Part shown: piece by piece, positions 1-64,000 of the stretch | Position numbering within the stretch: the stretch's first letter is position 1 | How the letters are laid out: every line of letters starts with the position of its first letter | Program-made: the position numbers and the translations under genes | The notes under the pieces: generated by a model | Database searches by the model: none | What the model was told of the DNA's origin: nothing | The model's input: the letters and a program-made list of their open reading frames with translations, nothing else | Source of the DNA: an uncultured Bacilli bacterium | GTDB lineage: Bacteria; Bacillota_I; Bacilli_A; RF39; UBA660 | Reading direction: 5' to 3' | Assembly: GCA_934162265.1 (NCBI GenBank) | Contig: CAKPHZ010000001.1 | Span: 3,547 to 67,546, forward strand | DNA: 64,000 nt

Positions 1-28
1 TCAATTTTTTTGGATGGTTTTAAAATAC

Positions 29-1180
<1,152 letters not shown>

Positions 1181-1256
1181 TTATATCATTTTTTAACTAT
1201 TCTGTAAAATAGAACAATACATAATAAAAAGTTAATATTTTGTTAGATTAAAAATA

Positions 1257-3719
1257 TTAACTTTTAGTATTTTTTGTAAGAGATTTTTTCTTACTTTCAT
1301 TTAGGACTTGTAAATAATTATAATTTTTTTGATATTCATCTCTTGCCCTTTCATCATAAGAAAGACATGCAGATATGATTTGATAATTTTTATTAATTCC
1401 TACAAACCAATCTTTATTTCCAGTGATAACTAAGAAATCTTTTACCTCTAAAGGAATATAAAATTCTTTTTCTTCTCTCTTTTCTTTTTCACTGATTGCT
1501 TTTTCCTCTATGCTACTGTAATAAATACTATTGATAAGCATATGTAATCTTTCTTGATCAAGTTCTGTTGTAGGATCAAAAATATATGGTTTATTTCTTT
1601 TTTGAGGAATTCTTACTGGATTATCATAATACTTAGGAAGAGCATTTTCTTTTTTTGCTATAATATAATTCGTTACTTCTTTTTTCATATAATCATTATA
1701 GCAAGTACTTCTTAAAGGAATATAATGTTTGAAATCAATTTTTTCATCAGTTGTTTGACTCATATATTCTGGATAATGAATATCTGTCATGGTAACTAAA
1801 TCAATATCACATCTTTTATCTTCTATAATTTGGTTACTCATCTTTTTCAGTATTTTTAATATCATAAAAAATAAGTTTGGATCTTTAATGACAGGATCAA
1901 TACTATTAAGATTTAGCATATTTCCATTTACTGTTGCAGGAATTACATATCTTACTTCTAGATAATCAATATAAAATACTGTCCCACATGGATTTAATAA
2001 GCAATAATTTAAAAACTCTTCTCCCTTTCCTCCTACTTTAAAGCAAGATCCTGTATCAATACCACTTACTAATAAATATTCATCCTCATAGTCTGCTGAT
2101 TGATAAGAGGCAGATTCAAATGAACCATAAATCTTAGGAAGAGCTCCTGCTATTTTTCTTTTTCTCTTTTTATGTAATTCTAATGTTCTTCTTAATATTT
2201 CTTCTGGTGGTTCTGTACAATATTTTCTTGATTTTAATATTTTTGAAAAAGTAGAAAGGGTAATATCTGTTTCATCTGGTTTTTCTTGATATAAAAATAA
2301 TTTAGAAATATCAATAATATCTAAAATAGAATGAATAGATAGAGAATTATCATTAATAATCTTTTCTTCTATACTAGCATAATTTTTGATAATCATAGGA
2401 AAACATTCTTCAATTCCTAATGCTTCATGATTGAATACCATTCTAAGTAAACAGTCGTTATCTTTTTTATAATTTCCTAATAAGAAGCTAGAAAACTGTT
2501 GATTGGGAATTGCTTTTCCTTGATGATTAAATTGATAGTCCATTTCTATATTTGAAAATATAGTATACAATTCCTTTAATTTTATTGAATCTTTTCTTTT
2601 TACTTCTTTGTAATGTTTAATATTTCTTGTAATTTCTTTTTGTTCATAATAGTCTTCTCTTTCTTTAATCACTTTTAGAATTAAATTTTTAAGTTGTTCC
2701 TTTCTTTCTTCTGGATAAGGAATTTTTCTAACTTCTTTTAAAGCACTCATAAAAGGAAAAGCATTTTTTCTTAAATCATAGCCACAAAAATTTTCAAAAA
2801 AGAGGATATCATTCTTATCTAAAGCACTAAGAATATCTTTTTCTATTCCAAAGTAATAAAATTTTTCTTGATTTTCTAAACGGAATTCTCTTCTTTTATC
2901 CTTAATTAAAGCGATACTTGCTCGTTTGATTGAGGCTGGTGTAGCATAAGTAAAATAATCTTCTAATATTTTTTTTGTATTATCATACCCTAGTGCTATA
3001 TACATCTTAGAAAGAGTAATTAATAATTCTTCATGAGAAATATCATGATCTTTTGATAAAGCAATTTCAATTAAAGAATTCATTTGTTTTCTAGATACTT
3101 TTTGAAAGTATTCTTTTGTAAATGTTTTTCCTAAAATAGTAATTTTATCTTTATTAATAGAATTTACTTTTACTAAAAGATGAAATTTTGTATAGATTAA
3201 TAATTCCCATTCATTTTCTATTTTTAAAAGAGCAAGAGAAGAAAAGTTTTTATCTTGTTTTGCGTTTTCTACTAATCCTTCTAAATAAGAGTCTAAAGGG
3301 ATATGTTTATCTTCTAAAATTTTATCATTAAAAATAGTATTTAAATTAGAATTACTTAAAAGAGAATAGAACTGATGAAGAGGAAGTTTTTCTAAATATT
3401 TTTTTACTTTTTCTTGAGCAATTTTAGAATGGTTTAAAGTTTCGCTATTAAAAATAAAATTTCTTATCTCTTCACTGACTAAATCTAATATTTCTTTTTT
3501 TAAACGATTAGGGGGAAGGGAGAGAATTTTTTCTAATAAACTACAATCAGATAATAATATTTTCTTTTTATCATCCGATAAATTTAGAAAAATGATATTT
3601 AATTCTGTCATACTTATCTTTGCAAATTCTTGATTGTGAATTAATTGTTGTAATTCTTCTAAAGATATGTTTTGAAAATACTGACGAAGTTCTACTATGT
3701 TTTTAGTTTGATTGATCAT
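1257..3719 (-). CDS. Large hypothetical protein, about 820 aa, no recognisable domain
   Basis: Long uninterrupted ORF. The preferred start is the ATG at 3719 (MINQTKN), preceded by an AAAGGAG RBS; the ORF-track start at 3779 would place that RBS inside the coding region. The protein is Asn/Lys/Ile-rich and matches no family I recognise. Confidence 0.5.
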   Translation of the reverse strand: MINQTKNIVELRQYFQNISLEELQQLIHNQEFAKISMTELNIIFLNLSDDKKKILLSDCSLLEKILSLPPNRLKKEILDLVSEEIRNFIFNSETLNHSKIAQEKVKKYLEKLPLHQFYSLLSNSNLNTIFNDKILEDKHIPLDSYLEGLVENAKQDKNFSSLALLKIENEWELLIYTKFHLLVKVNSINKDKITILGKTFTKEYFQKVSRKQMNSLIEIALSKDHDISHEELLITLSKMYIALGYDNTKKILEDYFTYATPASIKRASIALIKDKRREFRLENQEKFYYFGIEKDILSALDKNDILFFENFCGYDLRKNAFPFMSALKEVRKIPYPEERKEQLKNLILKVIKEREDYYEQKEITRNIKHYKEVKRKDSIKLKELYTIFSNIEMDYQFNHQGKAIPNQQFSSFLLGNYKKDNDCLLRMVFNHEALGIEECFPMIIKNYASIEEKIINDNSLSIHSILDIIDISKLFLYQEKPDETDITLSTFSKILKSRKYCTEPPEEILRRTLELHKKRKRKIAGALPKIYGSFESASYQSADYEDEYLLVSGIDTGSCFKVGGKGEEFLNYCLLNPCGTVFYIDYLEVRYVIPATVNGNMLNLNSIDPVIKDPNLFFMILKILKKMSNQIIEDKRCDIDLVTMTDIHYPEYMSQTTDEKIDFKHYIPLRSTCYNDYMKKEVTNYIIAKKENALPKYYDNPVRIPQKRNKPYIFDPTTELDQERLHMLINSIYYSSIEEKAISEKEKREEKEFYIPLEVKDFLVITGNKDWFVGINKNYQIISACLSYDERARDEYQKNYNYLQVLNESKKKSLTKNTKS

Positions 3720-3838
3720 ATGAATACTCCTTTTTACTAAATATAGATAAATTGTATCAAAAGATAAAGATTTTATCAATCTATTTTATTTTATTAAATA
3801 CTAAAAAAATTAGAGATAATCCCTAATTTTTGATATTT

Positions 3839-5248
3839 TTATTGTTCATTTATTACTTCATTTATTTTATCATGAGCCAATGTAACAGAAGGCATATTAG
3901 GATTCATCACATATAATTTAACACTAGGCATAGAATAAGTTTCACTCATACTTCCAGTACCATCTACATATTGACGTTCTATTTCAAAACTATTCATCTT
4001 ATTTAATTGATTTTTTACTAATAGAGTAATCAATTCTTTAGGCATGTCTGTTCTATATAAATCACTAAATGAATTTAGTAGACTATCATATTTTAAAAGA
4101 ATACTTCTATCTTTCATTATCTTTTCTAAGACTGCTGCTAATACTTGTTGTTGATTCTGTACTCTATGAATATCTCCATTACTGTATGCATATCTTTCTC
4201 TAGCATATGCTAAGGCTTGTTTTCCATTCATATGATTAATTCCTTGATTAACAGTCCATCCTTTAATATGAAATGACTGAAAAGTAATATCACTATCTAT
4301 ATCTATACCACCTACTAAATCTACTAATTCAACAATAGATGACATACTAACTTTAATAGAATAATCAATTTTAATATTAAATAAATCTTCTAATGTTTCT
4401 CTACTCATATCAACACCATATATACCAGCATGAGTTAGTTTATCTTTAAGTCCACTTGTACCATGTAACTGAACATAATAGTCTCTTGGAATACTAGTTA
4501 ATAAAATTTTATTTGTATTAGGATTAATACTAGCAATCATATTAACATCACTTCTAGAATTAGCAACAACACTATTACTTCTACTATCACTACCAGATAT
4601 ATAGATATTAAAAGAAGATAATTTTTCTATCTTTTTACTATTCGTTTTATTCTTCTTTTCGATAGGATAAGAATCAATAATTCTAATAGAAGAATTAAAA
4701 TCTTGATATTGTTCTTCTAACATATCTATATAACTATCTTCTATAACAATAGCATCTAATTCCTTATCCATAAGATTATAATATAACTTACTAATATCAT
4801 ATTCTTGATAATCAGCTTTAAGTTTATTTTCAATAACCTCTAAATAATTATAATAATCTGTCTCAATAGATAGATATCCTATTTTTTTATTTACTAAGTC
4901 ATCAATCTTCTTATATTGACTTTTCTTAAGTACAATAACATTATATTTTAAAGTTTCTATCTTATTATTATTAAAACTATGATTTAAATAATTAATCGTC
5001 TTGCTACCATACCAAATTCCTATTATAGATATAATCAATATGAAGATATATATTATGATGCTTAAAACTTTAAATACTTTTTTCTTCAGATGAATAAATA
5101 TAAATCCTAATATATTTAAAAGAATTAATATTCCTAAAAAAACATATAAATATTTATTAGGAATAATATTTATATCATTCACTATCTTATAACAATAAAT
5201 AGATAATAATAGCATTATTATTGCAATAATATTTTTTACTACTTTCAT
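3839..5248 (-). CDS. LytR-CpsA-Psr (LCP) family cell-envelope polymer transferase
   Basis: N-terminal transmembrane helices followed by the LCP core motif SGSDSRSNSVVANSRSDVNMIASINPNTNKILLTSIPRDYYV. The gene lies at the edge of a capsule/exopolysaccharide locus, like cpsA/lytR. Confidence 0.8.
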   Translation of the reverse strand: MKVVKNIIAIIMLLLSIYCYKIVNDINIIPNKYLYVFLGILILLNILGFIFIHLKKKVFKVLSIIIYIFILIISIIGIWYGSKTINYLNHSFNNNKIETLKYNVIVLKKSQYKKIDDLVNKKIGYLSIETDYYNYLEVIENKLKADYQEYDISKLYYNLMDKELDAIVIEDSYIDMLEEQYQDFNSSIRIIDSYPIEKKNKTNSKKIEKLSSFNIYISGSDSRSNSVVANSRSDVNMIASINPNTNKILLTSIPRDYYVQLHGTSGLKDKLTHAGIYGVDMSRETLEDLFNIKIDYSIKVSMSSIVELVDLVGGIDIDSDITFQSFHIKGWTVNQGINHMNGKQALAYARERYAYSNGDIHRVQNQQQVLAAVLEKIMKDRSILLKYDSLLNSFSDLYRTDMPKELITLLVKNQLNKMNSFEIERQYVDGTGSMSETYSMPSVKLYVMNPNMPSVTLAHDKINEVINEQ

Positions 5249-5344
5249 TCTTAATCTTACTCCTTATTAATTTTTATTGATTTTTTTCTTAATACAACTT
5301 TATTTTTATTTATATTTATGTATAATAAGATTAGGTGGTTAAGT

Positions 5345-5860
5345 ATGAATAAAAAGAAAGTTATTATTTCGTGGTTAATGGTAATGATATGGATGGGTAC
5401 TATTTTTTATTTATCGAATATGAATACTGGTGAATCTAATGGTAAAAGTAAAAAAGTAATTGATAAAGTGATTACTACTACTATTGATACTACTAATCAG
5501 ACTGGTATTACAGATGAGCATCCTACTAATAGAGAAAAAGAAAAATTAGTAGATACGTTAAATAAACCTTTAAGAAAATGTGCTCATGCTAGTGTTTATT
5601 TTATATTAGCAATATTAATACTATATTCTTTATTAAATACTTTTAATCACTTAACTCATCAATATTATCTTGCAATTATAATCACGATAGTGTTATGTTT
5701 TATTTATTCTTTAAGTGATGAATATCATCAAACATTTGTTCCTGGTAGAACAGGACAATTTAGTGATTGCCTAATAGATACAGGAGGTTCTTGTATAGGA
5801 ACTCTTTTCTATACATTAGGTAATAAAGTATATAAAAAAAGAAGAAAAAGGAAAGGATAA
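5345..5860 (+). CDS. VanZ-like family membrane protein
   Basis: Carries the VanZ-family motif DEYHQTFVPGRTGQFSDCLIDTGGSCIG. The start at 5345 (MNKKKVII) follows an AGGTGG RBS, whereas the track start at 5318 would contain that RBS. Confidence 0.7.
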   Translation: MNKKKVIISWLMVMIWMGTIFYLSNMNTGESNGKSKKVIDKVITTTIDTTNQTGITDEHPTNREKEKLVDTLNKPLRKCAHASVYFILAILILYSLLNTFNHLTHQYYLAIIITIVLCFIYSLSDEYHQTFVPGRTGQFSDCLIDTGGSCIGTLFYTLGNKVYKKRRKRKG

Positions 5861-5864
5861 TTGA

Positions 5865-5969
5865 ATGAAATATTTACTAATATTTGGGCTACTAGTTTTC
5901 ATCTTCTTCATCTTATTATTCATCTATTGTGCCCTAGTAGTATCATCTAGAAGTAATAATAAACATTAA
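5865..5969 (+). CDS. Possible 34-aa hydrophobic small membrane peptide
   Basis: ATG preceded by a GGAAAGGA RBS. The product is MKYLLIFGLLVFIFFILLFIYCALVVSSRSNNKH, and the ORF is immediately followed by a strong terminator hairpin. It is too short for the ORF track. Confidence 0.25.
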   Translation: MKYLLIFGLLVFIFFILLFIYCALVVSSRSNNKH

Positions 5970-5970
5970 A

Positions 5971-6001
5971 CTATTAACAAGTATTTGTTAATAGTTTTTT
6001 A
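5971..6001 (+). terminator. Rho-independent terminator
   Basis: ctattaacaa / ttgttaatag forms a 10-bp perfect stem with a 5-nt loop, followed by a TTTTTT run. Confidence 0.7.
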
Positions 6002-6232
6002 TCCTTCAAATATTTAATTGATACTATAATTTTTAAGACATTATTTCTAATTTAGAAAATTTAACCTACCTTGCATTCATCCATATATTGTAAATAATCC
6101 TCCATATTTATATTACATTTTTCTATTATTTCGTATTCATCTATATCACTTTTGTAACTTAAAATAATTTTTTATTATAAATATAAAATGAATTTTCTAG
6201 TTGTAAAAATACTATTTTGTTCAAAATTTATT

Positions 6233-7399
6233 TTAATCTCTAGCAAATAAATCTCTAGTATAAACTTTATCCATAACATCTTGAATATTATTGTCTAATC
6301 TATTTACAATAATAACATCAGATATTTCTTTAAATTCATCTATATCTTTAATCACCCTACTATTAAAGAAATTATCTTCTTTTAAAGTTGGTTCATAAAC
6401 AACAACTTCAATTCCTTTAGCTTTAATTCTTTTCATTACTCCTTGAATAGCACTTGCTCTAAAATTATCTGAACCAGATTTCATTGTTAATCTATAAATA
6501 CCAACAATTTTTGGATTTTTCTTAAGAATCATATTAGCGATATGATCTTTTCTCGTTTTATTAGATTCAACTATAGCACTAATAATATTTTCTGGAACAT
6601 CTTTATAATTAGCTTTTAATTGTTTACTATCCTTAGGAAGACAATATCCACCAAATCCAAAACTAGGATTATTATAGTGATTTCCTATTCTAGGGTCTAA
6701 ACATACACCATCAATAATATCTTTAGTATTTAATCCTTTTAATTCTGCATATGTATCTAATTCATTAAAGTAAGCAACACGAAGTGCTAAATAAGTATTA
6801 GCAAACAACTTCACAGCTTCTGCTTCAGTAGAACCCATATATTTAATTATTACATCATCTTTTAAACAATTATCCTTTAAAAGATTAGCAAAAACTTTAG
6901 CTCTATCACTTATCTCTCCTACAATAATTCTAGAAGGATATAAATTATCATATAAAGCTTTACCTTCTCTTAAAAATTCTGGACTAAACATAATATTATC
7001 AATACCATATTTTTCTTTCATTGATTTAATAAATCCAACAGGAATGGTAGATTTAACAACCATAGTTGTATCAATATTCATTGAAATAACTTTTTCGATA
7101 ATATCTTCAACAGAAGATGTATCAAAATAATCTTTTTCAGAATCATAATTAGTAGGTGTACTAATAATAATAAATTTAGCATTAGTAAATGCTTCTTTGT
7201 AATCTAAAGTTGCTTTTAAATTTAATTCTTTTTCTTTAAAATACTTCTCAATATATTCATCTTGAATAGGACTAATTCTATTATTAATTTTTTCTACTTT
7301 CTCTGGAATAACATCAAGTGCTACTACCTCATTATTTTGACTTAATAAAGTTGCTAAGGATAATCCAACATATCCTGTTCCTGCTACTGCTATTTTCAT
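6233..7399 (-). CDS. ugd: UDP-glucose 6-dehydrogenase
   Basis: N-terminal Rossmann motif [19 protein letters not shown], a GGYCLPKD catalytic-Cys region, and the 388-aa length typical of UDP-glucose/GDP-mannose dehydrogenases. Confidence 0.85.
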
Positions 7400-7429
7400 T
7401 TTAAATTCCTTCTTTCAAATTATTTATTT

Positions 7430-9457
7430 TTATTTTATATACTTTAAACATTCAATAAAGTAATTGTTATTTACTATATCACTATGATTAAATTTATCAA
7501 GATTAAACTTTATATTACTATCTTTTTCTTTTAAAAAGTATACTTTTTTAAAGGTATAGTTAATTATACCATTTACTTCATTTCTATCCATATTAATAGA
7601 ATCAATATAGAATATATTATTAAAATCTTTATCAATAACATATTTCATAAAACTATGATTATTACTTAATATAGTGGGATACTTTCCATTTCTTAAATAA
7701 TCTTCATTATTAAATTTATAATTATATATTTTTATTTCTTCTAATATTAAATCTACTATATTAAAGTTATAATTATAGTTAAAATTTATATTTCTAATAT
7801 AACTATTATTATTTCTAATTGCATTAGATAAAGATTCTCTATCTGTATATATTTCTTCTTTTGGAATAATATCTTCTTTAGGTAATATAAATTCTTTTTC
7901 ATTTATAGAATTAGATGATATTATGTTGTCTGTATTAATTGTAGGAATAGAAACAACATCTAAAGAACCATCATTATCAATATCTTCTAATACATATTTA
8001 TTCTTCTTTACTCCTAGTTTTTTCAATACTTTATTTAAATCTATAACTGATAATATATATTTAATATTTAAAATACAATAAATACTTCCACCTATTAAGA
8101 CTTGCAAAAGCAATCTTAATATAGGAGATAAACTAATATTATTTAATGGATATATACATAATAACATTATTATTCCTTTTATAAAGAATGGAAATACCTC
8201 TTTTATATATTTTCCTACTGGTAATTCTTTTCTTACTGCAAATGTTTGATATAACATTACAGATACTTCAGCAGCTATTGTTCCTATACATGCACCTATA
8301 CTTTTTAATCTTGAAATAAATATAAAATTTAAGATTAAATTAATTAATGCTCCTAAAGAAACAGATATAATATAAACTTTATCTTTTTCCTTTGGAATTA
8401 AATACTGAGTTCTAAGAACATTAGCAAAAGATAAGAAAGGTAAAGTTGTTGCTAACATTATCATTAAGATCCCTGTTTTTTGAAATTCTTTTCCAAAATA
8501 GAATGGAGCAAAATGATAAGATATGCCTATTAATCCAAAACACATTGCAAAAGACATAAACATTACAAATTTTATAGATTTTTTTATATACTGTTCAACC
8601 TTACTTAATTCCCCTTTTGCAATAATGTTTGATATCCTTGGTAGCATTACTGTACCAAGTGCTGTAATTAAAGTCATTGGCATACTTATAATTTTTTCAG
8701 CATTCTCATAATAACCAACTTCTGTAACGCTTGTCATAGCACCAAGCATAACTTTATCCATCATTTTATATAAACTAACAGCAACTACTGGTATAAATAA
8801 AATTAAATTGGGTTTTATATGTTTAATAATATCTTTTTTATTTATAGGCACAAAAGATATTTTTTTCTTTAAAAATCCCCATAAAATTAATTGACTTAAG
8901 CATGTCATACCAGACATTATTAGTGTATACTTCCATAAATCATTTTTTCCTTTTACTAGTAAAAATATTAATAAAATATTCCCTAGTTTCACAAAAGTAT
9001 TTCTAGTAATTGTTTTTTTAAATTCTTCCATTCCAAAGAAGAACCAGTTAACATCTAATATTGCTGATAAAACAAACAAAGTTTGTATTATTGCTATATT
9101 TTTGTATTTTATATCAAACAAACATATATATCCAATATAAGCAATTAACATTATAATTCCCATTAACAATTGAAATAAATATATACTCCAAAAAGTTTTT
9201 GATAATTCTTTTTTATTATCTCTAACTTTTGCTATTGAGCGATTACCATAATTATTAACCCCTAACAATGTTAATAGCATAAAGTAATATACTATTGAAT
9301 ATGTATATGAATAAGTTCCTACCCCTTTAGCGCCAACTACCCTAGCAAGATAAGGTGCTGTAATCAATGGTATTAGTAAAATTAAAATTTGATATATAAG
9401 ATTATATATAAAATTCTTTTTTGCACTATTCACAATTATCAGCATCCTTTTTTGCAT
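7430..9457 (-). CDS. wzx: Wzx-type polysaccharide flippase (MOP superfamily) with a C-terminal soluble extension of about 200 aa
   Basis: The first ~480 aa are polytopic membrane protein with the polysaccharide-biosynthesis (Wzx) topology. Residues ~480-675 are hydrophilic and Asn/Asp/Tyr-rich, with no transmembrane segments. Confidence 0.7.
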   Translation of the reverse strand: MQKRMLIIVNSAKKNFIYNLIYQILILLIPLITAPYLARVVGAKGVGTYSYTYSIVYYFMLLTLLGVNNYGNRSIAKVRDNKKELSKTFWSIYLFQLLMGIIMLIAYIGYICLFDIKYKNIAIIQTLFVLSAILDVNWFFFGMEEFKKTITRNTFVKLGNILLIFLLVKGKNDLWKYTLIMSGMTCLSQLILWGFLKKKISFVPINKKDIIKHIKPNLILFIPVVAVSLYKMMDKVMLGAMTSVTEVGYYENAEKIISMPMTLITALGTVMLPRISNIIAKGELSKVEQYIKKSIKFVMFMSFAMCFGLIGISYHFAPFYFGKEFQKTGILMIMLATTLPFLSFANVLRTQYLIPKEKDKVYIISVSLGALINLILNFIFISRLKSIGACIGTIAAEVSVMLYQTFAVRKELPVGKYIKEVFPFFIKGIIMLLCIYPLNNISLSPILRLLLQVLIGGSIYCILNIKYILSVIDLNKVLKKLGVKKNKYVLEDIDNDGSLDVVSIPTINTDNIISSNSINEKEFILPKEDIIPKEEIYTDRESLSNAIRNNNSYIRNINFNYNYNFNIVDLILEEIKIYNYKFNNEDYLRNGKYPTILSNNHSFMKYVIDKDFNNIFYIDSINMDRNEVNGIINYTFKKVYFLKEKDSNIKFNLDKFNHSDIVNNNYFIECLKYIK

Positions 9458-10601
9458 TAAACAATTGACTAGAGAAATACATCAACATCCAAATGAAAAA
9501 AAGTGCAAATGTTCCAGAATAACTAAATGGCTCAGTTATCCACATAAAAGCATAAGAAATCATTGTTGAAATAAATATATTTTTGATTTTAGTATCCGTA
9601 CATTTTAAAATTCTTTTACTAACAACAAAAATTAAAGCAAATATATAAAGTAATAATAAAACTCCTCCTTCAAACAAAAAATTTAAAAATTGATTATGTG
9701 TTGATGATGCCCCTAACATTAATGTTCTTTTAATTGAATCAACTCTACCAATTCCTATAATTGGGTGAAGTTTAAAATATATTAATGCTTTATTCCAAAT
9801 GTCTATCCTTCCAGAAAATGTAATATCTTTATGCAATATATTTTCAATAAAATTTCTAAAATAAATTTGAATGTTTGCACCTATTATGAGAAATGACATT
9901 ATACCAGAATAACAAAAAGCTTTGAATGGTGTAATTATTTTTTGAAATAGTTTTTTAGTCATAACAATATATGAAAGAATAAATATTAAATATCCTAACA
10001 ATCCGGTTATTGGTTTGGTAATTAGCAGTGTAATTAATACGCAAAAAATATAAAAATATGATCGCAATCCAATTTTTTTATTCTTTATATAATCAGCAAC
10101 TAATATCAAACATGTTCCTGGTAATAAATATCTAATGGCTACATTAACATGATCAAATAAATAGTAATTTCTTACTGTTGAAACATGATATAAGCCATCT
10201 GGGAAAAATATTACAATAAAAAAATTAATATATGTAAGAACTTCAAAAGCAAAGGCTGGTGCTCTCAAATATTTTAAAACCTTATTTTTATCAAAATATC
10301 CCCATAATAAAAAACTCATAACAGAAATTCCATTTTCAAACACTAGTGAATATAACGAACCATTGTTCAATATTGTAGGAATTAATAACAATAAGTAATA
10401 GCCACAAATATACTTAACAAACTTGCTAAAAACTATTTTTTTATTTAACAAACTTACAGAAATAAAAGTAAATAAACTTCCTATAAAATAGTAAATAGAT
10501 ATTTTTTCTATATAATGACCCAAGCATGGAATATATATGGTGCAAATAAAATTAAAAAATAAGAAAAACATTATTATTTTATCTTTCACATCTTTTATCA
10601 T
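9426..10601 (-). CDS. wzy: O-antigen/capsule polymerase-like (Wzy / O-antigen ligase family) membrane protein
   Basis: 391-aa polytopic membrane protein with a large loop region, located in the capsule locus between wzx and the glycosyltransferases. Confidence 0.55.
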   Translation of the reverse strand: MIKDVKDKIIMFFLFFNFICTIYIPCLGHYIEKISIYYFIGSLFTFISVSLLNKKIVFSKFVKYICGYYLLLLIPTILNNGSLYSLVFENGISVMSFLLWGYFDKNKVLKYLRAPAFAFEVLTYINFFIVIFFPDGLYHVSTVRNYYLFDHVNVAIRYLLPGTCLILVADYIKNKKIGLRSYFYIFCVLITLLITKPITGLLGYLIFILSYIVMTKKLFQKIITPFKAFCYSGIMSFLIIGANIQIYFRNFIENILHKDITFSGRIDIWNKALIYFKLHPIIGIGRVDSIKRTLMLGASSTHNQFLNFLFEGGVLLLLYIFALIFVVSKRILKCTDTKIKNIFISTMISYAFMWITEPFSYSGTFALFFIWMLMYFSSQLFNAKKDADNCE

Positions 10602-11757
10602 ATATGTTTTCCCCCTCTATGTAAGATAAATATTGCTTTGACATATCGTATTCATTATATTCAAGTGCAGTTTTTATTGCATTTCTAGAAAGTTTATCTA
10701 TTTTTGTTTTATCTAATTTTTTAATTTTTTTTATGCATTCTACTAAAGAATTTATATTAGGACTAACCAAAAATCCATTATCGCTATCGACAATAATTCC
10801 ATCTATTCCTTCTTTCAGAGTGCCAATAGTAATACAACCTTTCGACATTGCTTCTAAATAAACCAATCCTAATGTTTCTTTTACACTTGGCATACAAAAG
10901 ACATCACTTTCTTCCATTGTTTTTAAAACTTCTTTGCGAGATTTTTTTCCTAAAAAGCAAACATTTTTTTCAATTTTTAAATCAGATACTAGTTTCTTAT
11001 ACTCATCATTCATTTTTCCAACACCAATAATATCTAACTTCCAAGTATTTCGATCAAAAGTAGATAGGGACTTTATTAATAAGTCTAAATTTTTTCTTTT
11101 AATTAATTTTCCAACATACAAAAATTTTAGCATTTTAGTATCTATGACTTTTTTATTTTTTAGTTTTATAGTATTAACCCCTGAATTAATAATTCTATCA
11201 TCTAAATTTTTTAAATTAAATTTTTTAACTTCATCATGAATAGCCTTACTTCTACAAAAAACTTTTTGAAAATTTTTTTCTAAAAACTTTTTGAATTTAG
11301 TCGGATGTTTTTTTAAGTACTGCAAATCAGTTTGATGTAAAATGGCATATTTATTATTAGAAAATATATTAACTAAAAATTGTGAGGTCGAAGGTAAATG
11401 AAAAACAATAAATTTATAATTTTTTAACATGTTATTTTTTTTCAAAATTCTCTTACTTACATAATAATCAAATGAATTTCCATTTATTTGATTGGGAATT
11501 AAGTTTTGTCTTTCAGATATGACGACATTAACATTATCACAATCATAATTATATCCATTTAAAATTTTTTTCATCTTATTAGGAGTTATAATATTTTTTA
11601 TTTTTGAAAAACCATTAATATAATTAAAAAGAACATTAACATTATAATCATTAGTCCAATATTTTACCAAAGTATGAACACAATCAGAATCTTGTATCAA
11701 ATCATTTCTTCCCATGATTTTATATAAAGGCGTTACTACTAATACATCATCCTTCAT
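10579..11757 (-). CDS. Glycosyltransferase family 4 (GT-B, GT1/GT4 fold)
   Basis: C-terminal motif EAMSKGCITIGTLKEGIDGIIVDSDNGFLV, typical of GT4 EX7E glycosyltransferases. Confidence 0.8.
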   Translation of the reverse strand: MKDDVLVVTPLYKIMGRNDLIQDSDCVHTLVKYWTNDYNVNVLFNYINGFSKIKNIITPNKMKKILNGYNYDCDNVNVVISERQNLIPNQINGNSFDYYVSKRILKKNNMLKNYKFIVFHLPSTSQFLVNIFSNNKYAILHQTDLQYLKKHPTKFKKFLEKNFQKVFCRSKAIHDEVKKFNLKNLDDRIINSGVNTIKLKNKKVIDTKMLKFLYVGKLIKRKNLDLLIKSLSTFDRNTWKLDIIGVGKMNDEYKKLVSDLKIEKNVCFLGKKSRKEVLKTMEESDVFCMPSVKETLGLVYLEAMSKGCITIGTLKEGIDGIIVDSDNGFLVSPNINSLVECIKKIKKLDKTKIDKLSRNAIKTALEYNEYDMSKQYLSYIEGENIYDKRCER

Positions 11758-12923
11758 TTTTTTTCTCCTTGAATTTTCATATATATGTCAAAGACATTTT
11801 TTGCATTATTTTTTGAAGTATATTTTTCAGAAGATACTCTCTTAGCCTCGTTACCGATTTGATTTATTTTTTTCCTATTCTTTATACACCATTCTATTTT
11901 ATTTCTTAAACTTTCAATAGATGGATATTCAAAAAATAAACCAGTTTCATCTTCTACTATCAATTCCTTATTTGCACCTGTATTAGAGGCAATAGTGCAT
12001 AACCCAGCCATCATATATTCAACTGTAACACGACCAAATCCTTCAGAAAATGAACACATAAATCCAATATCATATCTATTTAACATTTGTCTAATGTTTG
12101 GTTGGTACCCCAAAAAATTAACCATAGAATTCATATTATTTTTATTAATGTATTTTTTTAAAGTTCTAACATAGTCACTAGGACCATCTCCAATAATATC
12201 AACTTTTATAAATTTTTTATATTTTTCTTCTAAATTATTAAGCGCTTCTAACATTATATACTGGCCTTTAGATTTGCTTATTGAGCCACTAAAACAGCAT
12301 TTAAGCAATTGAGAATTTGTTTTTATATCATTATATTCAATTTGTTCTACTCCATTATACACTCTTACAATTTTGTTTTCGTCAAGACCTTTATTTACCC
12401 AATGATTTTTTACTGCATCAGAAATAGCAATAAAATAATCACAGTGCTCATTCATAAATTTTATATAATTTTTTCTAAAAGCAATTCTATTATAATCTAA
12501 ATCACCAAATTCTCTCAAATGCCAAACGTGGGGAATATTATATTTTTTTGATAATATAGCCCCTATATCACAAACATTAACGTTAGTATGAATTATATCA
12601 AAATCGTTAATATCTAAACTTGATTCTATTTTTTTTAAGGCTATCAAGTTTTTTATTTTATATTTTAAATAAAATAATGGCAATAGTGTATTTCTTATGA
12701 ATTGTTTCTTTTTGGTTCCAGCTCCCATCATAAAATTACCATGTCCTGTCACAACATATTTCCAACCATTTTTTTTACAATAATCTGTAACATTTCCCAG
12801 TTTACTTACTAGTAAAACTGGTTCTATTCCATAGTCTTTATTTAAATTTGTTAGCATTTCTAACATAGAATGCACGGCTCCATACATTTCATCTCTATCA
12901 GAATGTACCATTAATAACTTCAT
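11754..12923 (-). CDS. Glycosyltransferase family 4
   Basis: C-terminal motif GRVTVEYMMAGLCTIASNTGANKELIVEDETGLFF. Confidence 0.8.
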   Translation of the reverse strand: MKLLMVHSDRDEMYGAVHSMLEMLTNLNKDYGIEPVLLVSKLGNVTDYCKKNGWKYVVTGHGNFMMGAGTKKKQFIRNTLLPLFYLKYKIKNLIALKKIESSLDINDFDIIHTNVNVCDIGAILSKKYNIPHVWHLREFGDLDYNRIAFRKNYIKFMNEHCDYFIAISDAVKNHWVNKGLDENKIVRVYNGVEQIEYNDIKTNSQLLKCCFSGSISKSKGQYIMLEALNNLEEKYKKFIKVDIIGDGPSDYVRTLKKYINKNNMNSMVNFLGYQPNIRQMLNRYDIGFMCSFSEGFGRVTVEYMMAGLCTIASNTGANKELIVEDETGLFFEYPSIESLRNKIEWCIKNRKKINQIGNEAKRVSSEKYTSKNNAKNVFDIYMKIQGEKK

Positions 12924-12937
12924 TATTTAGCCCTCCT

Positions 12938-13966
12938 TTAATTCCTAGTTGGTTTTAATTTACTTTTTTGAAATAACGGTTTTAAATACGAATGTACTAT
13001 TCCACAGCCTAATATCATAATTCTTCTAGGAAAAAGCTTTATAATAATATTTCTAATTTTTTTCTTACTAGTTATGACTTCTTCTGATAAAGGTTCAGAT
13101 GCCCACTTTGTATTTTTATATATTTCAATATAGTGATTTACTAATGGATGATTACATTCCTGTATCCAAGGTCTTCCCTTCATAAGAAAACAAGTGGTAA
13201 AATGGACTATTGATGGATTTTCTATTGCATCTTTATACTCTGAAAAACTAACCTTAATATGCGGCTTTCTAAGTCTATTTAACTCTTGATAATTTGTCAT
13301 AAAGAATACCGATGTAACGTTAAATTTTAATGGTAATAACTTTATTTCATCTTGAGCAATTTTACAAATTGCATCATTATCTGGAAATTCCAATATTCCA
13401 TTATACTTTTTTATTGCATCTACTAAAAGTTTTTCCATCTTTTCTTTTCTATATTTTTCTAGATCAATCAATAACACACCAGAATTGATGTAACAATTTT
13501 CATCTTTTATTCCCAAATTTTTTTGATATGCTATACTTCTATAGTCATTAATTGCTCCAAAGATTTTTCCATTTAAGGGATACTTCCACATATCCAACAA
13601 TGACTTTACAACCATTGTATCACAATCTAAATATATAACTTTTTTAATATCTTTAGGTAACAACGTATCTATTAAAATTCTCGAAAACATAGATGCAGAA
13701 TATCTCTTAATATCAACTTTTTCACCAATCAATTCATCAAAACTTGGCATTTCAATAAATTTAATTTTATCTTTCACATTAAATTTTTTTTCAATTGCAA
13801 TTAATCTTTTTTTATTTTGGGCAGATATTTGTTGAGAAATAATAAAAACATTGCAAATATTATCATTATTTGTTTCAAAAAGAGAATACAAAGATACTCC
13901 TAAAACTTTTGCGAAATTATCATCTGAGGCATATAAATAATTTATTGCTTCTTTATTTTTATTCAT
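12938..13966 (-). CDS. Glycosyltransferase family 8 (RfaJ/GspA-like)
   Basis: N-terminal motif YASDDNFAKVLGVSLYSL and the DxD motif YLDCDTMVV. Confidence 0.7.
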   Translation of the reverse strand: MNKNKEAINYLYASDDNFAKVLGVSLYSLFETNNDNICNVFIISQQISAQNKKRLIAIEKKFNVKDKIKFIEMPSFDELIGEKVDIKRYSASMFSRILIDTLLPKDIKKVIYLDCDTMVVKSLLDMWKYPLNGKIFGAINDYRSIAYQKNLGIKDENCYINSGVLLIDLEKYRKEKMEKLLVDAIKKYNGILEFPDNDAICKIAQDEIKLLPLKFNVTSVFFMTNYQELNRLRKPHIKVSFSEYKDAIENPSIVHFTTCFLMKGRPWIQECNHPLVNHYIEIYKNTKWASEPLSEEVITSKKKIRNIIIKLFPRRIMILGCGIVHSYLKPLFQKSKLKPTRN

Positions 13967-14008
13967 AAAACCACCTCATCAAACTATTTTTATTATTTGA
14001 ACTAAACA

Positions 14009-15394
14009 TTACTTAGCCCCCTTCTTCATCACTACAACTGCAATTGTTTTAAAGAAACATTTTATATCTAATAATAGAGAACAATTTTGTGCGTAGAAAT
14101 ATTCTAAATTTAATCTTTCTTCGTAATCAATATCACTTCTACCGTTAGCAGCCCACCATCCAGTAATTCCTGGTCTAACACTCTCATATATTTCATGATT
14201 TCCATTATGAGAATCTAATTCTCCAACAACAAGAGGTCTTGGGCCAATAAAAGACATATCTCCTTTTAATACATTAATAAACTGGGGCATTTCATCTAAT
14301 GATGTTTTTCTTAATACTTTTCCTATTTTTGTAATTCTAGGATCATTTTCTAATTTTTGATTAGCTTCCCATTCTTTTCTATACTTTTTCTTTTTTAGTA
14401 ATTTTTTTAATTCTTCATCCGCATTTGGTACCATACTTCTAAATTTATAAATATAAATTAACTTTCCATTTCTTCCTACTCGTTTTTGTGTATAAAAGAT
14501 ACTATTGGTATCTTTAGTTATTAAATACATTAATTTAACAATGATAGTAATAGGTAATAAAAATATAATTCCTATTAATGCGAAAAATATATCAACCATT
14601 CTTTTAACCCCAAAATATAATTTCTTTGAAATTGTAATACTATTTTCTAATTCTAACACTTCACTCTCATTCACTACATTCACTCCTAATATATTATTAA
14701 TGACTTTATCAGTATTATTTACTAATAAATCTTCTACTACCTTTTTACTTTTAACAATTTTAAATAAATCTTTTTCTATTTCTCTATTATAGATATTACT
14801 ACTACCATGATGAATATCACTTCCAATAAAATGAATCATTCCTCTTTTTAATAATTCTTTTATCATTTTTTGACTTTTTTTGCCATAATCTCCATATATA
14901 CTTCCTATATTTCCTTGTAATAAGCATCCTTTTTTAATTAAATTTTCAAAGAATGAATAATCTTTATCATAAGAAGTATATCTTTCTGGATGGGCAATAA
15001 TTGGGATTATATTTTTCTGTTTTAATTGATATAAGACTTCTTCTAATATTAAACATTTATTATTTAGTGGCAATTCTATTAAGAGATATCTACTATTATT
15101 TAGGGTAGATATACTTCTTAATTTTGAAGATAGAGAAGAATCAATATAGACTTCATTTCCTAAGTATAGATTGATATTAATATTTAATTCTTTTAATTTT
15201 TGATTAAGTTTTTTTAATCTTTGTTTTTTTTCTGTAATATTTGCTGTATAAATAGAACCTAGAATATAATGAGGAGTTAAGATAATGTCTGTAACCCCTC
15301 TTGCACTTGCTTTTTTTAATATTTCTATACTTTCTTCTAATGATTTTGCTCCATCATCTATGCCATATAATATGTGAGAATGGATATCTTTCAT
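14009..15394 (-). CDS. Fusion protein: CpsB/Wzh PHP-family tyrosine-protein phosphatase (N-terminal) plus initiating phosphoglycosyl transferase (bacterial sugar transferase, PglC/CpsE-like) (C-terminal)
   Basis: The N-terminus MKDIHSHILYGIDDGAKSLEES...AHPERY is CpsB PHP phosphatase. The C-terminus has a single re-entrant helix and the hallmarks YIYKFRSM and DEMPQFINVLKGDMSFIGPRP of PF02397 sugar transferases. Confidence 0.75.
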   Translation of the reverse strand: MKDIHSHILYGIDDGAKSLEESIEILKKASARGVTDIILTPHYILGSIYTANITEKKQRLKKLNQKLKELNININLYLGNEVYIDSSLSSKLRSISTLNNSRYLLIELPLNNKCLILEEVLYQLKQKNIIPIIAHPERYTSYDKDYSFFENLIKKGCLLQGNIGSIYGDYGKKSQKMIKELLKRGMIHFIGSDIHHGSSNIYNREIEKDLFKIVKSKKVVEDLLVNNTDKVINNILGVNVVNESEVLELENSITISKKLYFGVKRMVDIFFALIGIIFLLPITIIVKLMYLITKDTNSIFYTQKRVGRNGKLIYIYKFRSMVPNADEELKKLLKKKKYRKEWEANQKLENDPRITKIGKVLRKTSLDEMPQFINVLKGDMSFIGPRPLVVGELDSHNGNHEIYESVRPGITGWWAANGRSDIDYEERLNLEYFYAQNCSLLLDIKCFFKTIAVVVMKKGAK

Positions 15395-16074
15395 TAGTAT
15401 GTTTCGTAATAGTTTTTATAATATTTGCTATTTGTTGCATCTACTCTATTTAGAATAATACCAGAAATATTTGCATTAACATTCTCTAATGCTTCTTTTG
15501 TGGCTTCTAGAGTTTCCATAGAAGTCTTTTTTGCTCTTGCTACAATTAATACAGTATCGGCAAGTCTAGTCATCACTAAGGCATCAGTCAATCCAATTAC
15601 TGGAGTTGTGTCAAAGATGATAATATCGTATTTCTCTTTTAAATGTTCAACAACGGTTTCTATTTTTTTACTTTCTAATAAAGCACTTGGATTTGGTGGC
15701 ATAGATCCTGTTGTTAAAATATCTAAATTATAAACTTCTGTTGGTTTGATATATTGTTTTAAATTCTTTTTCCAATTATCATCAATTAATAAATTAGATA
15801 ATCCTAATGTAGGTTCACTGCTATTTGTAAATAATTGGGATTGTCTTCCTCTTCTTAAATCACAGTCAATTAATAATACTTTATCTGTACTTGTGGCAAA
15901 TGAAGCAGCTAAATTAGCTGAAATAAAACTTTTTCCTTCATTTGCTACTGAACTTGTAATTAAAATTGTTTGAATTTTTTTATTAATAGATGAAAATTTT
16001 AAGTTTGTACGAACGGTTTTAATAGCTTCCGTTACCGAAGATTTTGGATAGCGATTAATTAATATTTCATTCAT
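15394..16074 (-). CDS. cpsD: BY-kinase cytoplasmic ATPase (CpsD/Wze tyrosine-protein kinase)
   Basis: Walker A motif SSVANEGKS, Walker A' motif, and a C-terminal tyrosine cluster KYYKNYYETY. Confidence 0.85.
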   Translation of the reverse strand: MNEILINRYPKSSVTEAIKTVRTNLKFSSINKKIQTILITSSVANEGKSFISANLAASFATSTDKVLLIDCDLRRGRQSQLFTNSSEPTLGLSNLLIDDNWKKNLKQYIKPTEVYNLDILTTGSMPPNPSALLESKKIETVVEHLKEKYDIIIFDTTPVIGLTDALVMTRLADTVLIVARAKKTSMETLEATKEALENVNANISGIILNRVDATNSKYYKNYYETY

Positions 16075-16076
16075 GA

Positions 16077-16976
16077 CTATTCCTCCTCTTTCTTCGTTCT
16101 TTTTCTTGTTGTCTTTGTTGTTTTAGTAGTTTTTGCTGTTGCTTTTGCTGCTGTTTTTGTTGTTTTAGTAGTTTTTGTTGTTTTTTTAGTAGTAGATTTA
16201 GGAGATTCTACTTTCTTATCAATTTTTTCAAATTCTTCATCTGCTACTGTAAGATTATTCTGAATGTGTACTTCTTTCTCTTCCTTATTTTTTTGATTCA
16301 CTAATTTTTTAGCAATAGGAACTTCTCCTAATACTGGTAAATTTAGCTTGTCCTCTACTTCTTTTTTACTCTTTACTGTTCCATCAAAATAGTACATTAC
16401 AAAAACAATACCACAAGATAAAACTAATCCTAAGCAAGTAAAGATAATCATTTGTTTGACTAAATTAACATTATAAGGAATATCTTCTACTACTGCTTCA
16501 TCTATAATTGTTACATTCTCTAAGTCATAAATTTTAACAATTTCTGCTTTAAATACACCAGCAATTTGATTAGCAATAGATGCTGCTTTCTTTTTACTAG
16601 CATCACTTACCGTGATTTTAATAATTGAAGTATCACTAGCCGATGTTACTGTAATGTTTTTCGCTAACTCACTTTCTGTTAAATCTAACTTTAAGTTTTG
16701 AATAACTTGGGATAAAATCCTTCTAGATTTAATTAACTCACTATAAGTTGATACCAACTTTTCACTAATGGTTAACTCATTTTGTGTTTCGTATGCGGTT
16801 GTTGCCCTGTTATTTTTTTGTACCAAAATAATTGTTGTTGTACCATGGTACATTGGTACTTGAATTTCCTCTACATAATAGTAACCAATTAAAGCAACTA
16901 AAATAGTCATTAAGATAATAATATATGATTTTTTTAAGTAATACTTTAATAGATCCATTAAATTTAATTCTTCCAT
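16077..16976 (-). CDS. cpsC: Polysaccharide co-polymerase / chain-length regulator (CpsC/Wzd, Wzz domain) with a Lys-Thr repeat tail
   Basis: N-terminal transmembrane helix, a periplasmic-type Wzz region and a second transmembrane helix, followed by a KTTKTTKTTKTAAKATAKTTKTTKTT low-complexity tail. Confidence 0.8.
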   Translation of the reverse strand: MEELNLMDLLKYYLKKSYIIILMTILVALIGYYYVEEIQVPMYHGTTTIILVQKNNRATTAYETQNELTISEKLVSTYSELIKSRRILSQVIQNLKLDLTESELAKNITVTSASDTSIIKITVSDASKKKAASIANQIAGVFKAEIVKIYDLENVTIIDEAVVEDIPYNVNLVKQMIIFTCLGLVLSCGIVFVMYYFDGTVKSKKEVEDKLNLPVLGEVPIAKKLVNQKNKEEKEVHIQNNLTVADEEFEKIDKKVESPKSTTKKTTKTTKTTKTAAKATAKTTKTTKTTRKRTKKEEE

Positions 16977-17150
16977 AACTCCTCCTCTTTCAAAATTTGG
17001 TTTTTATCTTACCACCAAAATTAATTTTTGTCTACTAAATAGTTAAGTTTTTAACTTCATTTTTTAGATTTGTTATATTCTGATTATTGATTAGTATTTT
17101 AAGCAAAAAAAAAGATTGATATTTAAAGTTAAATATCATATCTTATTATC

Positions 17151-17930
17151 TTAAAATGTATATCCACCATCTACACCAATATTTTGAGATGTAATATATC
17201 TTGCTTCTTCACTACATAAGAATGCTACCATATTGGCAATATCAATAGGATCTTGAGGTTTACCATTAGGAGTTCCTTTATTCCATTCTTTCCATACTTC
17301 TTCTCTTTTTTGTAAATCACTTCCTGCAATTTGATCAAGTATTTCTTCCCACATACTGGTTCTAATAATTCCTGGACAAATACAATTGACTGTTACATTA
17401 TCTAATGCGGCTTCTCTACCTAAAGATGCTGTTGCTGCTAGAACAGCTGCTTTAGTAGCACTATAAACACTGAATCCTCCTAAGCAAGCTTTTGCTGCGA
17501 TTGAAGACATATTAACTATCTTTCCAAATTTTTGTGGTCTCATTAATGCTAGTGCTTCACGACAAGAATATAATGTTCCTTTAATATTAACATCTATTGA
17601 TAAATCTATATCATGTAGGCTTTGTTTTGTAATTTCTTCCGTTAAGCAAACTCCAGCACTATTTACTACAAAATCTACTCTTCCCCATTCTTCAATTATT
17701 TTTTCATACATTTCATGTACACTCGTTGGATTAGTCACATCTAATGGATAAGCGATTGCTTCTTGACCTAGTTTTCTGATTTCATCGCAAACTTCTTCAC
17801 ATCTTTCTGGAATTTTATCTGCAACTAATACTGATGCACCATTTTTGGCAAAAAGTAAGGCACATTCTCTACCAAGTCCACTACCGCCTCCTGTTACTAA
17901 TGCTTTTTTTCCTTTAAAATTAAATTCCAT
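17151..17930 (-). CDS. Short-chain dehydrogenase/reductase (SDR) family oxidoreductase
   Basis: TGGGSGLG cofactor-binding motif and a YSATK catalytic motif. Confidence 0.8.
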   Translation of the reverse strand: MEFNFKGKKALVTGGGSGLGRECALLFAKNGASVLVADKIPERCEEVCDEIRKLGQEAIAYPLDVTNPTSVHEMYEKIIEEWGRVDFVVNSAGVCLTEEITKQSLHDIDLSIDVNIKGTLYSCREALALMRPQKFGKIVNMSSIAAKACLGGFSVYSATKAAVLAATASLGREAALDNVTVNCICPGIIRTSMWEEILDQIAGSDLQKREEVWKEWNKGTPNGKPQDPIDIANMVAFLCSEEARYITSQNIGVDGGYTF

Positions 17931-18017
17931 TTATCTTACCTCTTTTCTATTTTCTTTTTAATTATATCATAAATTAGTATAAATATATGAATAATCTTTA
18001 AAATACTTATTATTTTT

Positions 18018-20180
18018 TTACTCTGGTAATCCTCCACTTAGTGTTAAATGGACGGTTGCATCATCTCCTACGATAATTCCTTCTGGAATACTTTGAGAGA
18101 CAACATAACCTTTTCCTTCTAATTCATATTTTACCCCCATTAGTTTTAAAATATTCATGGCATCCTTATAAGATAATCCTACTAAATTGGGCATTGCTTT
18201 ATTATATTTATCTGTTAATAATGCTACAACGCTTCCTTTATAAAGTTTTCGATTAGCACTTGGATATTGAGAGATAATTTTTTCTCCTGTACCTAAAACA
18301 TATAATTTTGTATAACTTTCTAATTCACTTTTAATATTACTTGTATTTTTATTTCTATAATTTTTTACTTGATAAGTAGTTGTTTTATTATTATCCGATA
18401 CAATATTTAAATATTTACTAGTATTTACAACAACATCTTTTACCGCAGGTGCTACATAATTTGTTGTATCTTTTGGTTTCTTTAATCCTGTATAAATAAT
18501 AATTTCTGGATTATCAGCAGGATAAATTCCGGCAAAGGAATAAATATAATCTGATGCGCCTTTCATATAAGTTCCTGTTTTTTCATCATAGATTTGTGCT
18601 GTACCAGTTTTTCCCATCATAGGATATCCTTCCATATAATAAGGACTTCCTGTACATTGTTTAGAATCATTACAAACCACACTTTTCATTAACTCTTTAA
18701 TTTTTTCTATACTTTTTGCATCACTTACTTCATCAATAACTTCTGCCATTTCTTCTTGTTTTACTTTCTTAGTATTAGAGTCAACTATCTTAGAAACGAT
18801 ATAAGGTCTTAATAATTTTCCATCATTACTGATTGCCGTTAGAGCTTGAACCATTTGAATTGGCGTAATGGTAATTGCTTGCCCAAAAGTTGCCGATGCG
18901 GCATCAACATCATAATTAAATCTGACTTTACCACTCACTTCTCGATTCAAAGTAAAACCTGTCTTTTTTCCAAATCCATAATTACTGTAGCAACTTTTTA
19001 ATGTTTTTTTATCTATCATATTACTTCGAAGTAATCCAGCTGCTCCCACATTAGAACTCATTGCAAATCCATAATCATAAGTAATAGTTCCCCATCCTAC
19101 TTTATTCCAATCATGGACAACTGTTTTACTTCCATCATTTGCTACATACTCAATTTCTCCAGATTGATAAGTACTATTTCCCTCATAATTTCCTTTATCC
19201 ATAGCACATAAATAACTAAATATTTTCATTGTACTTCCTGGTTCATAAGAAAGTCCTGTCATTAAATCTACATAACTAGTCATATTCTTTTTATTAGGAT
19301 CAAAAGAAGGAGAAGTACTATAAGATAAAATTGATCCTGTCTTGGCATCAGCAACAATCATAAATCCCCATTCTGCTTTACTATCAGTCATCATTTTTTT
19401 TACAGCATTTTCCGTAAATAATTGAATGTTGCTATCAATGGTTAAATAAATGTTATCTCCATTTTCTGCCTCTTCTATATATTCTCGTCCATTAGCTATT
19501 TTATACCCATTCCGATCTTTTTCATACGTTTTATACCCACTTCGACCAGTTAAGTTTTCATTAAAGTATTCTTCTATTCCCAGTTGTCCTACCTTCCATA
19601 CATTTCCATCAGAATCTTTCTCATTAATAGTATAACCTACAGCATATGAAGCAAAGTCTCCGTTTGGATAGTATCTTTTTGTACTTGCTACAAAGTCTAT
19701 TCCAGGAAGGTTTAGATTTTTTATTTCTTCCATTTGTATTTGACTTAAATTTCTTCCTCCAGGTCCAAGTTCTACTTGATAAGCATCTTTTTTTAATAAA
19801 ATTTTTAATACTTCGACATCCATATTTAAATAAGGGGCTAATTTTTCGGCAGTAATATCTGGATCTACTACATGAAGTGGTTTTTCACTTCCCTTACTTC
19901 TACTTTTATCTAAATAAGCAATTACAGTATAACTTGCAACATCTTCTGCTAAAACATTTCCTGATTTATCTAGGATACTTCCTCTTTTTGGTAGTAGTGT
20001 TTCTTCTTTGGTATTTCTATTTTTAATAAATGCTGTAATGGTTTCGTTTCCTACTTGATAGTCTGTTGTACAAAGATAAATGATTCTTCCTGCAAAGATA
20101 CAAAAAAGGAAGATAGTTAGAGGAAACATGATATAATTTGGTTTTATTTTATTTATATTTAATTTCTTTTTCCTCGCCAT
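18018..20180 (-). CDS. pbpB: Class B penicillin-binding protein with C-terminal PASTA domains (PBP2B/PBP2x/FtsI-like)
   Basis: Transpeptidase motifs STMK, SSN and KTG, plus two C-terminal PASTA repeats. It lies downstream of rsmH-ftsL, which is dcw-cluster order. Confidence 0.85.
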   Translation of the reverse strand: MARKKKLNINKIKPNYIMFPLTIFLFCIFAGRIIYLCTTDYQVGNETITAFIKNRNTKEETLLPKRGSILDKSGNVLAEDVASYTVIAYLDKSRSKGSEKPLHVVDPDITAEKLAPYLNMDVEVLKILLKKDAYQVELGPGGRNLSQIQMEEIKNLNLPGIDFVASTKRYYPNGDFASYAVGYTINEKDSDGNVWKVGQLGIEEYFNENLTGRSGYKTYEKDRNGYKIANGREYIEEAENGDNIYLTIDSNIQLFTENAVKKMMTDSKAEWGFMIVADAKTGSILSYSTSPSFDPNKKNMTSYVDLMTGLSYEPGSTMKIFSYLCAMDKGNYEGNSTYQSGEIEYVANDGSKTVVHDWNKVGWGTITYDYGFAMSSNVGAAGLLRSNMIDKKTLKSCYSNYGFGKKTGFTLNREVSGKVRFNYDVDAASATFGQAITITPIQMVQALTAISNDGKLLRPYIVSKIVDSNTKKVKQEEMAEVIDEVSDAKSIEKIKELMKSVVCNDSKQCTGSPYYMEGYPMMGKTGTAQIYDEKTGTYMKGASDYIYSFAGIYPADNPEIIIYTGLKKPKDTTNYVAPAVKDVVVNTSKYLNIVSDNNKTTTYQVKNYRNKNTSNIKSELESYTKLYVLGTGEKIISQYPSANRKLYKGSVVALLTDKYNKAMPNLVGLSYKDAMNILKLMGVKYELEGKGYVVSQSIPEGIIVGDDATVHLTLSGGLPE

Positions 20181-20219
20181 ATATTCCCTTCTTTCTTCTT
20201 TTAAAATACTTATTTAGAT

Positions 20220-20528
20220 TTATTTTATTGTTTTAATGTTTTCACTGTGATAAGTTAGTCCATATCTTTCACTAATTTCTTTAATATTATCTAAAGATGT
20301 CATTTCATCTATTTTCATATTTAAACTTTCAATTCTTTTTCTTTGTTTTTCTACTTCAGCTTCTTGTTTTTGGATATCTAAATTCATTTGGGCTAATGAA
20401 GTTTCGCTGCAAACTATTCCTACAATTAAAAGTATGATAATTACTGCGAATAATTTATAGATAAATCTTTCTAAACTACTTAAGAATGTTTTTTTCTTCT
20501 TCTTTTTCATTTTATTTAATCCTTTCAA
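20220..20528 (-). CDS. ftsL: Cell division protein FtsL
   Basis: Small bitopic protein with a poly-Lys N-terminus, one transmembrane helix and a coiled coil, positioned between rsmH and the PBP gene. Confidence 0.6.
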   Translation of the reverse strand: MKGLNKMKKKKKKTFLSSLERFIYKLFAVIIILLIVGIVCSETSLAQMNLDIQKQEAEVEKQRKRIESLNMKIDEMTSLDNIKEISERYGLTYHSENIKTIK

Positions 20529-21444
20529 TTACTCTAAGTCGTGCACTATGGGCTCTTGTATTTTCATTTAATTCTTCCCTACTTGCTATAATTCCTTTAG
20601 AAATAATTTTATATTTTGGTAAATACTCTTCTGGAATAAATGGTAAATTTTTAAATTCTTTAGGAATGCTACTATATTCTTGAAACATATTTTTTACTAT
20701 TCTGTCTTCTAATGAATGAAAGCTAATGACACAGCATCTTCCTCCTATATCTAATAAATCTAAAGCTTGTTTTAATCCTGTTTTTAAAACATCTAATTCA
20801 TGATTTACTTCAATTCTTATTGCTTGGAAGGTTTTTCTTGCTGGGTGTCCATCACGCATTGCTTTCATTGGCATACTCATTTTAATGATATCTACTAGTT
20901 GAAAAGTTGTTTCTATGGGTTGTTTTTCTCTTTCTTTAATGATATTTTTAGCAATACTTGTTGCATATTTTTCTTCTCCATAATCTCTTAATATTCTTAC
21001 TAATTCAGGGTAAGAGTATGTATTTACTACATCATGAGCAGAAAATGGTGAAGTAGTATCCATTCTCATATCCAATTTTGCATCCTGATGAAAACTAAAA
21101 CCTCTTTTCGCATCATCAATTTGTACAGATGATACCCCTAAATCAAAAAGAATGCCATTTACTTTATCCACTTGATAATTGGCTAATTTTTCTTTCAACT
21201 TAGAAAAGTTACTTCTAATGATGGTGTAATGATTTGAAATTGTCTTTAATTTTTCATTACTTTTCTCAATCGCAAAATCATCTTGATCGAAGCCATATAA
21301 ATGTCCATTCGTTAATTTTTTTAAAATCTCACTGCTATGTCCTGCATAACCTAGGGTAGCATCCACATAAATACCATCTGGTTGAATATTCAAGTTTTCA
21401 ATCACTTCGTTTAATAAAACACTTTTATGATACATCAGCATCAC
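20512..21444 (-). CDS. rsmH: 16S rRNA (cytosine1402-N4)-methyltransferase RsmH (MraW)
   Basis: N-terminal motif HKSVLLNEVIENL...DGIYVDATLGYAGHS and the 310-aa length typical of RsmH. Confidence 0.9.
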   Translation of the reverse strand: MMLMYHKSVLLNEVIENLNIQPDGIYVDATLGYAGHSSEILKKLTNGHLYGFDQDDFAIEKSNEKLKTISNHYTIIRSNFSKLKEKLANYQVDKVNGILFDLGVSSVQIDDAKRGFSFHQDAKLDMRMDTTSPFSAHDVVNTYSYPELVRILRDYGEEKYATSIAKNIIKEREKQPIETTFQLVDIIKMSMPMKAMRDGHPARKTFQAIRIEVNHELDVLKTGLKQALDLLDIGGRCCVISFHSLEDRIVKNMFQEYSSIPKEFKNLPFIPEEYLPKYKIISKGIIASREELNENTRAHSARLRVIERIK

Positions 21445-21521
21445 CTCATACTATTTTTATTATATCATGAATTTATATGATTTCAAAAAAAAGAATGAAC
21501 TTTACATTTAAGTTAACATTC

Positions 21522-21794
21522 TTATTTAATAAATTCTTTTAATTTATTTTCAGGAATAAATCCTACATTTCTTTTTAATTCTTTTCCTTTATCAAAAAGA
21601 ATTAAACAAGGGATGCTCATTACTCCATATTTTCTAGCAAGTTCTGGATTTTCATCGACATTCACTTTCAGTACTTTAACTTCTTCTAATTTTTCTAAAA
21701 TAGGACTTAACATTTTGCATGGTCCACACCAATTGGCATAAAAATCAACTAATACTTTTTCTTGAATAAGTTCATCAAAATTATTTATCATCAT
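21522..21794 (-). CDS. trxA: Thioredoxin
   Basis: WCGPCK active-site motif; 90 aa. Confidence 0.8.
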   Translation of the reverse strand: MMINNFDELIQEKVLVDFYANWCGPCKMLSPILEKLEEVKVLKVNVDENPELARKYGVMSIPCLILFDKGKELKRNVGFIPENKLKEFIK

Positions 21795-22539
21795 ATCTCT
21801 CCTTTAACTCTTGATATAAATTTTTATTTTGTTGATATTTATCTATCAAAGACTTATCTTCAATAGATATTTTATTGGATTCTACTAATTTTTTGGCACT
21901 TTCTGGGGTAATTAATTTGTGGTCTAATAAACTAGTTAAAACAAGTGTATTAATTTCGTCGTTACTTCTTCCTTTTTTGTTTTGAATAATCTCCCATACG
22001 TCACTATAAACTTCTACTGTATCATCAGCCATTTCTGATAAAATAGGAGTATTTTTTAATATTATTCCTCCAAATTTTGAATTACTGATGAAAGTTAAAT
22101 TGAAAAGTGGCATATTAAGAATGTAGAGAATGAAAAAGATATAAACATAATATTCAATAACTCCAATAAACAAGCCTATTAGTTTGGAAGGTAAACTTAA
22201 AAATACTGTCATTTTCACTAACCACTCTACTAATCCTGTTATTACAATTAACACTCTTAGTATGAAATATATGAAGAAAAATATAACCAAAAAGGAGATT
22301 AATTGATAAAGTAAAATATTTAAGGAATCAAGCCCACGAATAATCCCAAAAAAGTTATAGAACGGTAAATTCTCGTATAAAGTTACCATTAATTTGTCTT
22401 TTAAGTAAAATGCTACTAAAACAACTAGAAAAAAGCCAATAAAACGGGTTAATTCTTTAATTGCCCCACTTTTAAATCCAATCAAACCACCTAATGCTAA
22501 AAAGACGAGAATAAATACATCTACTAATCCAATTACCAT
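21781..22539 (-). CDS. cvpA: CvpA family membrane protein
   Basis: Four to five transmembrane helices and a CvpA-like N-terminus (VDVFILVFLALGGLIGFKSGAIKEL). Confidence 0.55.
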   Translation of the reverse strand: MVIGLVDVFILVFLALGGLIGFKSGAIKELTRFIGFFLVVLVAFYLKDKLMVTLYENLPFYNFFGIIRGLDSLNILLYQLISFLVIFFFIYFILRVLIVITGLVEWLVKMTVFLSLPSKLIGLFIGVIEYYVYIFFILYILNMPLFNLTFISNSKFGGIILKNTPILSEMADDTVEVYSDVWEIIQNKKGRSNDEINTLVLTSLLDHKLITPESAKKLVESNKISIEDKSLIDKYQQNKNLYQELKERYDDK

Positions 22540-22629
22540 AATACCTCTCCTCTACTAGTAATATTATATAACAAAATATTTTAAAAATAAATAAATTTAT
22601 GTTAAAATAAGAAAAGAAGAGGTGAAGAT

Positions 22630-23565
22630 ATGCAACAAACTACAATTACTCTAAAGGTATGTGAAGAAACCAAGAGACAAATGATTGATTTTTTTACTGA
22701 TTTAAAAAGAGAAAAAACTCCTCCTTATGCTGTATTTCAAGCAAAAGATGGAGATACTGTTGTTACTTTATATGAATCAGGTAAAGCTGTTTTTCAGGGA
22801 AAAGATGCAGATTTAGCTTCAGCATTCTGGATTGAAACAGAAAAAATTCATAACGGTTCTGCGGTTACTACAGACAGCAGGGAAAAAGAGAAAAAAAAGG
22901 TGGAAAAAATTCTTCCTATTCGTATTAATTCGATTGGTTCAGATGAGGTTGGAACGGGAGATTATTTTGGTCCTATCGTTGTCACTGCTTCTTATGTTAG
23001 TAAAGAAAATATTGATTTTTTACTTGATTTAAAAGTAAAAGATTCTAAGAAGTTGAGTGATGAACAAATTATTCAAATTGTACCAAAGATAATTCAAAGA
23101 ATTCCTTACCAAACTTTTATTTTAAAAAATAAAGAATATAATCTTCGAAAAAAGGAAAATATTAATATGAATCAAATGAAAGCTATTTTACATAATAAAG
23201 TATTATATGAACTAAAGAGCAAAAATTATCCTTATCAATATATTGTTGTTGATCAGTTTGAACCAGCGGCTAGTTACTATAAACATATTCATGCTTCCAC
23301 GAAAAAAGTAAATGATATTTTCTTTTTAACGAAAGCTGAGGATCAATGTTTATCTGTTGCTTGTTCTTCTTTAATTAGTCGATATATTTTCTTAAAGGAA
23401 ATGAATTCTTTATCTAAAGAAATTGGAATGAATCTACCTAAAGGTGCTGGTCCTATGGTTGACGAGGTGGCAAAAAAAGTTGTAGAAAAATATGGAAAAG
23501 AGAAACTAGATGAGATTGCAAAATTGAATTTTAAAAATACTGATAAAATTTTATCTAATATTTAG
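22630..23565 (+). CDS. rnhC: Ribonuclease HIII
   Basis: N-terminal TBP-like domain and the RNase HII/HIII catalytic motif IGSDEVGTGDYFGPIVV; 311 aa. Confidence 0.85.
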   Translation: MQQTTITLKVCEETKRQMIDFFTDLKREKTPPYAVFQAKDGDTVVTLYESGKAVFQGKDADLASAFWIETEKIHNGSAVTTDSREKEKKKVEKILPIRINSIGSDEVGTGDYFGPIVVTASYVSKENIDFLLDLKVKDSKKLSDEQIIQIVPKIIQRIPYQTFILKNKEYNLRKKENINMNQMKAILHNKVLYELKSKNYPYQYIVVDQFEPAASYYKHIHASTKKVNDIFFLTKAEDQCLSVACSSLISRYIFLKEMNSLSKEIGMNLPKGAGPMVDEVAKKVVEKYGKEKLDEIAKLNFKNTDKILSNI

Positions 23566-23607
23566 TATAAAAAAAAAATACTTACTCATATTATTAATGG
23601 TGATACT

Positions 23608-23820
23608 ATGAATAATATCGATGTAAGGAAGTATATCATTAATAATTTTAAAGATGATTCTATTGAAGAAATAGAAAAATCTATTGATTCTTCTATTGAA
23701 TCTAAGAATGAAGATCCTTTGATTGGATTGGGAGTTTTATTTGAACTCATGTGGAATTACTCTAATAATGATACCAAAAATACAATTTTATCTAACATAA
23801 AAAAAGGCCTTACAAATTAA
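23608..23820 (+). CDS. sspI: Small acid-soluble spore protein SspI family
   Basis: The central motif PLIGLGVLFELMWNY matches the SspI core (PGLGVLFE); 70 aa. Confidence 0.6.
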   Translation: MNNIDVRKYIINNFKDDSIEEIEKSIDSSIESKNEDPLIGLGVLFELMWNYSNNDTKNTILSNIKKGLTN

Positions 23821-23822
23821 GG

Positions 23823-25019
23823 CTATTTTTTTATTCGTTTTTTGGCAATGCTTTTTTCATAATCGTAATTACCTTTTAATAAATGATAGAATTTATTCAT
23901 CTCTTCTTCTATTTCTTCTTTTACCCATGAATATTCTTCATCGTCTACAACAAAAATATCACTCATATATTCTAGTAAGTTATTTTTAATTACTTGAACT
24001 TTTTCATTATCTTGATGATAATTTATCTTTTCCCATTGACTAAGGAAATCTGTTATTGCATTTTTTTGCCTTTGAGCTGATCTTGTAGATTGATATCTCA
24101 AGATAAAGTTATCAATATCTGTCTCTTCTACTCCTAATTGATATAGTAAGGAAAGACAATATATCATCTCTTCGTTGGTTAATTCTTTTAATAATTCATT
24201 GTGGTAAAGATTATAGTATTTTCCTAGTTCTTTTCTGATTTTTTTATATTCTTTATCATTTAAGTATTTCTTTTTTGGTTCTAATTTTTCAAATGATATC
24301 TTACTTTTATTTTGTTCTTTATTTCTTTTTTGATAATTTTTATTTAAAGTTATTTCTATATATTTTAATATTTTTGTGGATACTTCCATATCTTTTAAAG
24401 AAAGAAGAATATTTTGAATATCTTGTTCATCAAAAGTATTTTGTTTTTCAAAATATGATGAAAGAATTATTGCATTACTTTGACGGAATTTAGTAATATT
24501 TGTTGCGTGTTTTTCAGAGAATGAGAAAATTTCTTCTATTTTTTCCGTTAATTCTGGATTTGTTTTTGCTTGCTCACTTAAAGGTCTCATTTCATTCTTC
24601 AAAATAAGCTCGTAGACTTCTTTTTTTGACATTGTTTTAAATTGGTGATTTTTGACATCATTTATGTTAACATAAATGGTATCTTCTTCTAAAACATTTA
24701 CCTTGATATTTCTTTGGACAAGCATAAGAATAATTGATGTACATTCTTTTGCGTTTAAACCAGATTTCTCTAACAAATCTGATAAAATTTTAAAATCCAA
24801 AAAAATATTTTCGCTAGGTTGTTCTAAATTTTTTAGTAAATTTAAAAAGCTACTAGCAATTATATATTCTTTATCTAATTGTTTTAAGGCTTTAATATAT
24901 TTTTGTGGTTTTTGTTCATCTAGTGCAAGTAGAGCTCCAGCTAAGAATCCATCATATGTTTCTTTTCTGCTCTGTTCCAAATAATTAGAAAACTTCTGTA
25001 CGGCTTTTGCTGTATTCAT
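23823..25019 (-). CDS. Hypothetical all-helical protein, about 398 aa
   Basis: Long ORF. The preferred start is MNTAKAV at 25019, which follows an AAAGGGGGAG RBS. No recognisable domain. Confidence 0.45.
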   Translation of the reverse strand: MNTAKAVQKFSNYLEQSRKETYDGFLAGALLALDEQKPQKYIKALKQLDKEYIIASSFLNLLKNLEQPSENIFLDFKILSDLLEKSGLNAKECTSIILMLVQRNIKVNVLEEDTIYVNINDVKNHQFKTMSKKEVYELILKNEMRPLSEQAKTNPELTEKIEEIFSFSEKHATNITKFRQSNAIILSSYFEKQNTFDEQDIQNILLSLKDMEVSTKILKYIEITLNKNYQKRNKEQNKSKISFEKLEPKKKYLNDKEYKKIRKELGKYYNLYHNELLKELTNEEMIYCLSLLYQLGVEETDIDNFILRYQSTRSAQRQKNAITDFLSQWEKINYHQDNEKVQVIKNNLLEYMSDIFVVDDEEYSWVKEEIEEEMNKFYHLLKGNYDYEKSIAKKRIKK

Positions 25020-25136
25020 AAAAAATCTCCCCCTTTTTCCTCTGTATTTTATCATAATCATTAAACTCTGTCAAAAAAAATTTGACCTTAAATAAAATAT
25101 AATATACAATATTATTGTTAAGGGGAGGAATGAAAG

Positions 25137-25631
25137 ATGAAACAAATCATTCAAAAAAATGAACAAGAAATCGAATTAAGATTACAAGAAATTGAAATAG
25201 AAAAAGAAAATATTAGAAAAATATATGATTATTATTTTGATGCAGAAGAAAAATTTACACCTGATAAAATTATGAATTTAATTGTTATTTTAAGTCGAAG
25301 AAATCATCAATTGATGGAAAAAATTAATTTAGAAAAAAGAAATTTTTTAAATACCTATCATATTATTAATCATAAGTATATTTCTGCTTTAAATGAGTGG
25401 ATAAATGGGAACAAGGCTAGCTATGATATATTAATTAATGAACCAAATTTTTTCTTTTTTGAAAGTGCTGTTGCTGAATTGTTAAACGAAAAGGAAGCTA
25501 ATAAATTATTGCTATCTGAGGTAAATAAAATTATAGAAGAAGAAAAATTATTGTTAAGTCAAAAGAGGGCTAATGAAAAAAGGAAAAAGAAAAGATTGCT
25601 ATTTAAACCAAAAAATGATAAAATGGAATAG
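25137..25631 (+). CDS. Hypothetical coiled-coil protein, 164 aa
   Basis: AGGGGAGG RBS upstream of the ATG; Lys/Glu-rich helical protein. Confidence 0.4.
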   Translation: MKQIIQKNEQEIELRLQEIEIEKENIRKIYDYYFDAEEKFTPDKIMNLIVILSRRNHQLMEKINLEKRNFLNTYHIINHKYISALNEWINGNKASYDILINEPNFFFFESAVAELLNEKEANKLLLSEVNKIIEEEKLLLSQKRANEKRKKKRLLFKPKNDKME

Positions 25632-25644
25632 TAAAGTTTAAAAT

Positions 25645-25721
25645 GTCCTCGTAGCACAGCTGGATAGTGCAATCGCCTCCTAAGCGATAGGTCGTGTGTT
25701 CGAATCACATCGGGGACGCCA
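25645..25721 (+). tRNA. tRNA-Arg (anticodon CCT)
   Basis: 77-nt cloverleaf: 7-bp acceptor stem GTCCTCG/CGGGGAC, anticodon loop CTCCTAA, T-loop TTCGAAT, and an encoded CCA end. Confidence 0.85.
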
Positions 25722-25776
25722 TTTTGAATTTTATTATTTTGTTTAGTTATTTTTTGTGAATAATATCAATCTCTTG

Positions 25777-25808
25777 AACCTTATATTTTAATATGAGGTT
25801 TTTTATTT
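25777..25808 (+). terminator. Rho-independent terminator (possibly bidirectional)
   Basis: aaccttata / tatgaggtt forms a 9-bp stem with one G-U pair, followed by TTTTTTATTT. Confidence 0.55.
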
Positions 25809-25864
25809 GTCGTTCAAAAGGACCATCAGAAATAAGTGATGATCCTTTGTGTTGCTATTCGACT

Positions 25865-27124
25865 TTATATTCCTTTTTTTCCTTTATTGTGCTTTGATCT
25901 TTGATATTGATCTTCAAACTCAAGTGCTTCTGGACTTCCCCAGCAAAATTTTTCATGTTCTACTAATTTTTGATAATCTTCCTCTTTATATAAATAATCT
26001 GTATCTAAAATAACAATATCTCCTGGTTTTAATGTTTCTTCTTCTAAAGTATTTTGAATTCCTCGATTTTCATTATCTAATGATATATTTTTATTCCAAT
26101 GAATTTTATTTTCTTTTAAAAGAACACCTAAATTTTGTGATTTAATATCAGCAAAAACAATACCCCTTTCTCTAAGTGAAACATAAAATTCATATAAATC
26201 CTCCTTTGAAATAAAAATACTTGTATCTACATTTTCCATTACTTCGATAGTTGTTTCAAGATTTGATATTTTGGATAAATCAATTCGAATAATTGGTTGT
26301 AAAATAGTTTTATCATAAGGAATGTTATAACTTCTTCTTTTTTTGCCAATTTTTATTATTTTACTCCCTATTTTTATTACTTCTGAGTAAGCTCCTCCTC
26401 CTATATGTTTTATATCTTTATATTCTAAATTTTCATGATTTAATATTTCTTCAATTAAATCTAGTACTAAATCAGTTAAATTTTCTAGTTCTGTTTCCTT
26501 ATTTTCTTTTGGATTTACATCTACTTTTTCTGTCTTGGTGTATTCTATTTTTTCGGTTGTTTCATTTCCAAAATTTTTTATTATTGTATTTGATTTCTGT
26601 TTATTTGGAAAAAATAAGAACTCTATGTATTCTTTTTTGTTTTCTATCAAAAATTGATTTATTATATCCTGATTTTTTTCTTTGAAAAAATTTGTCCTTT
26701 TTTTTATTAGCTTCTTATCTAATCCGTTTCCTGTTAATAAAGTAAAAATATATTCATTTGGAATATTTCCTAATATTATTTCTAAATTATCATTAAAGTA
26801 TCGTTTATTGTTTAAATAATTCATTCTTAATAATTCTTTAAATTCTCCTAGAGTTTTGCATTTTTGAATTAATAATAAATAATTATCTTTAATTGTTTGT
26901 CTTATTTCTTTATCTTGATACAGTACATTTACCATAGGAATTAAATCTGTATCACTACATTCTCCTATTAAAGTAGTATAATTTCTTCTTAATAATTCAG
27001 TAACTGGAACGTGTTGTAAAAAACTTACTTTATCATTTTTATATAAATCTGAAACCCATTTTGGGGTAACAGATTTTAAATGTATTGCTTTTTGAAGCTC
27101 TAATTCAAATTTTTTTGCATTCAT
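25865..27124 (-). CDS. Hypothetical protein with a C-terminal protein-kinase-like fold
   Basis: Kinase-like elements are a glycine loop IGGGAYSEV, a Lys in IIKIGKK, a catalytic-loop-like ADIKSQNLGV (D-x-K-x-x-N) and a DFG-like ILDTDY. The N-terminal ~230 aa are helical. The start at 27124 has an RBS. Confidence 0.45.
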   Translation of the reverse strand: MNAKKFELELQKAIHLKSVTPKWVSDLYKNDKVSFLQHVPVTELLRRNYTTLIGECSDTDLIPMVNVLYQDKEIRQTIKDNYLLLIQKCKTLGEFKELLRMNYLNNKRYFNDNLEIILGNIPNEYIFTLLTGNGLDKKLIKKRTNFFKEKNQDIINQFLIENKKEYIEFLFFPNKQKSNTIIKNFGNETTEKIEYTKTEKVDVNPKENKETELENLTDLVLDLIEEILNHENLEYKDIKHIGGGAYSEVIKIGSKIIKIGKKRRSYNIPYDKTILQPIIRIDLSKISNLETTIEVMENVDTSIFISKEDLYEFYVSLRERGIVFADIKSQNLGVLLKENKIHWNKNISLDNENRGIQNTLEEETLKPGDIVILDTDYLYKEEDYQKLVEHEKFCWGSPEALEFEDQYQRSKHNKGKKGI

Positions 27125-27168
27125 AATTCTTTTTCCTTTCATGAAAATACTGATTCAGTATTTTTCTC

Positions 27169-29352
27169 TTATAATCTGCTTGGATCTATGTCAATTTCTA
27201 GTGATACTTTGCTATTGCCTTTATAGTGTGTATCTAAGTTTAATAAAGTACTTTTTAATCTATCATCCTTTTTATATTTTATAATACATTGTTGGTAATA
27301 AACATTATCTATTCTAAAGATATTTGCCATAGCAGGGCCTAATATGTAAGTGGTGGGACTTAGATTTTTTCGTAGATAATCCCCTACTTTTTTTGCTTCT
27401 TGGAAACTTAATTCATAATCTTTTGTAGAAATTCTAATTAAAATAATATAATAGTAAGGACTATAATTTAGTTGTTTTCTTATTTTCATTTCTTCTTGAT
27501 AAAAAGCTAAATAATTTTGCTCTTTGGCTAAGGTAATGCTATAATGATTGTTGTTATAAGTTTGAATGACAACTTCTCCTGATATCTCTCCTCTTCCTGC
27601 TCTTCCTGATACTTGGCAGAGTAATTGAAAAGTTCTTTCACTACTTCTAAAGTCTGGTATATTTAAACTGGCATCTGCGTTCATTACTCCTACTAAAGAT
27701 ACTTTAGGAAAATCTAATCCTTTAGCAATCATTTGGGTTCCTACTAAAATATCATATTTTTCTTCTCCAAAGTCTTTGATAATTTTTTGATGAGCACCTT
27801 TTTTGGAAGTTGTATCCATATCCATTCGAATGATTCTAGCCTCTTTAAAATCGTGATGTAACTCTTCTTCTAGTTTTTGAGTACCTATTCCAAAATCTTT
27901 CATATTATGGCTGTGACATTTTGGACATTCTTCTACTTTTGATGAGGCATAGCCACAATAGTGGCATCTTAACATATTACTTGTTTTATGATAGGTTAGG
28001 CTAATATCACAATTTGGACATTTTATTACTTCACCGCAATTTCCACAACTTGATACTGAGCTATATCCTCTTCTATTTAAAAGTAAAATAATTTGTTCTT
28101 TCTTTGCTAGTTTTTCTTTCATTTTTTGAAATAATAATTCAGAAAAAATAAAATGTCCTTTTTTTACTTCTTCTTTCATATTGGTAATATATACTTTTGG
28201 GAGTTGTCCATTTCCAGCCCTTTTGGTTAAGGTTAAGAGTTCATAGACTTTCTTCTGTGCTCGAGCCATACTTTCTAAGGAAGGAGTGGCACTTCCTAAT
28301 ACTATAGGAGCATGATGATACTGTCCTCTTAAAATTGCAACATCTCTGGCGTGATATCTTGGATGATTATCTTGTTTATAAGTAGAAGAATGTTCTTCAT
28401 CTATAATGATTATTCCGATATTTTTAAGGGGGGCAAATATTGCACTTCTTGCTCCAACAACAATATGTACTTCTCCATTTTTTATTTTTCGATATTCATC
28501 ATATTTTTCTCCCTCGCTTAATCCAGAATGAAGAATAGCGACATCTTGTCCAAATCTTAAAATAAATCTTTCTACAATTTGAGGAGTTAAACTAATTTCT
28601 GGTACGAGCATAATCGCGGTTTTTCCTTGTTCAATTACACCTTTTATTATATTCATATAAACTTCTGTTTTTCCTGCTCCTGTTACTCCATATAATAAAA
28701 ATATTTTTTCTTGATTTAATGAAGATAATACTTTTGATACGGCTTTTTGTTGTTCCTCATTTAAAATAACTTTTTTATCGGTTTTATCCGTTTCATATTG
28801 ATAGCGATAACTTTCTCTTGTTTCTAAATGACATATTCCTTTTTTTAGAATTGTTTTGATACTGCTATCTTGTCTTGTGATTAATAATTCTTTTTTTACT
28901 AAAAAGTTTTCTAGAACTTTTTTTTGTCCTTCATAGCGACATTTTTTTAAGTAATTGGATAAATCTTCTTTGCTCCAATCTAAGATAAGATAATGGTTCA
29001 TTTTTTTCTTAATTTCTGTCTTATTGCTTGCTTTTAATGCTTTGGGAAGCATAGCTTGATAAATGGAAATTCTTGAACATAATATTTTATTGGCAATAAT
29101 TTTTCCTAGCCATAACATTTCTTCATTTAAAATAGGTGTTTCATCTACTAATTCTTCTATTTCCTTTAATTCATAGTCTTCTTCTAATTGATTAGTAATT
29201 TCTATGACAAACCCCTCTAGTTTTTGATATCCAAAAGGGACTTTTACTCTGGATCCTATCTTTATTTTTGATATCATATTACTAGGAATTTGATAGGTAA
29301 ACATTTTATCTACTGCTTTTGCTGTAATTTCTACAATTACCTTTGCATACAT
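27169..29352 (-). CDS. priA: Primosomal protein N' (PriA helicase)
   Basis: Walker A motif GVTGAGKTEVY, a DEEH box and a Cys4 zinc-finger cluster (CGNCGEVIKCPNCD...CHYCG); 727 aa. Confidence 0.9.
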   Translation of the reverse strand: MYAKVIVEITAKAVDKMFTYQIPSNMISKIKIGSRVKVPFGYQKLEGFVIEITNQLEEDYELKEIEELVDETPILNEEMLWLGKIIANKILCSRISIYQAMLPKALKASNKTEIKKKMNHYLILDWSKEDLSNYLKKCRYEGQKKVLENFLVKKELLITRQDSSIKTILKKGICHLETRESYRYQYETDKTDKKVILNEEQQKAVSKVLSSLNQEKIFLLYGVTGAGKTEVYMNIIKGVIEQGKTAIMLVPEISLTPQIVERFILRFGQDVAILHSGLSEGEKYDEYRKIKNGEVHIVVGARSAIFAPLKNIGIIIIDEEHSSTYKQDNHPRYHARDVAILRGQYHHAPIVLGSATPSLESMARAQKKVYELLTLTKRAGNGQLPKVYITNMKEEVKKGHFIFSELLFQKMKEKLAKKEQIILLLNRRGYSSVSSCGNCGEVIKCPNCDISLTYHKTSNMLRCHYCGYASSKVEECPKCHSHNMKDFGIGTQKLEEELHHDFKEARIIRMDMDTTSKKGAHQKIIKDFGEEKYDILVGTQMIAKGLDFPKVSLVGVMNADASLNIPDFRSSERTFQLLCQVSGRAGRGEISGEVVIQTYNNNHYSITLAKEQNYLAFYQEEMKIRKQLNYSPYYYIILIRISTKDYELSFQEAKKVGDYLRKNLSPTTYILGPAMANIFRIDNVYYQQCIIKYKKDDRLKSTLLNLDTHYKGNSKVSLEIDIDPSRL

Positions 29353-29679
29353 CTTATCACCACACTTTTTGTTTTCTATGATATTTAATAATATTTTTTT
29401 ACTATTCTTAGACCGATACTATTTGTTCATCCATGATAAGCAAATTTATATGATAAATTCTTAGATAAATTCTAAAAATTCTTTTATATTATTATACCTC
29501 TATTTCTCTTTGCTTCTCAATAAGTTAACTAACTTTCTTTCTTTTTTTATTTATAACTATTAGTAAATTTATAGTCGTTTAGAGAATAAATTGCTACGGA
29601 AATGATTATAGATTAGTGTTTTAAAGAAGAAAAAGATAAAATAGCTAGTCGACTAATCTATTCATAACTTTCGGTCCTT

Positions 29680-29796
29680 TTAGCTCGCCTTCGAACTTCA
29701 ACACCTGGAATGCCGATGCGAACGGCTATAACGTCAATCCTTCTGGAATGCTTAATCATTGGGGGTGGACTTCGAATTCGATCGGCGTGCGCCCAG
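29680..29796 (+). repeat. DGR template repeat (TR), 117 bp
   Basis: GC-rich (about 52%) block in an otherwise ~27% GC intergenic region. Aligned without gaps to the reverse complement of 32111-32227, it shows 18 mismatches, and all 18 are adenines in this copy (18 of 26 TR adenines). All 91 non-A positions are identical. The 3' segment tcgatcggcgtgcgcccag is identical in both copies, like an initiation-of-mutagenic-homing (IMH) region. The TR is in frame with the VR and carries 8 AAY codons. Confidence 0.88.
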
Positions 29797-30084
29797 ATTC
29801 CTACTATAATTAGTAAATTACTAATACCACCGAGAATAATTGATCATGGTTGATTATGAGAAGAAGTAATAGCCTAGTTTTAGGCTATAATCTATATATA
29901 GATTGGAAACAAGATTAGTCAGTAAGGAAATAATCCTTAAGTATATAATATAGACGTAATAAAACGGTAGTTTTTGTTACTATTGCTATATTGAAGTTTT
30001 ATCTATTAAATGATAGATAGAACTTTTTCTTATTAAATTTTGTTCTATTCATTGAATAAAATTAATAGGAAAAGAAAGGAAAAA

Positions 30085-30495
30085 ATGACTTTAAAAGATG
30101 AATATCAAAAATTGAAACAAAAATATCCTAAAAAAATCATTCTTATTCAATCTGGAACCTTTTATGTTACTTTCTTTCAAGATGCTGAAATTCTTAATTA
30201 TCTTTTTTCTTATCAAATCCATGACGATAAAGTTGGCTTTCCTATTAAAATGAAAGATAAAATTTTATTTAATTTAAGAAATGAGAAGCTCAATTATTTA
30301 GTGCTAGATAAAGAAAAACGAGAGTTTTCTTTTGATGATAATGATATTTTCTCGTATGAGGAGATATTAAAAATTTCTTCTCAATATGCAAAACAATCTA
30401 GTGATACGCAAGAGCTGTTGGATAGAATAAAGTCTTTGATTGAGATTAATCCTAACTATTATGTTAAAATAAAGGAATTTATTGATGAACTCTAA
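30085..30495 (+). CDS. DGR accessory protein with MutS N-terminal mismatch-binding domain (MutS-I)-like fold (MSL-type)
   Basis: The segment TLKDEYQKLKQKYPKKIILIQSGTFYVTFFQDAE aligns with the MutS domain I consensus [35 protein letters not shown]. The mismatch-intercalating Phe is conserved (GTFY) but the Glu is replaced by Val. The start at 30085 has a GAAAGGA RBS. Confidence 0.6.
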   Translation: MTLKDEYQKLKQKYPKKIILIQSGTFYVTFFQDAEILNYLFSYQIHDDKVGFPIKMKDKILFNLRNEKLNYLVLDKEKREFSFDDNDIFSYEEILKISSQYAKQSSDTQELLDRIKSLIEINPNYYVKIKEFIDEL

Positions 30496-30823
30496 TTTTC
30501 AGTTATTACAAAAAACAGAGAAAACTATTCAATACATTCAAAAATTTTTACAAAATTATCCTAAAAAGGAATATATTTTAAAAGGAAATATAGAAAAAAA
30601 TACTTATTCGTTAATTGAATTGATTTTTTCGTATCAAATTAATCATACTGAACGTATTCGTCAAAAATACTTAAAGGATTTTTTAATTCAGTTATCTATG
30701 TTAAATTTTTATATGGAAATTAGTTTTAATAAAAAATATATTAGTACAAGGCAATATGAAGTGATTGGTAAATTTTTAATTGAAATTAGAAAAATTACTT
30801 ACGGAATTTTAAAAAGTGAATAA
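30485..30823 (+). CDS. avd: Accessory variability determinant (Avd)-like four-helix-bundle protein
   Basis: About 112-aa helical protein immediately upstream of and overlapping the RT start. Its size, position and YP-K/R pattern fit Avd (a 23S rRNA intervening-sequence-protein-like four-helix bundle). Confidence 0.6.
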   Translation: MNSNFQLLQKTEKTIQYIQKFLQNYPKKEYILKGNIEKNTYSLIELIFSYQINHTERIRQKYLKDFLIQLSMLNFYMEISFNKKYISTRQYEVIGKFLIEIRKITYGILKSE

Positions 30824-31939
30824 TCAATTCAATTACCAAACAATTCTAACGATTAAAAATTTACAAATTATTTATCATCAAATAAAATTAAATAGTAGAC
30901 ATAAAGAAAAATTTTTAAATTATGAATTATTTTTAACCTCAAATTTATTTACTATTTTTTTTATTTTAAAATCAAAAAAATATCATCACTCTTGCTATAA
31001 TATTTTCTTAATTGTTGATCCAAAATTTAGAATTATTATGAGTGAAAATATTAATGATAAAATTGTTAATCATTTTATTAGTCAATACTTGTTATTCCCA
31101 ACGTTAGAACCAAAAATGATTCCTATGAGTGTTGCTACTAGAAGAGGTAAAGGGACAGATTTAGGCATTCGTTATATAAAAAAATATATTCATTCATTAA
31201 AAGAAAAATATGATACGTTTTTTTTTTGAAATGTGATGTTCATAAATTTTTTTATTCTATTGATCATCAATGTTTAATTCATAAATTAGAAAAAATTTAT
31301 GAAAATAAAGATACAATGACCCTATTAACAGAAATTATTAATAGTACTAATCAGCCGTATATTAATCAAAAAATCAATTTAGAAATTGAAAAAATTAAAA
31401 AAAATATTTTAGCTTCTCACTCTTCTTTGAAAGAAAAAGAAAGAAAGATAAAAGAATTAAAACGATTACCACGATATGAATCAGGAAAAGGATTACCAAT
31501 AGGAAATATGAGTAGCCAAATATTAGCAACCTTTTATTTAAATGATATTGATCATTATATCAAAGAAAAATTACATATTAAGTATTATGTGCGCTACATG
31601 GATGATTTTATTTTATTTCACCCTAATAAAGAATATTTAAAGTTTTGCTTAAAAGAAATTGATGCTAAATTAAAAGAAATAAAATTACATTTAAATAATA
31701 AAACACAATTAGCAGACATACATCAAGGATTTAATTTTTTAGGATATCGCTTTTTATTAAAAGAAAAAAAATTAATTACAAAAATAAATAAAAAAACAAA
31801 AAGAAAAATATATCATCGTTGTAAAAATAAATCTCTTAAAGAAAAACAAAGTATATTAAAAAACTATAAGGGAGTATTTAAATATGCAGATGTTAATGGA
31901 TATATTTTTCATTTACAATTTCAAAAAAAGAAAAAATAA
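30816..31939 (+). CDS. DGR reverse transcriptase (reading frame interrupted by a -1 frame change at the T10 tract 31218-31227)
   Basis: RT motifs appear in order across two ORFs: motif 1 IVDPKFRII...DKIVNHFI and the SVATRRGKG region (30816-31229 frame), then motif 2 CDVHKFFYSIDHQ, motif 3 GLPIGNMSSQILATFYLNDID (the DGR-specific IGxxxSQ), YVRYMDDFILF (YxDD) and FNFLGYRF (31226-31939 frame). An eleventh T, or a -1 ribosomal slip on T TTT TTT next to TGA, fuses the two frames. Confidence 0.85.
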
Positions 31940-32033
31940 TTTTTCAATTATTTGGTATATGTAGTAGGAATATCAACCAAAAATTGCCCACAAAATGATG
32001 AGTCATTTTGTGGGTTTTCTTTCTTTTCGATGA

Positions 32034-34283
32034 TTATTTTGAAATAATATAAGGGTTTGCTGCCGTTCCATTTCCTTCGCTTATCAGAGAATCAGCATTC
32101 AGATTGATAACTGGGCGCACGCCGATCGAAGACGAAGGCCACCCCCAAGGAAAAAGCAGTCCAGAAGGATTGACGTAAGAGCCGAACGCAACGGCAGACC
32201 AGGTGAGGAAGCGCGAAGGCGAGCTAAGCCAATAGTAAGCTCCTGTATATAAATAATATTCTTTATTGTCATACCCTTGCTTTCCTCCGGCGTATGCTAC
32301 TTCATCTGCTGTTAATAATCCTACTGGATAGGTTAATTCTCCGTTACCTAATGTTGAAGTACTAGATACAGTAAATTGATCCACTTTTCTTGGACATTTA
32401 TAAGAAGGTGTTTTATTTGTTACATTTCTTTGATAAGAACCATAATAGGTAGTGCTATTTAAAGTAAAGCCATCTCCTGAAGCAATGCTTCTATCATTGC
32501 AAAATATATTATCAGTTAAATATTTTGAATATCCCTTATCCTGAATATTGGTTTTATACCAACTATCTATTTTTTGTTTAATAGCGCTATCATATTCATC
32601 TGTATAGGTGGATTCATAGCTTTTTGAAAGATAAGAATGATATGCTTTTACTTTTACTTGGCTTATATTTACGTAAGAAGCTATTTCTACTAATGTTGTA
32701 CAAGTTCCTGTTTTAGAGGTACTAAAACATGTGTATTTATAATTGCTACTATTACTTCCCCAAACACTTTCTAGTGTTCCACTTGTTATATTCCCCGATA
32801 ATGATAATTTTTTTGTTGAATCATTTGTCGTATAACTATCCGAAAAATAATAAGTATTATTGGCATTTATATTATTGTAATTTAAATTTGTTGCTGTTGT
32901 GTGTTGTAATGTTTTGGATAACCCATATTTATAACCTACCATCGCTGAATCATACGGGTCAGAATTAAAGGTTGAATTTCCGATGGTTACATTACCACCT
33001 GTATCTGATGTAGAAGTTCCAGAATATATCATTCTTATGCTCCCATCTCCGTTAATTCTAACAATTCTCCATATATATCCTGCAAATGATACATAATTAT
33101 TTAACACTCTACCTCTATAATAATAACTTTCTCCATAGTCATCATCTGCAACATATAAGGCACTACTAGATAAATTTACTATCTCTTTTGTTGAACTATA
33201 TTGATCTACTTTCGTTGCTTTATATGTTGTTGTCGTTCCTGATGTAGAAGTAGTCGCTGAGTAGATTACATACATTGTACTACAACTTCCAGTATCTGTT
33301 CTAACACAGGTGTAATACTTTTTATCACTTGTAGATAAATTATCTGTCATGTTTGTTCTAGTTGTATTAGAAATACTATATTGTCCTGTATTTGCATTGA
33401 ATGTATAATTTGTACCAAAATATATTTTATCTGTAGTACTTACTAAACTACTTCCTGTTAAATTAAAAGCATTTGTTTGTGTATATGTAATCATTGGAGA
33501 TGTTTCGTTAAAATTAGCTACTCTTGTTTTGATTTCTTCTTTTGCTTGTTCTACACTACTAGCATATTTGTCTGTTATTAATAAACAATCACTTAGTTTG
33601 GTGATATTATTATTTGTACAATAATCACTATCAAAATCACCAAATGTAGCTGTTGTTCCTGTTCCGTTGCTTGAATAAAATTCTACTAATCCTCCATATA
33701 CTCCTGTATCTGTTTTTATTTGATCTTTTCCATTTTCACTAATCCATAAAGCGATATAATATTCTTTTGTTTCATTTGGGGAAATTGAAAAGTTTTTTTC
33801 TAAATTAGATTTTTCCATACCATTTGTTTTATATTCACTTTTTCTAGTTGTTGCATTATCAAGTAATTCCCATTTTAAATTTTGATAAATGTTATTTGCT
33901 CCACTTGCAACAAGAGTGATGGAACCAGTTAACTTTAAGGTTGCTTTTCCGGTATTTTTAAGTGTTATTTTATAAACTTCACAGGAAACATTCTGATTAG
34001 AATCTACACAACTTCCAACCCCACCTGTTCCTTTTAAAGCATTTTTCAATGCATCATCCAACAGAGGAACTAACTTGGACGTCCCATTACTAGATGATGG
34101 AGTAACTTTATTTACTATTAAACTTACATTAGAAGTTGACATGTTTCCAGCAAATGTATTTGTATTTTTTCCTTCTGTATATAAATAAGCATATGTAGCA
34201 CTTGTCATTATTATAGTATAAATTATTATGCTAAAAGTGAATATTAAAATCTTTCTTTTCGATATTTTTTTTAAACTTCTCAT
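32034..34283 (-). CDS. DGR target (variable) protein: signal-anchored, Ser/Thr/Asn-rich surface protein with a C-terminal VR-encoded ligand-binding region (probable C-type-lectin/FGE-like fold)
   Basis: 749 aa. The N-terminus has a signal or transmembrane anchor (MRSLKKISKRKILIFTFSIIIYTIIMTSATYA), and the protein has many N-x-S/T sites. The C-terminus ...SSPSRFLTWSAVAFGSYVNPSGLLFPWGWPSSSIGVRPV is encoded by the VR, followed by 26 further residues. Confidence 0.8.
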   Translation of the reverse strand: MRSLKKISKRKILIFTFSIIIYTIIMTSATYAYLYTEGKNTNTFAGNMSTSNVSLIVNKVTPSSSNGTSKLVPLLDDALKNALKGTGGVGSCVDSNQNVSCEVYKITLKNTGKATLKLTGSITLVASGANNIYQNLKWELLDNATTRKSEYKTNGMEKSNLEKNFSISPNETKEYYIALWISENGKDQIKTDTGVYGGLVEFYSSNGTGTTATFGDFDSDYCTNNNITKLSDCLLITDKYASSVEQAKEEIKTRVANFNETSPMITYTQTNAFNLTGSSLVSTTDKIYFGTNYTFNANTGQYSISNTTRTNMTDNLSTSDKKYYTCVRTDTGSCSTMYVIYSATTSTSGTTTTYKATKVDQYSSTKEIVNLSSSALYVADDDYGESYYYRGRVLNNYVSFAGYIWRIVRINGDGSIRMIYSGTSTSDTGGNVTIGNSTFNSDPYDSAMVGYKYGLSKTLQHTTATNLNYNNINANNTYYFSDSYTTNDSTKKLSLSGNITSGTLESVWGSNSSNYKYTCFSTSKTGTCTTLVEIASYVNISQVKVKAYHSYLSKSYESTYTDEYDSAIKQKIDSWYKTNIQDKGYSKYLTDNIFCNDRSIASGDGFTLNSTTYYGSYQRNVTNKTPSYKCPRKVDQFTVSSTSTLGNGELTYPVGLLTADEVAYAGGKQGYDNKEYYLYTGAYYWLSSPSRFLTWSAVAFGSYVNPSGLLFPWGWPSSSIGVRPVINLNADSLISEGNGTAANPYIISK
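32111..32227 (-). repeat. DGR variable repeat (VR), 117 bp, at the 3' end of the target gene
   Basis: Reverse complement of the TR, with 18 substitutions located exclusively at TR adenine positions. It encodes residues SSPSRFLTWSAVAFGSYVNPSGLLFPWGWPSSSIGVRP. Relative to the TR there are 13 changed codons (for example N to R/L/S/F/Y, H to P, T to P). Confidence 0.88.
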
Positions 34284-34610
34284 CCTTTTACCTTCTTTTC
34301 TAAAGATGGGATTTCGAATAGTTACATCAATTTATATCACCATGTTCAATCAAATTCCTTACTACCATCTTACTATCTATTTTTATTCTACTATAAATTA
34401 GATAAAATGAAAAGATGTAACTCTAAATAACTTCAAAAATTCACTTCGGGCTATTGATCTCAAAAAGCACACATTTAAACCACCAGTAAACTCCTTATCA
34501 TTTAATTTACCAAACTACTCGAATGCAAATTTTTAGAAAAATTATTTGCTTTTTATTTTAGAATATTCATTGGCTGTTTAGAATTTTTCTAAATGGTCAC
34601 TACTACCAAA

Positions 34611-34638
34611 ACCAGTCTTATCAATTGATAAGACTGGT
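34611..34638. terminator. 28-bp perfect palindrome, a likely bidirectional terminator downstream of rpmF
   Basis: accagtcttatcaa / ttgataagactggt, flanked by T-runs on both strands. Confidence 0.55.
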
Positions 34639-34675
34639 TATTTTTTGATAATAAAAAAGCCCTTAAAGATAGGAC

Positions 34676-34849
34676 TTACTTTGAAACTACTTGTTCTCCC
34701 TTATAAAATCCGCATTTTGGACATACTCTGTGAGGACGAATCATTTCGCCACAATTTGAGCATTTTACTAATCCATTAGCTACTACTTTATAATGAGTTC
34801 TTCTCATATCTCTTCTAGTTTTACTTACTTTTCTAAATGGAACTGCCAT
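34676..34849 (-). CDS. rpmF: 50S ribosomal protein L32
   Basis: [21 protein letters not shown]... with a CxxC...CxxC zinc ribbon. The start is set at MAVPF; the track ORF begins at an upstream Met. Confidence 0.9.
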
Positions 34850-34853
34850 GTTC

Positions 34854-35354
34854 TCACTCCTTCCTTGAATCAAATATTTTACTTAACTCACTAAATGGAG
34901 AATTATTACCTTCTTTTAGTTCTTCTTCTGTAACAAGACGCCATCCATCTCCCTTTAATGTTAAATTTTCTGTCTTTTCAGATTTCACTTTTAAAGGAAT
35001 TTCCACTAATATATTTTGCCATAAAAAGTCTTGAATATCAAGTCTATTTCGAACAATTTCTAAATTATTTTCATCATTTTTTCCTACTCCACAAAACTTT
35101 TCTGAAACATTACTTTCAAATGGATAATCAACATCTTCTAGGGTAATATCATCTGGTAAAACCATAATTCCTGATATTTTCCCTTCTATTTCATAATTTC
35201 CATCACATAATTTTGTAATTGTTCCCTCAAATTTTGTGTTTTTTAGCGAGCGAATTGTTGTTTTTGAAAATAATTCTTTATCTAATTCAAATGAATCATT
35301 TATAGTGATTTCTTCTTCTATATTGGTAATTAGTTTTGTTAAATCAATATTCAT
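34854..35354 (-). CDS. yceD: YceD/DUF177 family protein (large ribosomal subunit accumulation protein)
   Basis: 166 aa, immediately upstream of rpmF as in the conserved yceD-rpmF pair. Acidic protein with a CxxC motif. Confidence 0.7.
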
Positions 35355-35386
35355 CTTTCTCTCCTGTAAAGAAAAAAAGGATTTCC

Positions 35387-35944
35387 TTATTTTCTTGATA
35401 CGTATTTACCATCTTTGGTAGATACAATTATTTCTTCTCCTTCATCAATAAACAAAGGTACACGTACTAATAATCCAGTTTCAATAATCGCATCTTTTGT
35501 TGCATTAGTTGCTGTATTTCCTTTGATTGCTGGTTCAGTAGATGTAATTTTGTAGTCAATTTTTTCTGGTAGCTCTAATCCTAACATTTCGTTTTCATAG
35601 AAAGTAATATAAACATTTAAACCTTCTTTTAAGAATTTTACTTGATCCTTAATTTGACTTTCATCTAGTTCAATTTGTTCATATGTTTCCATATTCATGA
35701 AACTATAGCTACTACCTGTTGCATACAAATATTGCATTTGTTGCTTATTGATGTGAGCTTTTGGAACTGTTATTCCAGCATTAAATGTCTGCATAGCAAT
35801 TGCACCAGTTCTCAAATTTTTTAATTTGGCTTTAACAATTGCTGCTCCTTTACCAGGTTTTACATGATCAGACTCTAATACTTGATAGATATTTCCATCA
35901 TAACTAATGGTTACCCCATTCTTAAAATCATTTACGTTAATCAT
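35387..35944 (-). CDS. efp: Elongation factor P
   Basis: N-terminal segment NDFKNGVTISYDGNIYQVLESDHVKPGKGAAIVKAKLKNLRTG; 185 aa. Confidence 0.9.
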   Translation of the reverse strand: MINVNDFKNGVTISYDGNIYQVLESDHVKPGKGAAIVKAKLKNLRTGAIAMQTFNAGITVPKAHINKQQMQYLYATGSSYSFMNMETYEQIELDESQIKDQVKFLKEGLNVYITFYENEMLGLELPEKIDYKITSTEPAIKGNTATNATKDAIIETGLLVRVPLFIDEGEEIIVSTKDGKYVSRK

Positions 35945-35960
35945 TTTACTTCCCCTTTAA

Positions 35961-36131
35961 CTATTTTGTTTTTGTTTCTTTAAACTCACATACTTTACGG
36001 CAATTACTACAATACTTGTTTAAGCTTAATTTTTCTTTTGTATTATCACTGTTCTTTGGAGTTCTATAAGTAACTTTCTTACATTCTTGACAAGTTAATG
36101 TTACTAAAGTTCTACTATCTTTCTTAGCCAT
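35961..36131 (-). CDS. rpmG: 50S ribosomal protein L33
   Basis: My own translation of the minus strand gives MAKKDSRTLVTLTCQECKKVTYRTPKNSDNTKEKLSLNKYCSNCRKVCEFKETKTK, with the zinc ribbon CQEC...CSNC. It is below the ORF-track length cutoff. Confidence 0.8.
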   Translation of the reverse strand: MAKKDSRTLVTLTCQECKKVTYRTPKNSDNTKEKLSLNKYCSNCRKVCEFKETKTK

Positions 36132-36171
36132 AATGCACCTCCTTTTAAAGCACTAGATGTATTATACCACA

Positions 36172-38415
36172 TCATTTATAAATTTCAAAGTATTTATTAA
36201 CAATTTCTGAGGATAATCTCTTGTTAATACCGCTTGTTGTCTCTGCACTAGCGTCTGCTACGTCAGGACTAATTACAACAATACTCATTCTCGGATCATC
36301 ATATGGAGCATAGCCAACGAAGCTTGTGGTGATGGTTTCTGTATCAACCACTCCATCTTTATTAGTATCTATAAAACTTTGACTAGTTCCTGTTTTCCCT
36401 GCACCAATGGATTGATATGAACCCATATATTGTGTTCCTAATCCATAACTAACTACAGCTCTAAATCCTTCTTTGACACGATTTAAGTATTTTTCTTCAA
36501 CATCTACTTTTCCTAATTCTTTTGCACTAGCTTCATAAATTTTTGTCCCAAAACCATCTTTATTTTCTTTTGATGATTCATAAACTTCTTTTAATAGATA
36601 AGGTTGTAATCTAGAGCCACCATTAGCAATGGTATTGATATATTGAGAAATTTGAATTGGGGTATAGGTATCATATTGTCCTATTGAAAAGTCTAATAAA
36701 TGTCCTGGTAAAGTAGATTTTCCAGAATATCCATGTCCCTCTGATGGTAAGTCTATTCCTGTTTTTACGCCTAAACCAAAGGAAGAATACATTTGCCTAT
36801 ATTTATCAAAGGCAGATTTATCTAGGGCTAATGGTTGATCGTAGCGATAATTTCCATTTCCTACAGCAATAGCTATTTTATATTGATAAACATTAGAAGA
36901 ATATGCTAGAGCATTGATATCGTTGATATATCCTAATGTTCTCCATGAACATTTTTCTGGAGTACTTCTGATTTTGATACATTCATCCATCTGATACTGA
37001 CCAATATTAATAGCTCCATATTTGTATCCTACTAGCATAGAAGCACCTTTTACGATTGATCCTGGAGTTACTGAAGTAGTAATTACCCCTGGAGTATAAT
37101 CAGTTACTTTATATTGTCCATTTTCCTTTTTGACTTGTTTTCCTGCCATTGCTAATATTTCTCCTGTTTTAGGATTGGCAACAACAGCAAAGCTATGGTC
37201 ATAATATGCTGTATGTGCTTCTGATTTGGTCGATAAGACTTCATTAGCTAATTGTTCTTCTAAATATTTTTGAAGATCAATATCGATGGTTAAGACAATA
37301 TCATTTCCTCTTTTTCCTGCATCGATTAGTTCATAATTATTTCCATTTGTTACTTTATATTTTGCTTTTGTTCCTTTTAAGTATTTTTCGTATTGAAACT
37401 CTAAATAACTGATTCCAACTCGATCGTTCATGCTATATCCTTCTTTTAAATACTCTTCTACTAATTCAGAAGGAATTCCTTGGGTAGAACTAGAAACATT
37501 TCCTAAAACAGATTTAAATACGTCTCCATAAGGATAAGTTCTTTCCCAGTCCAACTTAGTATTTACTCCCTTTAGCGTATCGATATTTTCACTGACAAAA
37601 GCATATTCATCATCAGTTACCCCACTATTTTTAATGATTTTTTCTGCATAAGAATAACCTTTATTCATTAAATAATAAATATATGCTGTTTTTTTATCGA
37701 TTTCGTTATATTCTGCTAAATCTTCAGCAGTAATTCTTTCATAAATTAAATCTTCTAAATCATCATCATCTAATTTTCTTTCGTTATATTTTTCTCTTTC
37801 TTCCTTGGTAATTTTTGCTGCTGCTTCTTTTTCATGGTTCTTATACCAAAAAGTTTTTAACATTTTTTCACTTAATTTACTATAATCAAGATCAATCTTT
37901 TCGGCTAAGATTCTAGCTAATTTGATCTCTTCTTTACTGCTTACGCCACTTTCTTTTTTGTAATAAATTGTTTTTACTGCTTCATTATCTACTAATAATT
38001 TATAATTTCTATCATATATTCTTCCTCTTGGTGTAGATTCTCCCTCTACTACTTTTTCGGTTGCCGCAACTAATTTTTCTTCATAGCTATCAGCTTCTAA
38101 TACTTGTAATTGAAATAATCTTACTGTGATTGCACTGAAGACAATAGTGGTTAAAACAAGAAGAAATAAATAGCGTTTTTCGATTATATCTGGTAAGTAT
38201 CTTCCTGATGAAGAACTTGATTTTTGATTATTGCTATATGGTCTTAAATTATTTCTTTTGGTAACTTGTTTTACTTTTGCTACTTTATTAATTGGTTTTT
38301 TATGTGTAAAACTTTGTTCTTTATGAGAAGTGAATTTCGTTTTTTTAACCTTATTAATTGGCTTATTTTTATCGAAAAAATTAGATCCTTTTAATTTTAT
38401 TTTTTTCTTTGCCAT
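36172..38415 (-). CDS. Class B penicillin-binding protein (transpeptidase)
   Basis: N-terminal Lys-rich cytoplasmic tail plus one transmembrane helix, then a PBP dimerisation region. Transpeptidase motifs SIVK, SSN and KTGT are present. Confidence 0.8.
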   Translation of the reverse strand: MAKKKIKLKGSNFFDKNKPINKVKKTKFTSHKEQSFTHKKPINKVAKVKQVTKRNNLRPYSNNQKSSSSSGRYLPDIIEKRYLFLLVLTTIVFSAITVRLFQLQVLEADSYEEKLVAATEKVVEGESTPRGRIYDRNYKLLVDNEAVKTIYYKKESGVSSKEEIKLARILAEKIDLDYSKLSEKMLKTFWYKNHEKEAAAKITKEEREKYNERKLDDDDLEDLIYERITAEDLAEYNEIDKKTAYIYYLMNKGYSYAEKIIKNSGVTDDEYAFVSENIDTLKGVNTKLDWERTYPYGDVFKSVLGNVSSSTQGIPSELVEEYLKEGYSMNDRVGISYLEFQYEKYLKGTKAKYKVTNGNNYELIDAGKRGNDIVLTIDIDLQKYLEEQLANEVLSTKSEAHTAYYDHSFAVVANPKTGEILAMAGKQVKKENGQYKVTDYTPGVITTSVTPGSIVKGASMLVGYKYGAINIGQYQMDECIKIRSTPEKCSWRTLGYINDINALAYSSNVYQYKIAIAVGNGNYRYDQPLALDKSAFDKYRQMYSSFGLGVKTGIDLPSEGHGYSGKSTLPGHLLDFSIGQYDTYTPIQISQYINTIANGGSRLQPYLLKEVYESSKENKDGFGTKIYEASAKELGKVDVEEKYLNRVKEGFRAVVSYGLGTQYMGSYQSIGAGKTGTSQSFIDTNKDGVVDTETITTSFVGYAPYDDPRMSIVVISPDVADASAETTSGINKRLSSEIVNKYFEIYK

Positions 38416-38555
38416 AGTTTTTCCTCCTCACATATCAGTATCATTATAGCAGAAATGTGTATCATTTGAAATAGATTTTTGTCATTAAAAATAATTATTT
38501 TAAAAAAAATACTTCTATTTTTTCTTCTTTTTGTAAAGTATTTACATATAATAAA

Positions 38556-38834
38556 GTGGTGGTGCTGATGAATCAATTTTTTATTCTTAATTATATTAAG
38601 AAATTAACTAAAAATGATATTGTTAATTTTGCTAATAAGCAAAATATTTCTCTTCGTGATGATGAAATTGATGTTATTTATTCTTATATTAAAACAAGAT
38701 ATTCAGATTTTTTTGCTGGTAGAGAGAAAGAATTACTGTTAGAGATTAAAGAGCAAGTTTCCTCTTCTACTTATTTAAAAATCTTGGAGTATTATCAATT
38801 ATATTTAGAGAAAGTGAAAAATAAGAAACTATAG
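38556..38834 (+). CDS. Hypothetical small protein, 92 aa
   Basis: Isolated ORF in the gap between convergent genes; no recognisable domain. Confidence 0.3.
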   Translation: MVVLMNQFFILNYIKKLTKNDIVNFANKQNISLRDDEIDVIYSYIKTRYSDFFAGREKELLLEIKEQVSSSTYLKILEYYQLYLEKVKNKKL

Positions 38835-38862
38835 ATAAAATCTAGAAAGTTTCTTATTTTTG

Positions 38863-39786
38863 TTATATTTTTAAGTATTTTTTTACCGCTCTCCATGAAC
38901 CAAACATTCCTACTAATATTCCAATTATCATTAATAGTAATGATGCTAAGTAGACAAATGGTGTTGGTGAGATTAATTTTGCTAGAGATGAAGAGAATAG
39001 TTTTCCGTGGAAGAAGTTATATAGAGATGTATATCCATAAATAGTAATAATGATAGGAATGATAGAACCTAATAGTCCTAAGAATAGTCCTTCAATTACA
39101 AATGGGATTTTTATGGAAATATTTGAGGCTCCTACTAATCTCATGATTTCGATTTCTCTTTTTCTAGCATAGATTGCTAATTTAATGGTGTTTGCAATTA
39201 GAAATGCTGTTACGACAATTAAAGCTACTACTGCTCCAATAGATACTTTTTTGACAACATCAAAAATGGTAATTAATTGATCTACCATATCTTCTCCATA
39301 GCTGACTGTATTTACTTTATCTACTGCTTTTATTGTTTTAGCAGTTTCTTTGATTTTTTCTACATCTTTTACTTTTAATTCAAAACTATCTAATAGTGGA
39401 TTAGTATCATCTGTCCAACTATTAATAATTGTTTCAAAAACTTCATTTCCTTTGGCAGTTTCTTCTGCTGATTGTTGTTTCGTTTTAAAAGTTAATTTTT
39501 CTACGTTACCTGTTCCTCTGATTGCTTTTTCTATTCTGGCATAATCTGATTTTCCTGCATCTTTATTTAAAAAGATTACCATGGTAACATCTTTTCGAAT
39601 GGATTCGGTGAAGTTTTCTACGTTATAAGAAATTACTAAGGAAAAAGCAACTACTATTAATGTAATCGCAATACAAGAGATAGAGGCTAAGGATAATGAA
39701 AAATTTCTAATTACACTTTTGAAAGCATCTCTGATATATCTTTGAATTGTTCTAATACCTCTCATTATAATATGTTCCTTTCTCAT
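38863..39786 (-). CDS. ftsX: Cell division ABC transporter permease FtsX
   Basis: FtsX topology (transmembrane helix, extracellular domain, three transmembrane helices). It overlaps the 3' end of ftsE. The start may be the internal Met (MRGIRTIQ) at about 39765. Confidence 0.8.
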   Translation of the reverse strand: MRKEHIIMRGIRTIQRYIRDAFKSVIRNFSLSLASISCIAITLIVVAFSLVISYNVENFTESIRKDVTMVIFLNKDAGKSDYARIEKAIRGTGNVEKLTFKTKQQSAEETAKGNEVFETIINSWTDDTNPLLDSFELKVKDVEKIKETAKTIKAVDKVNTVSYGEDMVDQLITIFDVVKKVSIGAVVALIVVTAFLIANTIKLAIYARKREIEIMRLVGASNISIKIPFVIEGLFLGLLGSIIPIIITIYGYTSLYNFFHGKLFSSSLAKLISPTPFVYLASLLLMIIGILVGMFGSWRAVKKYLKI

Positions 39787-40447
39787 AGTCTTTCTTTAAT
39801 CTTCCTGATTCGATTAAGATTACTCTTTTTTTCATTTTATCGACGATTTCTCTATCATGTGTTGCCATAATAATTGTTGTTCCTAAATTATTGATATTTT
39901 CTAATACCCTCATAATTTCCATAGAAGTATCTGGATCAAGGTTTCCTGTTGGTTCATCACAAATTAATAATTTTGGTTTATTGACAATTGCTCTTGCAAT
40001 AACTACTCTTTGTTGTTCTCCTCCTGATAGTTGATCAGGATATTGTCTTACTTTATTTTTTAATCCAACTAAATCAAGAACTTCTAATACTCTTTTTTGA
40101 ATTTCTCCTTTTTCATAGCCAAATACTTCCATTGCAAAAGCAACATTTTCAAATACAGTAAGCTTAGGAAGTAATTTAAAGTCTTGGAATACAACCCCAA
40201 GTTTTCTTCTTAAGATATATACTTTTCTATTTTTTAGTTTAGCAACATTAATTCCTCCAATAAAAATAGAACCTTTATCTGGTCTTTCTTCACGATATAA
40301 CATTTTAATTAAAGTTGATTTTCCTGAACCACTTGCTCCAATAACGAAGACAAATTCACCTTTTTGAATACTTAGATTAAAATCATACAGTGCTACAACA
40401 CCATTTTTATATGTTTTTTGGACGTTATCTACCCTGATTAATTCCAT
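39752..40447 (-). CDS. ftsE: Cell division ATP-binding protein FtsE
   Basis: Walker A motif GASGSGKST, ABC signature LSGGEQQR and Walker B motif LLICDEPT. Confidence 0.9.
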   Translation of the reverse strand: MELIRVDNVQKTYKNGVVALYDFNLSIQKGEFVFVIGASGSGKSTLIKMLYREERPDKGSIFIGGINVAKLKNRKVYILRRKLGVVFQDFKLLPKLTVFENVAFAMEVFGYEKGEIQKRVLEVLDLVGLKNKVRQYPDQLSGGEQQRVVIARAIVNKPKLLICDEPTGNLDPDTSMEIMRVLENINNLGTTIIMATHDREIVDKMKKRVILIESGRLKKDYEKGTYYNERY

Positions 40448-40524
40448 TTTACCACCTTTTTCTATTTTTTATTATATCATAGTTATTGTTTTTAGGTTTG
40501 TCTTTTCTGTACTTTTTTTGCTTT

Positions 40525-41403
40525 TTACACTCCACCGTAAATTTCGTAAGTATCTGTAATTAGAAAAAATACTTCTTTATCTATTTTTTGTACAACATCT
40601 TTTAATTCATAATAATTTCTAGTAGGAACAGCGCACATTAATATTTTCTTTTCTTGATTACTATATCCTCCTACTGCATTAAAAGCAGTTACTCCATAAC
40701 CAAAATTTTCAACAATATACTGACTGATTTCTTTTTCTTTTTCTGTGATAATATAAAATGTTTTGGTAACAGAAGACTCTAACATTACTTTATCTGTTAC
40801 AACAGAAGAAATGTATAATCCAATTATCGCATACAAAGCACTAGAGAATCCAAAAATTATTCCACTGAAGAAGACTAATATTCCATTTACTAAAAGAGTT
40901 GATTTTCCAATAGACATTCCAAAATATTTATAGAATATTTGATAAATGGTTTGAAAACCACCTACTGAAAATCCACTTCTAATAATCATTCCATTTCCTA
41001 ATCCCATAATTATTCCACCGAAGAAAATCGTTAAGAATAACGAAGAGATTTCTAGGTGAAACATGATTTGAAAGATGCTCGTAAATTCTAAAAATATTGG
41101 TAATAAGATAACGCCAAAGATTGTTTTAATGGTATTTTCTTTTCCAAGTAAAAAATAACCAATAACTAGTAGTGTAAAAGATACTATAAATACAAAAATA
41201 CTGGTATCTATTTTTAGAAAATTATCAACTAATAAAGAAAGACCAGCTGTTCCTCCTGTTACAATATTTTGTGGGGAAAAGAATACGCTAAAAGCTGTAG
41301 CATAAGCAAAAACGCCCCAGATAAAAATAGCTATTCTTTCACTGCGATTTCTAGTTGTAAGATTATTAATAATTTCATCGATTCTTGTATCTCTTTTTTC
41401 CAT
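40525..41403 (-). CDS. YitT family membrane protein (DUF161/DUF2179)
   Basis: Polytopic membrane protein with the GGT(A/D) motif and a C-terminal DUF2179-like domain. It is a tandem paralog of the next gene. Confidence 0.65.
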   Translation of the reverse strand: MEKRDTRIDEIINNLTTRNRSERIAIFIWGVFAYATAFSVFFSPQNIVTGGTAGLSLLVDNFLKIDTSIFVFIVSFTLLVIGYFLLGKENTIKTIFGVILLPIFLEFTSIFQIMFHLEISSLFLTIFFGGIIMGLGNGMIIRSGFSVGGFQTIYQIFYKYFGMSIGKSTLLVNGILVFFSGIIFGFSSALYAIIGLYISSVVTDKVMLESSVTKTFYIITEKEKEISQYIVENFGYGVTAFNAVGGYSNQEKKILMCAVPTRNYYELKDVVQKIDKEVFFLITDTYEIYGGV

Positions 41404-42293
41404 TATTCCTTACTCCTTGAACTTACTTCATAGGCATCACATGCTAGAAAGAAAATATTTGGATCTAATTCTTTTAATCCTTCTTTGACAATAAAGTATT
41501 GTCTTGTTGGTACTACACCTAGTAATAGTGTTTCTTTGGCATTCGTGTATCCTCCTCTAGCATTTACTAGAGTAACTCCTCCATCTGTTATGGATAGTAA
41601 AAAGCTTCTGACTTCTTCTTCATTTTTAGTTACAATATAGAACGCTTTACTTTGAGAAATTCCTAAAACTACTCTATCTGTCATAAAGCTAATAATATAT
41701 AGAACTAAAAATCCATATAATACAACTTCCCATGAAGAAACTAATAATCCTGATAATACAACTATGCCATCAGAAACCCACATTGCTTTTCCTAAGCTTA
41801 CTTTTGTATATTTGGCAACAATTTCACAAAGAATATCTGTTCCTCCAGTATTAAAATTGGTTTTAAAGATTAGCCCATAACCTAATCCTGATAAAACGCC
41901 TCCAAAAATTGCAATTACTAATAGTTCGACATCAGCAAAACGAATATAAGGAACTAGTGGTTCAGTTAAGGCAACAAAAATAGGAAATATTAAAGAACCT
42001 ACTATTGCGTTTCTGGTTTTCTTCCAACCTAATGTAAAATAACTTAATATTAATAAAAGAATATTAAATATCAAAATAAATAAAACACTTGGTATTCCGA
42101 AATGTTCTGCTACAATTGATAGACCTGATACACCGAAACAAACTATTCCATATTGTTTAAAAAAGACATTGAAAGCAAGTGCTACAATGAAACAACCTAA
42201 TGCTAATAAAAAATAACGTTTTACTAAATTCTTTTTTTCTACATTTTCTAATATTTTTTCAATCCTTTTTCTTCTTAATTTTTTAAAAAACAT
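41403..42293 (-). CDS. YitT family membrane protein (DUF161/DUF2179)
   Basis: Same architecture as the 40525-41403 gene; the two are tandem paralogs. Confidence 0.65.
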   Translation of the reverse strand: MFFKKLRRKRIEKILENVEKKNLVKRYFLLALGCFIVALAFNVFFKQYGIVCFGVSGLSIVAEHFGIPSVLFILIFNILLLILSYFTLGWKKTRNAIVGSLIFPIFVALTEPLVPYIRFADVELLVIAIFGGVLSGLGYGLIFKTNFNTGGTDILCEIVAKYTKVSLGKAMWVSDGIVVLSGLLVSSWEVVLYGFLVLYIISFMTDRVVLGISQSKAFYIVTKNEEEVRSFLLSITDGGVTLVNARGGYTNAKETLLLGVVPTRQYFIVKEGLKELDPNIFFLACDAYEVSSRSKE

Positions 42294-42297
42294 CTTA

Positions 42298-43387
42298 TCA
42301 CACCTTTAAACCAGATTTTATTAATTCTTCTAACTCCCCATCTAAAACTTTTTCTACATTACTTGTTTCATAGCCACTTTCATTATCTTTCACTAATGTA
42401 TATGGACACATTACATAACTTCTTTTTCCTGAACCAAAAGCTATTGCTTTTTGGCCTTTTTTCATCTCACTAATCTCAGCATTCTTTTTTTCTAATTCTA
42501 ATTGATATAATTTACTTCGAAGAATTTCTAAGCAATGCTCCTTATTTTGGATTTGGCTTCTTTCATTTTGGCATGTTACGACAATTCCTGTTGGTAAATG
42601 TGTTACACGTACTGCACTATCTGTTGTGTTTACCCCTTGTCCCCCTGGACCACTACTGCGATAAATATCAATTTTTAAATCTTTATCTTGAATATCTACT
42701 TCTACATTTTTATCAATTTCTGGAACTACTTCTACAGCTGCAAATGATGTATGCCTTCTTTTGTTTGCGTCAAATGGACTAATTCTAACTAGTCGGTGAA
42801 TGCCTTTTTCATGTTTTAAATATCCATAAGCATTTTTTCCTATGACTTTTAAACATACACTTTTGATCCCTACTTCTTCTCCAGATTGATAGTCTAATTG
42901 TTCTACTTTATAATGTTTCTTTTCAAAATATCTTTGATACATTCTAAGGAGCATATTTGCCCAATCACATGCCTCTGTTCCTCCTGCTCCTGAGTGAATT
43001 TCCATAATGCAATTATTTTTATCGTATTCTCCAGATAAATAAGTTTGTAACTTTAATTCTTCTAATGCTTTTTTATCTTCTTTTTGTTCTTCTTCGATTA
43101 AAATACTTAATTCACTGTCTTCTTCTGTTAATTCTTCTAATGTAGTTAAGTTATTTTCTATTCTTTTGGATAAATTTTGTATTGGTTCTACTACTGTTTT
43201 TAATTCATTTGTTTGAGTAATTTTTTGATTGGCTTCATTTTTATCTAGCCAAAAATCATCTTTTGATTGTTCTTGTATTAATTTTTTTAATTCGTCTTCC
43301 TTTTTTTCGTAGTCAAAGTGACCTCCTAATTTGTTCTAATTCTTGTTCTATTTCTTGATATGACTGTTTTAGTTCTTTTATTTCCAT
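42298..43387 (-). CDS. prfB: Peptide chain release factor 2, with a programmed +1 ribosomal frameshift
   Basis: The first 25 codons (MEIKELKQSYQEIEQELEQIRRSL) end at an in-frame TGA within the canonical site AGGAGG-TCA-CTT-TGA-C (internal Shine-Dalgarno, then CUU UGA C; minus strand about 43327-43311). The +1 frame continues into the track ORF 42298-43005, which carries the SGPGGQ (GGQ) motif. Confidence 0.85.
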
Positions 43388-43506
43388 TTCTACCACTTCC
43401 TTATTTTTATATTATATCGTAAAATAGCAAAAATTAAAAGTACTAATTTTTAAGAATTTATTGTAATTAAAAATGAAAAATGATATGATATTATTCGAGG
43501 TGAAGT

Positions 43507-43947
43507 ATGAAAAACAAGATAGTTTATATAGCCCTTGCTATATTTGTATTGATTATTGCAATATTATTAGTCAATTATGCTAATACACCAAAACCAGGAA
43601 GTTTTATTCAACTTGATTATAAAACTTTAACTAAAAAAGTTGAAAATAAAGATAGTTTTATTTTGGTTGCTAGTAAAAGCACTTGTTCACATTGTGCCAG
43701 TTATAAACCAAAGATTGAAACTATTGTAAAAGAATATGGAATTGATGTTTATTACATTGACTTTGATGATGAAGATGAGAATACACAAAAAGAATTTCTT
43801 GATAAATTTAATTTAGATGGTTCTACTCCTATTACTTTATTCTTTAAAAAAGGTAGTGAGGTAAGTGTATTAAATCGTATTGAAGGAGATTTATCTGAGG
43901 AGAAAGTTATTTCTACGTTTAAAAAGATGGGATTTATTGCGGATTAA
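43507..43947 (+). CDS. Membrane-anchored thioredoxin-fold protein with a CxxC motif
   Basis: N-terminal transmembrane or signal-anchor segment, then a thioredoxin-like fold with CSHC. Confidence 0.55.
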   Translation: MKNKIVYIALAIFVLIIAILLVNYANTPKPGSFIQLDYKTLTKKVENKDSFILVASKSTCSHCASYKPKIETIVKEYGIDVYYIDFDDEDENTQKEFLDKFNLDGSTPITLFFKKGSEVSVLNRIEGDLSEEKVISTFKKMGFIAD

Positions 43948-44012
43948 ATCTCATTTTTTTCTTGAAAAACTATTGTTTTTTTTTGATTTTTATTATATAA
44001 TGTATACATCAA

Positions 44013-44089
44013 GCGCCCATAGCCCAATTGGATAGAGCGTCTGGCTACGGACCAGAAGGTTTGGGGTTCGAATCCCTATGGGCGCACCA
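44013..44089 (+). tRNA. tRNA-Arg (anticodon ACG)
   Basis: Acceptor stem GCGCCCA/TGGGCGC, anticodon loop CTACGGA, T-loop TTCGAAT and an encoded CCA end. It is followed by a terminator. Confidence 0.85.
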
Positions 44090-44099
44090 TTAGATTATT

Positions 44100-44127
44100 A
44101 ACCCTTATTTTATAAGGGTTTTCTTAT
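44100..44127 (+). terminator. Rho-independent terminator
   Basis: aaccctta / taagggtt forms an 8-bp stem, followed by a T-rich tract. Confidence 0.6.
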
Positions 44128-44239
44128 ATTCAAATATTTTTTTTCCTTGTTTTTATGGGATTTATTAAGAGCAATTAAATAATTGTTCTTTTTTATTATG
44201 CATAAAAAAAGAAGTTTTTTTCACTTCTTTTTCAAAATT

Positions 44240-45700
44240 TTATATTAAAGACACTACCATTAAAACAATTAATATTAAAATTAATAATTCAACAATAAAT
44301 CTCCAAATATATTTTAACCAAGTTTTATATGGTACTTCTAAGTAAGATAATCCTGCGATTAGAAGAATACTTGTTGGTCCTACTAATTGAACTAATCCAT
44401 ATAAACTTTGGAACATAATTGCATATACGGATAAATTTGCTTTATCTGGTAATGCTGATACCATTGATGTAAATACACCTGCTGTTACATAGTAAGTGTC
44501 AACATTTAATAAACTTCCTAAAATGGTAATTAGAGAGTTAATGATTGCATTGTCACCAAAGCTCTTACTAGCATTTGTAATAATTGTTTCTACAAATCCA
44601 TTGTTGTAGCTACAAACTAATACACAATAGGCAAATCCTGCAAGCATTGCTCCTGGAAGCATTTTTTTCATTCCATATAAGAAACCATCCATAGCTTCTT
44701 CAAATTTAATTTTATAAATAAGCATTAAGATGAAAATAAATAATGTAATGAAGAAAATTGCCATCATGAAGTTTCCTAAATTTCCCCATGTACCAAATGC
44801 TGTAATGCTACTTGAAACAAGACTAGTAAATACTACATATTTTCCAATCTTTAGTCCTGTTAACCAAGTATGGAAATTATTAAAACATTTAATTCCAAAT
44901 AAATCAGACCATGGTAAATATCCTAATACTAATATTACTAATAATAATCCAAGTACAATACCTAAAGGCCATATAAGTATTTTCTTTGTTGAATTGTCTT
45001 TCTTTTCTTTCTTGTCTTTTTCTTTTGTTTCAATAAATAAGTTATCATGTTTTGTTAAATTATACTTTTCACCATTGTTTTTCTTAATATGATTAAGAAT
45101 TGTATAAATTAACAAAGTAACAGCTATTACTAATAGCAAAATCTTTGGAAATAAATTACTCCAATTACTTTTCAATCCAACTAATTTATCAAAAGTCGTA
45201 TAACTTGATGCATATTGATTGCTAGCATCTTTAAATGTTAAAAGAATACCTCCGATATATCCGACCAAAACACCACCAATTGTTGTAGATAATGCTACTA
45301 ATTTATCGTATCCAAGTAGTAAAATAATTGAAACTACAAATGGAACAAATAATAGTAAAATTGTATTTAATCCTGTTAATGATGCAAGTAAAGCAAATAC
45401 AATTGTCATTACAATTATAAATGTTTTTTCTTTTTCTTTGTTACTAATTTTAGTAGAAATTGCTTCTACCATTTTTTTGTAAGCAGGTACTTTATTCAAA
45501 AAGCCATAGAAACCACCTACTACTAAAATAAAGATAATTGTATCAAAGAAATAATAAAATGACTGTACATAATTAAGGAAGACATCTCCTAATGCTAAAT
45601 AGCTAATAGAACCTTGTCTGCCTTTAATGCAATAACTTGCAACAACTACAAGTAGTAGCAATATAGACAACACTTTAAATAATCCATATTTCTTTTTCAT
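44240..45700 (-). CDS. YfcC-family (AbgT/DcuC-like) putative transporter
   Basis: About 12 transmembrane helices. The N-terminal motif VVGGFYGFLNKVPAYKKMVEAI resembles the YfcC family. Confidence 0.5.
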   Translation of the reverse strand: MKKKYGLFKVLSILLLLVVVASYCIKGRQGSISYLALGDVFLNYVQSFYYFFDTIIFILVVGGFYGFLNKVPAYKKMVEAISTKISNKEKEKTFIIVMTIVFALLASLTGLNTILLLFVPFVVSIILLLGYDKLVALSTTIGGVLVGYIGGILLTFKDASNQYASSYTTFDKLVGLKSNWSNLFPKILLLVIAVTLLIYTILNHIKKNNGEKYNLTKHDNLFIETKEKDKKEKKDNSTKKILIWPLGIVLGLLLVILVLGYLPWSDLFGIKCFNNFHTWLTGLKIGKYVVFTSLVSSSITAFGTWGNLGNFMMAIFFITLFIFILMLIYKIKFEEAMDGFLYGMKKMLPGAMLAGFAYCVLVCSYNNGFVETIITNASKSFGDNAIINSLITILGSLLNVDTYYVTAGVFTSMVSALPDKANLSVYAIMFQSLYGLVQLVGPTSILLIAGLSYLEVPYKTWLKYIWRFIVELLILILIVLMVVSLI

Positions 45701-45839
45701 TTCTTAACCTCCAAATTCATTATAACACGAAATGCTTTAATTACTATATTTTTAGCCCATTGTTTACTTGATTTTTTCAAAATACTTCTCTTAATTTTAG
45801 ATAATTTATCTATTTATAGAAAAATTATAAATAAGTATT

Positions 45840-47822
45840 TTAATCTAATAAATCCATTTCTTCTAAATATTTCTTTAACTCTAAATATTCATCTTTTTTT
45901 TGGTTTAAAAAATCAAATAAATCTTGTTGAACTTTTACAATCATTTGATAATCTTGTTTTATATTAGCTAGTTTAAATAATGCATCACCACTTTGCCTTA
46001 TCCCAAATAAATCTCCTTGCCCTCTTGTTTTAAAATCATATTCACTGACTAAAAATCCATCATTTGTTTTCTCTAGAAAGGACAATCTTTCGCTGGGTTC
46101 ATTAGAAATTAAGATGCAATAACTTTGAATATCTCCTCTTCCTACTCTACCTCTTAGTTGATGAAGGGTGGATAATCCAAAGAGATTGGCTTGAAAAATG
46201 ACCATCATAGAGGCATTTGGTACATTCACCCCTACTTCGATTACTGTTGTGGAAATCAAAATAGAAATTTTTCCTTGTTCAAAATCGCTCATTACTTTTT
46301 CTTTTTCGGGAGCTTTCATTTTTCCATGTACCATTCCTATAGTGGCTATTTTTCCAAATGCTGATTTCATTTTTTGATGGATAATTTGAACATTATTTAA
46401 ACCTTCTTCTTCCTCAATTGATGGTGCTATAACATAGATTTGATGTTTTTTTAATAATTCTTCTTTCATCTTATATAAAACTTCTTTTATTTGTTTTTCC
46501 TGACGAAATATTGTTATAATTTCTTTTCTTCCTTTAGGTTTTGTTTTAATGCTTGAAATATCCATATCGCCATATAAAGTTAAAGCATAAGTTCTTGGGA
46601 TTGGGGTTGCACTCATTGATAATACATCTGGACTAATCCCTTTGTTTCTTAATAATTCTCTTTGCTTTACCCCAAAACGATGCTGTTCATCTGCAATAAT
46701 TAGACCTAAATTTGAAAAATGGAGATTATCTTGAATCAAAGATTGAGTTCCTATAATAAAATCTAGTTCGCCATTTTCTAATTTTTGATAAGTATTTTCT
46801 CTTTCTTTTTTAGAAACACTTGAAGTTAATAACCCTATATTTATTTTTATTTCTTTAAAAACTTCTTTGGCATTTTGATAATGTTGAACTGCTAGAATTT
46901 CTGTTGGTACCATTAGAGCTGTCTGGTGATTGGATAAAAAATTCATGTATGCGGCAAGAAAAGCTACAATTGTTTTTCCACTTCCTACGTCTCCTTGAAC
47001 AAAACGATTCATTCTTTTTTTGGTGGTTAAATCTTTAAAGATAGATTTTACGGTTTCCATTTGATCTTTAGTTAATTCAAATGGTAAAGTACTGATAAAG
47101 TTTTCTACTTCTTGATAAGAAATATTTCTCATCATTGCCTGTTCTTCTGTTTGTCTTCTCTTTTTTAAATACTGAATTTTTAATAAGTATAAAAAAATTT
47201 CTTCATATTTTAATCTTTGCTTTGCTTTTCTATAATTTAATGTGCTTGTTGGATTGTGCATTTCTTTTATTGCTATATTTTTGGGTAAAAATTGATATTT
47301 TTCTTGAATTACTTTTGGAATATAATCTTGAAGAGAGATATTTTGTTTTAGAACTTCTTGAATTGTAGTAGAGATCGTTTTTTTATTTAATCCTTCTGTT
47401 TGGAGATAGACTGGTTCTACTATTGTTTTTGCAGGTAATAATCCTATTCTTATTTCTTCTGCTGTAATGGTGTTTCTTTTTAAGTCAAACTTTCCTATTA
47501 CAATTACTTTGGTTCCTGGATATAATTCGTGACAAAGATATTCTTGATTGAATACACATACTTGATAAATATTAGTTGATGTTGAAATTCTAAATAATAA
47601 TCGTTTCATTCGATTAGAAGAAACTGTTATGGTTGGAGAATTTTCTACTACTCCATCAATTATTATTTTATCTTTATCTTTAGCATTTTTCATTTCACTT
47701 CTTCTTATTATATTGTATTTATAAGGATAATAGGTAATTAAATCTTCAATTGTATCAATTCCTAATTTATGAAAGAGAAGAATTTTTTTTGGTCCTAATC
47801 CTTTTACATCTGCTAACTCCAT
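45840..47822 (-). CDS. recG: ATP-dependent DNA helicase RecG
   Basis: N-terminal wedge domain, Walker A motif GDVGSGKT, a DEQHRFG box and helicase C-terminal motifs; 660 aa. Confidence 0.9.
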   Translation of the reverse strand: MELADVKGLGPKKILLFHKLGIDTIEDLITYYPYKYNIIRRSEMKNAKDKDKIIIDGVVENSPTITVSSNRMKRLLFRISTSTNIYQVCVFNQEYLCHELYPGTKVIVIGKFDLKRNTITAEEIRIGLLPAKTIVEPVYLQTEGLNKKTISTTIQEVLKQNISLQDYIPKVIQEKYQFLPKNIAIKEMHNPTSTLNYRKAKQRLKYEEIFLYLLKIQYLKKRRQTEEQAMMRNISYQEVENFISTLPFELTKDQMETVKSIFKDLTTKKRMNRFVQGDVGSGKTIVAFLAAYMNFLSNHQTALMVPTEILAVQHYQNAKEVFKEIKINIGLLTSSVSKKERENTYQKLENGELDFIIGTQSLIQDNLHFSNLGLIIADEQHRFGVKQRELLRNKGISPDVLSMSATPIPRTYALTLYGDMDISSIKTKPKGRKEIITIFRQEKQIKEVLYKMKEELLKKHQIYVIAPSIEEEEGLNNVQIIHQKMKSAFGKIATIGMVHGKMKAPEKEKVMSDFEQGKISILISTTVIEVGVNVPNASMMVIFQANLFGLSTLHQLRGRVGRGDIQSYCILISNEPSERLSFLEKTNDGFLVSEYDFKTRGQGDLFGIRQSGDALFKLANIKQDYQMIVKVQQDLFDFLNQKKDEYLELKKYLEEMDLLD

Positions 47823-47864
47823 TAAACTTCACCTTTTCTTATTTTAGTATACACTAAATTAGAT

Positions 47865-48419
47865 TTATTGGGTAGTCTCTCCTAAATAATCTTGATAATT
47901 TAATACTTCATTTTTTTTTGTTACAACAAAATAGATTTTTTCATCACATGATTCTCCTAAATATGAACCTCTGGGAACTTGGTCATACATTTTTACCATT
48001 GTATTACAAATATTTCCATACCAATAATCAATTTTGTCATTTCCTTCTATAATAATTGTATAGCCATATTTTTCTTTTTGTCCAGAGTATACTACGATTC
48101 CTTCTTGTAAGTTAGGAACTAAATAGTTTTTAGTTACTTTTAACACGGCTCCATCTTGATATGGTTTAATTTTTTGATAAATAAATTTTTCATTGAATAC
48201 ATAATTGGTTTGATAGCTTGTAATATTGGTCAGTGGAAATATTCCTCCTAGATAATGATTATAAAAATCTTTCATTAGGGAAAAATCTATATGATCTTGA
48301 TAAAGATATTTTTTTATTTTTTCTTTATATTGCTGATTTGTTTTAGATAAAATAGCTAAAACTAAGAAAATAATGCAGCAAATAAATAATTTCGTCAAAA
48401 ATTTATAAATTTTTTTCAT
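47865..48419 (-). CDS. Membrane-anchored protein with a degenerate LytM/M23-like domain
   Basis: N-terminal transmembrane helix. The C-terminus has a beta-rich, M23-like pattern (GIVVYSG...YGYTIIIEG...YWYGNI) but lacks the catalytic His residues. Confidence 0.35.
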   Translation of the reverse strand: MKKIYKFLTKLFICCIIFLVLAILSKTNQQYKEKIKKYLYQDHIDFSLMKDFYNHYLGGIFPLTNITSYQTNYVFNEKFIYQKIKPYQDGAVLKVTKNYLVPNLQEGIVVYSGQKEKYGYTIIIEGNDKIDYWYGNICNTMVKMYDQVPRGSYLGESCDEKIYFVVTKKNEVLNYQDYLGETTQ

Positions 48420-48484
48420 GGTATTCTCACCACTTTATTATATCGTTAAATTTTACAAAATATACTAATCATGTTATAATTTTT

Positions 48485-48799
48485 TTGGTGAAAAAGATGA
48501 AAAAATTTAATATGATTGATGAAGATTTTATTTGTGAAAATTGTTCTAATAAGGTAGAAAAACTAAACTATTCTGCTAGAGATCATTGTCCTTTTTGTCT
48601 ATATTCTAAGCATGTTGATATTAATCCAGGGGATCGTCTTAATCCTTGTCATGGTCTTTTAGCGCCAATTGGTGTAGAGAAATTTAAAAACACTTATAAA
48701 ATTATTTATAAGTGTGAAAAGTGTCATCAACTTCATAAAAATATTATGGCTCGTGATGATAATTATGATGAAATTGTTAAATTATCTACTAAGGGATAA
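48485..48799 (+). CDS. RNHCP-domain zinc-ribbon protein
   Basis: Cysteine pairs CENC and HCPFC with an RDHCP motif resembling RNHCP (PF12647), then CHG and CEKCHQ. Confidence 0.5.
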   Translation: MVKKMKKFNMIDEDFICENCSNKVEKLNYSARDHCPFCLYSKHVDINPGDRLNPCHGLLAPIGVEKFKNTYKIIYKCEKCHQLHKNIMARDDNYDEIVKLSTKG

Positions 48800-49408
48800 T
48801 TGCAAATTTTTAAAGAAATCATAAATATATGGCATAATTAATACAAATATTAGTAAGAGGAAAACAATAAATCCTGTTATTTTTACTTCAACGGGAATTT
48901 TAAATGTTTTCTTTTCTTTTCTCTCTTCCATAGTTGGTTCATATTCTACTCCACTTGAATAAGAAGATGATGTAGGAACATAAGATGTATTTAAATTTTG
49001 AGGATTGTTTGTTGGAATAAAACTATCCTCTTGATAACTTTGACTACTATATAAGTTACTAGGGGTTATATTTTGATTCTCGTATAAATTATCTTCTTTA
49101 AAATTCGAATTTGATATGTCGTTATAATTGGTTGGATTTTGGGGATTTTGATATGGGTTATTGGAACTTGCATAATAATTTTGTTTAATGGGTTTTTGAT
49201 TAGAATAATCTTTATAAAAATCATCAGAACCATTAAAAGAATCATCAAGATTTGGAGAAAAATTATTTTTTTGATTGACGTCTTTTATATTCATGCCAAT
49301 AGCACTATTCATATGTATCTGAGGATTTTCCATATCGATATTTAAATTTGTTGTAGCTCGATAAGTATTTTTAGGTTTACTATCTGTGTTTAATTCGTTC
49401 TCGTTCAT
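48782..49408 (-). CDS. Asn/Ser/Tyr/Gln-rich low-complexity protein with a C-terminal transmembrane anchor
   Basis: 208 aa with extreme N/S/Y/Q/P bias and a C-terminal hydrophobic helix ITGFIVFLLLIFVLIMPYIY. Confidence 0.4.
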   Translation of the reverse strand: MNENELNTDSKPKNTYRATTNLNIDMENPQIHMNSAIGMNIKDVNQKNNFSPNLDDSFNGSDDFYKDYSNQKPIKQNYYASSNNPYQNPQNPTNYNDISNSNFKEDNLYENQNITPSNLYSSQSYQEDSFIPTNNPQNLNTSYVPTSSSYSSGVEYEPTMEERKEKKTFKIPVEVKITGFIVFLLLIFVLIMPYIYDFFKNLQLSLSR

Positions 49409-49427
49409 AATGATTCCTTTCTAAAAT

Positions 49428-50621
49428 TTATTTATTATTGGCAAACATACTATTAATGTCAAATGGTTGTGAACCATTTGTAGTAAAAATTTGATTTCCT
49501 TGATTAGTAGTATTTTGAGCTGCTTGCTCCATTGGGGTTACTTCTGGAATTGGATTGATATTTTGTACTGGTTGTTCCATTGGGTTTATTTGTGGTACTG
49601 GATTAATGTTTTGTACTGGTTGCTCCATTGGATTTACTTCTGGAATTGGATTAATGTTTTGTACTGGTTGTTCCATTGGATTTACTTGTGGGACTGGATT
49701 AATATTTTGAATTGGCTGCTCCATTGGATTTATTTGTGGGACTGGATTAATGTTTTGTACTGGTTGTTCCATTGGACTTACTTGTGGGACTGGATTAATA
49801 TTTTGTACTGGTTGTTCCATTGGATTTATTTCTGGAATTGGACTAATATTTTGTACTGGTTGCTCCATTGGATTTATTTGTGGCACTGGATTGATATTTT
49901 GTACTGATTGCTCCATTGGATTTACTTCTGGAATTGGATTAATATTTTGTACTGGTTGTTCCATTGGATTTATTTGTGGGACTGGATTAATATTTTGTAC
50001 TGGTTGTTCCATTGGATTTATTTCTGGAATTGGATTAATATTTTGTACTGATTGTTCCATTGGATTTATTTGTGGGACTGGATTGATATTTTGTATTGAT
50101 TGTTCCATTGGATTTATTTGTGAGACTGGATTGATATTTTGTACTGATTGCTCCATTGGATTTACTTCTGGAATTGGATTAATATTTTGTACTGGTTGCT
50201 CCATTGGACTTACTTGTGGGACTGGATTAATATTTTGTACTGGTTGCTCCACTGAACTTACTTGTGGCACTGGATTAATATTTTGTACTGGTTGCTCCAT
50301 TGGATTAAGAGAACTGTTATCCATTCCATTATTTTGTGGTAATGGAGATATACTATTTAAACTATTCTCTCCCATATTATTATTTGTCATGTTATTTGAA
50401 TTTAACATGGTATTTAAAGTTACATTATTATCTTTAGTATGTTCAGTATTTTGGATAGTTTCTGAAAACTGAACAGGGGCAACAGTCTTTTTACTCTCCT
50501 TACTCTTTTCTTTTCCTTTACTTTTTGAATCTACTAAAACCCCAATTACAATTAAAATTAAAAGTATCAACACACCTAAAATCCAGATGTAATATTGTAA
50601 TAAAAAATCTATAAAACTCAT
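49428..50621 (-). CDS. Membrane-anchored proline-rich tandem-repeat protein
   Basis: N-terminal transmembrane helix, then about 17 tandem copies of a 16-residue unit (NPMEQPVQNINPVPQI and variants). Confidence 0.5.
   Translation of the reverse strand: MSFIDFLLQYYIWILGVLILLILIVIGVLVDSKSKGKEKSKESKKTVAPVQFSETIQNTEHTKDNNVTLNTMLNSNNMTNNNMGENSLNSISPLPQNNGMDNSSLNPMEQPVQNINPVPQVSSVEQPVQNINPVPQVSPMEQPVQNINPIPEVNPMEQSVQNINPVSQINPMEQSIQNINPVPQINPMEQSVQNINPIPEINPMEQPVQNINPVPQINPMEQPVQNINPIPEVNPMEQSVQNINPVPQINPMEQPVQNISPIPEINPMEQPVQNINPVPQVSPMEQPVQNINPVPQINPMEQPIQNINPVPQVNPMEQPVQNINPIPEVNPMEQPVQNINPVPQINPMEQPVQNINPIPEVTPMEQAAQNTTNQGNQIFTTNGSQPFDINSMFANNK
49500..50320. repeat. About 17 tandem copies of a 48-bp coding repeat
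   Basis: Near-identical 48-bp units (for example ttttgtactggttgttccattggatttacttgtgggactggattaata), in frame within the 49428-50621 CDS. Confidence 0.8.
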
Positions 50622-50689
50622 TATGATCCTCCTCTTTATTCTATTTATCTTCTATTAAGAGATTACCATAAAAGAGAAAAAAAGTAAAG

Positions 50690-52390
50690 TTATTTACTAA
50701 ATTTACTCATAGGATTTTCTTCTATTAATTGAATGGTTTGAATTGATTTTTCTAAAGATTTTTCATATTGACCTTTGTAAAATAACGCTGTTGCTTGCTC
50801 TAATCCTTGATCAACTTCCGGATAAATACTTCGGTATCTATTCCCATAAAGAATCATTTTTTCACTTAAGCTAGAAATTTTAATCATATCATTTGTTTTG
50901 TTATAGATTTTAAAAACTAAGTCTCTTGCTGTATCTACTCTTATGTTTAAAATTTTAATCACAATGGGTTTTTTATCTAATTCTTTTACGATTTCTCTAA
51001 TTGCGTCTTGAGCTTCTTTTAATTCAACATAATAACTACTTGGAATGACTGGCAACTTATAATCTTTTAACTTCATTTTTGCTTTATGCAACAATTCTTG
51101 AATGGTATTTAATTGTTCCTTAGCTCTATACTCATCATCCTGCATGCTTGTGATTGACTTTAATTGATAATCTAAATCATCTTGTAATCTAGATAGTTTT
51201 ACTCCAAGTCCATCTAATTCATCCATTAATTTAGAATAAGCAAAAGTTTTACTTTTACCATGCTCTAATAGTAATTTAAAATCTTCATTAATGACTTCTA
51301 GATTACGGTTTAAAATACTGAATCTATTCATTTCCTCTTCGGTTAGGTCATAGGTTACCTTGATATCATCTATTTGAATATAAATATCATAAACTACTTT
51401 ATTTACTTTTTCTAATTTGTAACGGAACTTTTTGCATCCTTCTTTAAAATTATCTTTGCATTCTCTTTCTTTATCAAAATCTCTAAATAAAGAGTTAAAA
51501 TATTCTAGAATTGTTTTTAGTTCAATATCAGCATCTTTAGCTTCTAATTGTTTTAAGTTTTCCATGATTCCTTTGGTCTTTTTCTCAATTTCCGATAAAT
51601 TATATTCTACATTTAAATAATCTAGTGGATAGCCATCTCTTTGCATTCTAGAGTAAGCTACTTTTGCTTCTTCTATTTTTCCAGGGATTAAGATATTAGC
51701 CATTAATAAGATAGAAGGGAAATTGTCCAAAATACTTTTTAGTTTTTGTAAATCTTCTTCAATTAGAATTACAATTTCTTCTACTTTAACATAATCATTA
51801 TTTTCCATTGCATTTTCAAAATCAATAAATTTTTCATCTATTTTGGTAAATTCTTTTGCAATGATATCTTTTAACTCTCCATAATCCTTCTCGCAGCGAT
51901 TAAATTTGGCTTGAAGCTCTCTATAGGTTACTTTTAATTTTGTAATTAAAGCTCTATTTCTTTCTTCAGAATTGGTAATGATTTGAATTTCATCAATTAG
52001 TTTTTGGCTTTTTCTTCTTAAAGAACCAATTTCTAATTCAATTCCTGCCATTTTTTTAATTGCATTTTTATAATCTTTTTTATCAATTAAAAAGTCTACA
52101 TCACTAATTTGATCAGTAATCTTAGGGAGCATATCTTCTTTAATATAATTAAATGTTTTGTCCCAGTCTTCTAATTTATGTTTTAAATTGTCTGTTTTTA
52201 CTAGGCCTCGAACTTTTGTAATTTCCGACAAAATTTTTACGTTAATGAGTTGATTTTTTTCGACATCTAATTCATTAATATATTCCTTGTATTTTTTGCT
52301 GGTTTTTCTTCTTGTTAGGGCAAAAGTTAAAAATACAAGGCCAACTGCGATAAGAAATGTTGTTATAACAATTCCAAATACATTGTCCAT
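50690..52390 (-). CDS. ezrA: Septation ring formation regulator EzrA
   Basis: N-terminal transmembrane helix followed by about 540 aa of spectrin-like coiled coil. The length and architecture are typical of EzrA. Confidence 0.8.
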   Translation of the reverse strand: MDNVFGIVITTFLIAVGLVFLTFALTRRKTSKKYKEYINELDVEKNQLINVKILSEITKVRGLVKTDNLKHKLEDWDKTFNYIKEDMLPKITDQISDVDFLIDKKDYKNAIKKMAGIELEIGSLRRKSQKLIDEIQIITNSEERNRALITKLKVTYRELQAKFNRCEKDYGELKDIIAKEFTKIDEKFIDFENAMENNDYVKVEEIVILIEEDLQKLKSILDNFPSILLMANILIPGKIEEAKVAYSRMQRDGYPLDYLNVEYNLSEIEKKTKGIMENLKQLEAKDADIELKTILEYFNSLFRDFDKERECKDNFKEGCKKFRYKLEKVNKVVYDIYIQIDDIKVTYDLTEEEMNRFSILNRNLEVINEDFKLLLEHGKSKTFAYSKLMDELDGLGVKLSRLQDDLDYQLKSITSMQDDEYRAKEQLNTIQELLHKAKMKLKDYKLPVIPSSYYVELKEAQDAIREIVKELDKKPIVIKILNIRVDTARDLVFKIYNKTNDMIKISSLSEKMILYGNRYRSIYPEVDQGLEQATALFYKGQYEKSLEKSIQTIQLIEENPMSKFSK

Positions 52391-52541
52391 ATTATCACCA
52401 CCATCTAGGTACTCAATAATATTGTAACATATTTTGAATACTTTTTAATCATAAATCCATCATTTTACAAAATAATTATTTTACATCAGTAAAATATTAA
52501 TAAGTATTTTTCTTCAAAAAAAGAGAATAGACAATGCTATT

Positions 52542-54350
52542 CTACTTCTTACTATCATGTTTCTTTCTTAATTCTGTATTTAAAATTTCTTTACGAAGAC
52601 GGATATTTTCTGGGGTTACCTCTACTAATTCATCCATATTGATATATTCTAGGGCATATTCTAAAGTAATTGGACGAGGACGTTTTAAAACAACAGTATG
52701 ATCTGATCCAGCAGCACGAGTATTGGTTAATTGTTTTCCTTTTACAACATTTACGGCTAAATCATTTTCACGATTACATTCTCCAACTATCATTCCTTCA
52801 TATACATCACATCCTGGTTCAATAAACATAATTCCTCTATCTTCTAAATTTCCAATGCTATAGGCAGTAGATTTTCCATTTTCCATAGAAACTAAAACTC
52901 CTAGTTTTCTTTCTCCAATGTTTACATTTTCGATTGGAGCGTATTCTTTGAAGGTGTGATTAATAATACCGTATCCCTTAGTCATGGTCATAAAGTCTGT
53001 CATAAAGCCAATTAATCCACGAGAAGGAATGGTATAATTTAATCTAACTAATTCATTTTCGTTCGTCATATTTTCCATTTTTGCTCCTCTGTTTCCTAGT
53101 GCTTCAATGACATTTCCAACACTTGCTTCTGGTACTTCTACTTGTAAATCTTCATATGGTTCACATTTGATACCATCGATTTCTTTAATAATAACTTCTG
53201 GTTTTGATACTTGTAATTCAAATCCTTCACGGCGCATATTTTCAATTAAAATAGATAAATGTAATTCTCCACGACCAGATACTGTCCAAGATTCATTTCC
53301 TGATTGCTCTACTTTTAAACTTACATCTTTTTGTGTTTCTCTAAATAAGCGATCTGCTATTTTGCTTGCAGTTACAAATTTTCCTTCTTTTCCTGCAAAT
53401 GGGCTATTGTTAGTCATGAATGTCATTTTTAGGGTTGGTTCATCTATTCTTAAAATTGGTAATGCTTCTTCTTTTCCGACATTACAAACAGTTTCTCCTA
53501 CGGAAATATCTGGTAATCCTGCTATGGCAACAATATCTCCAGCACTGGCTTTATCAATTTCGATTCTTTTTAATCCATCGAATCCAAATAATTTTTGAAT
53601 TCTAAATTGTTTAATACTTCCATCTAATCTTACGCATGATACCATTTCATTAACTTTGATATTTCCACTAGAAACTTTTCCTATTCCAATTCTTCCAACG
53701 AAATCATTATAATCTAATAAAGCTGGTTGGAATTGTAAATTTCCTTCTGGATTTACTTTTGGTTCTGGAATTTCATCAATAATCAAATTGAATATATCAT
53801 CATAACTTTCTTGTTGTGTAGATACATCTGGATCTAGACTTGCCGTTCCATTTAAAGCAGATACATAAGCTGTTTTAAATTCTAGTTGATCATCATCTGC
53901 TCCTAATTCAATAAATAAATCTAATACTTCATCTACTACTTTTTCTACTCTGGCTGTTGGTTTATCTACTTTATTGATGATTACGATTGGTTTTACTCCT
54001 GCTTCTAGGGCTTTTTTTAGAACGAATCTAGTTTGTGGCATAGTTCCTTCATAAGCATCTACTACTAGTAAAACACCGTCTACCATGTTCATGATTCTTT
54101 CTACTTCTCCTCCAAAGTCAGCATGTCCTGGAGTATCTAGGATATTAATTTTATAGCCATTATAATGAATTGCTGTTGTTTTAGCTAAAATGGTAATACC
54201 TCTTTCTTTTTCAATATCATTTGAATCCATTACTCTGGTTTCTACTTCTTCATTTTCACGGAATGTTCCTGATTTTCTTAATAATTGATCAACTAAAGTT
54301 GTTTTTCCATGGTCAACATGGGCTATGATTGCAATATTTCTAATCTTCAT
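52542..54350 (-). CDS. typA: Translational GTPase TypA/BipA
   Basis: G1 motif AHVDHGKTT, plus DTPGH and NKVD motifs; 602 aa. Confidence 0.9.
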
Positions 54351-54482
54351 TTTTACACCTCTTTTTTTCTAACTTTGTCTATTATATCATAAATTTTATA
54401 GATTTAAAGACTTTTTTAGCAAAAAAATTACTTGGTGGTTATTTCTTTTTGAAATGAAAAGTACTGAATTAGTATTTTCCTT

Positions 54483-55436
54483 TTATTCTTCTTTTTCTAG
54501 GTAAGAGTTTTCTCCTAATTTATTAATTCTTTTTAAAGAAACTAAGAAACTTTGATATTCAGCACTAATTGTTCCTAAGACTTCGAAGTTTGTAATAATT
54601 TTATCGTAATAGGTGTAGACTAGGATAATTGTTCCTACTTCCATTTTTCCTATACTAATTAAATATACACTATAAATGATAATTCCATATTTGGTTAATT
54701 CAATAATTCCTAAAATTAAATAAATTAATGCTTGGGCTAATAAATTAAATCTTTTATTGGATCTTAAATATTCAATGTTACTTTGATGAAATTTTTTGAA
54801 AGTTGCTTCATCTATTGTTTTATCTTTTAACTTATCATAAATTTGATGAGCAATTACAGTTTTTTTATCTAGTGATGTTTTTCTTTTGATATTTTCATTT
54901 TTTATTTGACTACTAGAAATTATCATTAGGATAATCATTAGACTAGAGATTAAAAGGGTAATTAAAAAGATATAAATATTTTGGGTAAGAAAATAAAAGT
55001 AAATAAAAATAAGTTCTAAAACTTGGATAACTCTTGCAACTCCATTTCCTAAAAAATTACAAAGAATATCAATGTCACTATTCATGACGTTAGTATATTC
55101 ACCGAGGGTAATTTTTCCTATATTTCCATGATTATTTTTGGTAATTAAAGAGGTATAACCTAAATATAATTTATCATAAAACCTAAACCAACTTACTTGA
55201 TTTAGGTATTGCCAAATATAATAAAAACTACTGATAATAATGATAACAATAATTAAGGAATAAGTTTTTTGATAATTTGCTTCACTTAAATAATTGATGG
55301 TATTACTCCAAAATATAGGAATGATTAATAATAATCCTCTGATAAAAATTGAAGTAATAGTTTTATAGAATAATTCTTTTTTTGCTTCTTTTATAACAAT
55401 ATTAGTATAATTATCTTTATTTTTCATCTTATTCAC
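54483..55436 (-). CDS. ABC-exporter-like transmembrane domain protein lacking a nucleotide-binding domain
   Basis: About six transmembrane helices with the type-I exporter TMD pattern. No Walker or ABC-signature motifs, and no nucleotide-binding-domain gene adjacent. Confidence 0.4.
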   Translation of the reverse strand: MNKMKNKDNYTNIVIKEAKKELFYKTITSIFIRGLLLIIPIFWSNTINYLSEANYQKTYSLIIVIIIISSFYYIWQYLNQVSWFRFYDKLYLGYTSLITKNNHGNIGKITLGEYTNVMNSDIDILCNFLGNGVARVIQVLELIFIYFYFLTQNIYIFLITLLISSLMIILMIISSSQIKNENIKRKTSLDKKTVIAHQIYDKLKDKTIDEATFKKFHQSNIEYLRSNKRFNLLAQALIYLILGIIELTKYGIIIYSVYLISIGKMEVGTIILVYTYYDKIITNFEVLGTISAEYQSFLVSLKRINKLGENSYLEKEE

Positions 55437-55478
55437 CTATTGTTATTATAGGTGATTTTTTCTTATTTTATGTAATGA

Positions 55479-55979
55479 TTAGTTATATTCATTTGTTTTT
55501 GGACACGAAGAATTAGTAGTTGATTTTGATTCTATTTTATAATTTACTTTTCCTGTTGTTATGTTTGTTTCTTTTTTGATTTCTATTTGACAACTTCCTA
55601 TATTTTTGCCATCTACTGGGTTGGTTAAAATTAATTTTTTTTCTCCTTCTTTTTCACTAGTGGTTCCTTTTAGATAACCATTACTGACTAAGGTTTGAAG
55701 ATTTACTGTAATGCTAGAATTTGTTATTTCTACTGGTGTTGCTGTTTTTGTTCCAGAATTGTCATAGGTATATACTTTTCCTTTCATGTAATTTACTTCT
55801 TCATATAATGATTGACTTGCTGTTTTAATATTAGATATCATAATGTTATAGCTACTTTTTTTGCTATTATTGATGGAATTTAATACTCCTGGTACAGCGA
55901 TTAATCCTAATATTGCAATGATAGCAATTACGGCTAATACTTCTATTAAAGTAAAACCTTTGTTATTTAATTTTTTCAT
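55479..55979 (-). CDS. Type IV pilin / competence pseudopilin (ComGC-like) with a class III signal peptide
   Basis: MKKLNNKGFTLIEVLAVIAIIAILGLIAVP is a prepilin leader with the G-FTLIE cleavage motif. The track ORF starts further upstream at 56072. Confidence 0.6.
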   Translation of the reverse strand: MKKLNNKGFTLIEVLAVIAIIAILGLIAVPGVLNSINNSKKSSYNIMISNIKTASQSLYEEVNYMKGKVYTYDNSGTKTATPVEITNSSITVNLQTLVSNGYLKGTTSEKEGEKKLILTNPVDGKNIGSCQIEIKKETNITTGKVNYKIESKSTTNSSCPKTNEYN

Positions 55980-56154
55980 CTTACCACCTACTTTAAGTAA
56001 AGTATATAATAAAAAGATATTCTTTTCAATGGAAAGGTTACTATTCACAGCTGAATAATAAAAAATATACACAGATTATGAGAAATTAAGTAAAAATAGC
56101 TCATAGTCTTTTTATAATGCAAAATATTTGATACAATAAAAAAAAGAAGGATAC

Positions 56155-56847
56155 GTGATGAAAATGGCAGAAATAAGTTTATCAAAATTACAAAAAAGAG
56201 TGACAAAATTAGAAAAAGATAATGCCGTGTTAAGAGATTTGTTAGAAGAAAGAAAACAAAAGCAATATAATGCAGAAAAACAATTAGAGTATTATAAAAA
56301 AAATCTAGAAAAAATAGTAAATACTGCTGTAAAAAAAGTAACTGAAGAACTAATGAAAGAAGTAAATAAATTAAAAGAAGAAAACGAACATTTAAAGAGA
56401 ATATTAAATCATGATAGTAGTAATAGTGGAATACCAACAAGCAGGACAAAAATTGGAGAAGCAAAAAGAGTTCCTAACTCTAGAAAAAAGAGTGAGCTGA
56501 AGAAAGGTGGACAACCAGGACATAAAAAACATAAATTAGAAAAGTTTGCAGATGATGAAATAACAGATACATATACATACGAAATAAAGAAACCAAAATG
56601 CAAAGAATGTGGAGGAAAATTAGAATTAATTGGAAAAAGATGTAAAGATGAATTTGATATCGAAATAAGATTAGTCAAGAGAAGAAATGAATTTTGTGAA
56701 TATAAATGTAGTTGCTGTGATAAAGTGATAAAAGTACCAATACCAGATAGATTAAAAGAGGAAAATCAATATGGAAGTAATGCTCAAGCATTAGCAATAT
56801 CACTAGTAAATGAAGGATATGTTTCATTTAGAAGAACAAGAGATTAA
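56155..56847 (+). CDS. IS66-family transposase, N-terminal part (leucine zipper plus zinc finger)
   Basis: Heptad-Leu coiled coil followed by the zinc-finger motif KCKECGGKL...CSCCDKV. Confidence 0.75.
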   Translation: MMKMAEISLSKLQKRVTKLEKDNAVLRDLLEERKQKQYNAEKQLEYYKKNLEKIVNTAVKKVTEELMKEVNKLKEENEHLKRILNHDSSNSGIPTSRTKIGEAKRVPNSRKKSELKKGGQPGHKKHKLEKFADDEITDTYTYEIKKPKCKECGGKLELIGKRCKDEFDIEIRLVKRRNEFCEYKCSCCDKVIKVPIPDRLKEENQYGSNAQALAISLVNEGYVSFRRTRD

Positions 56848-56870
56848 TAAGTGGTTTTACTGGTGGAGAA

Positions 56871-57722
56871 ATGGTAATGAGTGAAGGCTTCATATCAAAG
56901 TTACAAAAAAGATGTTACGACAAACTAGAAAATTTTGATAATGAAATTCATAAGAAAATACTAAGTCAAAGTATTTTGCATTGGGATGATACCGCTATAA
57001 GTATAAATGGAAAACAATCATGCTTAAGATTTTATGGAAATGAGAAAATAAAATATTACAAGGCACACGAACAAAAGAATAAAGCTGGAATTGATGAAGA
57101 TGGTATATTAAAGTTTTTATCAAAAGATACAGTTGTGATGCATGATCATAATTTAGTTAATTATAATGAGGATTATGATTTCACAAATGTAGAGTGTTGT
57201 GTTCATCTAATTAGAGATTTGAAAGAACTAAATGATTGTTTTCCAAGAGAATGGATTAATAAACTTATATCATTACTAGTAAATACTAATAATTTGAGAA
57301 AAGAATATATTAACAAAAATATATTACAATTCGATTATGAAGTATCAGACAATGTAATAAGAGAATATGATAAAATAATCGAAGAAGCTCAAAAAGTAAA
57401 TTCTAATGATTATAATGAGTATTACAGTAAAGATGAAAGTAGACTAATAAAAAGACTAATTAGATTTAAGGAAAATTACTTATTATGGGTTCTTAGATTT
57501 GATATTCCATTTTCTAATAATCTCAGTGAGAGAAGTTTAAGAAGTAGCAAAACGAAAATGAAGGTATCTGGACAGTTTTCAAATATTAAAAATGCAGAAT
57601 ATCTTGCTAGAATAAAATCGTATATTGAGACTTGTAAAAGTAATGATATAAATCCTCACGAAGCATTGATTAAACTTATAGAAGACAATCCATATACTTT
57701 AAGAGATATGAAAATAAACTAA
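56871..57722 (+). CDS. IS66-family transposase, C-terminal catalytic part
   Basis: CCVHLIRDLKEL matches the IS66 CWAHARRKF motif. It is in a different reading frame from the N-terminal part, in both IS copies. Confidence 0.75.
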   Translation: MVMSEGFISKLQKRCYDKLENFDNEIHKKILSQSILHWDDTAISINGKQSCLRFYGNEKIKYYKAHEQKNKAGIDEDGILKFLSKDTVVMHDHNLVNYNEDYDFTNVECCVHLIRDLKELNDCFPREWINKLISLLVNTNNLRKEYINKNILQFDYEVSDNVIREYDKIIEEAQKVNSNDYNEYYSKDESRLIKRLIRFKENYLLWVLRFDIPFSNNLSERSLRSSKTKMKVSGQFSNIKNAEYLARIKSYIETCKSNDINPHEALIKLIEDNPYTLRDMKIN

Positions 57723-57774
57723 GAAATCTTAGTTTATTTTGCGTGCAAGTTATTATTCAGCTGTGAATAGTAAC

Positions 57775-57984
57775 GATTAATTTTACTTTTACAGTATTTA
57801 CATTTTCCTTTTAGAGTGATATAGGATAGAAGAGGAATTAAGTCTTCAATAGCTAATTCATGTTTGCAAGCATCACAATAACTACAAAGTTTTCTCCTTT
57901 AATTAATCTTAGTCCTACAACACAAAAGAAAGAGCCCATTACTAAGCCCAGAATAAAGAAACTTATTAAATATATTATTTCCAT
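57775..57984 (-). pseudogene. Truncated prepilin peptidase (PilD/ComC) N-terminal fragment, frameshifted and cut by the IS copy 1 end
   Basis: MEIIYLISFFILGLVMGSFFCVVGLRLIKGENF..., then in another frame SYCDACKHELAIEDLIPLLSYITLKGKCKYCKSKINR (the CxxC-x21-CxxC zinc site of the prepilin peptidase N-terminal domain), ending exactly at the IS terminal inverted repeat. Confidence 0.6.
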
Positions 57985-57993
57985 ACTATCACC

Positions 57994-58258
57994 TACTGAA
58001 TCTTTAAATCTGTACTAGTTACTACAAAACATCCCATTGCTACTATACAAGAATCAGGATTAGTTTTTCTAAAACGATTAATCATCTTTCTACTCTTGAC
58101 ATCTGCTTGGTTTGTTACAGTACAGGTATTTATAATATAAACATCACATAAATCAGTAAAAGAAGCTATTTGATAGCCACTTTTTTTAATTCTTGTTCAA
58201 TATATTCACTTTCATAGGTATTAACTTTACATCCTAGAGTACAAATACCAACCTTCAT
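57994..58258 (-). pseudogene. Radical-SAM methylthiotransferase (MiaB/RimO-like) N-terminal MTTase-domain fragment, frameshifted and truncated
   Basis: MKVGICTLGCKVNTYESEYIEQELKK, then a frame change in an A7 run, then SGYQIASFTDLCDVYIINTCTVTNQADVKSRKMINRFRKTNPDSCIVAMGCFVVTS and a stop. All three MTTase Cys residues are present, but the radical-SAM core is absent. Confidence 0.6.
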
Positions 58259-58263
58259 TTTTA

Positions 58264-58917
58264 TCACTTCTTTCGGTTTAAAGTATAATATAATTTTTTA
58301 CAATCAGCACTTTTAGTTTTAGTTGTTGTTATTTTATCTGTTATATAATCTTTAGTTAAATCACTTGCCGTCATCATCTCTACCTTAACAAATTTTTCTA
58401 ATTGATTATTTCTTGTATCTATTTTTTCTCCATCAATTCTTCCTATTTGATAAGTATTTTTTAAAGTAGTAGAAGAAGCATAATAAGTACCATCGCTATC
58501 ATAAAATAAATAATTATTAAGCATATCAATACTTAAAGGTACTTCAAATGATAAACTTCCTCTTTCTTTCTCTAAAAACTCTAAAACAGCACTATCATGA
58601 GCATAACGATACTTTGCTATTTCCATACTATTTGTTTTACTTTTAGAAACAATATAAAGTAATTGCTCAGCATCATACATTCTTTGTTCTATCTCTTTTT
58701 TAGAAAAAGAAAGAAAATCTTTAAATTCTAATATTTCATCTCTTGATGATATAAGTTTTACATTATCTTCTCCTTCAACTAAAATAAAATCCTTTATTTT
58801 CTTTTCATTTAGTAATTCATCAGTAACAAATTCTAATGAAAACATATCTCTTAAATATAAAACATCTTTTTTTTGTATATAAATTGCATCACTTTTTAAA
58901 CTATCTGTAATTTTCAT
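58264..58917 (-). CDS. Hypothetical protein, 217 aa, carried between the two IS copies
   Basis: Intact ORF; no recognisable domain. Confidence 0.4.
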   Translation of the reverse strand: MKITDSLKSDAIYIQKKDVLYLRDMFSLEFVTDELLNEKKIKDFILVEGEDNVKLISSRDEILEFKDFLSFSKKEIEQRMYDAEQLLYIVSKSKTNSMEIAKYRYAHDSAVLEFLEKERGSLSFEVPLSIDMLNNYLFYDSDGTYYASSTTLKNTYQIGRIDGEKIDTRNNQLEKFVKVEMMTASDLTKDYITDKITTTKTKSADCKKLYYTLNRKK

Positions 58918-59117
58918 GTTATACCTCCTAAAGTGATTATTAGTATAACATATTTCTTATTAAGTTACTAGGTTAAATTAAGAATTTGGATCTCTGTCAG
59001 TTACTATTCACAGCTGAATAATAAAAAATATACACAGATTATGAGAAATTAAGTAAAAATAGCTCATAGTCTTTTTATAATGCAAAATATTTGATACAAT
59101 AAAAAAAAGAAGGATAC

Positions 59118-59810
59118 GTGATGAAAATGGCAGAAATAAGTTTATCAAAATTACAAAAAAGAGTGACAAAATTAGAAAAAGATAATGCCGTGTTAAGAGA
59201 TTTGTTAGAAGAAAGAAAACAAAAGCAATATAATGCAGAAAAACAATTAGAGTATTATAAAAAAAATCTAGAAAAAATAGTAAATACTGCTGTAAAAAAA
59301 GTAACTGAAGAACTAATGAAAGAAGTAAATAAATTAAAAGAAGAAAACGAACATTTAAAGAGAATATTAAATCATGATAGTAGTAATAGTGGAATACCAA
59401 CAAGCAGGACAAAAATTGGAGAAGCAAAAAGAGTTCCTAACTCTAGAAAAAAGAGTGAGCTGAAGAAAGGTGGACAACCAGGACATAAAAAACATAAATT
59501 AGAAAAGTTTGCAGATGATGAAATAACAGATACATATACATACGAAATAAAGAAACCAAAATGCAAAGAATGTGGAGGAAAATTAGAATTAATTGGAAAA
59601 AGATGTAAAGATGAATTTGATATCGAAATAAGATTAGTCAAGAGAAGAAATGAATTTTGTGAATATAAATGTAGTTGCTGTGATAAAGTGATAAAAGTAC
59701 CAATACCAGATAGATTAAAAGAGGAAAATCAATATGGAAGTAATGCTCAAGCATTAGCAATATCACTAGTAAATGAAGGATATGTTTCATTTAGAAGAAC
59801 AAGAGATTAA
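59118..59810 (+). CDS. IS66-family transposase, N-terminal part (copy 2)
   Basis: Identical to 56155-56847. Confidence 0.75.
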   Translation: MMKMAEISLSKLQKRVTKLEKDNAVLRDLLEERKQKQYNAEKQLEYYKKNLEKIVNTAVKKVTEELMKEVNKLKEENEHLKRILNHDSSNSGIPTSRTKIGEAKRVPNSRKKSELKKGGQPGHKKHKLEKFADDEITDTYTYEIKKPKCKECGGKLELIGKRCKDEFDIEIRLVKRRNEFCEYKCSCCDKVIKVPIPDRLKEENQYGSNAQALAISLVNEGYVSFRRTRD

Positions 59811-59833
59811 TAAGTGGTTTTACTGGTGGAGAA

Positions 59834-60685
59834 ATGGTAATGAGTGAAGGCTTCATATCAAAGTTACAAAAAAGATGTTACGACAAACTAGAAAATTTTG
59901 ATAATGAAATTCATAAGAAAATACTAAGTCAAAGTATTTTGCATTGGGATGATACCGCTATAAGTATAAATGGAAAACAATCATGCTTAAGATTTTATGG
60001 AAATGAGAAAATAAAATATTACAAGGCACACGAACAAAAGAATAAAGCTGGAATTGATGAAGATGGTATATTAAAGTTTTTATCAAAAGATACAGTTGTG
60101 ATGCATGATCATAATTTAGTTAATTATAATGAGGATTATGATTTCACAAATGTAGAGTGTTGTGTTCATCTAATTAGAGATTTGAAAGAACTAAATGATT
60201 GTTTTCCAAGAGAATGGATTAATAAACTTATATCATTACTAGTAAATACTAATAATTTGAGAAAAGAATATATTAACAAAAATATATTACAATTCGATTA
60301 TGAAGTATCAGACAATGTAATAAGAGAATATGATAAAATAATCGAAGAAGCTCAAAAAGTAAATTCTAATGATTATAATGAGTATTACAGTAAAGATGAA
60401 AGTAGACTAATAAAAAGACTAATTAGATTTAAGGAAAATTACTTATTATGGGTTCTTAGATTTGATATTCCATTTTCTAATAATCTCAGTGAGAGAAGTT
60501 TAAGAAGTAGCAAAACGAAAATGAAGGTATCTGGACAGTTTTCAAATATTAAAAATGCAGAATATCTTGCTAGAATAAAATCGTATATTGAGACTTGTAA
60601 AAGTAATGATATAAATCCTCACGAAGCATTGATTAAACTTATAGAAGACAATCCATATACTTTAAGAGATATGAAAATAAACTAA
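59834..60685 (+). CDS. IS66-family transposase, C-terminal part (copy 2)
   Basis: Identical to 56871-57722. Confidence 0.75.
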   Translation: MVMSEGFISKLQKRCYDKLENFDNEIHKKILSQSILHWDDTAISINGKQSCLRFYGNEKIKYYKAHEQKNKAGIDEDGILKFLSKDTVVMHDHNLVNYNEDYDFTNVECCVHLIRDLKELNDCFPREWINKLISLLVNTNNLRKEYINKNILQFDYEVSDNVIREYDKIIEEAQKVNSNDYNEYYSKDESRLIKRLIRFKENYLLWVLRFDIPFSNNLSERSLRSSKTKMKVSGQFSNIKNAEYLARIKSYIETCKSNDINPHEALIKLIEDNPYTLRDMKIN

Positions 60686-60754
60686 GAAATCTTAGTTTAT
60701 TTTGCGTGCAAGTTATTATTCAGCTGTGAATAGTAACATGGAAAGAGTATCTTT

Positions 60755-60991
60755 TTAACTTTTTTTACTATCAATTAAGATAATGTCATCTCCTATTTTT
60801 ACTAGTTGCTGCCAATCTAGATAAACTTCATCTTTATTTGTACTTAAAAATCTTCTACTTCCTCTTGTTTCTTCTAGAACAATTTTGGAAATATTTCCTG
60901 ATGAAGAAATAATTACATCAATAATTGAGCCTATTCTTTTTCCACTTGCAACATCTACTACTTCTTTAGTTTGTAAGTCAGATAAGTTCAT
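60755..60991 (-). CDS. ylmC: YlmC/YmxH family sporulation protein (PRC-barrel-like)
   Basis: 78 aa. MNLSDLQTKEVVDVASGKRIGSIIDV matches the YlmC/YmxH N-terminus. Adjacent to sigG. Confidence 0.7.
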   Translation of the reverse strand: MNLSDLQTKEVVDVASGKRIGSIIDVIISSSGNISKIVLEETRGSRRFLSTNKDEVYLDWQQLVKIGDDIILIDSKKS

Positions 60992-61010
60992 TATACCACC
61001 CTACTTCATT

Positions 61011-61787
61011 TTATTCCTTAATGTTCTTTTTCAGTACTTTAATCGCATTTTTTTCAATTCTAGAGATTTGGGCTTGGCTAATTCCTAGTTCACTTGCTAT
61101 TTCCATTTGTGTTTTTCCTATCATAAACCTTTCTTCTATAATTTGTTTATCTCTTGGTTTTAAATTACTCATTGCTTTTGCGACTGCTAATTTATAATCT
61201 ATGTCATATTCTTCTTTTTTGTTACTAATTTGATCAAAAAGATAGATGGTATCTCCTCCGTCGTTATAAATTGGTTCGTACATACTCATTGGTTCTCTTA
61301 ATGATTCTAAGGCATTAGAAATTTCAAATTCTGTTACTCCTAATATTGTTGCAATCTCTTTATCTGTTGGTTCTATTCCATTTGTCGTTACTAATTCTTC
61401 TTTTAATTTTAAGGTTTTATAAGCTAAATCTTTAATACTTCGACTTACTCTTAAGGAAGAATTATCTCTTAAATATCTTTTAATTTCTCCTAATATCATG
61501 GGAACTGCATAGGTAGATAGTTTTACATCATAACTGATATCAAAATTATCGATTGCCTTTACTAATCCTAAACAGCCTACTTGAAATAGATCATCTAAAT
61601 TATCCGTTTTGCCATTAAATTTTCTTAAAATTGATAAAACTAATTTTAGATTTCCACTGATTAAATCCTCTCTGGCAAAGGGATCTCCTTCTTTTAATTT
61701 TTGAAATAATTCTTTGTTCTCTTCATTAGTTAAAACCTTCATATTCGCAGTATTCACGCCACAGATATCTACTTTATGACGTGCCAT
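61011..61787 (-). CDS. sigG: Sporulation sigma factor SigG (sigma-70 family)
   Basis: Near-collinear match to the SigG signature: KVDICGVNTANMKVLTNEE, DDLFQVGCLGLVKAIDNFD, STYAVPMILGEIKRYLRDN, and the region-4 helix-turn-helix GKTQMEIASELGISQAQISRIEK. Confidence 0.85.
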   Translation of the reverse strand: MARHKVDICGVNTANMKVLTNEENKELFQKLKEGDPFAREDLISGNLKLVLSILRKFNGKTDNLDDLFQVGCLGLVKAIDNFDISYDVKLSTYAVPMILGEIKRYLRDNSSLRVSRSIKDLAYKTLKLKEELVTTNGIEPTDKEIATILGVTEFEISNALESLREPMSMYEPIYNDGGDTIYLFDQISNKKEEYDIDYKLAVAKAMSNLKPRDKQIIEERFMIGKTQMEIASELGISQAQISRIEKNAIKVLKKNIKE

Positions 61788-61840
61788 AAAAAATCTCCTT
61801 TCTACTCTTCATCTTGAGGTAGTTAGGAGATTTTTATACA

Positions 61841-62743
61841 TTAATCTTTAATTTTATATTCTTTTTTAAATGTTTTATATGACATTTCTTCTTTTAATTC
61901 TGGATGAATTGTTTTTAAAAGAGGTAGAGGATTGTTGTTTGGTTTAGAAAGATAGATGGTATTAAATATTTTTAGTAATTCTTTATCTATACCAATATCT
62001 TTTAAATGGAATAAATATTTATAAAATATATCTAATTCTTTTTTATACATTTCTTCTTCTGCTAGAGTATTTAATAATATCATATTATAACAATATAAAT
62101 CTGTATCATTACTTGGAATCATTATTCCAGATTGTGTTAATTTATATTTATCGGGAATAGATTCTAAATATTTATTTTTTAAAAGATAGTATGCTGTATG
62201 AGAGGGTTCATCTTGTCCTACATAGACACTATCTAAATCAATAGCCCGAACAATATCAGTTTTATCGATAATAAAATTAAATTCATTGAAGTCTCCAAAA
62301 TTCATTTTAAAGCTTTCTTCTTTTACTTCTTGAACTTGATGAAGAATTTTTCCTACTTGTTTTAAATATTCTAATTTTTTGCTGAATTTATTTTCTTCTT
62401 TGGATAGAAAAATTCCTAAATTGGTATGATTTTCTATTAATGGTAGGGCAAATCCTGCTATTTTATTATCTACTACTATAATTGTATCGGGAATGATTAA
62501 TTCTTTTATTTGTTTATAATATCTTGAACTATTTAATAAATTTAGTGCATACATTTTTCTGCCCATAATTTTTTCATCATCTTGTGCATCTAAATATTTA
62601 AATAGCATTCTTTCTCCATTTTCGGTTTTAACCTGATGTTTGTTTAAGACTAACATTAAGGCTTCTGTATTTAATGTTCCTCTTTCTAATACTAATTCTT
62701 TTAATTTTCTTAATTGGTGCATTCTTAAATTAACGATTTTCAT
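61841..62743 (-). CDS. Hypothetical phosphotransferase-fold (APH/CotS/choline-kinase-like) protein
   Basis: NFGDFNEFNFIID...IDLDSVYV resembles the HGDxxxxN...IDFE catalytic and Mg-binding loops of the APH/CotS family; 300 aa. Confidence 0.4.
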   Translation of the reverse strand: MKIVNLRMHQLRKLKELVLERGTLNTEALMLVLNKHQVKTENGERMLFKYLDAQDDEKIMGRKMYALNLLNSSRYYKQIKELIIPDTIIVVDNKIAGFALPLIENHTNLGIFLSKEENKFSKKLEYLKQVGKILHQVQEVKEESFKMNFGDFNEFNFIIDKTDIVRAIDLDSVYVGQDEPSHTAYYLLKNKYLESIPDKYKLTQSGIMIPSNDTDLYCYNMILLNTLAEEEMYKKELDIFYKYLFHLKDIGIDKELLKIFNTIYLSKPNNNPLPLLKTIHPELKEEMSYKTFKKEYKIKD

Positions 62744-62791
62744 TGGTTCCCCCTATTTGATATTTTTAAATGAAAAAACATGTAATAAATA

Positions 62792-64000
62792 TTACACATT
62801 TTTAATATCATTTACTAATTGTTCTATATTATCAAATGAATATTCTTTATTAGTTGATGTTTTCATATTTTTTAACATAAAATTATTTGTTTTAACTTCA
62901 TTTTCACCAACTACTATTACATATGGAATATTTTGTTTATCTGCCCATTCAAAGCATTTTTTGATTTTTCTTTTGTTCATTTCTATTATAACGCAAATAT
63001 TTTTCTTTCTTAATTCATTGGCTATTTTTAATGTATATGCTTCTGTTTCCATAGGAATTAAATAAATTTGAATATCTGGTTCATTGGAAACTTTTTCATT
63101 ATTCTTTTGTAATTCATATATTGAAGATAAGCCAAAACTGATCCCTACTGCTGGATAGATATTTCCATCCCCTATATAATTGGTAATCATATTGTCATAT
63201 CTTCCACCTCCACCAATACTGCTACTTAGTTTTCTTGTTTTTTCATATACTTCAAAAACGTTTCCTGTATAATAATCTTGTCCACGAGCTAGTGTTGGTG
63301 TAAACTTACAATACTTATCTATATTTAGGCTATTGATATAGCAATTTAGAGAGTTAAGTTCTTCTAATCCTGTTTTTAATTCTTTAATATTTGTATCTTG
63401 ATATTTTTCATTTAATTCTAATAATGATAGCTTAAATAATTGAAGTAATTTTTCTGTTTGTTCATCATTTAATCCTACTTTTTGTAAGGTTTCTCTAAAT
63501 TCTTCTTTACTTAATTTATCCATTTTATCAATAATGGTAATTACTGAGCTAATTTTATTTTCTTCAACTGAACAATCTAATATTAATCCTCTCATTAAAT
63601 TTCTGCTGTTATACTCTATTTCAATTTCTATTCCTAGTTTTTGGAAGGCATTGACATATAAGTTTAAGCACTCTGCTTCTATCATTTGCCCAGATAATCC
63701 TACAACATCTACATCACATTGGGTAAATTCTCTATCTCTTCCTAATTTTACTGGACCATCACGAAATACTTTAGCTATTTCATATCTTTTAAAAGGTAGT
63801 CTGATTTGATTTTTATTTAAAGCAATAAATTTAGCAAAAGGAACAGTTAAATCATAACGAAGTCCTAATTCTCTTTTTCCTTGGTCGGTTAATTTATAAA
63901 TTTCTTTTACTAAATCATTATTTTCATCATATTTATCAATTAACATATCATAATAGCATAAAATAGGAGTTTCAATTGGTTGATATCCAAATTCTTTAAA
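62792..64000 (-). CDS. hisS: Histidine--tRNA ligase (5' end lies beyond the window edge)
   Basis: Class II aaRS motifs LRYDLTVPFAKF, FRDGPVKLGRDREFTQCDVD and GGGRYDNMI, plus a C-terminal anticodon-binding domain. The reading frame stays open upstream of the track start to position 64000 (FKEFGYQPIETP...). Confidence 0.85.
   Translation of the reverse strand, partial: FKEFGYQPIETPILCYYDMLIDKYDENNDLVKEIYKLTDQGKRELGLRYDLTVPFAKFIALNKNQIRLPFKRYEIAKVFRDGPVKLGRDREFTQCDVDVVGLSGQMIEAECLNLYVNAFQKLGIEIEIEYNSRNLMRGLILDCSVEENKISSVITIIDKMDKLSKEEFRETLQKVGLNDEQTEKLLQLFKLSLLELNEKYQDTNIKELKTGLEELNSLNCYINSLNIDKYCKFTPTLARGQDYYTGNVFEVYEKTRKLSSSIGGGGRYDNMITNYIGDGNIYPAVGISFGLSSIYELQKNNEKVSNEPDIQIYLIPMETEAYTLKIANELRKKNICVIIEMNKRKIKKCFEWADKQNIPYVIVVGENEVKTNNFMLKNMKTSTNKEYSFDNIEQLVNDIKNV

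Follow-up and report, generated by a model that had tools for sequence, protein, structure and literature searches.

In streptococcal capsule loci, genes are arranged in the order cpsA-B-C-D-E, and CpsE is a large phosphoglycosyl transferase (PGT) with an N-terminal membrane bundle. To our knowledge, a link between the kinase/phosphatase pair and the initiating enzyme has so far been shown biochemically mainly for CapM of Staphylococcus aureus; the targets of CpsB and CpsD in other systems are still debated. The S. aureus genes for CapM and for the phosphatase CapC lie far apart in their operon. In that species, the BY-kinase CapA1B1 phosphorylates the small PGT CapM at a conserved residue, Tyr157, activating it 4-fold; the PHP phosphatases CapC1/C2 reverse the phosphorylation of the kinase as well as that of its targets (PMC6441080). 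The Bacillus subtilis phosphatase YwqE has its cognate BY-kinase and Ugd as targets (PMC2364625). Finally, a class of bifunctional monoPGTs (BiPGTs) has been described in which the monoPGT core is fused, N- or C-terminally, to a second catalytic domain from the same pathway (PMC11626204).

In the window (the whole 64-kb stretch of DNA analyzed here), one minus-strand gene encodes both a CpsB and a Bac_transf domain on a single 461-residue polypeptide, as the first-pass annotation had claimed (Table 1). The frame runs uninterrupted from an ATG start to a TAA stop, and both Pfam matches lie far beyond chance: CpsB_CapC (PF19567) covers residues 3-232 (E 1.6e-56; 191.8 bits against a cut-off of 27; profile positions 3-233 of 234), and Bac_transf (PF02397) covers residues 264-455 (E 2e-62; 210.3 bits against a cut-off of 27; profile positions 1-178 of 179). 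NCBIfam, a PDB sequence search, and Foldseek are consistent with this assignment of both halves. The motifs quoted in that annotation (HSHILYGIDDG, AHPERY, YKFRSM, and PQFINVLKGDMSFIGPRP) are each present in the translation, and the catalytic motifs of both enzymes are all intact. An alternative code in which TGA encodes Trp, possible for a Bacilli genome of 26% GC, was ruled out: TGA terminates 7 of the 52 long ORFs in the window and Trp is encoded by TGG, so the standard genetic code applies.

The fused gene stands in the order SDR, wzz (cpsC), kinase (cpsD), cpsB::PGT; cpsA was not found between wzz and the PBP/SDR genes upstream of it, and the Streptococcus-type 5' order cpsA-cpsB-cpsC-cpsD followed by cpsE is not matched. 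The BY-kinase gene said to adjoin the fusion is indeed there: the upstream ORF matches TIGR01007, encodes a cluster of tyrosines at the C terminus of its product (YYKNYYETY), and shares 1 nt of its TAA stop with the ATG of the fusion (TAATG). The Wzz/CpsC-type protein has a Lys/Thr-rich C-terminal tail. Neither a second CpsB nor a second PGT was found elsewhere in the 64-kb window, and the fused PGT is the only priming enzyme of this Wzx/Wzy capsule locus, whose host belongs to the low-GC uncultured gut Bacilli.

Table 1. Features of the fused gene and its capsule locus (positions in the window)
Feature	Position	Strand	Basis
Fused cpsB::PGT gene	14009..15394	minus	ORF list; Pfam PF19567 and PF02397
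CpsB/CapC PHP-type tyrosine phosphatase domain, residues 1-235	14690..15394	minus	Pfam, alignments, Foldseek, AF2
62-codon (186-nt) segment missing in P0003/P0004/P0015	14830..15015	minus	Sequence comparison
Linker, residues 236-263	14606..14689	minus	Junction alignment with split relatives L026/L027
Relic PGT ribosome-binding site and start, AGGAG-TGAATGTA-GTG	14672..14687	minus	DNA comparison with split relatives
End of nucleotide similarity to syntenic locus L021, ~codon 251	14641		blastn, window locus against L021
Predicted re-entrant membrane helix, residues 264-292	14519..14605	minus	Hydropathy, invariant columns, AF2
Predicted cytoplasmic PGT catalytic region, residues 293-461	14012..14518	minus	Bac_transf, WbaP alignment, Foldseek
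Predicted Asp-Glu catalytic dyad D367-E368 (SLDEMPQ)	14291..14296	minus	Invariant; aligned to DE of WbaP "sldelpq"
Y434 codon, E-x-x-Y-x-x-N motif	14093..14095	minus	Invariant; conserved in WbaP
BY-kinase (CpsD/CapB type), 226 aa	15394..16074	minus	TIGR01007 (1.3e-55), sequence
Wzz/CpsC-type transmembrane kinase activator/chain-length protein, 299 aa	16077..16976	minus	PF02706, TIGR01006
Downstream repeat-unit cassette	6233..13966	minus	Pfam, gene calls on identical contig L019, ORFs
GT8	12938-13966	minus	Cassette gene
GT4 (first)	11754-12923	minus	Cassette gene
GT4 (second)	10579-11757	minus	Cassette gene
Wzy	9426-10601	minus	Cassette gene
Wzx	7430-9457	minus	Cassette gene
UDP-glucose dehydrogenase	6233-7399	minus	Cassette gene

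A missed stop or frameshift, introduced during sequencing or assembly, could join two separate genes, and the first-pass annotation had suspected such an error at positions 14650-14750. None was found there. More distant relatives are truly split, and codon 265 is TGA instead of AGA in one low-coverage contig (L025, 2.7x), observations that would fit such an error; yet the identical open frame recurs in independent NCBI, ENA, and Logan assemblies, with more than 85 distinct fused sequences on more than 100 contigs, and the exact window protein is present on at least four independent contigs (ENA and Logan). The fused sequences form 17 clusters at 90% identity, and the frame stays open throughout their range, from 96% down to 45% identity; distinct full-length fused sequences number 8, 32, 35, and 6 per cluster, on many contigs. 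A whole-frame dN/dS of 0.11 indicates purifying selection. Relative to an 88%-identical ortholog, dN/dS is 0.12 in the CpsB half, 0.15 in the linker (few sites), and 0.06 in the PGT half, and substitutions across the junction are biased toward synonymous changes. An artifact is thus effectively refuted. The L025 sequence (P0017) had also been considered as an ancestral split form and was rejected, being a near-identical fused gene with that single AGA-to-TGA change.

The N-terminal part, put at about 250 residues in the first-pass annotation, corresponds to a CpsB domain of 235 residues. In profile, motifs, and modeled fold it agrees with the CpsB/CapC/YwqE family of PHP phosphatases, and we predict that, like other members, it hydrolyzes phosphotyrosine on its cognate BY-kinase in a metal-dependent way. 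Foldseek recovers the distorted TIM barrel of the PHP fold, matching YwqE (3qy6; TM 0.87, rmsd 2.2 Å) and Cps4B (2wjd/3qy8; TM 0.85-0.88), and pLDDT of this domain in the AF2 model is mostly >85. All four PHP motifs with their His/Asp/Glu metal ligands (HxH, TPH, AHPER, and SDxH) are present and align to those of YwqE and Cps4B; D3, H5, H7, D13/D14, H42, E81, E107, H135 (in AHPER), D193, and H195 are invariant in alignments of 49 and 12 sequences. The need for PHP-motif residues has been established by mutagenesis (PMC2364625).

Some natural variants (P0003, P0004, and P0015) have lost a 62-codon segment in a clean deletion, with no obvious microhomology at its ends, that takes out motif III (AHPERY). 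Since these variants keep the PGT half, phosphatase activity is apparently dispensable in some strains. The variants were recovered from several samples, and one of them shows recombination with a different class of PGT. Their persistence would fit a CpsB half that is a degenerate pseudo-phosphatase, serving only as a soluble N-terminal scaffold or regulatory domain in the manner of the extra N-terminal domains of large PGTs. However, no residue of the PHP motifs varies among the full-length fusions, the window protein included, and the low dN/dS of this half given above also argues against degeneration. Moreover, the adjoining cognate kinase, with its tyrosine cluster, has no other CpsB in the window. 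We consider a pseudo-phosphatase highly improbable.

The PGT half aligns end to end with the catalytic domain of WbaP, and its YKFRSM, DE dyad, and GPRP motifs are invariant and align to those of WbaP. Residues 264-292 form the sole hydrophobic segment of the fusion protein in a hydropathy scan; they belong to one continuous helix in the AF2 model (residues 257-292 by DSSP), and K264, R265, D268, and P281 in the predicted membrane helix are invariant, among them the basic residues and the helix-breaking Pro typical of small monoPGTs. The earlier description of this half as minimal and PglC-like holds for its architecture, one re-entrant-type helix plus a core (Foldseek TM ~0.8 to PglC), but not for its sequence, which scores higher against the WbaP catalytic domain (185 bits) than against PglC (130 bits). 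Like a small monoPGT, it has a full-domain PF02397 match with the dyad and motifs, but it is not a catalytic domain only, as 235 residues of CpsB precede it. The four-helix bundle and CoA_binding_3 domain of large monoPGTs are absent from the protein (no Pfam match; a single hydrophobic segment), and the nearest free small-PGT ortholog, in L027, is 81% identical to this half. With two cytoplasmic enzymes and a single hydrophobic helix on one chain, both enzymes would end up on the same side of the membrane only if the helix enters and leaves on that side, as the re-entrant helix of PglC does; the fusion would in this way lend independent genetic support to a re-entrant topology of monoPGTs. 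Near the C terminus, Y434 is the probable counterpart of the regulatory phosphotyrosines Y157 of CapM and Y200 of EpsE, judging from conservation and distance from the C terminus (PMC6441080).

Two other sources of similarity were considered and rejected. An origin of the PGT half from a CpsE/WbaP-like large PGT was suggested by next-best matches of 453-454 aa; these are tandem Bac_transf-Bac_transf proteins, and the nearest match is the free small PGT. Multi-stretch profile matches of 630-700 aa, candidates for kinase-CpsB-PGT triple fusions, proved to be large PGTs that contain CoA_binding_3 and match Bac_transf in duplicate. Small PGT modules of the same group also occur fused in tandem to each other.

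The first-pass annotation had taken the Streptococcus-type locus as its baseline. Phosphatase and transferase are indeed separate genes there, but the relevant ancestral order is wzz, BY-kinase, cpsB, small PGT, as found in the closest split relatives (L026 and L027), where cpsB and the PGT gene are separated by a 14-nt gap or overlap by 8 nt. Six more distant MAGs (GTDB) likewise have cpsB, a stop, a Shine-Dalgarno sequence, and then a small PGT. Seven GTDB tblastn matches over residues 1-461 were initially candidates for fusions; six of them are two adjacent ORFs. Where split L027 reads GGAGTGAATGGATGTGAATGAGAG at the junction, the window has GGAGTGAATGTAGTGAATGAGAG; the two differ by a net 1 nt in length, and this difference sits between two GTGAATG heptamers. 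This comparison shows that the fusion arose by a net 1-nt change at the stop/start junction of adjacent, coupled cpsB and small PGT genes. Since the two genes were already adjacent and translationally coupled in the split relatives, the fusion amounts to a one-step frame change. The 1-nt shift put both frames in register, turning the spacer, Shine-Dalgarno sequence, and GTG into linker codons.

Traces of this history remain in the ~30-residue linker that joins the two domains, which is made up of the old CpsB tail, the read-through junction, and the old N-terminal extension of the small PGT (VNESEVLELEN...). The AGGAG-N8-GTG relic is kept, its Shine-Dalgarno sequence and GTG now in frame and the GTG forming codon V241 of the fusion. 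The P0013-type junction similarly retains a GGGAG-N7-ATG relic. In the window gene, the internal Shine-Dalgarno sequence and GTG could permit synthesis of additional free PGT. Disorder is predicted for the linker, where pLDDT falls below 50 at residues 241-254.

Split and fused forms are interleaved in the trees of both halves, and neither tree (neighbor-joining) gives any bootstrap support (0%) to a monophyletic group of fused forms. The split L027 clusters with fused P0005 and P0011 with bootstrap support of 100%, and fused P0076 clusters with a split clade with support of 87%. Four junction types, differing in structure, were distinguished (the window type, the P0013 type, P0076, and P0242), and the P0242 fusion sits in an unrelated locus type. 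Given this interleaving and these different junctions, the same domain pair has been fused repeatedly and in the same order, at least three or four times. The fused architecture is rare: a search of 1.84 billion proteins found it in 2 of the best 150 representatives. Standalone CpsB accounts for 116 of the 120 matches listed, although the fused-to-standalone ratio is approximate, as the P0001, P0002, and P0005 fusions are missing from that list.

Such a distribution raises the possibility that the fusion is selectively neutral, a chance frame change after which the proteins work as they do when separate, with no added regulation and with much of the PGT perhaps starting internally. The interleaving of split and fused forms among close relatives, some of it with high bootstrap support, points to no strong requirement for the fused state, which may be nearly neutral. 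Retention of both relic start sites, the mostly standalone state of the closest CpsB homologs, and the tandem small-PGT fusions of the group, which suggest that adjacent capsule genes fuse easily, all fit this reading, as do the disordered linker and an AF2 model (mean pLDDT 85.4; pTM 0.56) without confident support for an inter-domain interface. Yet neutrality would not lead us to expect the same pair in the same order to be fused at least three or four times through different junctions, including the unrelated locus of P0242. The fused frame has also outlasted divergence to as little as about 55% identity and recombinational swapping of the PGT half, and the enzyme-substrate relation of the partners has been demonstrated in S. 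aureus. We therefore regard neutrality as possible but somewhat unlikely.

Exchange at the 3' side of the gene is apparent from a comparison with a syntenic locus, L021: blastn similarity ends at about codon 251 (Table 1), and the GT sets downstream differ between the two loci. The serotype-like variable region begins inside the fused gene, just 3' of the fusion junction; in these gut Bacilli, the exchange of serotype-like cassettes thus has its upstream breakpoint within coding sequence.

The fusion is likely to hold the phosphatase close to both the kinase and the priming enzyme. The helix would anchor a normally soluble phosphatase at the cytoplasmic face of the membrane, in a 1:1 ratio with the priming enzyme, and translation of the fusion would be coupled to that of the BY-kinase via the TAATG overlap. 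Once tethered, the phosphatase could act on the phosphorylated tyrosines at the C terminus of the kinase and probably also on phosphorylated Y434 of the PGT, in cis or within a PGT dimer. The kinase/phosphatase cycle would thereby be tied directly to the first committed, Und-P-consuming step. Functional coupling of the phosphatase regulator with the priming step is plausible and has an experimental precedent in CapM and CapC of S. aureus (PMC6441080). Considering the phosphatase and PGT domains, the frame-shift origin, and the tethering mechanism together, we find it probable that this is a genuine bifunctional gene.

A more elaborate scheme, which we consider quite unlikely, is a self-resetting priming enzyme: the kinase would phosphorylate Y434 and switch the PGT on, the phosphatase would remove the phosphate in cis so that initiation comes in short, kinase-gated bursts, and the internal Shine-Dalgarno sequence and GTG would yield a phosphatase-free isoform, with the isoform ratio setting capsule output. 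If this were so, the repeated independent origin of the fusion would reflect selection for that circuit.

The recurrent phosphatase-small PGT fusion serves as "Rosetta-stone" evidence for a direct action of the BY-kinase/phosphatase circuit on the initiating enzyme, and it provides a natural 1:1 construct for structural and biochemical study of the phosphatase-PGT-kinase complex. A full-text search, which did not extend to the 2021 network catalogue of monoPGT fusions, found no earlier description of a CpsB-PGT fusion. All components were already known; the fusion extends existing knowledge and overturns none of it.

Among known systems, S. aureus CapA/CapB, CapC, and CapM resemble the window locus in all three families and in the leading order of activator, kinase, and PHP phosphatase, and CapM is a re-entrant small PGT with a conserved C-terminal tyrosine that the kinase phosphorylates (PMC6441080). 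The difference is that CapC and CapM are separate proteins, whereas the window encodes one polypeptide. Streptococcus pneumoniae shares a CpsB-family phosphatase (2wjd/3qy8, 92 bits), a split CpsC/CpsD kinase module, and a Wzx/Wzy-dependent capsule, but the window differs in its C-D-B::PGT order and its small-type PGT. Among solved structures, B. subtilis YwqE (PtpZ) matches the phosphatase half best (113 bits, with the TM and rmsd given above); it is soluble and standalone, unlike the fused phosphatase. The monoPGTs of solved structure, Campylobacter concisus PglC and Salmonella WbaP, share the fold and motifs of the PGT half (KR..D..P helix, YKFRSM-type motif, DE dyad, and GPRP). [quoted passage not shown] With a second catalytic domain on a monoPGT core, the window fusion is a variant of the bifunctional monoPGT class; the partners described for that class are an acetyltransferase, a glycosyltransferase, or another sugar-pathway enzyme, whereas here a protein tyrosine phosphatase from the regulatory circuit takes that place.

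A CpsB-type phosphatase and the initiating phosphoglycosyl transferase (PGT) had been described at first pass as a single polypeptide encoded beside a BY-kinase. We found one ORF whose translation contains every motif quoted in support of that reading and, in the Pfam search proposed there, both domains: CpsB_CapC (PF19567) at residues 3 to 232 (E = 1.6e-56) and Bac_transf (PF02397) at residues 264 to 455 (E = 2e-62), with essentially complete model coverage in both cases. In NCBIfam, the N-terminal half matches Cps4B and the C-terminal half matches the catalytic portion of transferases of the WbaP type; against PDB sequences, the phosphatase half scores 113 bits with YwqE and 92 bits with pneumococcal CpsB, and the PGT half about 185 bits with WbaP and 130 bits with PglC. 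The AlphaFold2 model (mean pLDDT 85.4, pTM 0.56) has two confident domains and a low-confidence stretch at residues 241 to 254. Foldseek matches the N-domain to YwqE and Cps4B (TM 0.85 to 0.88, rmsd 2.2 to 2.8 Å) and the C-domain to PglC (TM ~0.8). Both halves are members of their families, and the transferase is a small PGT rather than a large one like CpsE or WbaP.

All four PHP motifs of the phosphatase half are invariant (D3/H5/H7, H42, H135 in AHPER, and D193/H195), as are D13/D14, E81, and E107; in Wzb or CpsB, mutation of counterpart PHP motif residues abolishes or reduces activity (PMC2364625). The invariant residues of the PGT half, namely K264/R265/D268/P281 of the helix, YKFRSM, the D367-E368 dyad, and GPRP, all align to WbaP. 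The fusion has just one hydrophobic segment (residues ~266 to 288). Since both enzymes are cytoplasmic, such a chain would be viable only if this helix is re-entrant, as established for PglC, and we infer that it is.

The BY-kinase directly adjoins the fusion, as had been claimed. The capsule locus lies entirely on the minus strand, in the order Wzz/CpsC-type protein, BY-kinase, fusion, GT8, GT4, GT4, Wzy, Wzx, and UDP-glucose dehydrogenase. The kinase stop and the fusion start overlap (TAATG), and we found no Shine-Dalgarno sequence upstream of the fusion's ATG, which suggests translational coupling to the kinase. No second CpsB or PGT was found by tblastn in the 64-kb window, which has a GC content of ~26% and uses the standard genetic code (TGA terminates 7 of 52 long ORFs, and TGG encodes Trp). 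Among named organisms, the nearest relatives are Candidatus Coprovivens and uncultured "Bacilli" MAGs from gut and rumen. The Wzz/CpsC-type protein ends in a low-complexity Lys/Thr-rich tail, TTKKTTKTTKTTKTAAKATAKTTKTTKTTRKRTKKEEE, unusual for a segment expected to contact the kinase. The 675-aa flippase has an Asn/Ile-rich C-terminal extension of ~200 residues past its Polysacc_synt domain, and flippases of 657 to 700 aa occupy the corresponding place in three relatives' loci (L021, L026, and L029). A cell-division and cell-wall gene cluster and an SDR gene lie directly upstream of the capsule locus, a junction also present in L019, L021, and L029. At the gathering threshold, Rfam matches in the window are limited to two tRNA genes.

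Coordinates of features in the window and in relatives' loci
Feature	Location	Strand	Details
Fused cpsB::PGT ORF	14009-15394	-	461 codons, ATG start, TAA stop
BY-kinase	15394-16074	-	C-terminal tyrosine cluster YYKNYYETY
Wzz/CpsC-type protein	16077-16976	-	
Wzz/CpsC C-terminal tail	16077-16200	-	
Wzx flippase	7430-9457	-	
Relic Shine-Dalgarno and start	14672-14687		AGGAG-N8-GTG; GTG is codon 241
Segment absent from deletion alleles	14830-15015		186 nt
Deletion alleles	L029 8001-9200; L030 425-1624		
Gene with TGA at codon 265	L025 207-1592		
Cell-division/cell-wall cluster and SDR gene	17151-21444	-	cluster: rsmH, ftsL-like, PASTA-containing class B PBP
tRNA genes	25645-25718; 44013-44086	+	
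Ca. Coprovivens Wzz-kinase pairs	L023 284-4608; L024 4380-9395		

A missed stop codon or frameshift could also yield such an ORF. Independent assemblies (ENA ERZ27287266, Logan ERR7738601, and NCBI) contain contigs that encode exactly this fusion protein in the same open frame. Both Pfam domains occur on one chain in 17 clusters (at 90% identity), from 96% down to 45% identity, and four of these clusters hold 8, 32, 35, and 6 distinct full-length fused sequences spread over many contigs. In a comparison with L001, the 88%-identical fused ortholog from a Hadza gut MAG, the CpsB half has a dN/dS of 0.12, the PGT half 0.06, and the linker, with few sites, 0.15; substitutions at the junction are mostly synonymous. 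The shared frame and low dN/dS exclude an artifact of either kind. In L025, a Hadza gut contig at 2.7x coverage, codon 265 is TGA instead of AGA and is followed by ATG (M266). We rejected this gene as an ancestral split form because a single TGA for AGA is found in an otherwise near-identical gene; it is either a nonsense or re-split allele or a read error.

How the junction arose is suggested by close relatives, which include both split and fused loci. In tblastn, seven GTDB species representatives were reported to match over residues 1 to 461, with a single ORF in L001 only; in the other six, cpsB ends with TAA or TAG and is followed by a 16- to 57-nt spacer with a Shine-Dalgarno sequence and a separate small PGT of ~220 aa. 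The closest split relatives, L026 and L027, share the order wzz, kinase, cpsB, small PGT; the last two genes lie 14 nt apart in L026 and overlap by 8 nt in L027. Their CpsB proteins are 67 to 70% identical to that of the window, and the small PGT of L027 is 81% identical to the window's PGT half. In L027, the junction reads GGAGTGAATGGATGTGAATGAGAG, where TGA closes cpsB and a GTG in a different frame opens the PGT; in the window, it reads GGAGTGAATGTAGTGAATGAGAG. Between two GTGAATG heptamers, the lengths differ by a net 1 nt, which brings the two frames into register. The ORF retains a relic Shine-Dalgarno sequence and start, and the second half of the linker (VNESEVLELEN...) derives from what was an N-terminal extension of the PGT.

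Fused genes do not share a single junction. P0013-type fusions carry a different relic (GGGAG-N7-ATG), corresponding to the spaced junction of the L026 type, and P0076, from Ca. Coprovivens, has a linker derived from an "IKPY" CpsB tail found in another split clade. The junction of P0242 differs again; this protein, from a 36% GC organism, is encoded in a locus with a fused Wzz-kinase and rml genes, where it does not adjoin the kinase. We constructed neighbor-joining trees for each half, whose bootstrap values are subject to recombination and a simple tree method: split L027 groups with fused P0005/P0011 in the CpsB half (100%) and with the window group in the PGT half (100%), split L026 groups with fused P0009-P0013 in the PGT half (96 to 97%), P0076 groups with split genes (87%), and monophyly of the fused genes receives 0% in both halves. 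This interleaving and, independently, the distinct junction structures indicate that the fused state was gained or lost several times. In the Ca. Coprovivens locus, which has two consecutive Wzz-kinase pairs, a free small PGT (219 aa) comes after the first pair and the CpsB-PGT fusion after the second.

The two halves of the fused genes also differ in their histories. P0009 shares 95% identity with the window protein in the CpsB half, including an identical fused junction, but 48% in the PGT half. Its locus, L021, has the same upstream flank as the window (rnhB, cvpA, trx, rsmH, ftsL, PBP, SDR, wzz, and kinase), and 95% nucleotide identity ends at window position 14641, around codon 251 (L021 differs from 8754 onward), beyond which both the PGT half and the glycosyltransferase set differ. 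The serotype-like variable cassette therefore begins inside the fused gene, placing the upstream boundary of capsule-type exchange there.

The CpsB-PGT architecture is rare but polyphyletic. When a profile built from 12 fused sequences was run against 1.84 billion representatives, only P0076 and P0242 among the best 150 combined CpsB with Bac_transf; the remaining multi-stretch matches were tandem Bac_transf-Bac_transf proteins or large PGTs with CoA_binding_3. With the CpsB half, 116 of the 120 best matches were standalone proteins of ~220 to 249 aa; this search omitted P0001, P0002, P0005, and P0009, although they are 76 to 96% identical over the query, so the fused-to-standalone ratio is approximate and the counts are lower bounds. 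The tandem proteins, with two small-PGT modules per chain, are numerous in related gut bacteria (385 to 465 aa; e.g., P0018, P0019, P0023, P0032, P0047, P0061, P0071, and P0237-P0244) and count among the nearest relatives of the PGT half in the window.

Y434 of the fusion is invariant within a conserved E-x-x-Y-x-x-N motif 27 residues from the C terminus and, by conservation and position, is the probable counterpart of Y157 of the small PGT CapM. The Staphylococcus aureus BY-kinase CapA1B1 phosphorylates CapM at this conserved tyrosine, a 4-fold activation that Y157F abolishes; the PHP phosphatases CapC1/C2 remove phosphate from the kinase as well as from its targets, and an equivalent site has been proposed in Streptococcus thermophilus EpsE (PMC6441080). 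The fusion may thus link a phosphatase with a substrate of its own, tethering a normally soluble enzyme to the membrane, in fixed stoichiometry and next to the kinase and the priming enzyme. The flexible linker of ~30 residues would permit action in cis, on the partner in a dimer, or on the kinase tyrosine tail. Several features count against a strong functional need for fusion: split forms are interleaved with fused ones, the retained internal Shine-Dalgarno sequence and GTG could yield a free PGT isoform, and no inter-domain interface is predicted in the AlphaFold2 model. So do natural fused variants (P0003, P0004, and P0015) found in at least two samples, in which a clean in-frame 62-codon deletion removes motif III (AHPERY), presumably leaving the phosphatase half dead, while the PGT half is kept; one of them, P0015, combines the deletion with a different PGT class. 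L029 also carries upstream insertions, namely an ISL3 transposase and a further small PGT in free form.

Such proteins are already in sequence databases, one under the NCBI name "CpsB/CapC family capsule biosynthesis tyrosine phosphatase" and one under the JGI name glycosyltransferase/tyrosine phosphatase. We found no description of a CpsB-PGT fusion in the searchable literature. The fusion lends support to both the kinase/phosphatase-to-PGT link and re-entrant topology, and its junctions are an unusually legible record of recurrent gene fusion. It reveals no new kind of system: as a whole protein, it fits the published bifunctional monotopic PGT (monoPGT) class (PMC11626204) as a variant, one whose partner is a regulatory protein phosphatase and not an acetyltransferase or glycosyltransferase.

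What the first reader, a model, noticed from the sequence alone, without database searches (positions are those of the whole stretch)
29680..34283. Complete diversity-generating retroelement (DGR) targeting a chromosomal surface protein
A 117-bp GC-rich repeat at 29680-29796 (TR) and its reverse-complement partner at 32111-32227 (VR, inside the 3' end of a 749-aa secreted Ser/Thr-rich protein gene) align with no gaps. They differ at 18 positions, and every one is an adenine in the TR (18 of 26 TR adenines); all 91 non-A positions are identical. That pattern is the signature of DGR adenine-specific mutagenic retrohoming. Between them lie a small MutS-I-like gene, an Avd-like gene and an RT with the DGR-typical IGxxxSQ / YxDD / FLGY motifs. 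The element is chromosomal (priA upstream, rpmF downstream) with no phage genes nearby, so this bacterium appears to hypermutate about 13 codons of its own surface ligand-binding protein.
Basis: partly seen in the sequence, partly recalled or inferred. Interest (0 to 1): 0.92.

Follow-up and report, generated by a model that had tools for sequence, protein, structure and literature searches.

The report
Active DGR with a frameshifted RT
An uncultured human-gut bacterium carries a real diversity-generating retroelement that is still rewriting about 13 codons of a surface lectin-like protein, even though its reverse transcriptase gene is split in two by a run of ten T's in every assembly found, so the enzyme must be made by slippage at that run.

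Summary
The repeat is exactly as described. TR 29680-29796 and VR 32227-32111 align over 117 nt without gaps. All 18 mismatches sit at TR adenines (chance about 2e-15), and a 19th lies at 29797.

The genes between them are a MutS-domain-I protein (MSL), an Avd and a DGR-type RT. The variable region ends a 749-aa protein whose C-terminus models as a C-type-lectin fold. The flanks are housekeeping genes.

A T10 run (31218-31227) splits it into 137-aa and 237-aa frames, and T11 would be in frame.

In 31 conspecific metagenome loci and a 15-billion-protein collection I found only out-of-frame alleles (T10, T9, T12). Yet T10 clones with zero differences over about 5 kb carry VRs that differ at up to 16 TR-adenine positions. 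These VRs also follow lineage-specific non-A changes in their TR. Both RT halves are under purifying selection.

A T9 clade with broken MSL and Avd has a frozen, drifting VR.

Best reading: this is an active chromosomal MSL-type DGR whose RT comes from a leaky frameshift, by transcriptional slippage or a -1 ribosomal shift. The DGR itself is ordinary. An active DGR with a recoded RT appears to be undescribed.

The parts
29680..29797 (+). Template repeat (TR). It is 118 nt, about 52% G+C, and holds 27 adenines, 25 of them at codon positions 1 or 2 of the VR frame. The 3' end is a GC-rich block, GATCGGCGTGCGCCCAG, identical in TR and VR.
   Evidence: Lineage-specific non-A TR variants are copied into the cognate VRs.
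29798..30085 (+). Non-coding spacer between the TR and the first accessory gene. It is the candidate for the structured 3' part of the DGR RNA. This is an inferred role.
   Evidence: No ORF. TR plus spacer fold at -108.9 kcal/mol, z = -3.8 against shuffles. No Rfam family matched. Function was not tested.
30086..30495 (+). MSL accessory gene (136 aa, MutS domain I-like).
   Evidence: Pfam MutS_I at 32.2 bits against a cut-off of 20.6. MSL is a known DGR accessory class (PMC5758913; bioRxiv 10.1101/2024.11.15.621889). It is frameshifted in the T9 clade.
30485..30823 (+). avd accessory gene (112 aa).
   Evidence: Pfam bAvd at 46.4 bits against a cut-off of 40. NCBIfam DivGenRetAVD at 49 bits, below its cut-off of 80. 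It carries 67-nt or 66-nt deletions in the T9 clade.
30816..31229 (+). RT, N-terminal frame (137 aa, the fingers part), ending in the TGA that overlaps the T run.
   Evidence: It aligns to residues 12-168 of the 328-aa RT chain 8ub7_A, continuously across the junction once one T is added.
31218..31227 (+). T10 run, the frameshift site. Frame 0 reads TTT TTT TTT TGA. The C-terminal frame is -1, and T11 (or T8) would be in frame. Relatives read TTT TAT GTT TTG here.
   Evidence: T10 occurs in the window and all 21 other loci of the T10 lineages. T9 occurs in 9 loci, and T12 is inferred from one protein on 2 contigs. No in-frame allele was found. It is the only homopolymer of 10 nt or more inside coding sequence in the 64-kb window.
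31226..31939 (+). RT, C-terminal frame (237 aa). It begins KCDVHKFFYSIDH, which holds the motif-A catalytic Asp, and then carries LPIGNMSSQ, YMDD, FNFLGY and the thumb.
   Evidence: (RVT_1).
31986..32015 (.). Bidirectional terminator-like hairpin between the converging RT and target genes.
   Evidence: 13 pairs on the + strand and 12 on the - strand, each followed by a T-rich tail.
32110..32227 (-). Variable repeat (VR), codons 686-725 of the target. 19 positions differ from the TR, all at TR adenines.
   Evidence: 13 distinct VR sequences among the first 27 sequences compared (window plus 26 loci), with 25 of 27 TR-A columns variable. Further variants appear in the protein cluster.
32034..34283 (-). 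Target gene (749 aa). It has an N-terminal hydrophobic signal or anchor and is 25.6% Ser+Thr. Its C-terminal domain has a C-type-lectin fold and carries the VR.

Best explanation
This is a chromosomal, MSL-type diversity-generating retroelement in an uncultured, low-G+C gut Bacilli species. The TR is transcribed with its spacer and copied by the RT with random misincorporation opposite adenines. The cDNA then replaces the VR at the 3' end of a convergent gene for a surface protein with a C-type-lectin-fold tip, recoding about 13 codons.

The element is active today, yet its RT gene carries a fixed -1 frameshift at a T10 run. Full-length RT (374 aa, ...YDTFFFLKCDV...) is therefore most likely made from a minority of expression events. 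Either RNA polymerase slips on the run and adds one U, or ribosomes shift -1 on U UUU UUU with the UGA stop in the A site. The result would be a low, throttled dose of RT.

Shown here: the TR/VR anatomy, the gene content, the lectin-like fold, ongoing A-specific diversification in T10 genomes, purifying selection on both RT halves, and decay once the accessory genes are broken.

Inferred: which process restores the frame, and whether the frameshift is selected as a throttle or merely tolerated.
For: Anatomy.

Activity in the T10 background:
- Nine of nine T10 locus pairs with 0 differences over about 5.1-5.7 kb of cassette, target and neighbours have different VRs (median 14 differences). They belong to two independent clones, L081/L085/L089 and L097-L100.
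- 13 of 15 T10 pairs with 6 or fewer central differences differ in VR, against 0 of 15 pairs in the main T9 sublineage.
- In T10 lineages every VR-versus-own-TR mismatch inside the repeat is at a TR adenine (6-21 per VR), with a single exception (L089, T to G).
- VRs carry the lineage-specific non-A TR alleles, which shows TR-to-VR transfer after those TR changes arose.

The frameshift is real and fixed:
- T10 is present in the window and all 21 other T10-lineage loci, from different samples and assemblers.
- The split proteins are recorded on dozens of contigs.
- No protein above 69% identity is longer than 238 aa.
- Eight hypothetical in-frame T11/T8 proteins are absent from a 15-billion-sequence collection.

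The RT is still constrained:
- Segregating changes in the two RT halves are 7 non-synonymous to 8 synonymous, pN/pS about 0.19, binomial p = 0.002 against neutrality.
- There are no indels in MSL, avd or RT across the 21 T10 sequences (window plus 20 loci).

Contrast with the T9 clade: it has accumulated 4-5 indel lesions, its VR is frozen within sublineages, and it shows 3-4 non-A TR/VR mismatches.

Feasibility:
- Runs of 9 or more A or T give frequent transcriptional slippage in bacteria.
- Poly(A) frameshifts in AT-rich endosymbionts are corrected in 12-50% of transcripts (PMC5009743).
- An interrupted tssM gene is rescued the same way in Citrobacter (PMC4256274).
- The in-frame product matches the length and motif of intact relatives (F-Y-V-L-KCDI) and of chain 8ub7_A.
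Against: No RNA or protein data exist, so the in-frame product has never been seen. No stimulatory structure follows the run (z = -0.9), and I read no Shine-Dalgarno-like sequence upstream. If the shift is ribosomal it therefore lacks the usual enhancers.

The DGR cassette has 5-10 times lower synonymous diversity than its flanks. T10 may therefore be younger than the species, and the selection test rests on only 15 substitutions.

Metagenome consensus sequences cannot show minority T11 cells. A second, more distant RT elsewhere in the genome cannot be excluded from a 64-kb window.

Some T10 pairs separated by a few SNPs share a VR (L083/L084, L088/L090). Turnover is therefore not fast.
Confidence: 0.6

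Rival explanations
1. DNA-level phase variation. The T run is a contingency tract. Rare cells slip to T11 (ON), make RT and diversify the VR, then slip back or are outcompeted, so assemblies show the OFF consensus.
For: Tract length is polymorphic in the species: T10, T9 and T12. The run was created from TTT TAT GTT TTG by two substitutions, as expected for an evolved switch. It is the only homopolymer of 10 nt or more in coding sequence in the window.
Against: No in-frame consensus allele was found in 31 loci, in dozens of contigs at the protein level, or by exact look-up. A new VR found in a T10 background needs two rare slips in the same lineage. T9 occurs only together with other lesions, so it looks like decay, not switching. 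Transcriptional slippage at a T10 run would occur anyway.
Confidence: 0.2
2. The RT here is a dead pseudogene. The VR diversity is produced by another RT acting in trans, from a second DGR or a prophage DGR in the same genome.
For: The ORF is broken. Only 64 kb of the genome is visible. Related lineages show that this cassette does decay.
Against: Both RT halves show purifying selection, and the 21 T10 sequences have no further lesions. The template used is this locus's own TR, lineage SNPs included. No other RT above 69% identity exists in the protein collection, and the species' representative MAG gave only this locus in the RT scan. The clade with broken MSL and Avd stops diversifying, so this cassette's own proteins matter.
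Confidence: 0.08
3. Two-piece RT. The 137-aa and 237-aa products are made separately, by termination-reinitiation at the overlapping TTGA, and assemble into an active enzyme.
For: The TTG start of the second frame overlaps the TGA stop of the first (TTGA), a typical coupling arrangement. Both halves are conserved.
Against: The break falls three residues before the motif-A catalytic Asp (LKCD). In intact relatives and in chain 8ub7_A the sequence runs through this point without a gap. I read no ribosome-binding site upstream of the TTG. No split DGR RT came up in the literature searches.
Confidence: 0.07
4. Artefact. The true tract is T11 and short-read assemblies systematically under-call it.
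For: Homopolymers are error-prone in sequencing.
Against: The same T10 was recovered by different assemblers and studies (metaSPAdes NODE contigs, MEGAHIT k141 contigs, Logan) in every T10-lineage locus. T9 is inherited strictly within one clade that shares other lesions. That is heritable genotype behaviour, not random error.
Confidence: 0.03

Closest known systems
MSL-containing DGRs: 'Architecture D' of Wu et al. 2018 (PMC5758913), which includes the Legionella DGR, and the Bacteroides Msl+Avd DGRs (bioRxiv 10.1101/2024.11.15.621889)
   Different: Gene order here is TR-spacer-MSL-avd-RT, with the target convergent on the opposite strand. The relatives in which I could find a TR/VR pair have the VR upstream of the TR on the same strand. 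The RT reading frame is interrupted by a T10 run. The host is an uncultured low-G+C Bacilli lineage.
Bordetella phage BPP-1 DGR (the prototype)
   Same: The mechanism signature is shared: adenine-specific differences, AAC/AAT codons, the VR at the 3' end of the target, and a GC-rich identical 3' block. An Avd is present. The RT's best solved relative is the 328-aa RT chain 8ub7_A (E 6e-32). From memory this is bRT, but I could not confirm that.
   Different: This element is not on a phage. The best phage or IMG/VR RT matches are 32% identical or less. It has an extra MSL gene. I found no significant hairpin downstream of the VR. The TR lies upstream of the accessory genes. The RT is frameshifted.
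Recoded genes rescued by homopolymer slippage: poly(A) frameshifts in Buchnera and Blochmannia, Citrobacter tssM, IS-element transposases, and retroviral gag-pol -1 frameshifting on U UUU UUA
   Same: An out-of-frame gene sits at a run of 9 or more identical bases, and the downstream frame remains under selection. The functional product is expected from a minority of transcripts or ribosomes (PMC5009743; PMC4256274). As in retroviruses, the enzyme whose dose is limited is a reverse transcriptase.
   Different: No such case came up for a DGR in the literature searches. No stimulatory RNA structure was found. Expression was not measured.

Membership tests
Diversity-generating retroelement (DGR) | TR/VR repeat pair whose differences are confined to TR adenines | tested here: met
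   18 of 18 mismatches (19 of 19 with position 29797) are at A, p = 2.4e-15. The same holds for all T10-lineage VRs against their own TR, apart from one T to G in L089.
Diversity-generating retroelement (DGR) | RT of the DGR clade, with the (I/L)GxxxSQ motif plus YxDD | tested here: met
   LPIGNMSSQ, YMDD and FNFLGY are read in the sequence. RVT_1 is matched. The best solved relative is the 328-aa RT chain 8ub7_A at E 6e-32, about 22 orders of magnitude better than the next hit, Cas6-RT-Cas1. No dedicated DGR-RT HMM was available in the libraries.
Diversity-generating retroelement (DGR) | RT encoded as an intact open reading frame | tested here: not met
   It is split into 137-aa and 237-aa frames at T10, 31218-31227, in the window and all conspecifics. 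Relatives at 69% identity or less are mostly intact, at 357-403 aa.
Diversity-generating retroelement (DGR) | Accessory protein Avd | tested here: met
   Pfam bAvd at 46.4 bits, above its cut-off of 40. NCBIfam DivGenRetAVD at 49 bits, below its cut-off of 80.
Diversity-generating retroelement (DGR) | VR at the C-terminus of a target protein with a C-type-lectin (or Ig) fold | tested here: met
   [not shown]
Diversity-generating retroelement (DGR) | Ongoing TR-to-VR information transfer (mutagenic retrohoming) in natural populations | tested here: met
   13 VR DNA variants were found, and 25 of 27 TR-A columns vary. Non-A TR SNPs are copied into VRs. Clones identical over about 5 kb differ in VR.
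Diversity-generating retroelement (DGR) | IMH / IMH* elements and a hairpin downstream of the VR, as in BPP-1 | tested here: inconclusive
   A GC-rich 17-nt block ends both repeats, and the sequences diverge immediately after it. No significant hairpin lies downstream of the VR (z = +0.7). These elements are poorly conserved among DGRs.
MSL-type DGR (Architecture D, Wu et al. 2018) | Small MutS-domain-I-like accessory gene together with avd and without HRDC | tested here: met
   The 136-aa ORF matches MutS_I at 32.2 bits against a cut-off of 20.6. Its size is within the published 112-283 aa range.
Programmed or compensatory frameshift (transcriptional slippage or -1 ribosomal frameshift) | Slippery homopolymer of 9 nt or more (or an X XXY YYZ heptamer) at the frame junction | tested here: met
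   T10 reads TTT TTT TTT TGA, and the downstream frame is -1.
Programmed or compensatory frameshift (transcriptional slippage or -1 ribosomal frameshift) | Frameshift conserved while both frames stay under purifying selection | tested here: met
   T10 is present in all 21 T10-lineage sequences tested. pN/pS is about 0.19 (p = 0.002), with no further indels. The counts are small.
Programmed or compensatory frameshift (transcriptional slippage or -1 ribosomal frameshift) | Downstream stimulatory RNA structure or upstream Shine-Dalgarno-like element | tested here: not met
   The downstream 103 nt fold no better than shuffles. I read no SD-like motif upstream. Neither is needed for transcriptional slippage.
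Programmed or compensatory frameshift (transcriptional slippage or -1 ribosomal frameshift) | In-frame mRNA or fused protein detected | not testable with these tools
   No transcriptome or proteome data were available.
Phase-variable contingency locus | Both ON (in-frame) and OFF tract lengths present in the population | tested here: not met
   Only T10, T9 and T12 were seen, all out of frame. T11/T8 proteins are absent from the collection. Minority variants within samples could not be examined.

The most novel reading that the evidence does not exclude
The T10 frameshift is not damage but a selected dose control. The species built a slippery run inside the RT, by changing two codons, and keeps it one base out of frame. 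Only a small, noisy fraction of transcripts or ribosomes then yields RT. This would hold mutagenic retrohoming at a low rate that suits a chromosomal, self-targeting DGR. It would be a bacterial counterpart of retroviral gag-pol frameshifting, and the first recoding-controlled DGR.
Probability: 0.35. Interest if true: 0.75.

Novelty: new variant of a known kind. Interest (0 to 1): 0.6.

Why it matters
How DGR activity is kept in check in cellular hosts is largely open. Published Bacteroides work shows elements ranging from silent to constitutive, and shows that host MutS suppresses retrohoming.

This locus offers a simple, testable control point, a slippery T run inside the RT. It also comes with a natural experiment: T10 clones that keep diversifying, against a T9 clade with broken accessory genes whose VR is frozen and drifting.

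There is a practical consequence too. DGR surveys that demand an intact RT ORF, or that discard 'pseudogenes', would miss or mislabel active elements like this one in AT-rich gut bacteria.

Finally, the data document recent host-protein diversification in an uncultured, reduced-genome gut lineage, seen mainly in Hadza samples.

Tried and rejected
- **Alternative genetic code.** Reading UGA as Trp does not rescue the frame. The read-through frame hits TAA about 20 codons later (read), and table 11 gives long ORFs across the window.
- **Ribosomal frameshift stimulator.** No significant structure was found downstream of the run.
- **BPP-1-like hairpin after the VR.** Not significant.
- **Rfam.** Only two tRNAs matched in the window, and nothing at the TR or spacer.
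- **Promoter scan.** No more sites than in shuffles, so I make no promoter claim.
- **JGI metagenome scan** for the tract with 7-14 variable bases: no match. This species is not in that collection.
- **IMG/VR and INPHARED phages.** Only RTs at 32% identity or less, so there is no evidence the cassette is phage-borne.
- **Pfam and NCBIfam on the target itself.** No hit.
- **PDB sequence search with MSL.** Only marginal MutS hits, E 0.25.
- **Identity of 8ub7.** A literature search for the PDB code found nothing. Calling it bRT rests on my memory of the 328-aa Bordetella phage enzyme.
- **Frameshift at the same site in other species.** Not found. Most relatives are intact. L038 is split at a different A run, and L035 is truncated by an IS200/IS605-like insertion.

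Full report
**1. The observation**

On independent re-alignment they match over 117 nt without gaps, 29680-29796 on the + strand against 32227-32111 on the - strand. The repeat finder reports the same pair as its longest inverted repeat.

There are 18 mismatches, and every one is an adenine in the upstream copy. That copy holds 26 adenines, and all 91 other positions are identical. The chance that 18 random mismatches all land on the 26 A's is 2.4e-15.

The next base (29797 A against 32110 T) is a 19th difference of the same kind. In the reading frame of the 749-aa gene on the - strand this gives 13 altered codons. 25 of the 27 template adenines sit at codon positions 1 or 2, mostly in AAC/AAT codons. 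The repeat is about 52% G+C in a window that averages about 26%.

**2. The genes**

- ORF 30086-30495 matches Pfam MutS_I above its cut-off.
- ORF 30485-30823 matches bAvd above its cut-off. It scores below the stricter NCBIfam Avd cut-off.
- The RT matches RVT_1 and carries LPIGNMSSQ, YMDD and FNFLGY.
- The RT's best solved relative by far is a 328-aa RT chain, 8ub7_A (E 6e-32). The next hit, Cas6-RT-Cas1, is at 4.5e-10. From memory 8ub7 is the Bordetella phage enzyme, but I could not confirm the entry's identity.

MSL is a published accessory class of DGRs (PMC5758913; also the Bacteroides DGRs).

The flanks are housekeeping genes: RNase HII, priA, rpmF, yceD, efp, a PBP2-type transpeptidase and FtsX. 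No close relative of the RT occurs in IMG/VR or in GenBank phages, where the best matches are 32% identical or less.

Related loci come from MAGs labelled uncultured Bacilli, Tenericutes or Acholeplasmataceae from human and animal guts. The conspecific ones come largely from Hadza stool metagenomes.

**3. The target**

The protein has an N-terminal hydrophobic segment and is 25.6% Ser+Thr. It has no Pfam or NCBIfam match of its own.

Twenty of the 55 homologues match DUF6273. The scaffold residues in the VR (W, G, PSG, WGW, GVRPV) are constant in all variants, while the AAY-templated codons vary.

**4.

The RT is two ORFs, 30816-31229 and 31226-31939, in different frames and joined at a run of ten T's at 31218-31227. 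Frame 0 reads GAT ACG TTT TTT TTT TGA. The second frame is -1.

One extra T gives a 374-aa protein reading ...YDTFFFLKCDVHKFFYSIDH.... This aligns without a break to 8ub7_A across the junction and to intact relatives.

Relatives at 40-67% identity read TTT TAT GTT TTG (F-Y-V-L) at this spot. The run therefore arose in this species by two substitutions and then lost a base. It is the only homopolymer of 10 nt or more inside coding sequence in the 64-kb window, and the only one of 9 nt or more that interrupts an ORF.

**5. Is the frameshift real?**

- The species' GTDB representative MAG (L002, about 96% identical over 29.4-37.0 kb and 92% in priA) has the same T10.
- In a 5.8-billion-cluster protein database, the only entry above 69% identity to the repaired RT is a cluster of split products. 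Intact relatives there are 357-403 aa.
- The 15 listed members of that cluster (of 37) are 137-aa + 237-aa pairs (T10, on dozens of contigs), 139-aa + 238-aa pairs (T9) and a 140-aa form (T12).
- I fetched 31 conspecific loci from different samples and assemblers. 22 have T10 and 9 have T9. None is in frame.
- Exact look-up of eight hypothetical in-frame (T11 or T8) proteins, built on the four main haplotypes, found none among about 15 billion sequences.
- T9 is inherited within one clade together with other shared lesions. Tract length therefore behaves as a heritable genotype, not as sequencing noise.

**6. Is the element active despite this?**

Across the first 27 sequences compared (the window plus 26 loci) there are 13 distinct VRs. 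25 of the 27 template-A columns vary. Bases found opposite template A are A 142, T 67, C 56 and G 49.

In T10 lineages, every mismatch between a VR and its own TR inside the repeat is at a template adenine, with a single exception (L089, T to G). Where a lineage's TR carries a non-A change, its VRs carry it too. The G to T at core position 45 appears in all five distinct VRs of that lineage. The A to C at 29769 appears in the VRs of L086, L088 and L090. Information has therefore flowed from this TR to this VR since those changes arose.

The most telling comparison uses near-identical loci. Nine of nine T10 pairs with zero differences across about 5.1-5.7 kb of cassette, target and neighbours have different VRs (median 14 differences). 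They form two independent clones: L081/L085/L089, and L097/L098/L099/L100 (with L102 three SNPs away).

Both RT halves carry few non-synonymous changes: 7 non-synonymous to 8 synonymous, pN/pS about 0.19, p = 0.002. No T10 sequence has an indel in MSL, avd or RT.

**7. The natural control**

The T9 clade shares T9 and a +T frameshift in MSL at about 30301. Its two sublineages then independently lost 67 nt or 66 nt of avd, and each damaged the RT 3' end in its own way (a 12-nt deletion, or a 1-nt deletion that truncates the thumb).

In the main sublineage, all six loci share one VR, and that VR's protein is recorded on 11 contigs. This holds even though the loci differ by up to 6 sites in the central region and by up to 7.8 SNPs per kb overall. 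For pairs with 6 or fewer central differences, 13 of 15 T10 pairs differ in VR against 0 of 15 T9 pairs (Fisher p = 1.8e-6; the pairs are not independent).

T9-clade VRs show 3-4 mismatches to their TR at non-A positions. One of these is a failure to copy the TR's A to C change, which the T10 lineages sharing that TR allele did copy. The two sublineages' VRs differ at 7 sites, 4 of them non-A, which is ordinary drift.

So a dead cassette quickly gathers lesions and its VR freezes, whereas the T10 cassettes do neither.

**8. Mechanism**

The DGR cycle itself follows established knowledge of the family: a TR transcript, A-mutagenic cDNA synthesis by RT with Avd, then replacement of the VR. The data here show its outcome, not its steps.

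For the RT, the T10 allele must yield full-length enzyme. I rank the routes as follows:

- **Transcriptional slippage adding one U.** Runs of 9 or more A or T slip frequently in bacteria, and poly(A) frameshifts in AT-rich endosymbionts are corrected in 12-50% of transcripts (PMC5009743). An interrupted tssM is rescued this way (PMC4256274).
- **A -1 ribosomal shift on U UUU UUU with UGA in the A site.** This is the 'slippery run, shifty stop' idea, cited from memory. No downstream structure supports it.
- **Rare T11 revertant cells (phase variation).** This is less parsimonious, because no in-frame consensus is ever seen.
- **A two-piece enzyme made through the TTGA start/stop overlap.** This is unlikely, because the break lies three residues before the motif-A aspartate.
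- **A trans-acting RT.** This cannot be excluded from 64 kb. It is disfavoured by the constraint on this RT, by the use of this locus's TR, by the absence of any other close RT, and by loss of activity when this cassette's own accessory genes break.

Whether the frameshift is selected as a throttle or merely tolerated is open. Four points fit selection without proving it:

- Two substitutions built the run.
- The in-frame allele, one slip away, is never observed.
- The T10 cassette has 5-10 times lower synonymous diversity than its flanks, consistent with a recent sweep.
- A T9 allele is seen only in decayed cassettes.

**9. Comparison with known systems, and novelty**

As a DGR this is a new member of a known kind. 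It is an MSL+Avd element (Architecture D) with a lectin-fold target.

Its layout is less usual: TR-spacer-MSL-avd-RT with a convergent target. In the relatives where a TR/VR pair could be found, the VR is upstream of the TR on the same strand.

It fails one nominal membership feature, an intact RT ORF, while meeting the functional ones.

Three full-text searches combining DGR terms with frameshift, slippage, phase variation, homopolymer or recoding found no report of a DGR RT expressed through a frameshift. Two key DGR papers do not mention one either. I therefore rate it a new variant of a known kind.

Interest is moderate to high. The DGR alone is routine. An active element with a recoded RT, plus a built-in natural knock-out lineage, makes the open question of how DGR activity is dosed directly testable.

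**10. Limits**

All evidence for activity is population-genomic, from metagenome consensus contigs. The samples may include re-assemblies of the same material. The selection test rests on 15 substitutions. No expression data exist, and only 64 kb of the genome was visible.

Noticed in passing
window 29377-29389 versus L002 3880-4567 and L097-L101 about 1447-2067: A thymidine kinase gene (203 aa, PF00265) of about 690 bp sits between priA and the TR in the L002/L097-L101 lineage. It is absent from the window and from the other lineages. This is an indel right at the edge of the DGR cassette.
   Followed up: partly
window 29400-32000 versus flanks 27169-29352 and 32034-35944: The DGR cassette (MSL, avd, RT) has 11-17 segregating sites per kb. 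priA and the target have about 110 per kb, and yceD and efp about 46-48 per kb. Synonymous diversity in the cassette is 5-10 times lower than in priA, the target and efp, which suggests a recent sweep or recombinational spread of the T10 cassette within the species.
   Followed up: partly
window 31762-31779 (an A8 run and its neighbourhood in the RT thumb): This is a second indel-prone spot. The T9 sublineages carry a 12-nt in-frame deletion (LKEKKLITKINKK becomes LKKKKINKK) or a 1-nt deletion giving truncated 182- or 187-aa products (RFLLKGKN*). One truncated form (P0134) starts like a T10 allele.
   Followed up: partly
window 56037-57774 and 59000-60737: Two 100% identical 1,738-bp copies of an IS66-family element. 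Each has a 230-aa ORF and a 283-aa DDE_Tnp_IS66 ORF. They lie about 22 kb from the DGR.
   Followed up: partly
L038 about 1690-1725; L035 about 5400-6000: Other species' RTs of the same clade are also damaged. L038 is split at an A6 run and would be in frame with A7. In L035 the RT N-terminus is replaced by an IS200/IS605-like transposase. L038 hints that homopolymer frameshifts in DGR RTs may recur in these AT-rich genomes.
   Followed up: no
L087, L089, L090 (target 5' region and upstream): In some T10 strains the target gene is called as 594, 784 or 742 aa. In L087 and L090 an HTH_3 gene, not rpmF, lies next to it. This is structural variation at the target's N-terminal end.
   Followed up: no
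window 29798-30085: The 288-nt non-coding spacer after the TR folds into a string of hairpins. TR plus spacer give z = -3.8 against shuffles. No Rfam family matches. It may be the structured part of the DGR RNA that the RT and Avd recognise.
   Followed up: partly
[not shown]
   Followed up: no
L003-L033 (relatives): In the 18 relatives (of 35 scanned) where a TR/VR pair was detectable, the VR lies upstream of the TR on the same strand. The convergent target arrangement in this species therefore looks like a rearrangement.
   Followed up: partly

What the first reader, a model, noticed from the sequence alone, without database searches (positions are those of the whole stretch)
30085..30495. 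MutS mismatch-binding-domain-like small protein encoded inside the DGR, between TR and avd
The 136-aa product aligns with MutS domain I (Y..LK...P..I.L...G.FY..F..DA pattern). It retains the mismatch-intercalating Phe, but the catalytic-site Glu is replaced by Val, and the connector, clamp and ATPase domains are absent. A standalone mismatch-recognition module sitting next to a mutagenic RT suggests a role in recognising or protecting the A-mismatched cDNA:target heteroduplex during retrohoming. MutS-like accessory genes have, to my recollection, been listed only in large DGR surveys and have no known function.
Basis: partly seen in the sequence, partly recalled or inferred. Interest (0 to 1): 0.75.

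Follow-up and report, generated by a model that had tools for sequence, protein, structure and literature searches.

The report
MutS-like (Msl) accessory gene of DGR
This small gene does encode a stand-alone copy of the mismatch-binding domain of the repair protein MutS inside a mutagenic retroelement, but it belongs to an accessory-gene class (MSL/Msl) named in 2018 whose function nobody has yet tested.

Summary

The Phe of the MutS Phe-X-Glu motif is nearly invariant in the family (130/132). The Glu position is Val here and varies freely across the family. A C-terminal two-helix hairpin has no counterpart in MutS.

Relatives are almost always DGR-linked. 18 of 19 species-representative loci have RT adjacent, and some relatives are fused to the RT C-terminus.

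This is the MSL/Msl accessory class of Wu et al. 2018 (also Bacteroides and Legionella DGRs), so it is a new member of a known kind. I found no functional test in the literature.

My best mechanistic guess is an RT/Avd-associated wedge that binds the mismatched cDNA heteroduplex and hides it from host MutS without being able to signal repair. This is inferred, not shown.

Found in passing: the RT is split by a T10 run in all 10 readable independent assemblies (T9 in one), yet the VRs show recent retrohoming.

The parts
29680..29796 (+). Template repeat (TR), 117 nt with 26 adenines, same strand as msl-avd-RT
   Evidence: Inverted-repeat pair I1 with 32111-32227, 85% complementary. All 18 differences from the VR lie at TR adenines and none elsewhere.
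29797..30084 (+). TR-to-msl spacer (288 nt), presumably the 3' part of the DGR RNA. Contains a hairpin at 29869-29888.
   Evidence: Sequence; hairpin listed. No Rfam family matches. The role in priming is inferred by analogy with the BPP-1 spacer RNA and was not tested.
30085..30495 (+). msl: 136-aa MutS-like DGR accessory protein (the finding)
30085..30348 (+). Msl residues 1-88: MutS domain I core (helix, beta hairpin, helix, strand, helix, two strands). Calculated pI 7.9.
   Evidence: Secondary structure. Foldseek aligns about 80 columns at rmsd about 2 A to MutS/MSH3 domain I. pI.
30154..30168 (+). Codons for Gly24-Thr25-Phe26-Tyr27-Val28, the counterpart of MutS Gly-Asp-Phe-Tyr-Glu. Phe is retained and Glu is replaced by Val.
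   Evidence: HMM alignment to Taq MutS. Across 132 diverse members: G24 130, F26 130, Y27 116. Position 28 varies: V19 R18 K15 I14 Y12 H11 E11.
30352..30489 (+). Msl residues 90-135: acidic two-helix hairpin (pI 4.65) absent from MutS, ending in the conserved KIKEFIDEL
   Evidence: Helices 90-121 and 124-135. Invariant Y91, I115, K128, I129, I133, D134, E135 among close relatives. Part of this conservation may reflect the overlapping avd start and its AAGGAA ribosome-binding site (sequence).
30485..30823 (+). avd (112 aa from the ATG; pI 9.6). Its start overlaps the msl stop by 11 nt.
   Evidence: Pfam bAvd E 6e-12. NCBIfam DivGenRetAVD E 4.5e-13. The same 11-nt overlap occurs in homologous loci.
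30816..31229 (+). DGR reverse transcriptase, N-terminal 137-aa part. Overlaps avd by 8 nt and ends at a TGA created by the T10 run.
   Evidence: No Pfam hit alone. Aligns to the N-terminal third of the intact 371-aa RT of L001.
31218..31227 (+). T10 homopolymer that splits the RT reading frame. T11 (or T8) would restore one ORF.
   Evidence: Sequence compared with the intact homolog. T10 in 9 of the 10 independent assemblies that cover the run, T9 in one.
31226..31939 (+). DGR reverse transcriptase, C-terminal 237-aa part (palm motifs and thumb)
   Evidence: Pfam RVT_1 E 2.4e-14, profile positions 71-205.
31986..32015 (.). 13-bp hairpin between the convergent RT and target genes. Terminator-like on both strands. 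It lies just 3' of the target stop, downstream of the VR.
   Evidence: Any role as the DGR target-recognition hairpin is an untested inference.
32111..32227 (-). Variable repeat (VR) near the 3' end of the target gene
   Evidence: Four strains carry four different VRs, each differing from its own TR only at adenines: 18/0, 12/0, 20/0, 15/0.
32034..34283 (-). Target (variable protein) gene, 749 aa, with a hydrophobic N-terminal segment. No Pfam, NCBIfam or PHROG family.

Best explanation
What it is (high confidence, about 0.9). The gene is an Msl (MutS-like) accessory gene of a chromosomal DGR in an uncultured gut Bacilli bacterium. It is made with Avd and RT from one TR-msl-avd-RT transcript with overlapping, probably translationally coupled, reading frames.

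How it most likely works (inferred; the confidence value of 0.4 is for this part). Msl is a nucleic-acid-binding subunit that travels with the RT-Avd-RNA particle. Its MutS domain-I core would use the invariant Gly-x-Phe-Tyr hairpin as a wedge. That wedge would grip the distorted, multiply mismatched duplex that the adenine-mutagenised cDNA forms with the parental VR strand, or already with the template RNA.

Msl lacks the Glu of Phe-X-Glu and the connector, clamp and ATPase domains. It therefore cannot license MutL-dependent repair. The net effect would be to stabilise the intermediate and hide it from host MutS, which otherwise restores the parental VR.

The acidic C-terminal helical hairpin is proposed to dock Msl onto the basic Avd or onto RT.

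Shown: fold, motif state, operon position, DGR linkage, RT fusions. Inferred: DNA or mismatch binding, the contact with RT/Avd, and the anti-repair outcome.
For: Fold and motif.
- Pfam MutS_I scores above cutoff.
- The model is confident.
- F26 aligns with the intercalating Phe and is kept in 130 of 132 diverse members. The Glu position is free and is often Arg or Lys (33 of 132), which is compatible with nucleic-acid contact but not with MutS-type licensing.

Association with the RT machinery.
- msl-avd-RT are contiguous in 17 of 19 species-representative genomes, and RT is adjacent in 18 of 19, at 38-100% Msl identity and in different chromosomal contexts.
- More distant members (28-34% identity) show other gene orders but still sit beside avd or RT.
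- Natural RT-Msl fusions place the domain directly after the RT thumb (P0097, P0106, P0173, P0214). This is Rosetta-stone evidence for physical association.
- The 11-nt msl/avd and 8-nt avd/RT overlaps are conserved.

Relevance of mismatch repair.
- Deleting host mutS raised VR mutagenesis 5-10 fold in an Msl-less Bacteroides DGR, with an all-or-nothing repair pattern (10.1101/2024.11.15.621889).
- Engineered DGR systems in E. coli add a dominant-negative MutL or delete mutS.

Independent reuse of the module. A 2323-aa polyvalent protein carries four MutS_I modules next to an ArdC anti-restriction domain and no ATPase.

The DGR around the gene is or was recently active.
Against: - No biochemical or genetic test of any Msl exists in the literature I could search.
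- In full MutS much of the DNA affinity comes from the clamp domains and from dimerisation (my own knowledge). An isolated domain I may bind weakly.
- The conserved Gly-x-Phe-Tyr hairpin is part of the fold. From memory, it is also kept in MSH2, whose domain I does not intercalate. Conservation of Phe is therefore not proof of wedge function.
- This Msl is mildly acidic overall (pI 5.5).
- The three Msl-carrying Bacteroides DGRs were the low-activity ones, 100-10,000 fold below the two Msl-less ones. That comparison is confounded by lower transcription.
- Whether the host has MutS/MutL at all is unknown. None lies in the 64-kb window, and reduced-genome Bacilli may lack them.
- The Bordetella phage DGR needs neither Msl nor MutS (PMC5758913).
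Confidence: 0.4

Rival explanations
1. Target-DNA-binding module. Msl acts like the DNA-binding 'D' domain that follows the thumb in group II intron RTs. It would hold the RT-Avd-cDNA particle on the VR/IMH region or on a hairpin, fork or flap there, to promote cDNA integration, independently of mismatches and of mismatch repair.
For: - In the fusions the domain sits directly after the RT thumb, where group II intron RTs carry their DNA-binding domain (the domain order of group II RTs is my own knowledge).
- The Glu that gives MutS its mismatch discrimination is not conserved.
- A hairpin lies just downstream of the VR.
- E. coli reconstitutions point to integration at replication forks (PMC12875486).
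Against: - No sequence-specific DNA-binding features are evident.
- Most DGRs integrate cDNA without Msl (74% have avd, only 16 of 372 have MSL).
- The hairpin may simply be a terminator.
Confidence: 0.2
2. cDNA-synthesis factor. Msl binds the RNA:cDNA hybrid as it leaves the RT. It would stabilise mispaired primer termini opposite template adenines, or improve processivity, so that it shapes the yield or spectrum of mutagenised cDNA rather than its later fate.
For: - RT fusions and operon coupling.
- Arg or Lys is frequent at the base-contacting position.
Against: - Bordetella RT-Avd alone reproduces adenine mutagenesis in vitro (cited).
- Mutational density is the same across distant DGRs with and without Msl.
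Confidence: 0.12
3. Protein decoy. Msl does not bind nucleic acid. It mimics MutS domain I to bind a host protein (MutS, MutL or the beta clamp) and so blocks or redirects mismatch repair near the element.
For: - Host MutS restricts DGR output.
- Msl has an acidic overall charge and a conserved C-terminal peptide, KIKEFIDEL, that could be a docking motif.
Against: - MutS dimerises and contacts MutL through other domains (my own knowledge).
- The fusions to RT argue for action at the particle.
- Conservation of the C-terminus is partly explained by the overlapping avd start.
Confidence: 0.08
4. Brake or quality control. Msl recognises heavily mismatched intermediates and limits retrohoming, keeping diversification rare.
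For: - The three Msl-carrying Bacteroides DGRs are 100-10,000 fold less active than the two Msl-less ones.
- In this element the RT is additionally throttled by a T10 frameshift.
Against: - The Bacteroides difference tracks transcription of avd, TR and rt.
- It is hard to see why a brake would be fused to the RT in some elements.
Confidence: 0.08
5. Decaying passenger. Msl is a remnant of a captured mutS 5' end and has no present function.
For: - The RT next to it is frameshifted.
- One orphan msl lies without RT within 5 kb.
Against: - 1243 representative clusters keep the same size and invariant residues.
- Synteny is conserved down to 28-38% identity.
- Window versus L042 shows 3 synonymous and 1 non-synonymous change in msl (too few to be decisive).
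- The fold prediction is confident.
Confidence: 0.04

Closest known systems
MSL / Msl (MutS-like) accessory proteins of DGRs: Wu et al. 2018 'Architecture D' (includes the Legionella DGR); Bacteroides Bfr, Bth and Bun DGRs (Macadangdang et al. 2024 preprint)
   Same: - Small protein (the class spans 112-283 aa).
- Encoded inside the cassette.
- Always accompanied by avd and not by HRDC.
- Homology limited to the MutS mismatch-recognition domain.
- Function untested.
   Different: - This subfamily comes from uncultured gut Bacilli with 27% GC and has the order TR-msl-avd-RT.
- It is mildly acidic (pI 5.5 against 7.2 +/- 1.7 for the class).
- I could not compare it directly with the 16 reference sequences, because the supplement is not held.
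Domain I (mismatch-binding domain) of bacterial MutS and eukaryotic MSH6
   Same: - Same N-terminal helix.
- Same Gly-x-Phe-Tyr hairpin and Asp-Ala helix start.
- Same Gly-(Ile/Phe)-Pro strand.
   Different: - The Glu of Phe-X-Glu is Val here and is unconstrained in the family.
- The basic loop between the first helix and the Gly-Phe-Pro strand is shorter.
- There are no connector, core, clamp or ATPase domains.
- There is an extra C-terminal helical hairpin.
Domain I of MSH2 / MSH3 (subunits that lack the Phe-X-Glu mismatch contact)
   Different: Those domains work inside an ATPase heterodimer, whereas Msl stands alone. The statement that MSH2 keeps Phe but not Glu is from memory and was not tested here.
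DGR reverse transcriptases with a C-terminal MutS_I extension (three noted by Wu et al. 2018)
   Same: The same Msl-type domain is used with the same partner. P0097, P0106 and P0173 match the Msl profile at E 1e-16 to 1e-21 and carry RVT_1.
   Different: Here the domain is a separate polypeptide encoded upstream of avd, not fused to the RT.
HRDC accessory proteins of Treponema-type DGRs
   Same: Another small nucleic-acid-binding domain borrowed from DNA-repair or recombination proteins and used as a DGR accessory. It is mutually exclusive with MSL.
   Different: Unrelated fold and family.
Dominant-negative MutL(E32K) or delta-mutS used in engineered DGR and recombineering systems
   Same: If the shielding idea is right, the outcome is the same: mismatched cDNA edits escape mismatch repair.
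   Different: Those tools disable repair globally through MutL or MutS. Msl would act locally. This is an analogy of function only and is unproven.

Membership tests
MSL/Msl DGR accessory class (Wu et al. 2018) | Small protein (112-283 aa) | tested here: met
   136 aa. Family members are mostly 120-150 aa.
MSL/Msl DGR accessory class (Wu et al. 2018) | Encoded within a DGR cassette (TR, RT, and a VR-bearing target with adenine-specific differences) | tested here: met
   TR 29680-29796, RT 30816-31939, VR 32111-32227. There are 18 TR/VR differences, all at TR adenines.
MSL/Msl DGR accessory class (Wu et al. 2018) | Co-occurs with avd; no HRDC gene in the cassette | tested here: met
   avd is the next ORF. 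The only cassette ORFs are msl, avd and RT, and none has an HRDC hit.
MSL/Msl DGR accessory class (Wu et al. 2018) | Detectable homology to MutS (mismatch-recognition domain) | tested here: met
   [not shown]
MSL/Msl DGR accessory class (Wu et al. 2018) | Roughly neutral charge (pI 7.2 +/- 1.7) | tested here: inconclusive
   This protein has pI 5.5, at the lower edge of the range. The median of 173 relatives is 7.7. This feature is descriptive rather than defining.
MSL/Msl DGR accessory class (Wu et al. 2018) | Sequence similarity to the 16 reference MSL proteins | not testable with these tools
   The paper's supplementary data are not held. The afdb50 library was unavailable.
MutS_I domain family (PF01624) | Score above Pfam's gathering cutoff | tested here: met
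   32.2 bits against 20.6, but only profile positions 5-46 of 113 are matched.
MutS_I domain family (PF01624) | Domain I fold | tested here: met
   [not shown]
MutS_I domain family (PF01624) | Phe-X-Glu mismatch-contact motif | tested here: not met
   Phe is present (F26), but Glu is replaced by Val. Only 11 of 132 family members have Glu at this position. The motif defines the mismatch-reading subunits, not the fold.
MutS/MSH mismatch-repair ATPases (MutS1) | Connector, core/lever, clamp and ABC ATPase domains; full-length equivalog score | tested here: not met
   The protein is 136 aa. NCBIfam MutS equivalogs score 20.2 and 16.2 bits against cutoffs of 480 and 641.7. No other MutS Pfam domains match.
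Diversity-generating retroelement (the surrounding element) | Intact reverse transcriptase gene | tested here: not met
   The RT is split into 137-aa and 237-aa ORFs at a T10 run. Homologs have a single ORF of 371-375 aa.
Diversity-generating retroelement (the surrounding element) | Evidence of TR-to-VR adenine mutagenesis | tested here: met
   Four strains carry four different VRs, with differences only at TR adenines. A strain-specific TR C-to-T change is copied into that strain's VR.

The most novel reading that the evidence does not exclude
Msl is a retroelement-encoded anti-mismatch-repair device: a repair-incompetent copy of the MutS mismatch sensor, delivered by the RT-Avd particle. It would occupy the cluster of cDNA:VR mismatches so that host MutS cannot restore the parental sequence. 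The same ATPase-less MutS_I module, repeated four times next to an ArdC anti-restriction domain in a polyvalent protein that looks mobile-element-borne (P0099), would then be a wider strategy by which incoming DNA evades the MutS barrier to recombination.
Probability: 0.25. Interest if true: 0.75.

Novelty: new member of a known kind. Interest (0 to 1): 0.35.

Why it matters
How DGR cDNA replaces the VR, and how a heteroduplex with a dozen or more mismatches survives mismatch repair, are open questions. Recent work shows that host MutS cuts DGR output 5-10 fold. Engineers have to disable MutS or MutL to make DGRs work in E. coli.

Msl is the obvious natural candidate for a built-in answer, yet it has never been tested. 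This locus adds no new class. The analysis here does supply concrete handles for a test:
- a large family (about 1,200 representative clusters), tightly DGR-linked and compact at about 136 aa;
- an invariant Phe hairpin;
- an unconstrained Glu position;
- a family-specific C-terminal hairpin;
- natural RT fusions.

If Msl proves to be a local anti-repair factor, it could replace global mismatch-repair knock-outs in DGR-based directed evolution.

Tried and rejected
I sampled distant members with the look-up of encoding contigs instead.
- The afdb50 fold library was not available.
- The supplements of Wu et al. are not held, so no direct comparison with the reference MSL sequences was possible.
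- tblastn of Msl against the phage and plasmid collections found no match. This subfamily looks chromosomal.
- There is no Rfam family in 29300-32300.
- The promoter scan was not above shuffled expectation, 20 found against 23 expected, so I make no promoter claim.
- phmmer of the single protein against PDB put designed helical repeats first and MutS only at E 0.25-1.7. Sequence alone is weak; the profile and the fold carry the assignment.
- Weak PAH hits to the C-terminal hairpin (E 0.02-0.03, below cutoff) were rejected as compositional or helical similarity.
- dN/dS on the split RT was uninformative: the window and the most diverged copy (L042) are 99.8-100% identical in the RT.
- tblastn of a recalled E. 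coli MutS sequence against the window found nothing. This says nothing about the rest of the genome.
- The 30-nt direct repeat between the 5' regions of msl and avd (87% identical) was judged a probable chance match in AT-rich DNA.
- An alternative TTG start at 30040 (151 aa) was rejected, because relatives start at the ATG-equivalent Met.

Full report
**1. The observation**

The ORF at 30085..30495 (+) exists as described. It has an ATG start, encodes 136 aa, and has an AGGA motif just upstream.

Pfam MutS_I (PF01624) is hit at E 1.4e-7 and 32.2 bits against a gathering cutoff of 20.6. Only residues 5-46 are matched, out of a 113-position profile. Sequence searches against solved structures are weak: MutS appears at E 0.08-1.7. 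A tblastn with E. coli MutS does not even find the gene. The fold therefore had to be tested.

An AlphaFold2 model built on 19 relatives is confident (mean pLDDT 89.8).
- Foldseek against the PDB returns only MutS, MSH3 and related chains among its 50 listed matches. The best E is 7e-5, with rmsd about 2 A over about 80 columns.

Residues 1-88 are therefore a complete minimal MutS domain I. Residues 90-135 form a two-helix hairpin that MutS does not have.

**2. The motif**

In the profile alignment to Taq MutS, Msl F26 pairs with Phe39 and V28 with Glu41, which are E. coli Phe36 and Glu38. 'Catalytic-site' is the wrong term, because that Glu contacts the mismatched base and licenses repair (my own knowledge).

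I aligned 132 diverse family members.

| Position | Most common residue | Count of 132 |
|---|---|---|
| 24 | Gly | 130 |
| 26 | Phe | 130 |
| 27 | Tyr | 116 |
| 33 | Asp | 129 |
| 43 | Tyr | 127 |
| 52 | Phe | 129 |
| 64 | Leu | 129 |
| 91 | Tyr | 128 |

Position 28 is free: V19, R18, K15, I14, Y12, H11, E11 and others. So the family keeps the wedge hairpin and has dropped the residue that gives MutS its discrimination and signalling.

One caution applies. The Gly-x-Phe-Tyr hairpin is also part of the fold. From memory, it is retained in MSH2, whose domain I does not intercalate.

**3. The surroundings**

The gene lies in a genuine DGR.
- TR 29680-29796 (+) and VR 32111-32227 (on the minus strand, near the 3' end of a 749-aa ORF) are 85% identical. 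All 18 differences fall at TR adenines.
- The next ORF, 30485-30823, is Avd (Pfam bAvd E 6e-12; NCBIfam DivGenRetAVD). Its ATG overlaps the msl stop by 11 nt.
- The RT follows with an 8-nt overlap (RVT_1 E 2.4e-14).
- A strong hairpin at 31986-32015 separates the convergent RT and target genes.
- The flanks are housekeeping genes (priA, rpmF, yceD, efp), so the element is chromosomal.
- An identical Msl lies on contig CAKOUR010000016.1 of an 'uncultured Bacilli bacterium' MAG from Hadza gut metagenomes.
- The window is 26.8% GC.

**4. The family and its link to DGRs**

A word-indexed search found 53 clusters at 38-99% identity, nearly all carrying PF01624. An exhaustive profile search of 1.84 billion representatives found 1243 at E <= 1e-3 and 465 at E <= 1e-10. 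Most of the best 150 are stand-alone proteins of roughly 120-150 aa, and none is a full-length MutS.

Gene context:
- In 19 species-representative genomes, 18 have an RT gene next to msl. In 17 the order is msl-avd-RT and contiguous, and in one the RT is upstream. Likewise 18 of 19 have avd.
- The chromosomal neighbourhoods differ between lineages, so the trio moves or persists as a unit.
- More distant members (27-34% identity) give avd-orf-RT-msl, target-msl-avd and msl-avd-RT.
- One msl is an orphan: it sits beside a target-like gene with no RT within 5 kb.
- Several family members are the C-terminal domain of the RT itself: P0097, P0106 and P0173 at 489-507 aa, plus partial forms and P0214.

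**5. What is already known**

Wu et al. 2018 (PMC5758913) defined MSL ('MutS-like') as one of four DGR accessory gene classes.
- It occurs in 16 of 372 DGRs.
- The proteins are 112-283 aa with pI 7.2 +/- 1.7.
- MSL is always found with avd and never with HRDC.
- It defines 'Architecture D' and includes the Legionella DGR.
- The paper also noted three RTs with a C-terminal MutS_I motif.

Macadangdang et al. (10.1101/2024.11.15.621889) list Msl in three Bacteroides DGRs. They also show that deleting host mutS raises VR mutagenesis 5-10 fold in an Msl-less element, with an all-or-nothing pattern. In that study the three Msl-carrying elements were the poorly active, poorly transcribed ones.

E. 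coli reconstitutions delete mutS or add dominant-negative MutL. One preprint explicitly cites the natural MutS-like genes as the reason. None of these papers tests Msl itself.

**6. Mechanism**

Shown:
- a domain I fold with the wedge hairpin;
- loss of the licensing Glu and of every domain needed to clamp DNA, hydrolyse ATP or recruit MutL;
- obligatory genetic linkage with avd and RT, with overlapping reading frames;
- occasional covalent fusion to the RT just after the thumb.

Inferred: Msl rides on the RT-Avd-RNA particle and grips the mismatched or distorted duplex made by the mutagenised cDNA. This would stabilise the duplex and keep host MutS off. The acidic C-terminal hairpin (pI 4.65) may dock on the basic Avd (pI 9.6).

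I give this about 0.4. Rivals:

| Rival | Confidence |
|---|---|
| Mismatch-independent target-DNA-binding module, analogous to the D domain of group II intron RTs | 0.2 |
| cDNA-synthesis helper acting on the RNA:cDNA hybrid | 0.12 |
| Protein decoy for MutS, MutL or the clamp | 0.08 |
| Brake on retrohoming | 0.08 |
| Functionless remnant | 0.04 |

The main weaknesses of the preferred model are these:
- there are no data on any Msl;
- an isolated domain I may bind DNA weakly;
- the Bacteroides activity correlation runs the wrong way, though it is confounded by transcription;
- the mismatch-repair status of the host is unknown.

**7. Things seen in passing**

(a) *The split RT.* The RT is split into 137-aa and 237-aa ORFs by a T10 run at 31218-31227. 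The intact homolog shows that T11 would restore the frame. Of the 10 independent assemblies that reach this position, from several studies and assemblers, 9 have T10 and one has T9. Two of the T10 contigs have different flanking genes.

Four strains nevertheless have four different VRs, each differing from its own TR only at adenines. A strain-specific TR C-to-T change is mirrored in that strain's VR. Retrohoming therefore went on after these lineages split. This suggests slipped-strand phase variation or transcriptional slippage at the run, rather than a dead RT.

The msl, avd and RT genes are 99-100% identical between the window and the copy with different flanks (L042), but the target gene is only 91% identical. 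For that reason dN/dS on the RT is uninformative.

(b) *A polyvalent protein.* A 2323-aa protein (P0099) carries DUF285 repeats, four MutS_I modules and an ArdC N-terminal domain.

(c) *Viral stand-alone copies.* Stand-alone MutS_I proteins also occur in gut phage contigs and in a Klosneuvirus.

**8. Verdict**

- The gene belongs to the published MSL/Msl class.
- Interest is moderate (0.35). The function is a live, testable question tied to how DGRs escape mismatch repair, but the existence of such genes is not news.

Noticed in passing
window 31218-31227 (within RT, 30816-31939); also L007-L012, L040-L042, L044: The DGR reverse transcriptase is split by a T10 run, and T11 would restore one ORF. 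The run is T10 in 9 of the 10 independent assemblies that cover it and T9 in one. VRs of four strains nevertheless differ at TR adenines only, and a strain-specific TR change is copied into that strain's VR. This suggests phase variation or transcriptional slippage gating RT expression rather than a dead gene.
   Followed up: partly
L042 and L044 compared with window 29500-34400: The same msl-avd-RT cassette (99-100% identical, also T10) sits in a different flanking context, with no priA upstream and an HTH gene beyond the target. Its target gene is only about 91% identical (742 aa against 749 aa). The cassette is either mobile or the target is evolving much faster than the DGR core.
   Followed up: partly
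P0099 (from the family search; not in the window): A 2323-aa polyvalent-type protein combines DUF285 leucine-rich repeats, four tandem MutS_I modules (Pfam E 2e-54) and an ArdC N-terminal anti-restriction domain, with no MutS ATPase. This is an independent reuse of the stand-alone mismatch-binding module in what looks like a mobile-element protein.
   Followed up: partly
L035 5001-5408: An orphan msl (29% identical to the window protein) lies directly downstream of a 685-aa target-like gene. No avd or RT is detectable within 5 kb, and pheS/pheT follow. It may be a decayed DGR or a trans-acting arrangement.
   Followed up: partly
L045 3387-4816: An RT-Msl fusion whose RT is itself split into 227-aa and 254-aa ORFs, by a frameshift near the IGxxxSQ motif that is not in a long homopolymer. 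It may be a pseudogene or an assembly error.
   Followed up: no
window 30105-30134 and 30538-30567: A 30-nt direct repeat (87% identical) lies near the 5' ends of msl and avd. It encodes 'QKLKQKYPKK' and 'QKFLQNYPKK'. This is probably chance in AT-rich DNA, but it falls at equivalent N-terminal positions of the two accessory proteins.
   Followed up: no
window 31986-32015: A 13-bp perfect hairpin lies between the convergent RT and target genes, about 20 nt beyond the target stop and about 100 nt beyond the VR. It is a bidirectional terminator candidate and could double as the hairpin or cruciform that some DGRs need for target recognition.
   Followed up: no
BFVD hits to the Msl model: Stand-alone MutS domain I proteins of 74-153 aa are predicted in uncultured Siphoviridae and Myoviridae gut phage contigs and in Klosneuvirus. 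I did not check whether those phage copies sit in DGRs.
   Followed up: no

Follow-up and report, generated by a model that had tools for sequence, protein, structure and literature searches.

Related systems

The closest described counterparts of the locus considered here are genes whose reading frame is restored by slippage of RNA polymerase. They include tssM1 of Citrobacter rodentium, where an A11 tract beside a stop codon is rescued in this way (PMC4256274), mxiE and spa of Shigella, and dnaX of Thermus thermophilus, with a run of nine. Bacterial RNA polymerase slips efficiently on nine or more A or T residues, at a frequency that rises exponentially with run length, and single-nucleotide insertions predominate (PMC5009743, PMC5574713); these make up 80% of transcription insertions and are the prevailing type in A/T runs (PMC5574713). 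The homopolymer has to match or exceed the RNA:DNA hybrid in length, which sets the threshold at 9 nt (PMC5009743). Frameshifted poly(A)-tract genes of Buchnera and Blochmannia are also rescued by polymerase infidelity (PMC5009743, PMC5574713).

The gene for the reverse transcriptase (RT) of the DGR described below shares several properties with the slippage-rescued genes: a coding A/T run of at least nine nucleotides beside a stop codon, a frame restored by one additional RNA nucleotide, an interrupted state that is the fixed wild-type allele, and no ribosomal stimulators (PMC4256274, PMC5009743). Unlike them, it encodes a DGR RT, and its slippage is a prediction from the sequence; unlike in TssM1, nothing points to a role of its own for the truncated product of 137 aa. 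With the Buchnera and Blochmannia genes it has in common an AT-rich setting (26.8% GC), a strain-conserved frameshift and an otherwise intact gene (PMC5009743, PMC5574713). The host, however, is a free-living gut member of the Bacilli rather than a degenerate endosymbiont, long tracts are depleted in the 64 kb analysed, and there is an independent functional read-out in the form of ongoing VR diversification.

The element itself is best compared with the canonical DGRs that have Avd and Msl proteins, such as those of Bordetella phage BPP-1, Legionella, and Bacteroides Bfr, Bth and Bun, and “architecture D” of Wu et al. (2018). Like these, it has adenine-specific TR/VR differences, a GC-rich IMH-like 3′ boundary, bAvd and Msl genes, an RT that has YMDD and the IGxxxSQ form of motif 4, and a C-terminal VR in the target (PMC5758913). 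It differs from them in the fixed RT frameshift, in a target gene convergent to the RT operon, and in a target protein of no recognisable family. In Wu et al. (2018) frameshifts are mentioned only for TR/VR indels, and a search of the literature for frameshifting, slippage or phase variation of DGR RTs found nothing. According to a 2024 study of gut Bacteroides DGRs, retrohoming signals and regulation await discovery (bioRxiv 10.1101/2024.11.15.621889).

The DGR cassette

The window (the whole 64-kb stretch of DNA analysed) contains a complete DGR, with a TR, a MutS-like gene, bAvd, the RT, and a convergent target gene with a C-terminal VR. Its features are:

29680–29796, + strand: TR, on the RT's own strand, with a GC-rich 3′ end GGCGTGCGCCCAG common to the VR
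29869–29888, + strand: small hairpin ATAGCCTAGTTTTAGGCTAT, about 70 nt 3′ of the TR, with a terminator-like stem on the - strand
30040–30495, + strand: MutS-like (Msl) accessory gene (Pfam MutS_I, 1.7e-7)
30482–30823, + strand: bAvd accessory variability determinant (Pfam bAvd, 6e-12, over the gathering cut-off)
30816–31229, + strand: RT ORF1, frame 0, 137 aa, fingers and RT motifs 1-2a, ending ...KYDTFFF and then TGA
31218–31227, + strand: T10 tract, the proposed recoding site, with the in-frame slippery heptamer T_TTT_TTT and then a TGA stop
31226–31939, + strand: RT ORF2, frame -1, 237 aa, open from 31214 (Pfam RVT_1)
31227–31229, + strand: ORF1 TGA stop, directly 3′ of the tract, overlapping the TTG at 31226–31228
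31986–32015, both strands: bidirectional intrinsic terminator separating the RT operon from the convergent target gene
32034–34283, - strand: DGR target gene; its 749-aa product has a hydrophobic N-terminal segment and belongs to no Pfam or NCBIfam family
32111–32227, - strand: VR, in the C-terminal end of the target gene

TR and VR form an inverted repeat (I1) of 117 nt, 85% complementary, and part ways after the shared GC-rich end, an IMH*/IMH-like boundary. As is characteristic of DGRs, their differences are restricted to TR adenines: in the window all 18 mismatches are at such positions (18 of 26 A), with none at the 91 non-A positions. The hairpin 3′ of the TR may be a part of the DGR RNA. 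The msl ORF is open from TTG 30040, while gene callers start it at ATG 30085, giving 136 aa; it has weak NCBIfam matches to MutS N-termini in addition to the Pfam one, and Msl is a described class of DGR accessory protein (PMC5758913). The bAvd protein also matches NCBIfam DivGenRetAVD (4.6e-13, under the equivalog cut-off), and in homologous loci bAvd lies directly upstream of the RT. A recognised accessory gene is represented by bAvd as well as by the Msl-class MutS_I protein. The RT near the TR belongs to the DGR clade by its IGNMSSQ and YMDD motifs, its RVT_1 match and its thousands of homologs of about 370 aa; its NCBIfam RT matches are all under cut-offs, in a collection that has no curated DGR-RT model. 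Of the usual DGR components, only an intact RT ORF is missing: in the lineage whose accessory genes are intact, all contigs have the gene split at T10.

The terminator has stems of 12-13 bp and T tails on both strands; it is one of three terminator-like sites detected, where 0.3 would be expected. Comparison with Pfam, NCBIfam and PDB sequences gave no match for the C-terminus of the target protein. There is no second RT or VR within the 64-kb window, and a low-sensitivity search of a related MAG returned one RT locus.

The split RT gene and its T10 junction

The original prediction, that the RT is split by a -1 frame change at a T10 tract followed by TGA, is borne out by the sequence and its ORFs. 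The junction reads ...gat acg ttt ttt ttt tga aat gtg..., and the slippery T TTT TTT proposed beside the stop does lie in the zero frame of ACG TTT TTT TTT TGA. ORF1 has no Pfam match by itself but aligns over its full length to the N-terminal 137 residues of intact homologs, and it is open and equally long in all 56 related contigs described below. ORF2 matches RVT_1 at 2.4e-14 (profile positions 71–205 of 205) and carries motif 3/A (KCDVHKFFYSIDH), motif 4 with the DGR-type IGNMSSQ, YMDD, motifs 6-7 and the thumb. This is the division of motifs originally described except for the numbering, which was slightly off; ORF2 begins at motif 3/A.

The first ORF2-frame codon after the tract is the TTG at 31226–31228. 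Addition of one T (T11) gives an RT of 374 aa, close to the roughly 375 aa predicted, which is colinear with its homologs and gap-free at the junction against 17 of them (FFFLKCDV, compared to the homolog consensus FYVLKCDI). Removal of two (T8) gives a protein of 373 aa. In the mRNA the tract becomes U10, which exceeds in length the ~9-bp RNA:DNA hybrid held by RNA polymerase.

Homologs have TTT TAT GTT TTG at the position of the tract, encoding FYVL. A conserved frameshift or T-tract among homologous DGR RTs, suggested as a check, was not found: 45 of 45 RTs of other species, in loci fetched from genome collections, are unsplit at this site, ruling out a family-wide frameshift. One of these 45 is frameshifted at another site (L038), and a few match only in part. 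In a high-confidence structure model of an intact homolog with 69% identity (pLDDT 92.5), residues 136-142 (YVLKCDV) form one beta-strand that includes the catalytic Asp141. The RT break, at 137/138, falls within this strand.

At 26.8% GC, the window would be expected to contain 4.4 T runs of ten or longer if bases were independent, and 7.4 under a first-order Markov model. Just one was observed, the RT tract, which is the sole T10 of the 64 kb. A T10 run as such is not improbable by chance at this GC content; what goes beyond chance is that it lies in sequence coding for the palm domain and is conserved from strain to strain. Long tracts overall are depleted within the window.

An alternative code in which TGA is a sense codon was also considered and rejected. 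The long ORFs of the window are intact under table 11 and TGA ends five of 45 of them, so the standard code applies; frame-0 readthrough of the TGA would in any case reach a TAA 17 codons later. Three regions around the junction (31228-31290, 31228-31330 and 31180-31290) were folded and proved no more stable than shuffled controls (z = 0.28, -0.92 and 0.21), so that the hairpin or pseudoknot 5-9 nt downstream that usually stimulates -1 frameshifting is not in evidence. Nor does the sequence upstream of the tract contain a Shine-Dalgarno-like (GGAGG-like) stimulator, leaving the adjacent stop codon as the only candidate.

Tract length in related contigs

The locus was compared in 56 distinct contigs of one species-level lineage, drawn from several cohorts and built with different assemblers (SPAdes, MEGAHIT, Logan). 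All occurrences of the lineage are in human-gut data from ENA, NCBI and Logan; a scan of JGI metagenomes for the junction with variable T length gave no matches. Tract length is T10 in 45 contigs, T9 in nine and T12 in two, the T12 allele belonging to a third haplotype, and T8, T11 or T14 was found in none of the 56. The T10 contigs include strains that are 1-7% diverged, with different flanking haplotypes. In the lineage with intact msl and avd, all 40 contigs have T10. The difference between this diversifying lineage and the decayed ones, with T9 or T10, gives a Fisher p of 3.8e-7 if phylogeny is ignored. Since divergence within the intact-lineage cassette is only 0-1.2%, however, T10 has been conserved over a limited span of evolution, and the lineages do not count as independent in phylogenetic terms.

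The proteins agree with the nucleotide comparison. Gene callers predicted the split halves in 78 contig instances of the T10 type, 16 of T9 and two of T12, and a fused form in none. Among 5.8 billion protein clusters there is no intact RT of more than 69% identity, and the sole cluster more than 90% identical to the fused RT consists of split halves; the comparison covers the 37-member protein cluster except for 22 low-abundance members, each on two contigs or fewer. Nineteen fused proteins constructed with T8, T11 or T14 were all absent when looked up exactly in a collection of 15 billion sequences. Because the contigs had been fetched by exact match to the split proteins, the absence of in-frame alleles rests on the homology search and these 19 look-ups.

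Diversification of the VR

The related contigs carry twenty VR alleles, and the intact lineage accounts for 18 of these. Across 25 TR/VR pairs, TR adenines are mismatched at 5-20 positions per pair, and other bases at none (21 pairs) to two. The TR itself has six alleles that differ at non-A sites, and each VR bears the bases of its own TR. The clearest cases are pairs of contigs from different samples with no differences in the 1,900-nt cassette and none in 2,056 nt of the target gene outside the VR. Over the 110-nt VR these contigs, identical for about 4 kb, differ at 6, 7, 11 or 14 positions, all of them TR-A sites, and every contig that is identical to another outside the VR but divergent within it is T10. 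This is VR turnover between closely related genomes, as expected of an active DGR. These comparisons show that diversification in the T10-fixed lineage is very recent; retrohoming therefore goes on with a frameshifted RT.

The RT of the intact lineage has no further stops or indels in the 40 contigs, and all family-invariant residues are present. Its 17 polymorphic sites comprise eight synonymous and nine non-synonymous ones, a ratio that hints at purifying selection but does not differ significantly from neutrality (p = 0.07). Scaffolds with 10-N gaps (L089, L114 and L115), which produce spurious differences, were left out of the polymorphism counts.

Possible sources of a full-length RT

We infer that the gene in cis is the RT source, and that it is rescued at the level of RNA or translation rather than of DNA. 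Recoding at T10 would yield full-length RT of 374 aa in just a fraction of expression events. The likeliest route is RNA polymerase slippage: with the ~9-bp hybrid consisting entirely of rU:dA, the nascent RNA could realign backwards and gain an extra U, and the resulting U11 transcripts would read straight through as ...DTFFF-LKCDV.... A -1 ribosomal slip on U_UUU_UUU by the UGA would yield the identical protein and may contribute; the two are inseparable from sequence, but since there is no stimulatory downstream RNA structure (z about 0), polymerase slippage is favoured. RT and bAvd, along with Msl, would then act on the TR RNA to make adenine-mutagenised cDNA that takes the place of the VR in the convergent gene for the 749-aa target. 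Because only a fraction of expression events would produce full-length RT, the tract would act as a built-in attenuator, keeping RT far below Avd and Msl and retrohoming infrequent.

The locus has the marks of a polymerase slippage site: an A/T run of at least nine nucleotides at the frame junction, a functional frame restored by one added nucleotide (T11, 374 aa), and an out-of-frame tract conserved where the product appears active (T10 in 40 of 40). The original prediction had offered a homopolymer sequencing error, a phase-variable DNA switch, and a programmed frameshift or transcriptional slippage as explanations, and the last is the best supported, with VR diversification ongoing in T10-fixed strains. 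The chance that the T10 frameshift is a real, fixed and functional state of the RT gene, with full-length RT made by recoding and chiefly by polymerase slippage, is put tentatively at a little short of even. That recoding at a selectively maintained T10 sets the hypermutation rate of this DGR, as a rheostat and not a lesion, seems on balance somewhat probable.

Programmed -1 ribosomal frameshifting as the main route to the same 374-aa RT is rather unlikely. The ribosome would slip back one base, either with its P and A sites both holding tRNA-Phe on U_UUU_UUU or with a P-site tRNA-Phe paused at the UGA, and would continue with UUG-AAA-UGU. The perfect X_XXY_YYZ heptamer in the correct frame, abutting a stop, and a product colinear with homologs all suit it, and the arrangement recalls dnaX, IS3-family transposases and the phage tail-chaperone G/GT, where an in-frame heptamer also gives a sub-stoichiometric and catalytically complete shifted product. 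It would work with 3n+1 tracts only, consistent with T10 in all 40 contigs of the active lineage and with T9 confined to decayed ones, although this link between T9 and decay amounts to one or two events. Unlike in those systems, there is no hairpin or pseudoknot downstream and no Shine-Dalgarno-like stimulator upstream, and the heptamer sits within a 10-nt homopolymer that is itself an RNA polymerase slippage site; a U run of this length is expected to make the polymerase slip anyway (PMC5009743, PMC5574713). The DNA-level switch, with T10 as the OFF state and rare T11 ON cells that diversify the VR and leave descendants reverting to T10 by slipped-strand mispairing, is unlikely. Long A/T homopolymers are hypermutable, and known contingency loci, such as those of Neisseria, Haemophilus and Campylobacter, occur among strains in both ON and OFF lengths. 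The RT tract resembles these as a coding homopolymer with strain length polymorphism (T9, T10 and T12); T12 implies passage via T11 or a 2-nt slip, and a minority of ON cells would be hidden in consensus assemblies. Contrary to contingency loci, however, neither T11 nor T8 is the consensus in any of the 56 contigs, no in-frame protein is in the collections searched, and length is invariant in the very lineage that shows the phenotype, where all 40 contigs are T10 although the VR has changed separately at least 17 times. An excursion would presumably have had to revert exactly to T10 every time and never go on to T12, and polymerase slippage on T10 would already give RT with the DNA unchanged.

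Frameshifted genes are usually pseudogenes, and some sub-lineages of the cassette are clearly decaying, so a dead RT in cis has to be weighed, with VR diversity supplied by an intact RT in trans or dating from before the frameshift. This is improbable. Past activity only is excluded by the T10 strains identical over about 4 kb with VRs that differ at 6-14 TR-A sites, and the VRs track their own TR allele. The intact-lineage RT has acquired no added lesion, whereas sisters about 1% diverged have gained lesions in msl, avd and RT together with a tract change; as to a source in trans, the window has no second RT or VR, and the related MAG gave a single RT locus at low search sensitivity. An RT of two polypeptides (137 and 237 aa), with ORF2 translated by termination-reinitiation at the overlapping TTGA, is very improbable: the ORF1 stop does overlap an ORF2-frame TTG (T-TTG-A) and both halves are conserved, but the break would lie inside the beta-strand with catalytic Asp141 of the homolog model, a TTG in a U run without a ribosome-binding site is a poor start, and none of the 45 other-species RTs is split there. 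A sequencing or assembly error, with a true tract of T11, is scarcely credible. Errors are common in homopolymers and coverage is low for many of the contigs, but T10 is found in 45 independent contigs that differ in study, assembler and flanking haplotype, and the split halves recur with no fused form among them. The remaining genes of the window are long and intact, with the RT the only broken one seen, so the assembly is not generally indel-ridden.

Slippage on T10 is thus probably the source of RT, and would be a means of throttling a DGR that has not been described before. If so, this would be the first recoding-controlled DGR, and would explain for one element how retrohoming stays rare; mutagenesis could also be coupled to conditions that alter polymerase or ribosome fidelity. 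The natural variation points to a specific cis-acting control point, a 10-nt tract within the RT gene, and such an interrupted RT could be a simple tuning device for engineered DGR mutagenesis systems. Pipelines that demand an intact RT ORF, or that call split RTs pseudogenes, will overlook active DGRs or classify them wrongly.

Lineages with damaged accessory genes

According to the original prediction, a fixed T10 together with a non-functional element would count against a role for the tract. This combination occurs in decayed sub-lineages only, while the main lineage is T10-fixed and functional. In the decayed lineages msl is truncated and avd mostly damaged too, the RT has additional lesions, and the tract is T9 in nine contigs and T10 in five. 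Their VRs are frozen, with the same allele common to 5-7 samples and 3-4 non-A mismatches to the TR, and the differences between two of them (VR9 and VR10) are those of ordinary drift.

Architecture of the retroelement and its split reverse transcriptase

The locus is a complete diversity-generating retroelement (DGR), in which a template repeat (TR) is followed by an msl-avd-reverse transcriptase (RT) cassette and by a target gene carrying the variable repeat (VR) on the opposite strand. Window coordinates are as follows.

29680–29796, + strand: TR
30040–30495, + strand: Msl-class gene, MutS_I domain
30482–30823, + strand: bAvd gene
30816–31229, + strand: RT ORF1, 137 aa, frame 0
31218–31227, + strand: T10 tract, read from the sequence
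31227–31229, + strand: TGA stop codon, overlapping the tract end
31226–31939, + strand: RT ORF2, 237 aa, frame −1 relative to ORF1
31986–32015: bidirectional terminator
32034–34283, − strand: target gene, 749 aa
32111–32227, − strand: VR, in the C-terminus of the target gene

The 18 mismatches between TR and VR all fall on TR adenines (18 of 26 adenines, 0 of 91 other bases); the two repeats share a GC-rich GGCGTGCGCCCAG past which they diverge, forming an IMH-like boundary. The pairing of Avd with Msl is a DGR architecture already described (PMC5758913). Searches of Pfam, NCBIfam and PDB sequences gave no match to the target protein, including its VR-bearing C-terminal 188 aa. An 8-bp hairpin (ATAGCCTAGTTTTAGGCTAT, 29869–29888) between TR and msl, ~70 nt downstream of TR, may act as a structural element in the DGR RNA.

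All of the defining features of a DGR are present save one, an unbroken RT ORF. Positions 31210–31235 read atgatacg-TTTTTTTTTT-gaaatgtg, and coordinates, ORFs and homolog alignment bear out the original prediction of an RT split in a 0/−1 frame relation at T10 plus TGA; its motif numbering was slightly off, ORF2 starting at the motif of the first catalytic Asp, but the rest of the description was exact. ORF1 can be aligned to the N-terminal 137 residues of ~370-aa homologs, and ORF2 matches Pfam RVT_1 (profile positions 71–205, 2.4e-14). Adding one T gives a 374-aa RT whose junction aligns without gaps to 17 homologs, with FFFLKCDV here vs a consensus of FYVLKCDI. The remaining genes of the window are all long and unbroken. 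A T10 run is not surprising at 26.8% GC, a composition for which 4.4–7.4 runs of this length or longer are expected in the window and one is observed. The window's sole A10 run (23569–23578) is intergenic, just past the stop codon of ORF 22630–23565.

Tract length across strains

The tract was compared in 56 distinct contigs, the window included, from Hadza SPAdes, MEGAHIT, three other scaffold sets and Logan: 45 have T10, nine T9 and two T12. N-terminal halves reported by gene callers end in FFF (T10; 28 + 28 + 12 + 7 + 3 contigs), FFFEM (T9; 11 + 5) or FFFFEM (T12; 2), a further 22 members of the protein cluster each being found on at most two contigs. The T12 contigs, L096 and L097 (583 and 545 nt, from two independent samples), share a third RT haplotype, distinguished by 7 SNPs over 460 nt; L096 turns into unrelated sequence 28 nt past the tract and is probably chimeric.

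The contigs were retrieved through the exact split proteins, and the absence of in-frame alleles (T8, T11 or T14) rests on a homology search and on look-ups of constructed sequences. A search of 5.8 billion protein clusters with the fused RT gave 2,893 homologs, nearly all ~370 aa, of which the top full-length match is only 69% identical; the sole cluster above 90% identity is that of the two split halves. Nineteen in-frame versions constructed from observed allele pairs are absent from a collection of 15 billion sequences, and a DNA scan of JGI metagenomes returned zero matches of any kind. Sequencing error in the homopolymer, one of the explanations first offered for the split, is rejected, since T10 recurs in 45 of 56 contigs across assemblers and no in-frame allele was found.

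Only in this species-level lineage is the gene split; the genome collection has 45 RTs from other species, none of them broken at this site. Homologs encode the corresponding F-Y-V-L as TTT TAT GTT TTG, the Tyr being invariant in 25 of them. Replacement of Tyr and of Val by Phe in this lineage would have produced T11, from which loss of one T would give T10. Two loci from other species show different irregularities: the homologous RT of L038 is frameshifted at another, A-rich site (1690–1730), and L035 (OZ007025.1, a HiFi-assembled MAG) matches RT residues 147–366 only and may be N-terminally degraded.

Intact and decayed lineages

The intact lineage was defined by an msl product of 136 aa, an avd product of 112 aa and RT ORFs of 137 and 237 aa. 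All 40 of its contigs have T10 (five short ones were placed by RT allele), and their RT has no other lesion. Its RT polymorphism, 8 synonymous to 9 non-synonymous (p = 0.07), is suggestive of constraint. There are 18 different VR alleles, and 25 TR/VR pairs have 5–20 mismatches at TR adenines, with none at other bases in 21 pairs and one or two in four. Six TR alleles differ from one another at non-A sites, and each VR matches the bases of its own TR; information flow from TR to VR therefore postdates the divergence of the TR alleles. Four pairs of T10 contigs from different samples are identical across 1,900 nt of the cassette and 2,056 nt of the target gene outside the VR, but differ in the 110-nt VR at 7 (L002/L120), 11 (L002/L121), 14 (L081/L085) and 6 (L120/L121) positions, all TR-adenine sites. 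These sequence comparisons thus lend good support to a T10 frameshift that is fixed and yet does not prevent continuing DGR activity.

L002, an NCBI MAG labelled uncultured Bacilli, also has T10, with flanking genes 4% and priA 7–10% diverged. Between it and the window the cassette is ~1% diverged and the flanks 4–7% (priA 151/2184, target 130/2250, efp 22/558), which suggests recent exchange or a cassette sweep among strains. A thymidine kinase gene (203 aa; 2866–3477 in L002) lies between priA and the DGR in L002, L109, L119–L122 and L132–L134, and is missing from the window haplotype (priA-TR gap, 29353–29680).

Other contigs (L091–L095, L098–L101, L106, L108, L129–L131) present successive decay stages of the same DGR, with TR drifted from VR. 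In these decayed lineages msl is cut to 75 aa or split, avd is shortened or damaged in most, and RT in most has either lost 4 aa (12 nt, in frame) or been truncated at the C-terminus close to an A8 tract (31764). VR alleles are frozen, one being found in seven contigs and another in five, and have 3–4 non-A mismatches to their own TR; the two alleles are 7 nt apart, 4 at non-A sites, a pattern of ordinary drift. The tract is T9 in nine contigs and T10 in five. At comparable divergence (~1%), the tract is invariant in the live element, while tract and genes drift in the dead one.

Possible routes to a full-length RT

T10 is common to intact and decayed lineages and is therefore ancestral to both, retrohoming having continued since, so RT must be produced despite the frameshift. 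Recoding at the RNA or translation level, an option in the original prediction, ranks first given that T10 strains diversify, and taken jointly its two forms probably account for RT production. RNA polymerase slippage may well be the main route, though this is put forward tentatively: insertion of one nucleotide, the commonest event, would yield U11, from which a protein colinear with its homologs would be translated. Runs of at least nine A or T make bacterial RNA polymerase slip efficiently, with single-nucleotide insertions dominating and frequency climbing exponentially with run length (PMC5009743; PMC5574713), and the RT site has the sequence characteristics of a programmed transcriptional-slippage site. 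In C. rodentium tssM1, a fixed frameshift is rescued by slippage (PMC4256274), at A11 beside a stop codon there as compared with T10 beside TGA here. A −1 ribosomal slip on U_UUU_UUU beside UGA would yield the identical protein, but neither a stimulatory structure nor a Shine-Dalgarno element is present at the site, for which reason ribosomal frameshifting is placed after polymerase slippage and considered unlikely.

The phase-variable switch also proposed originally, with rare T11 cells in the ON state, would escape consensus assemblies as a minority; however, each of many ON excursions would have to return to exactly T10, and an ON allele has never been assembled, leaving it a rather doubtful explanation. 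A second RT acting in trans is improbable; the search for one covered the window, where none was found. Function as two separate polypeptides is very improbable, as the break between residues 137 and 138 would interrupt a single predicted beta-strand (residues 136–142) bearing the catalytic Asp141, the strand being assigned from a model of a 69%-identical intact homolog (pLDDT 92.5).

No published case of a DGR RT made via frameshifting, slippage or phase variation was found, and the mechanisms controlling retrohoming reportedly await discovery, according to a recent study. On comparative grounds, the locus would join a retroelement and a recoding mechanism that are each known but have not previously been described together.

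A split transposase elsewhere in the window

In an IS66-family element the transposase is divided between two neighbouring ORFs that lie in different frames, with no homopolymer at the junction. In the first copy these are:

56155–56847: 230 aa
56871–57722: 283 aa, DDE_Tnp_IS66

The element is present as two exact 1,738-bp copies (56037–57774 and 59000–60737), 2,963 bp apart.
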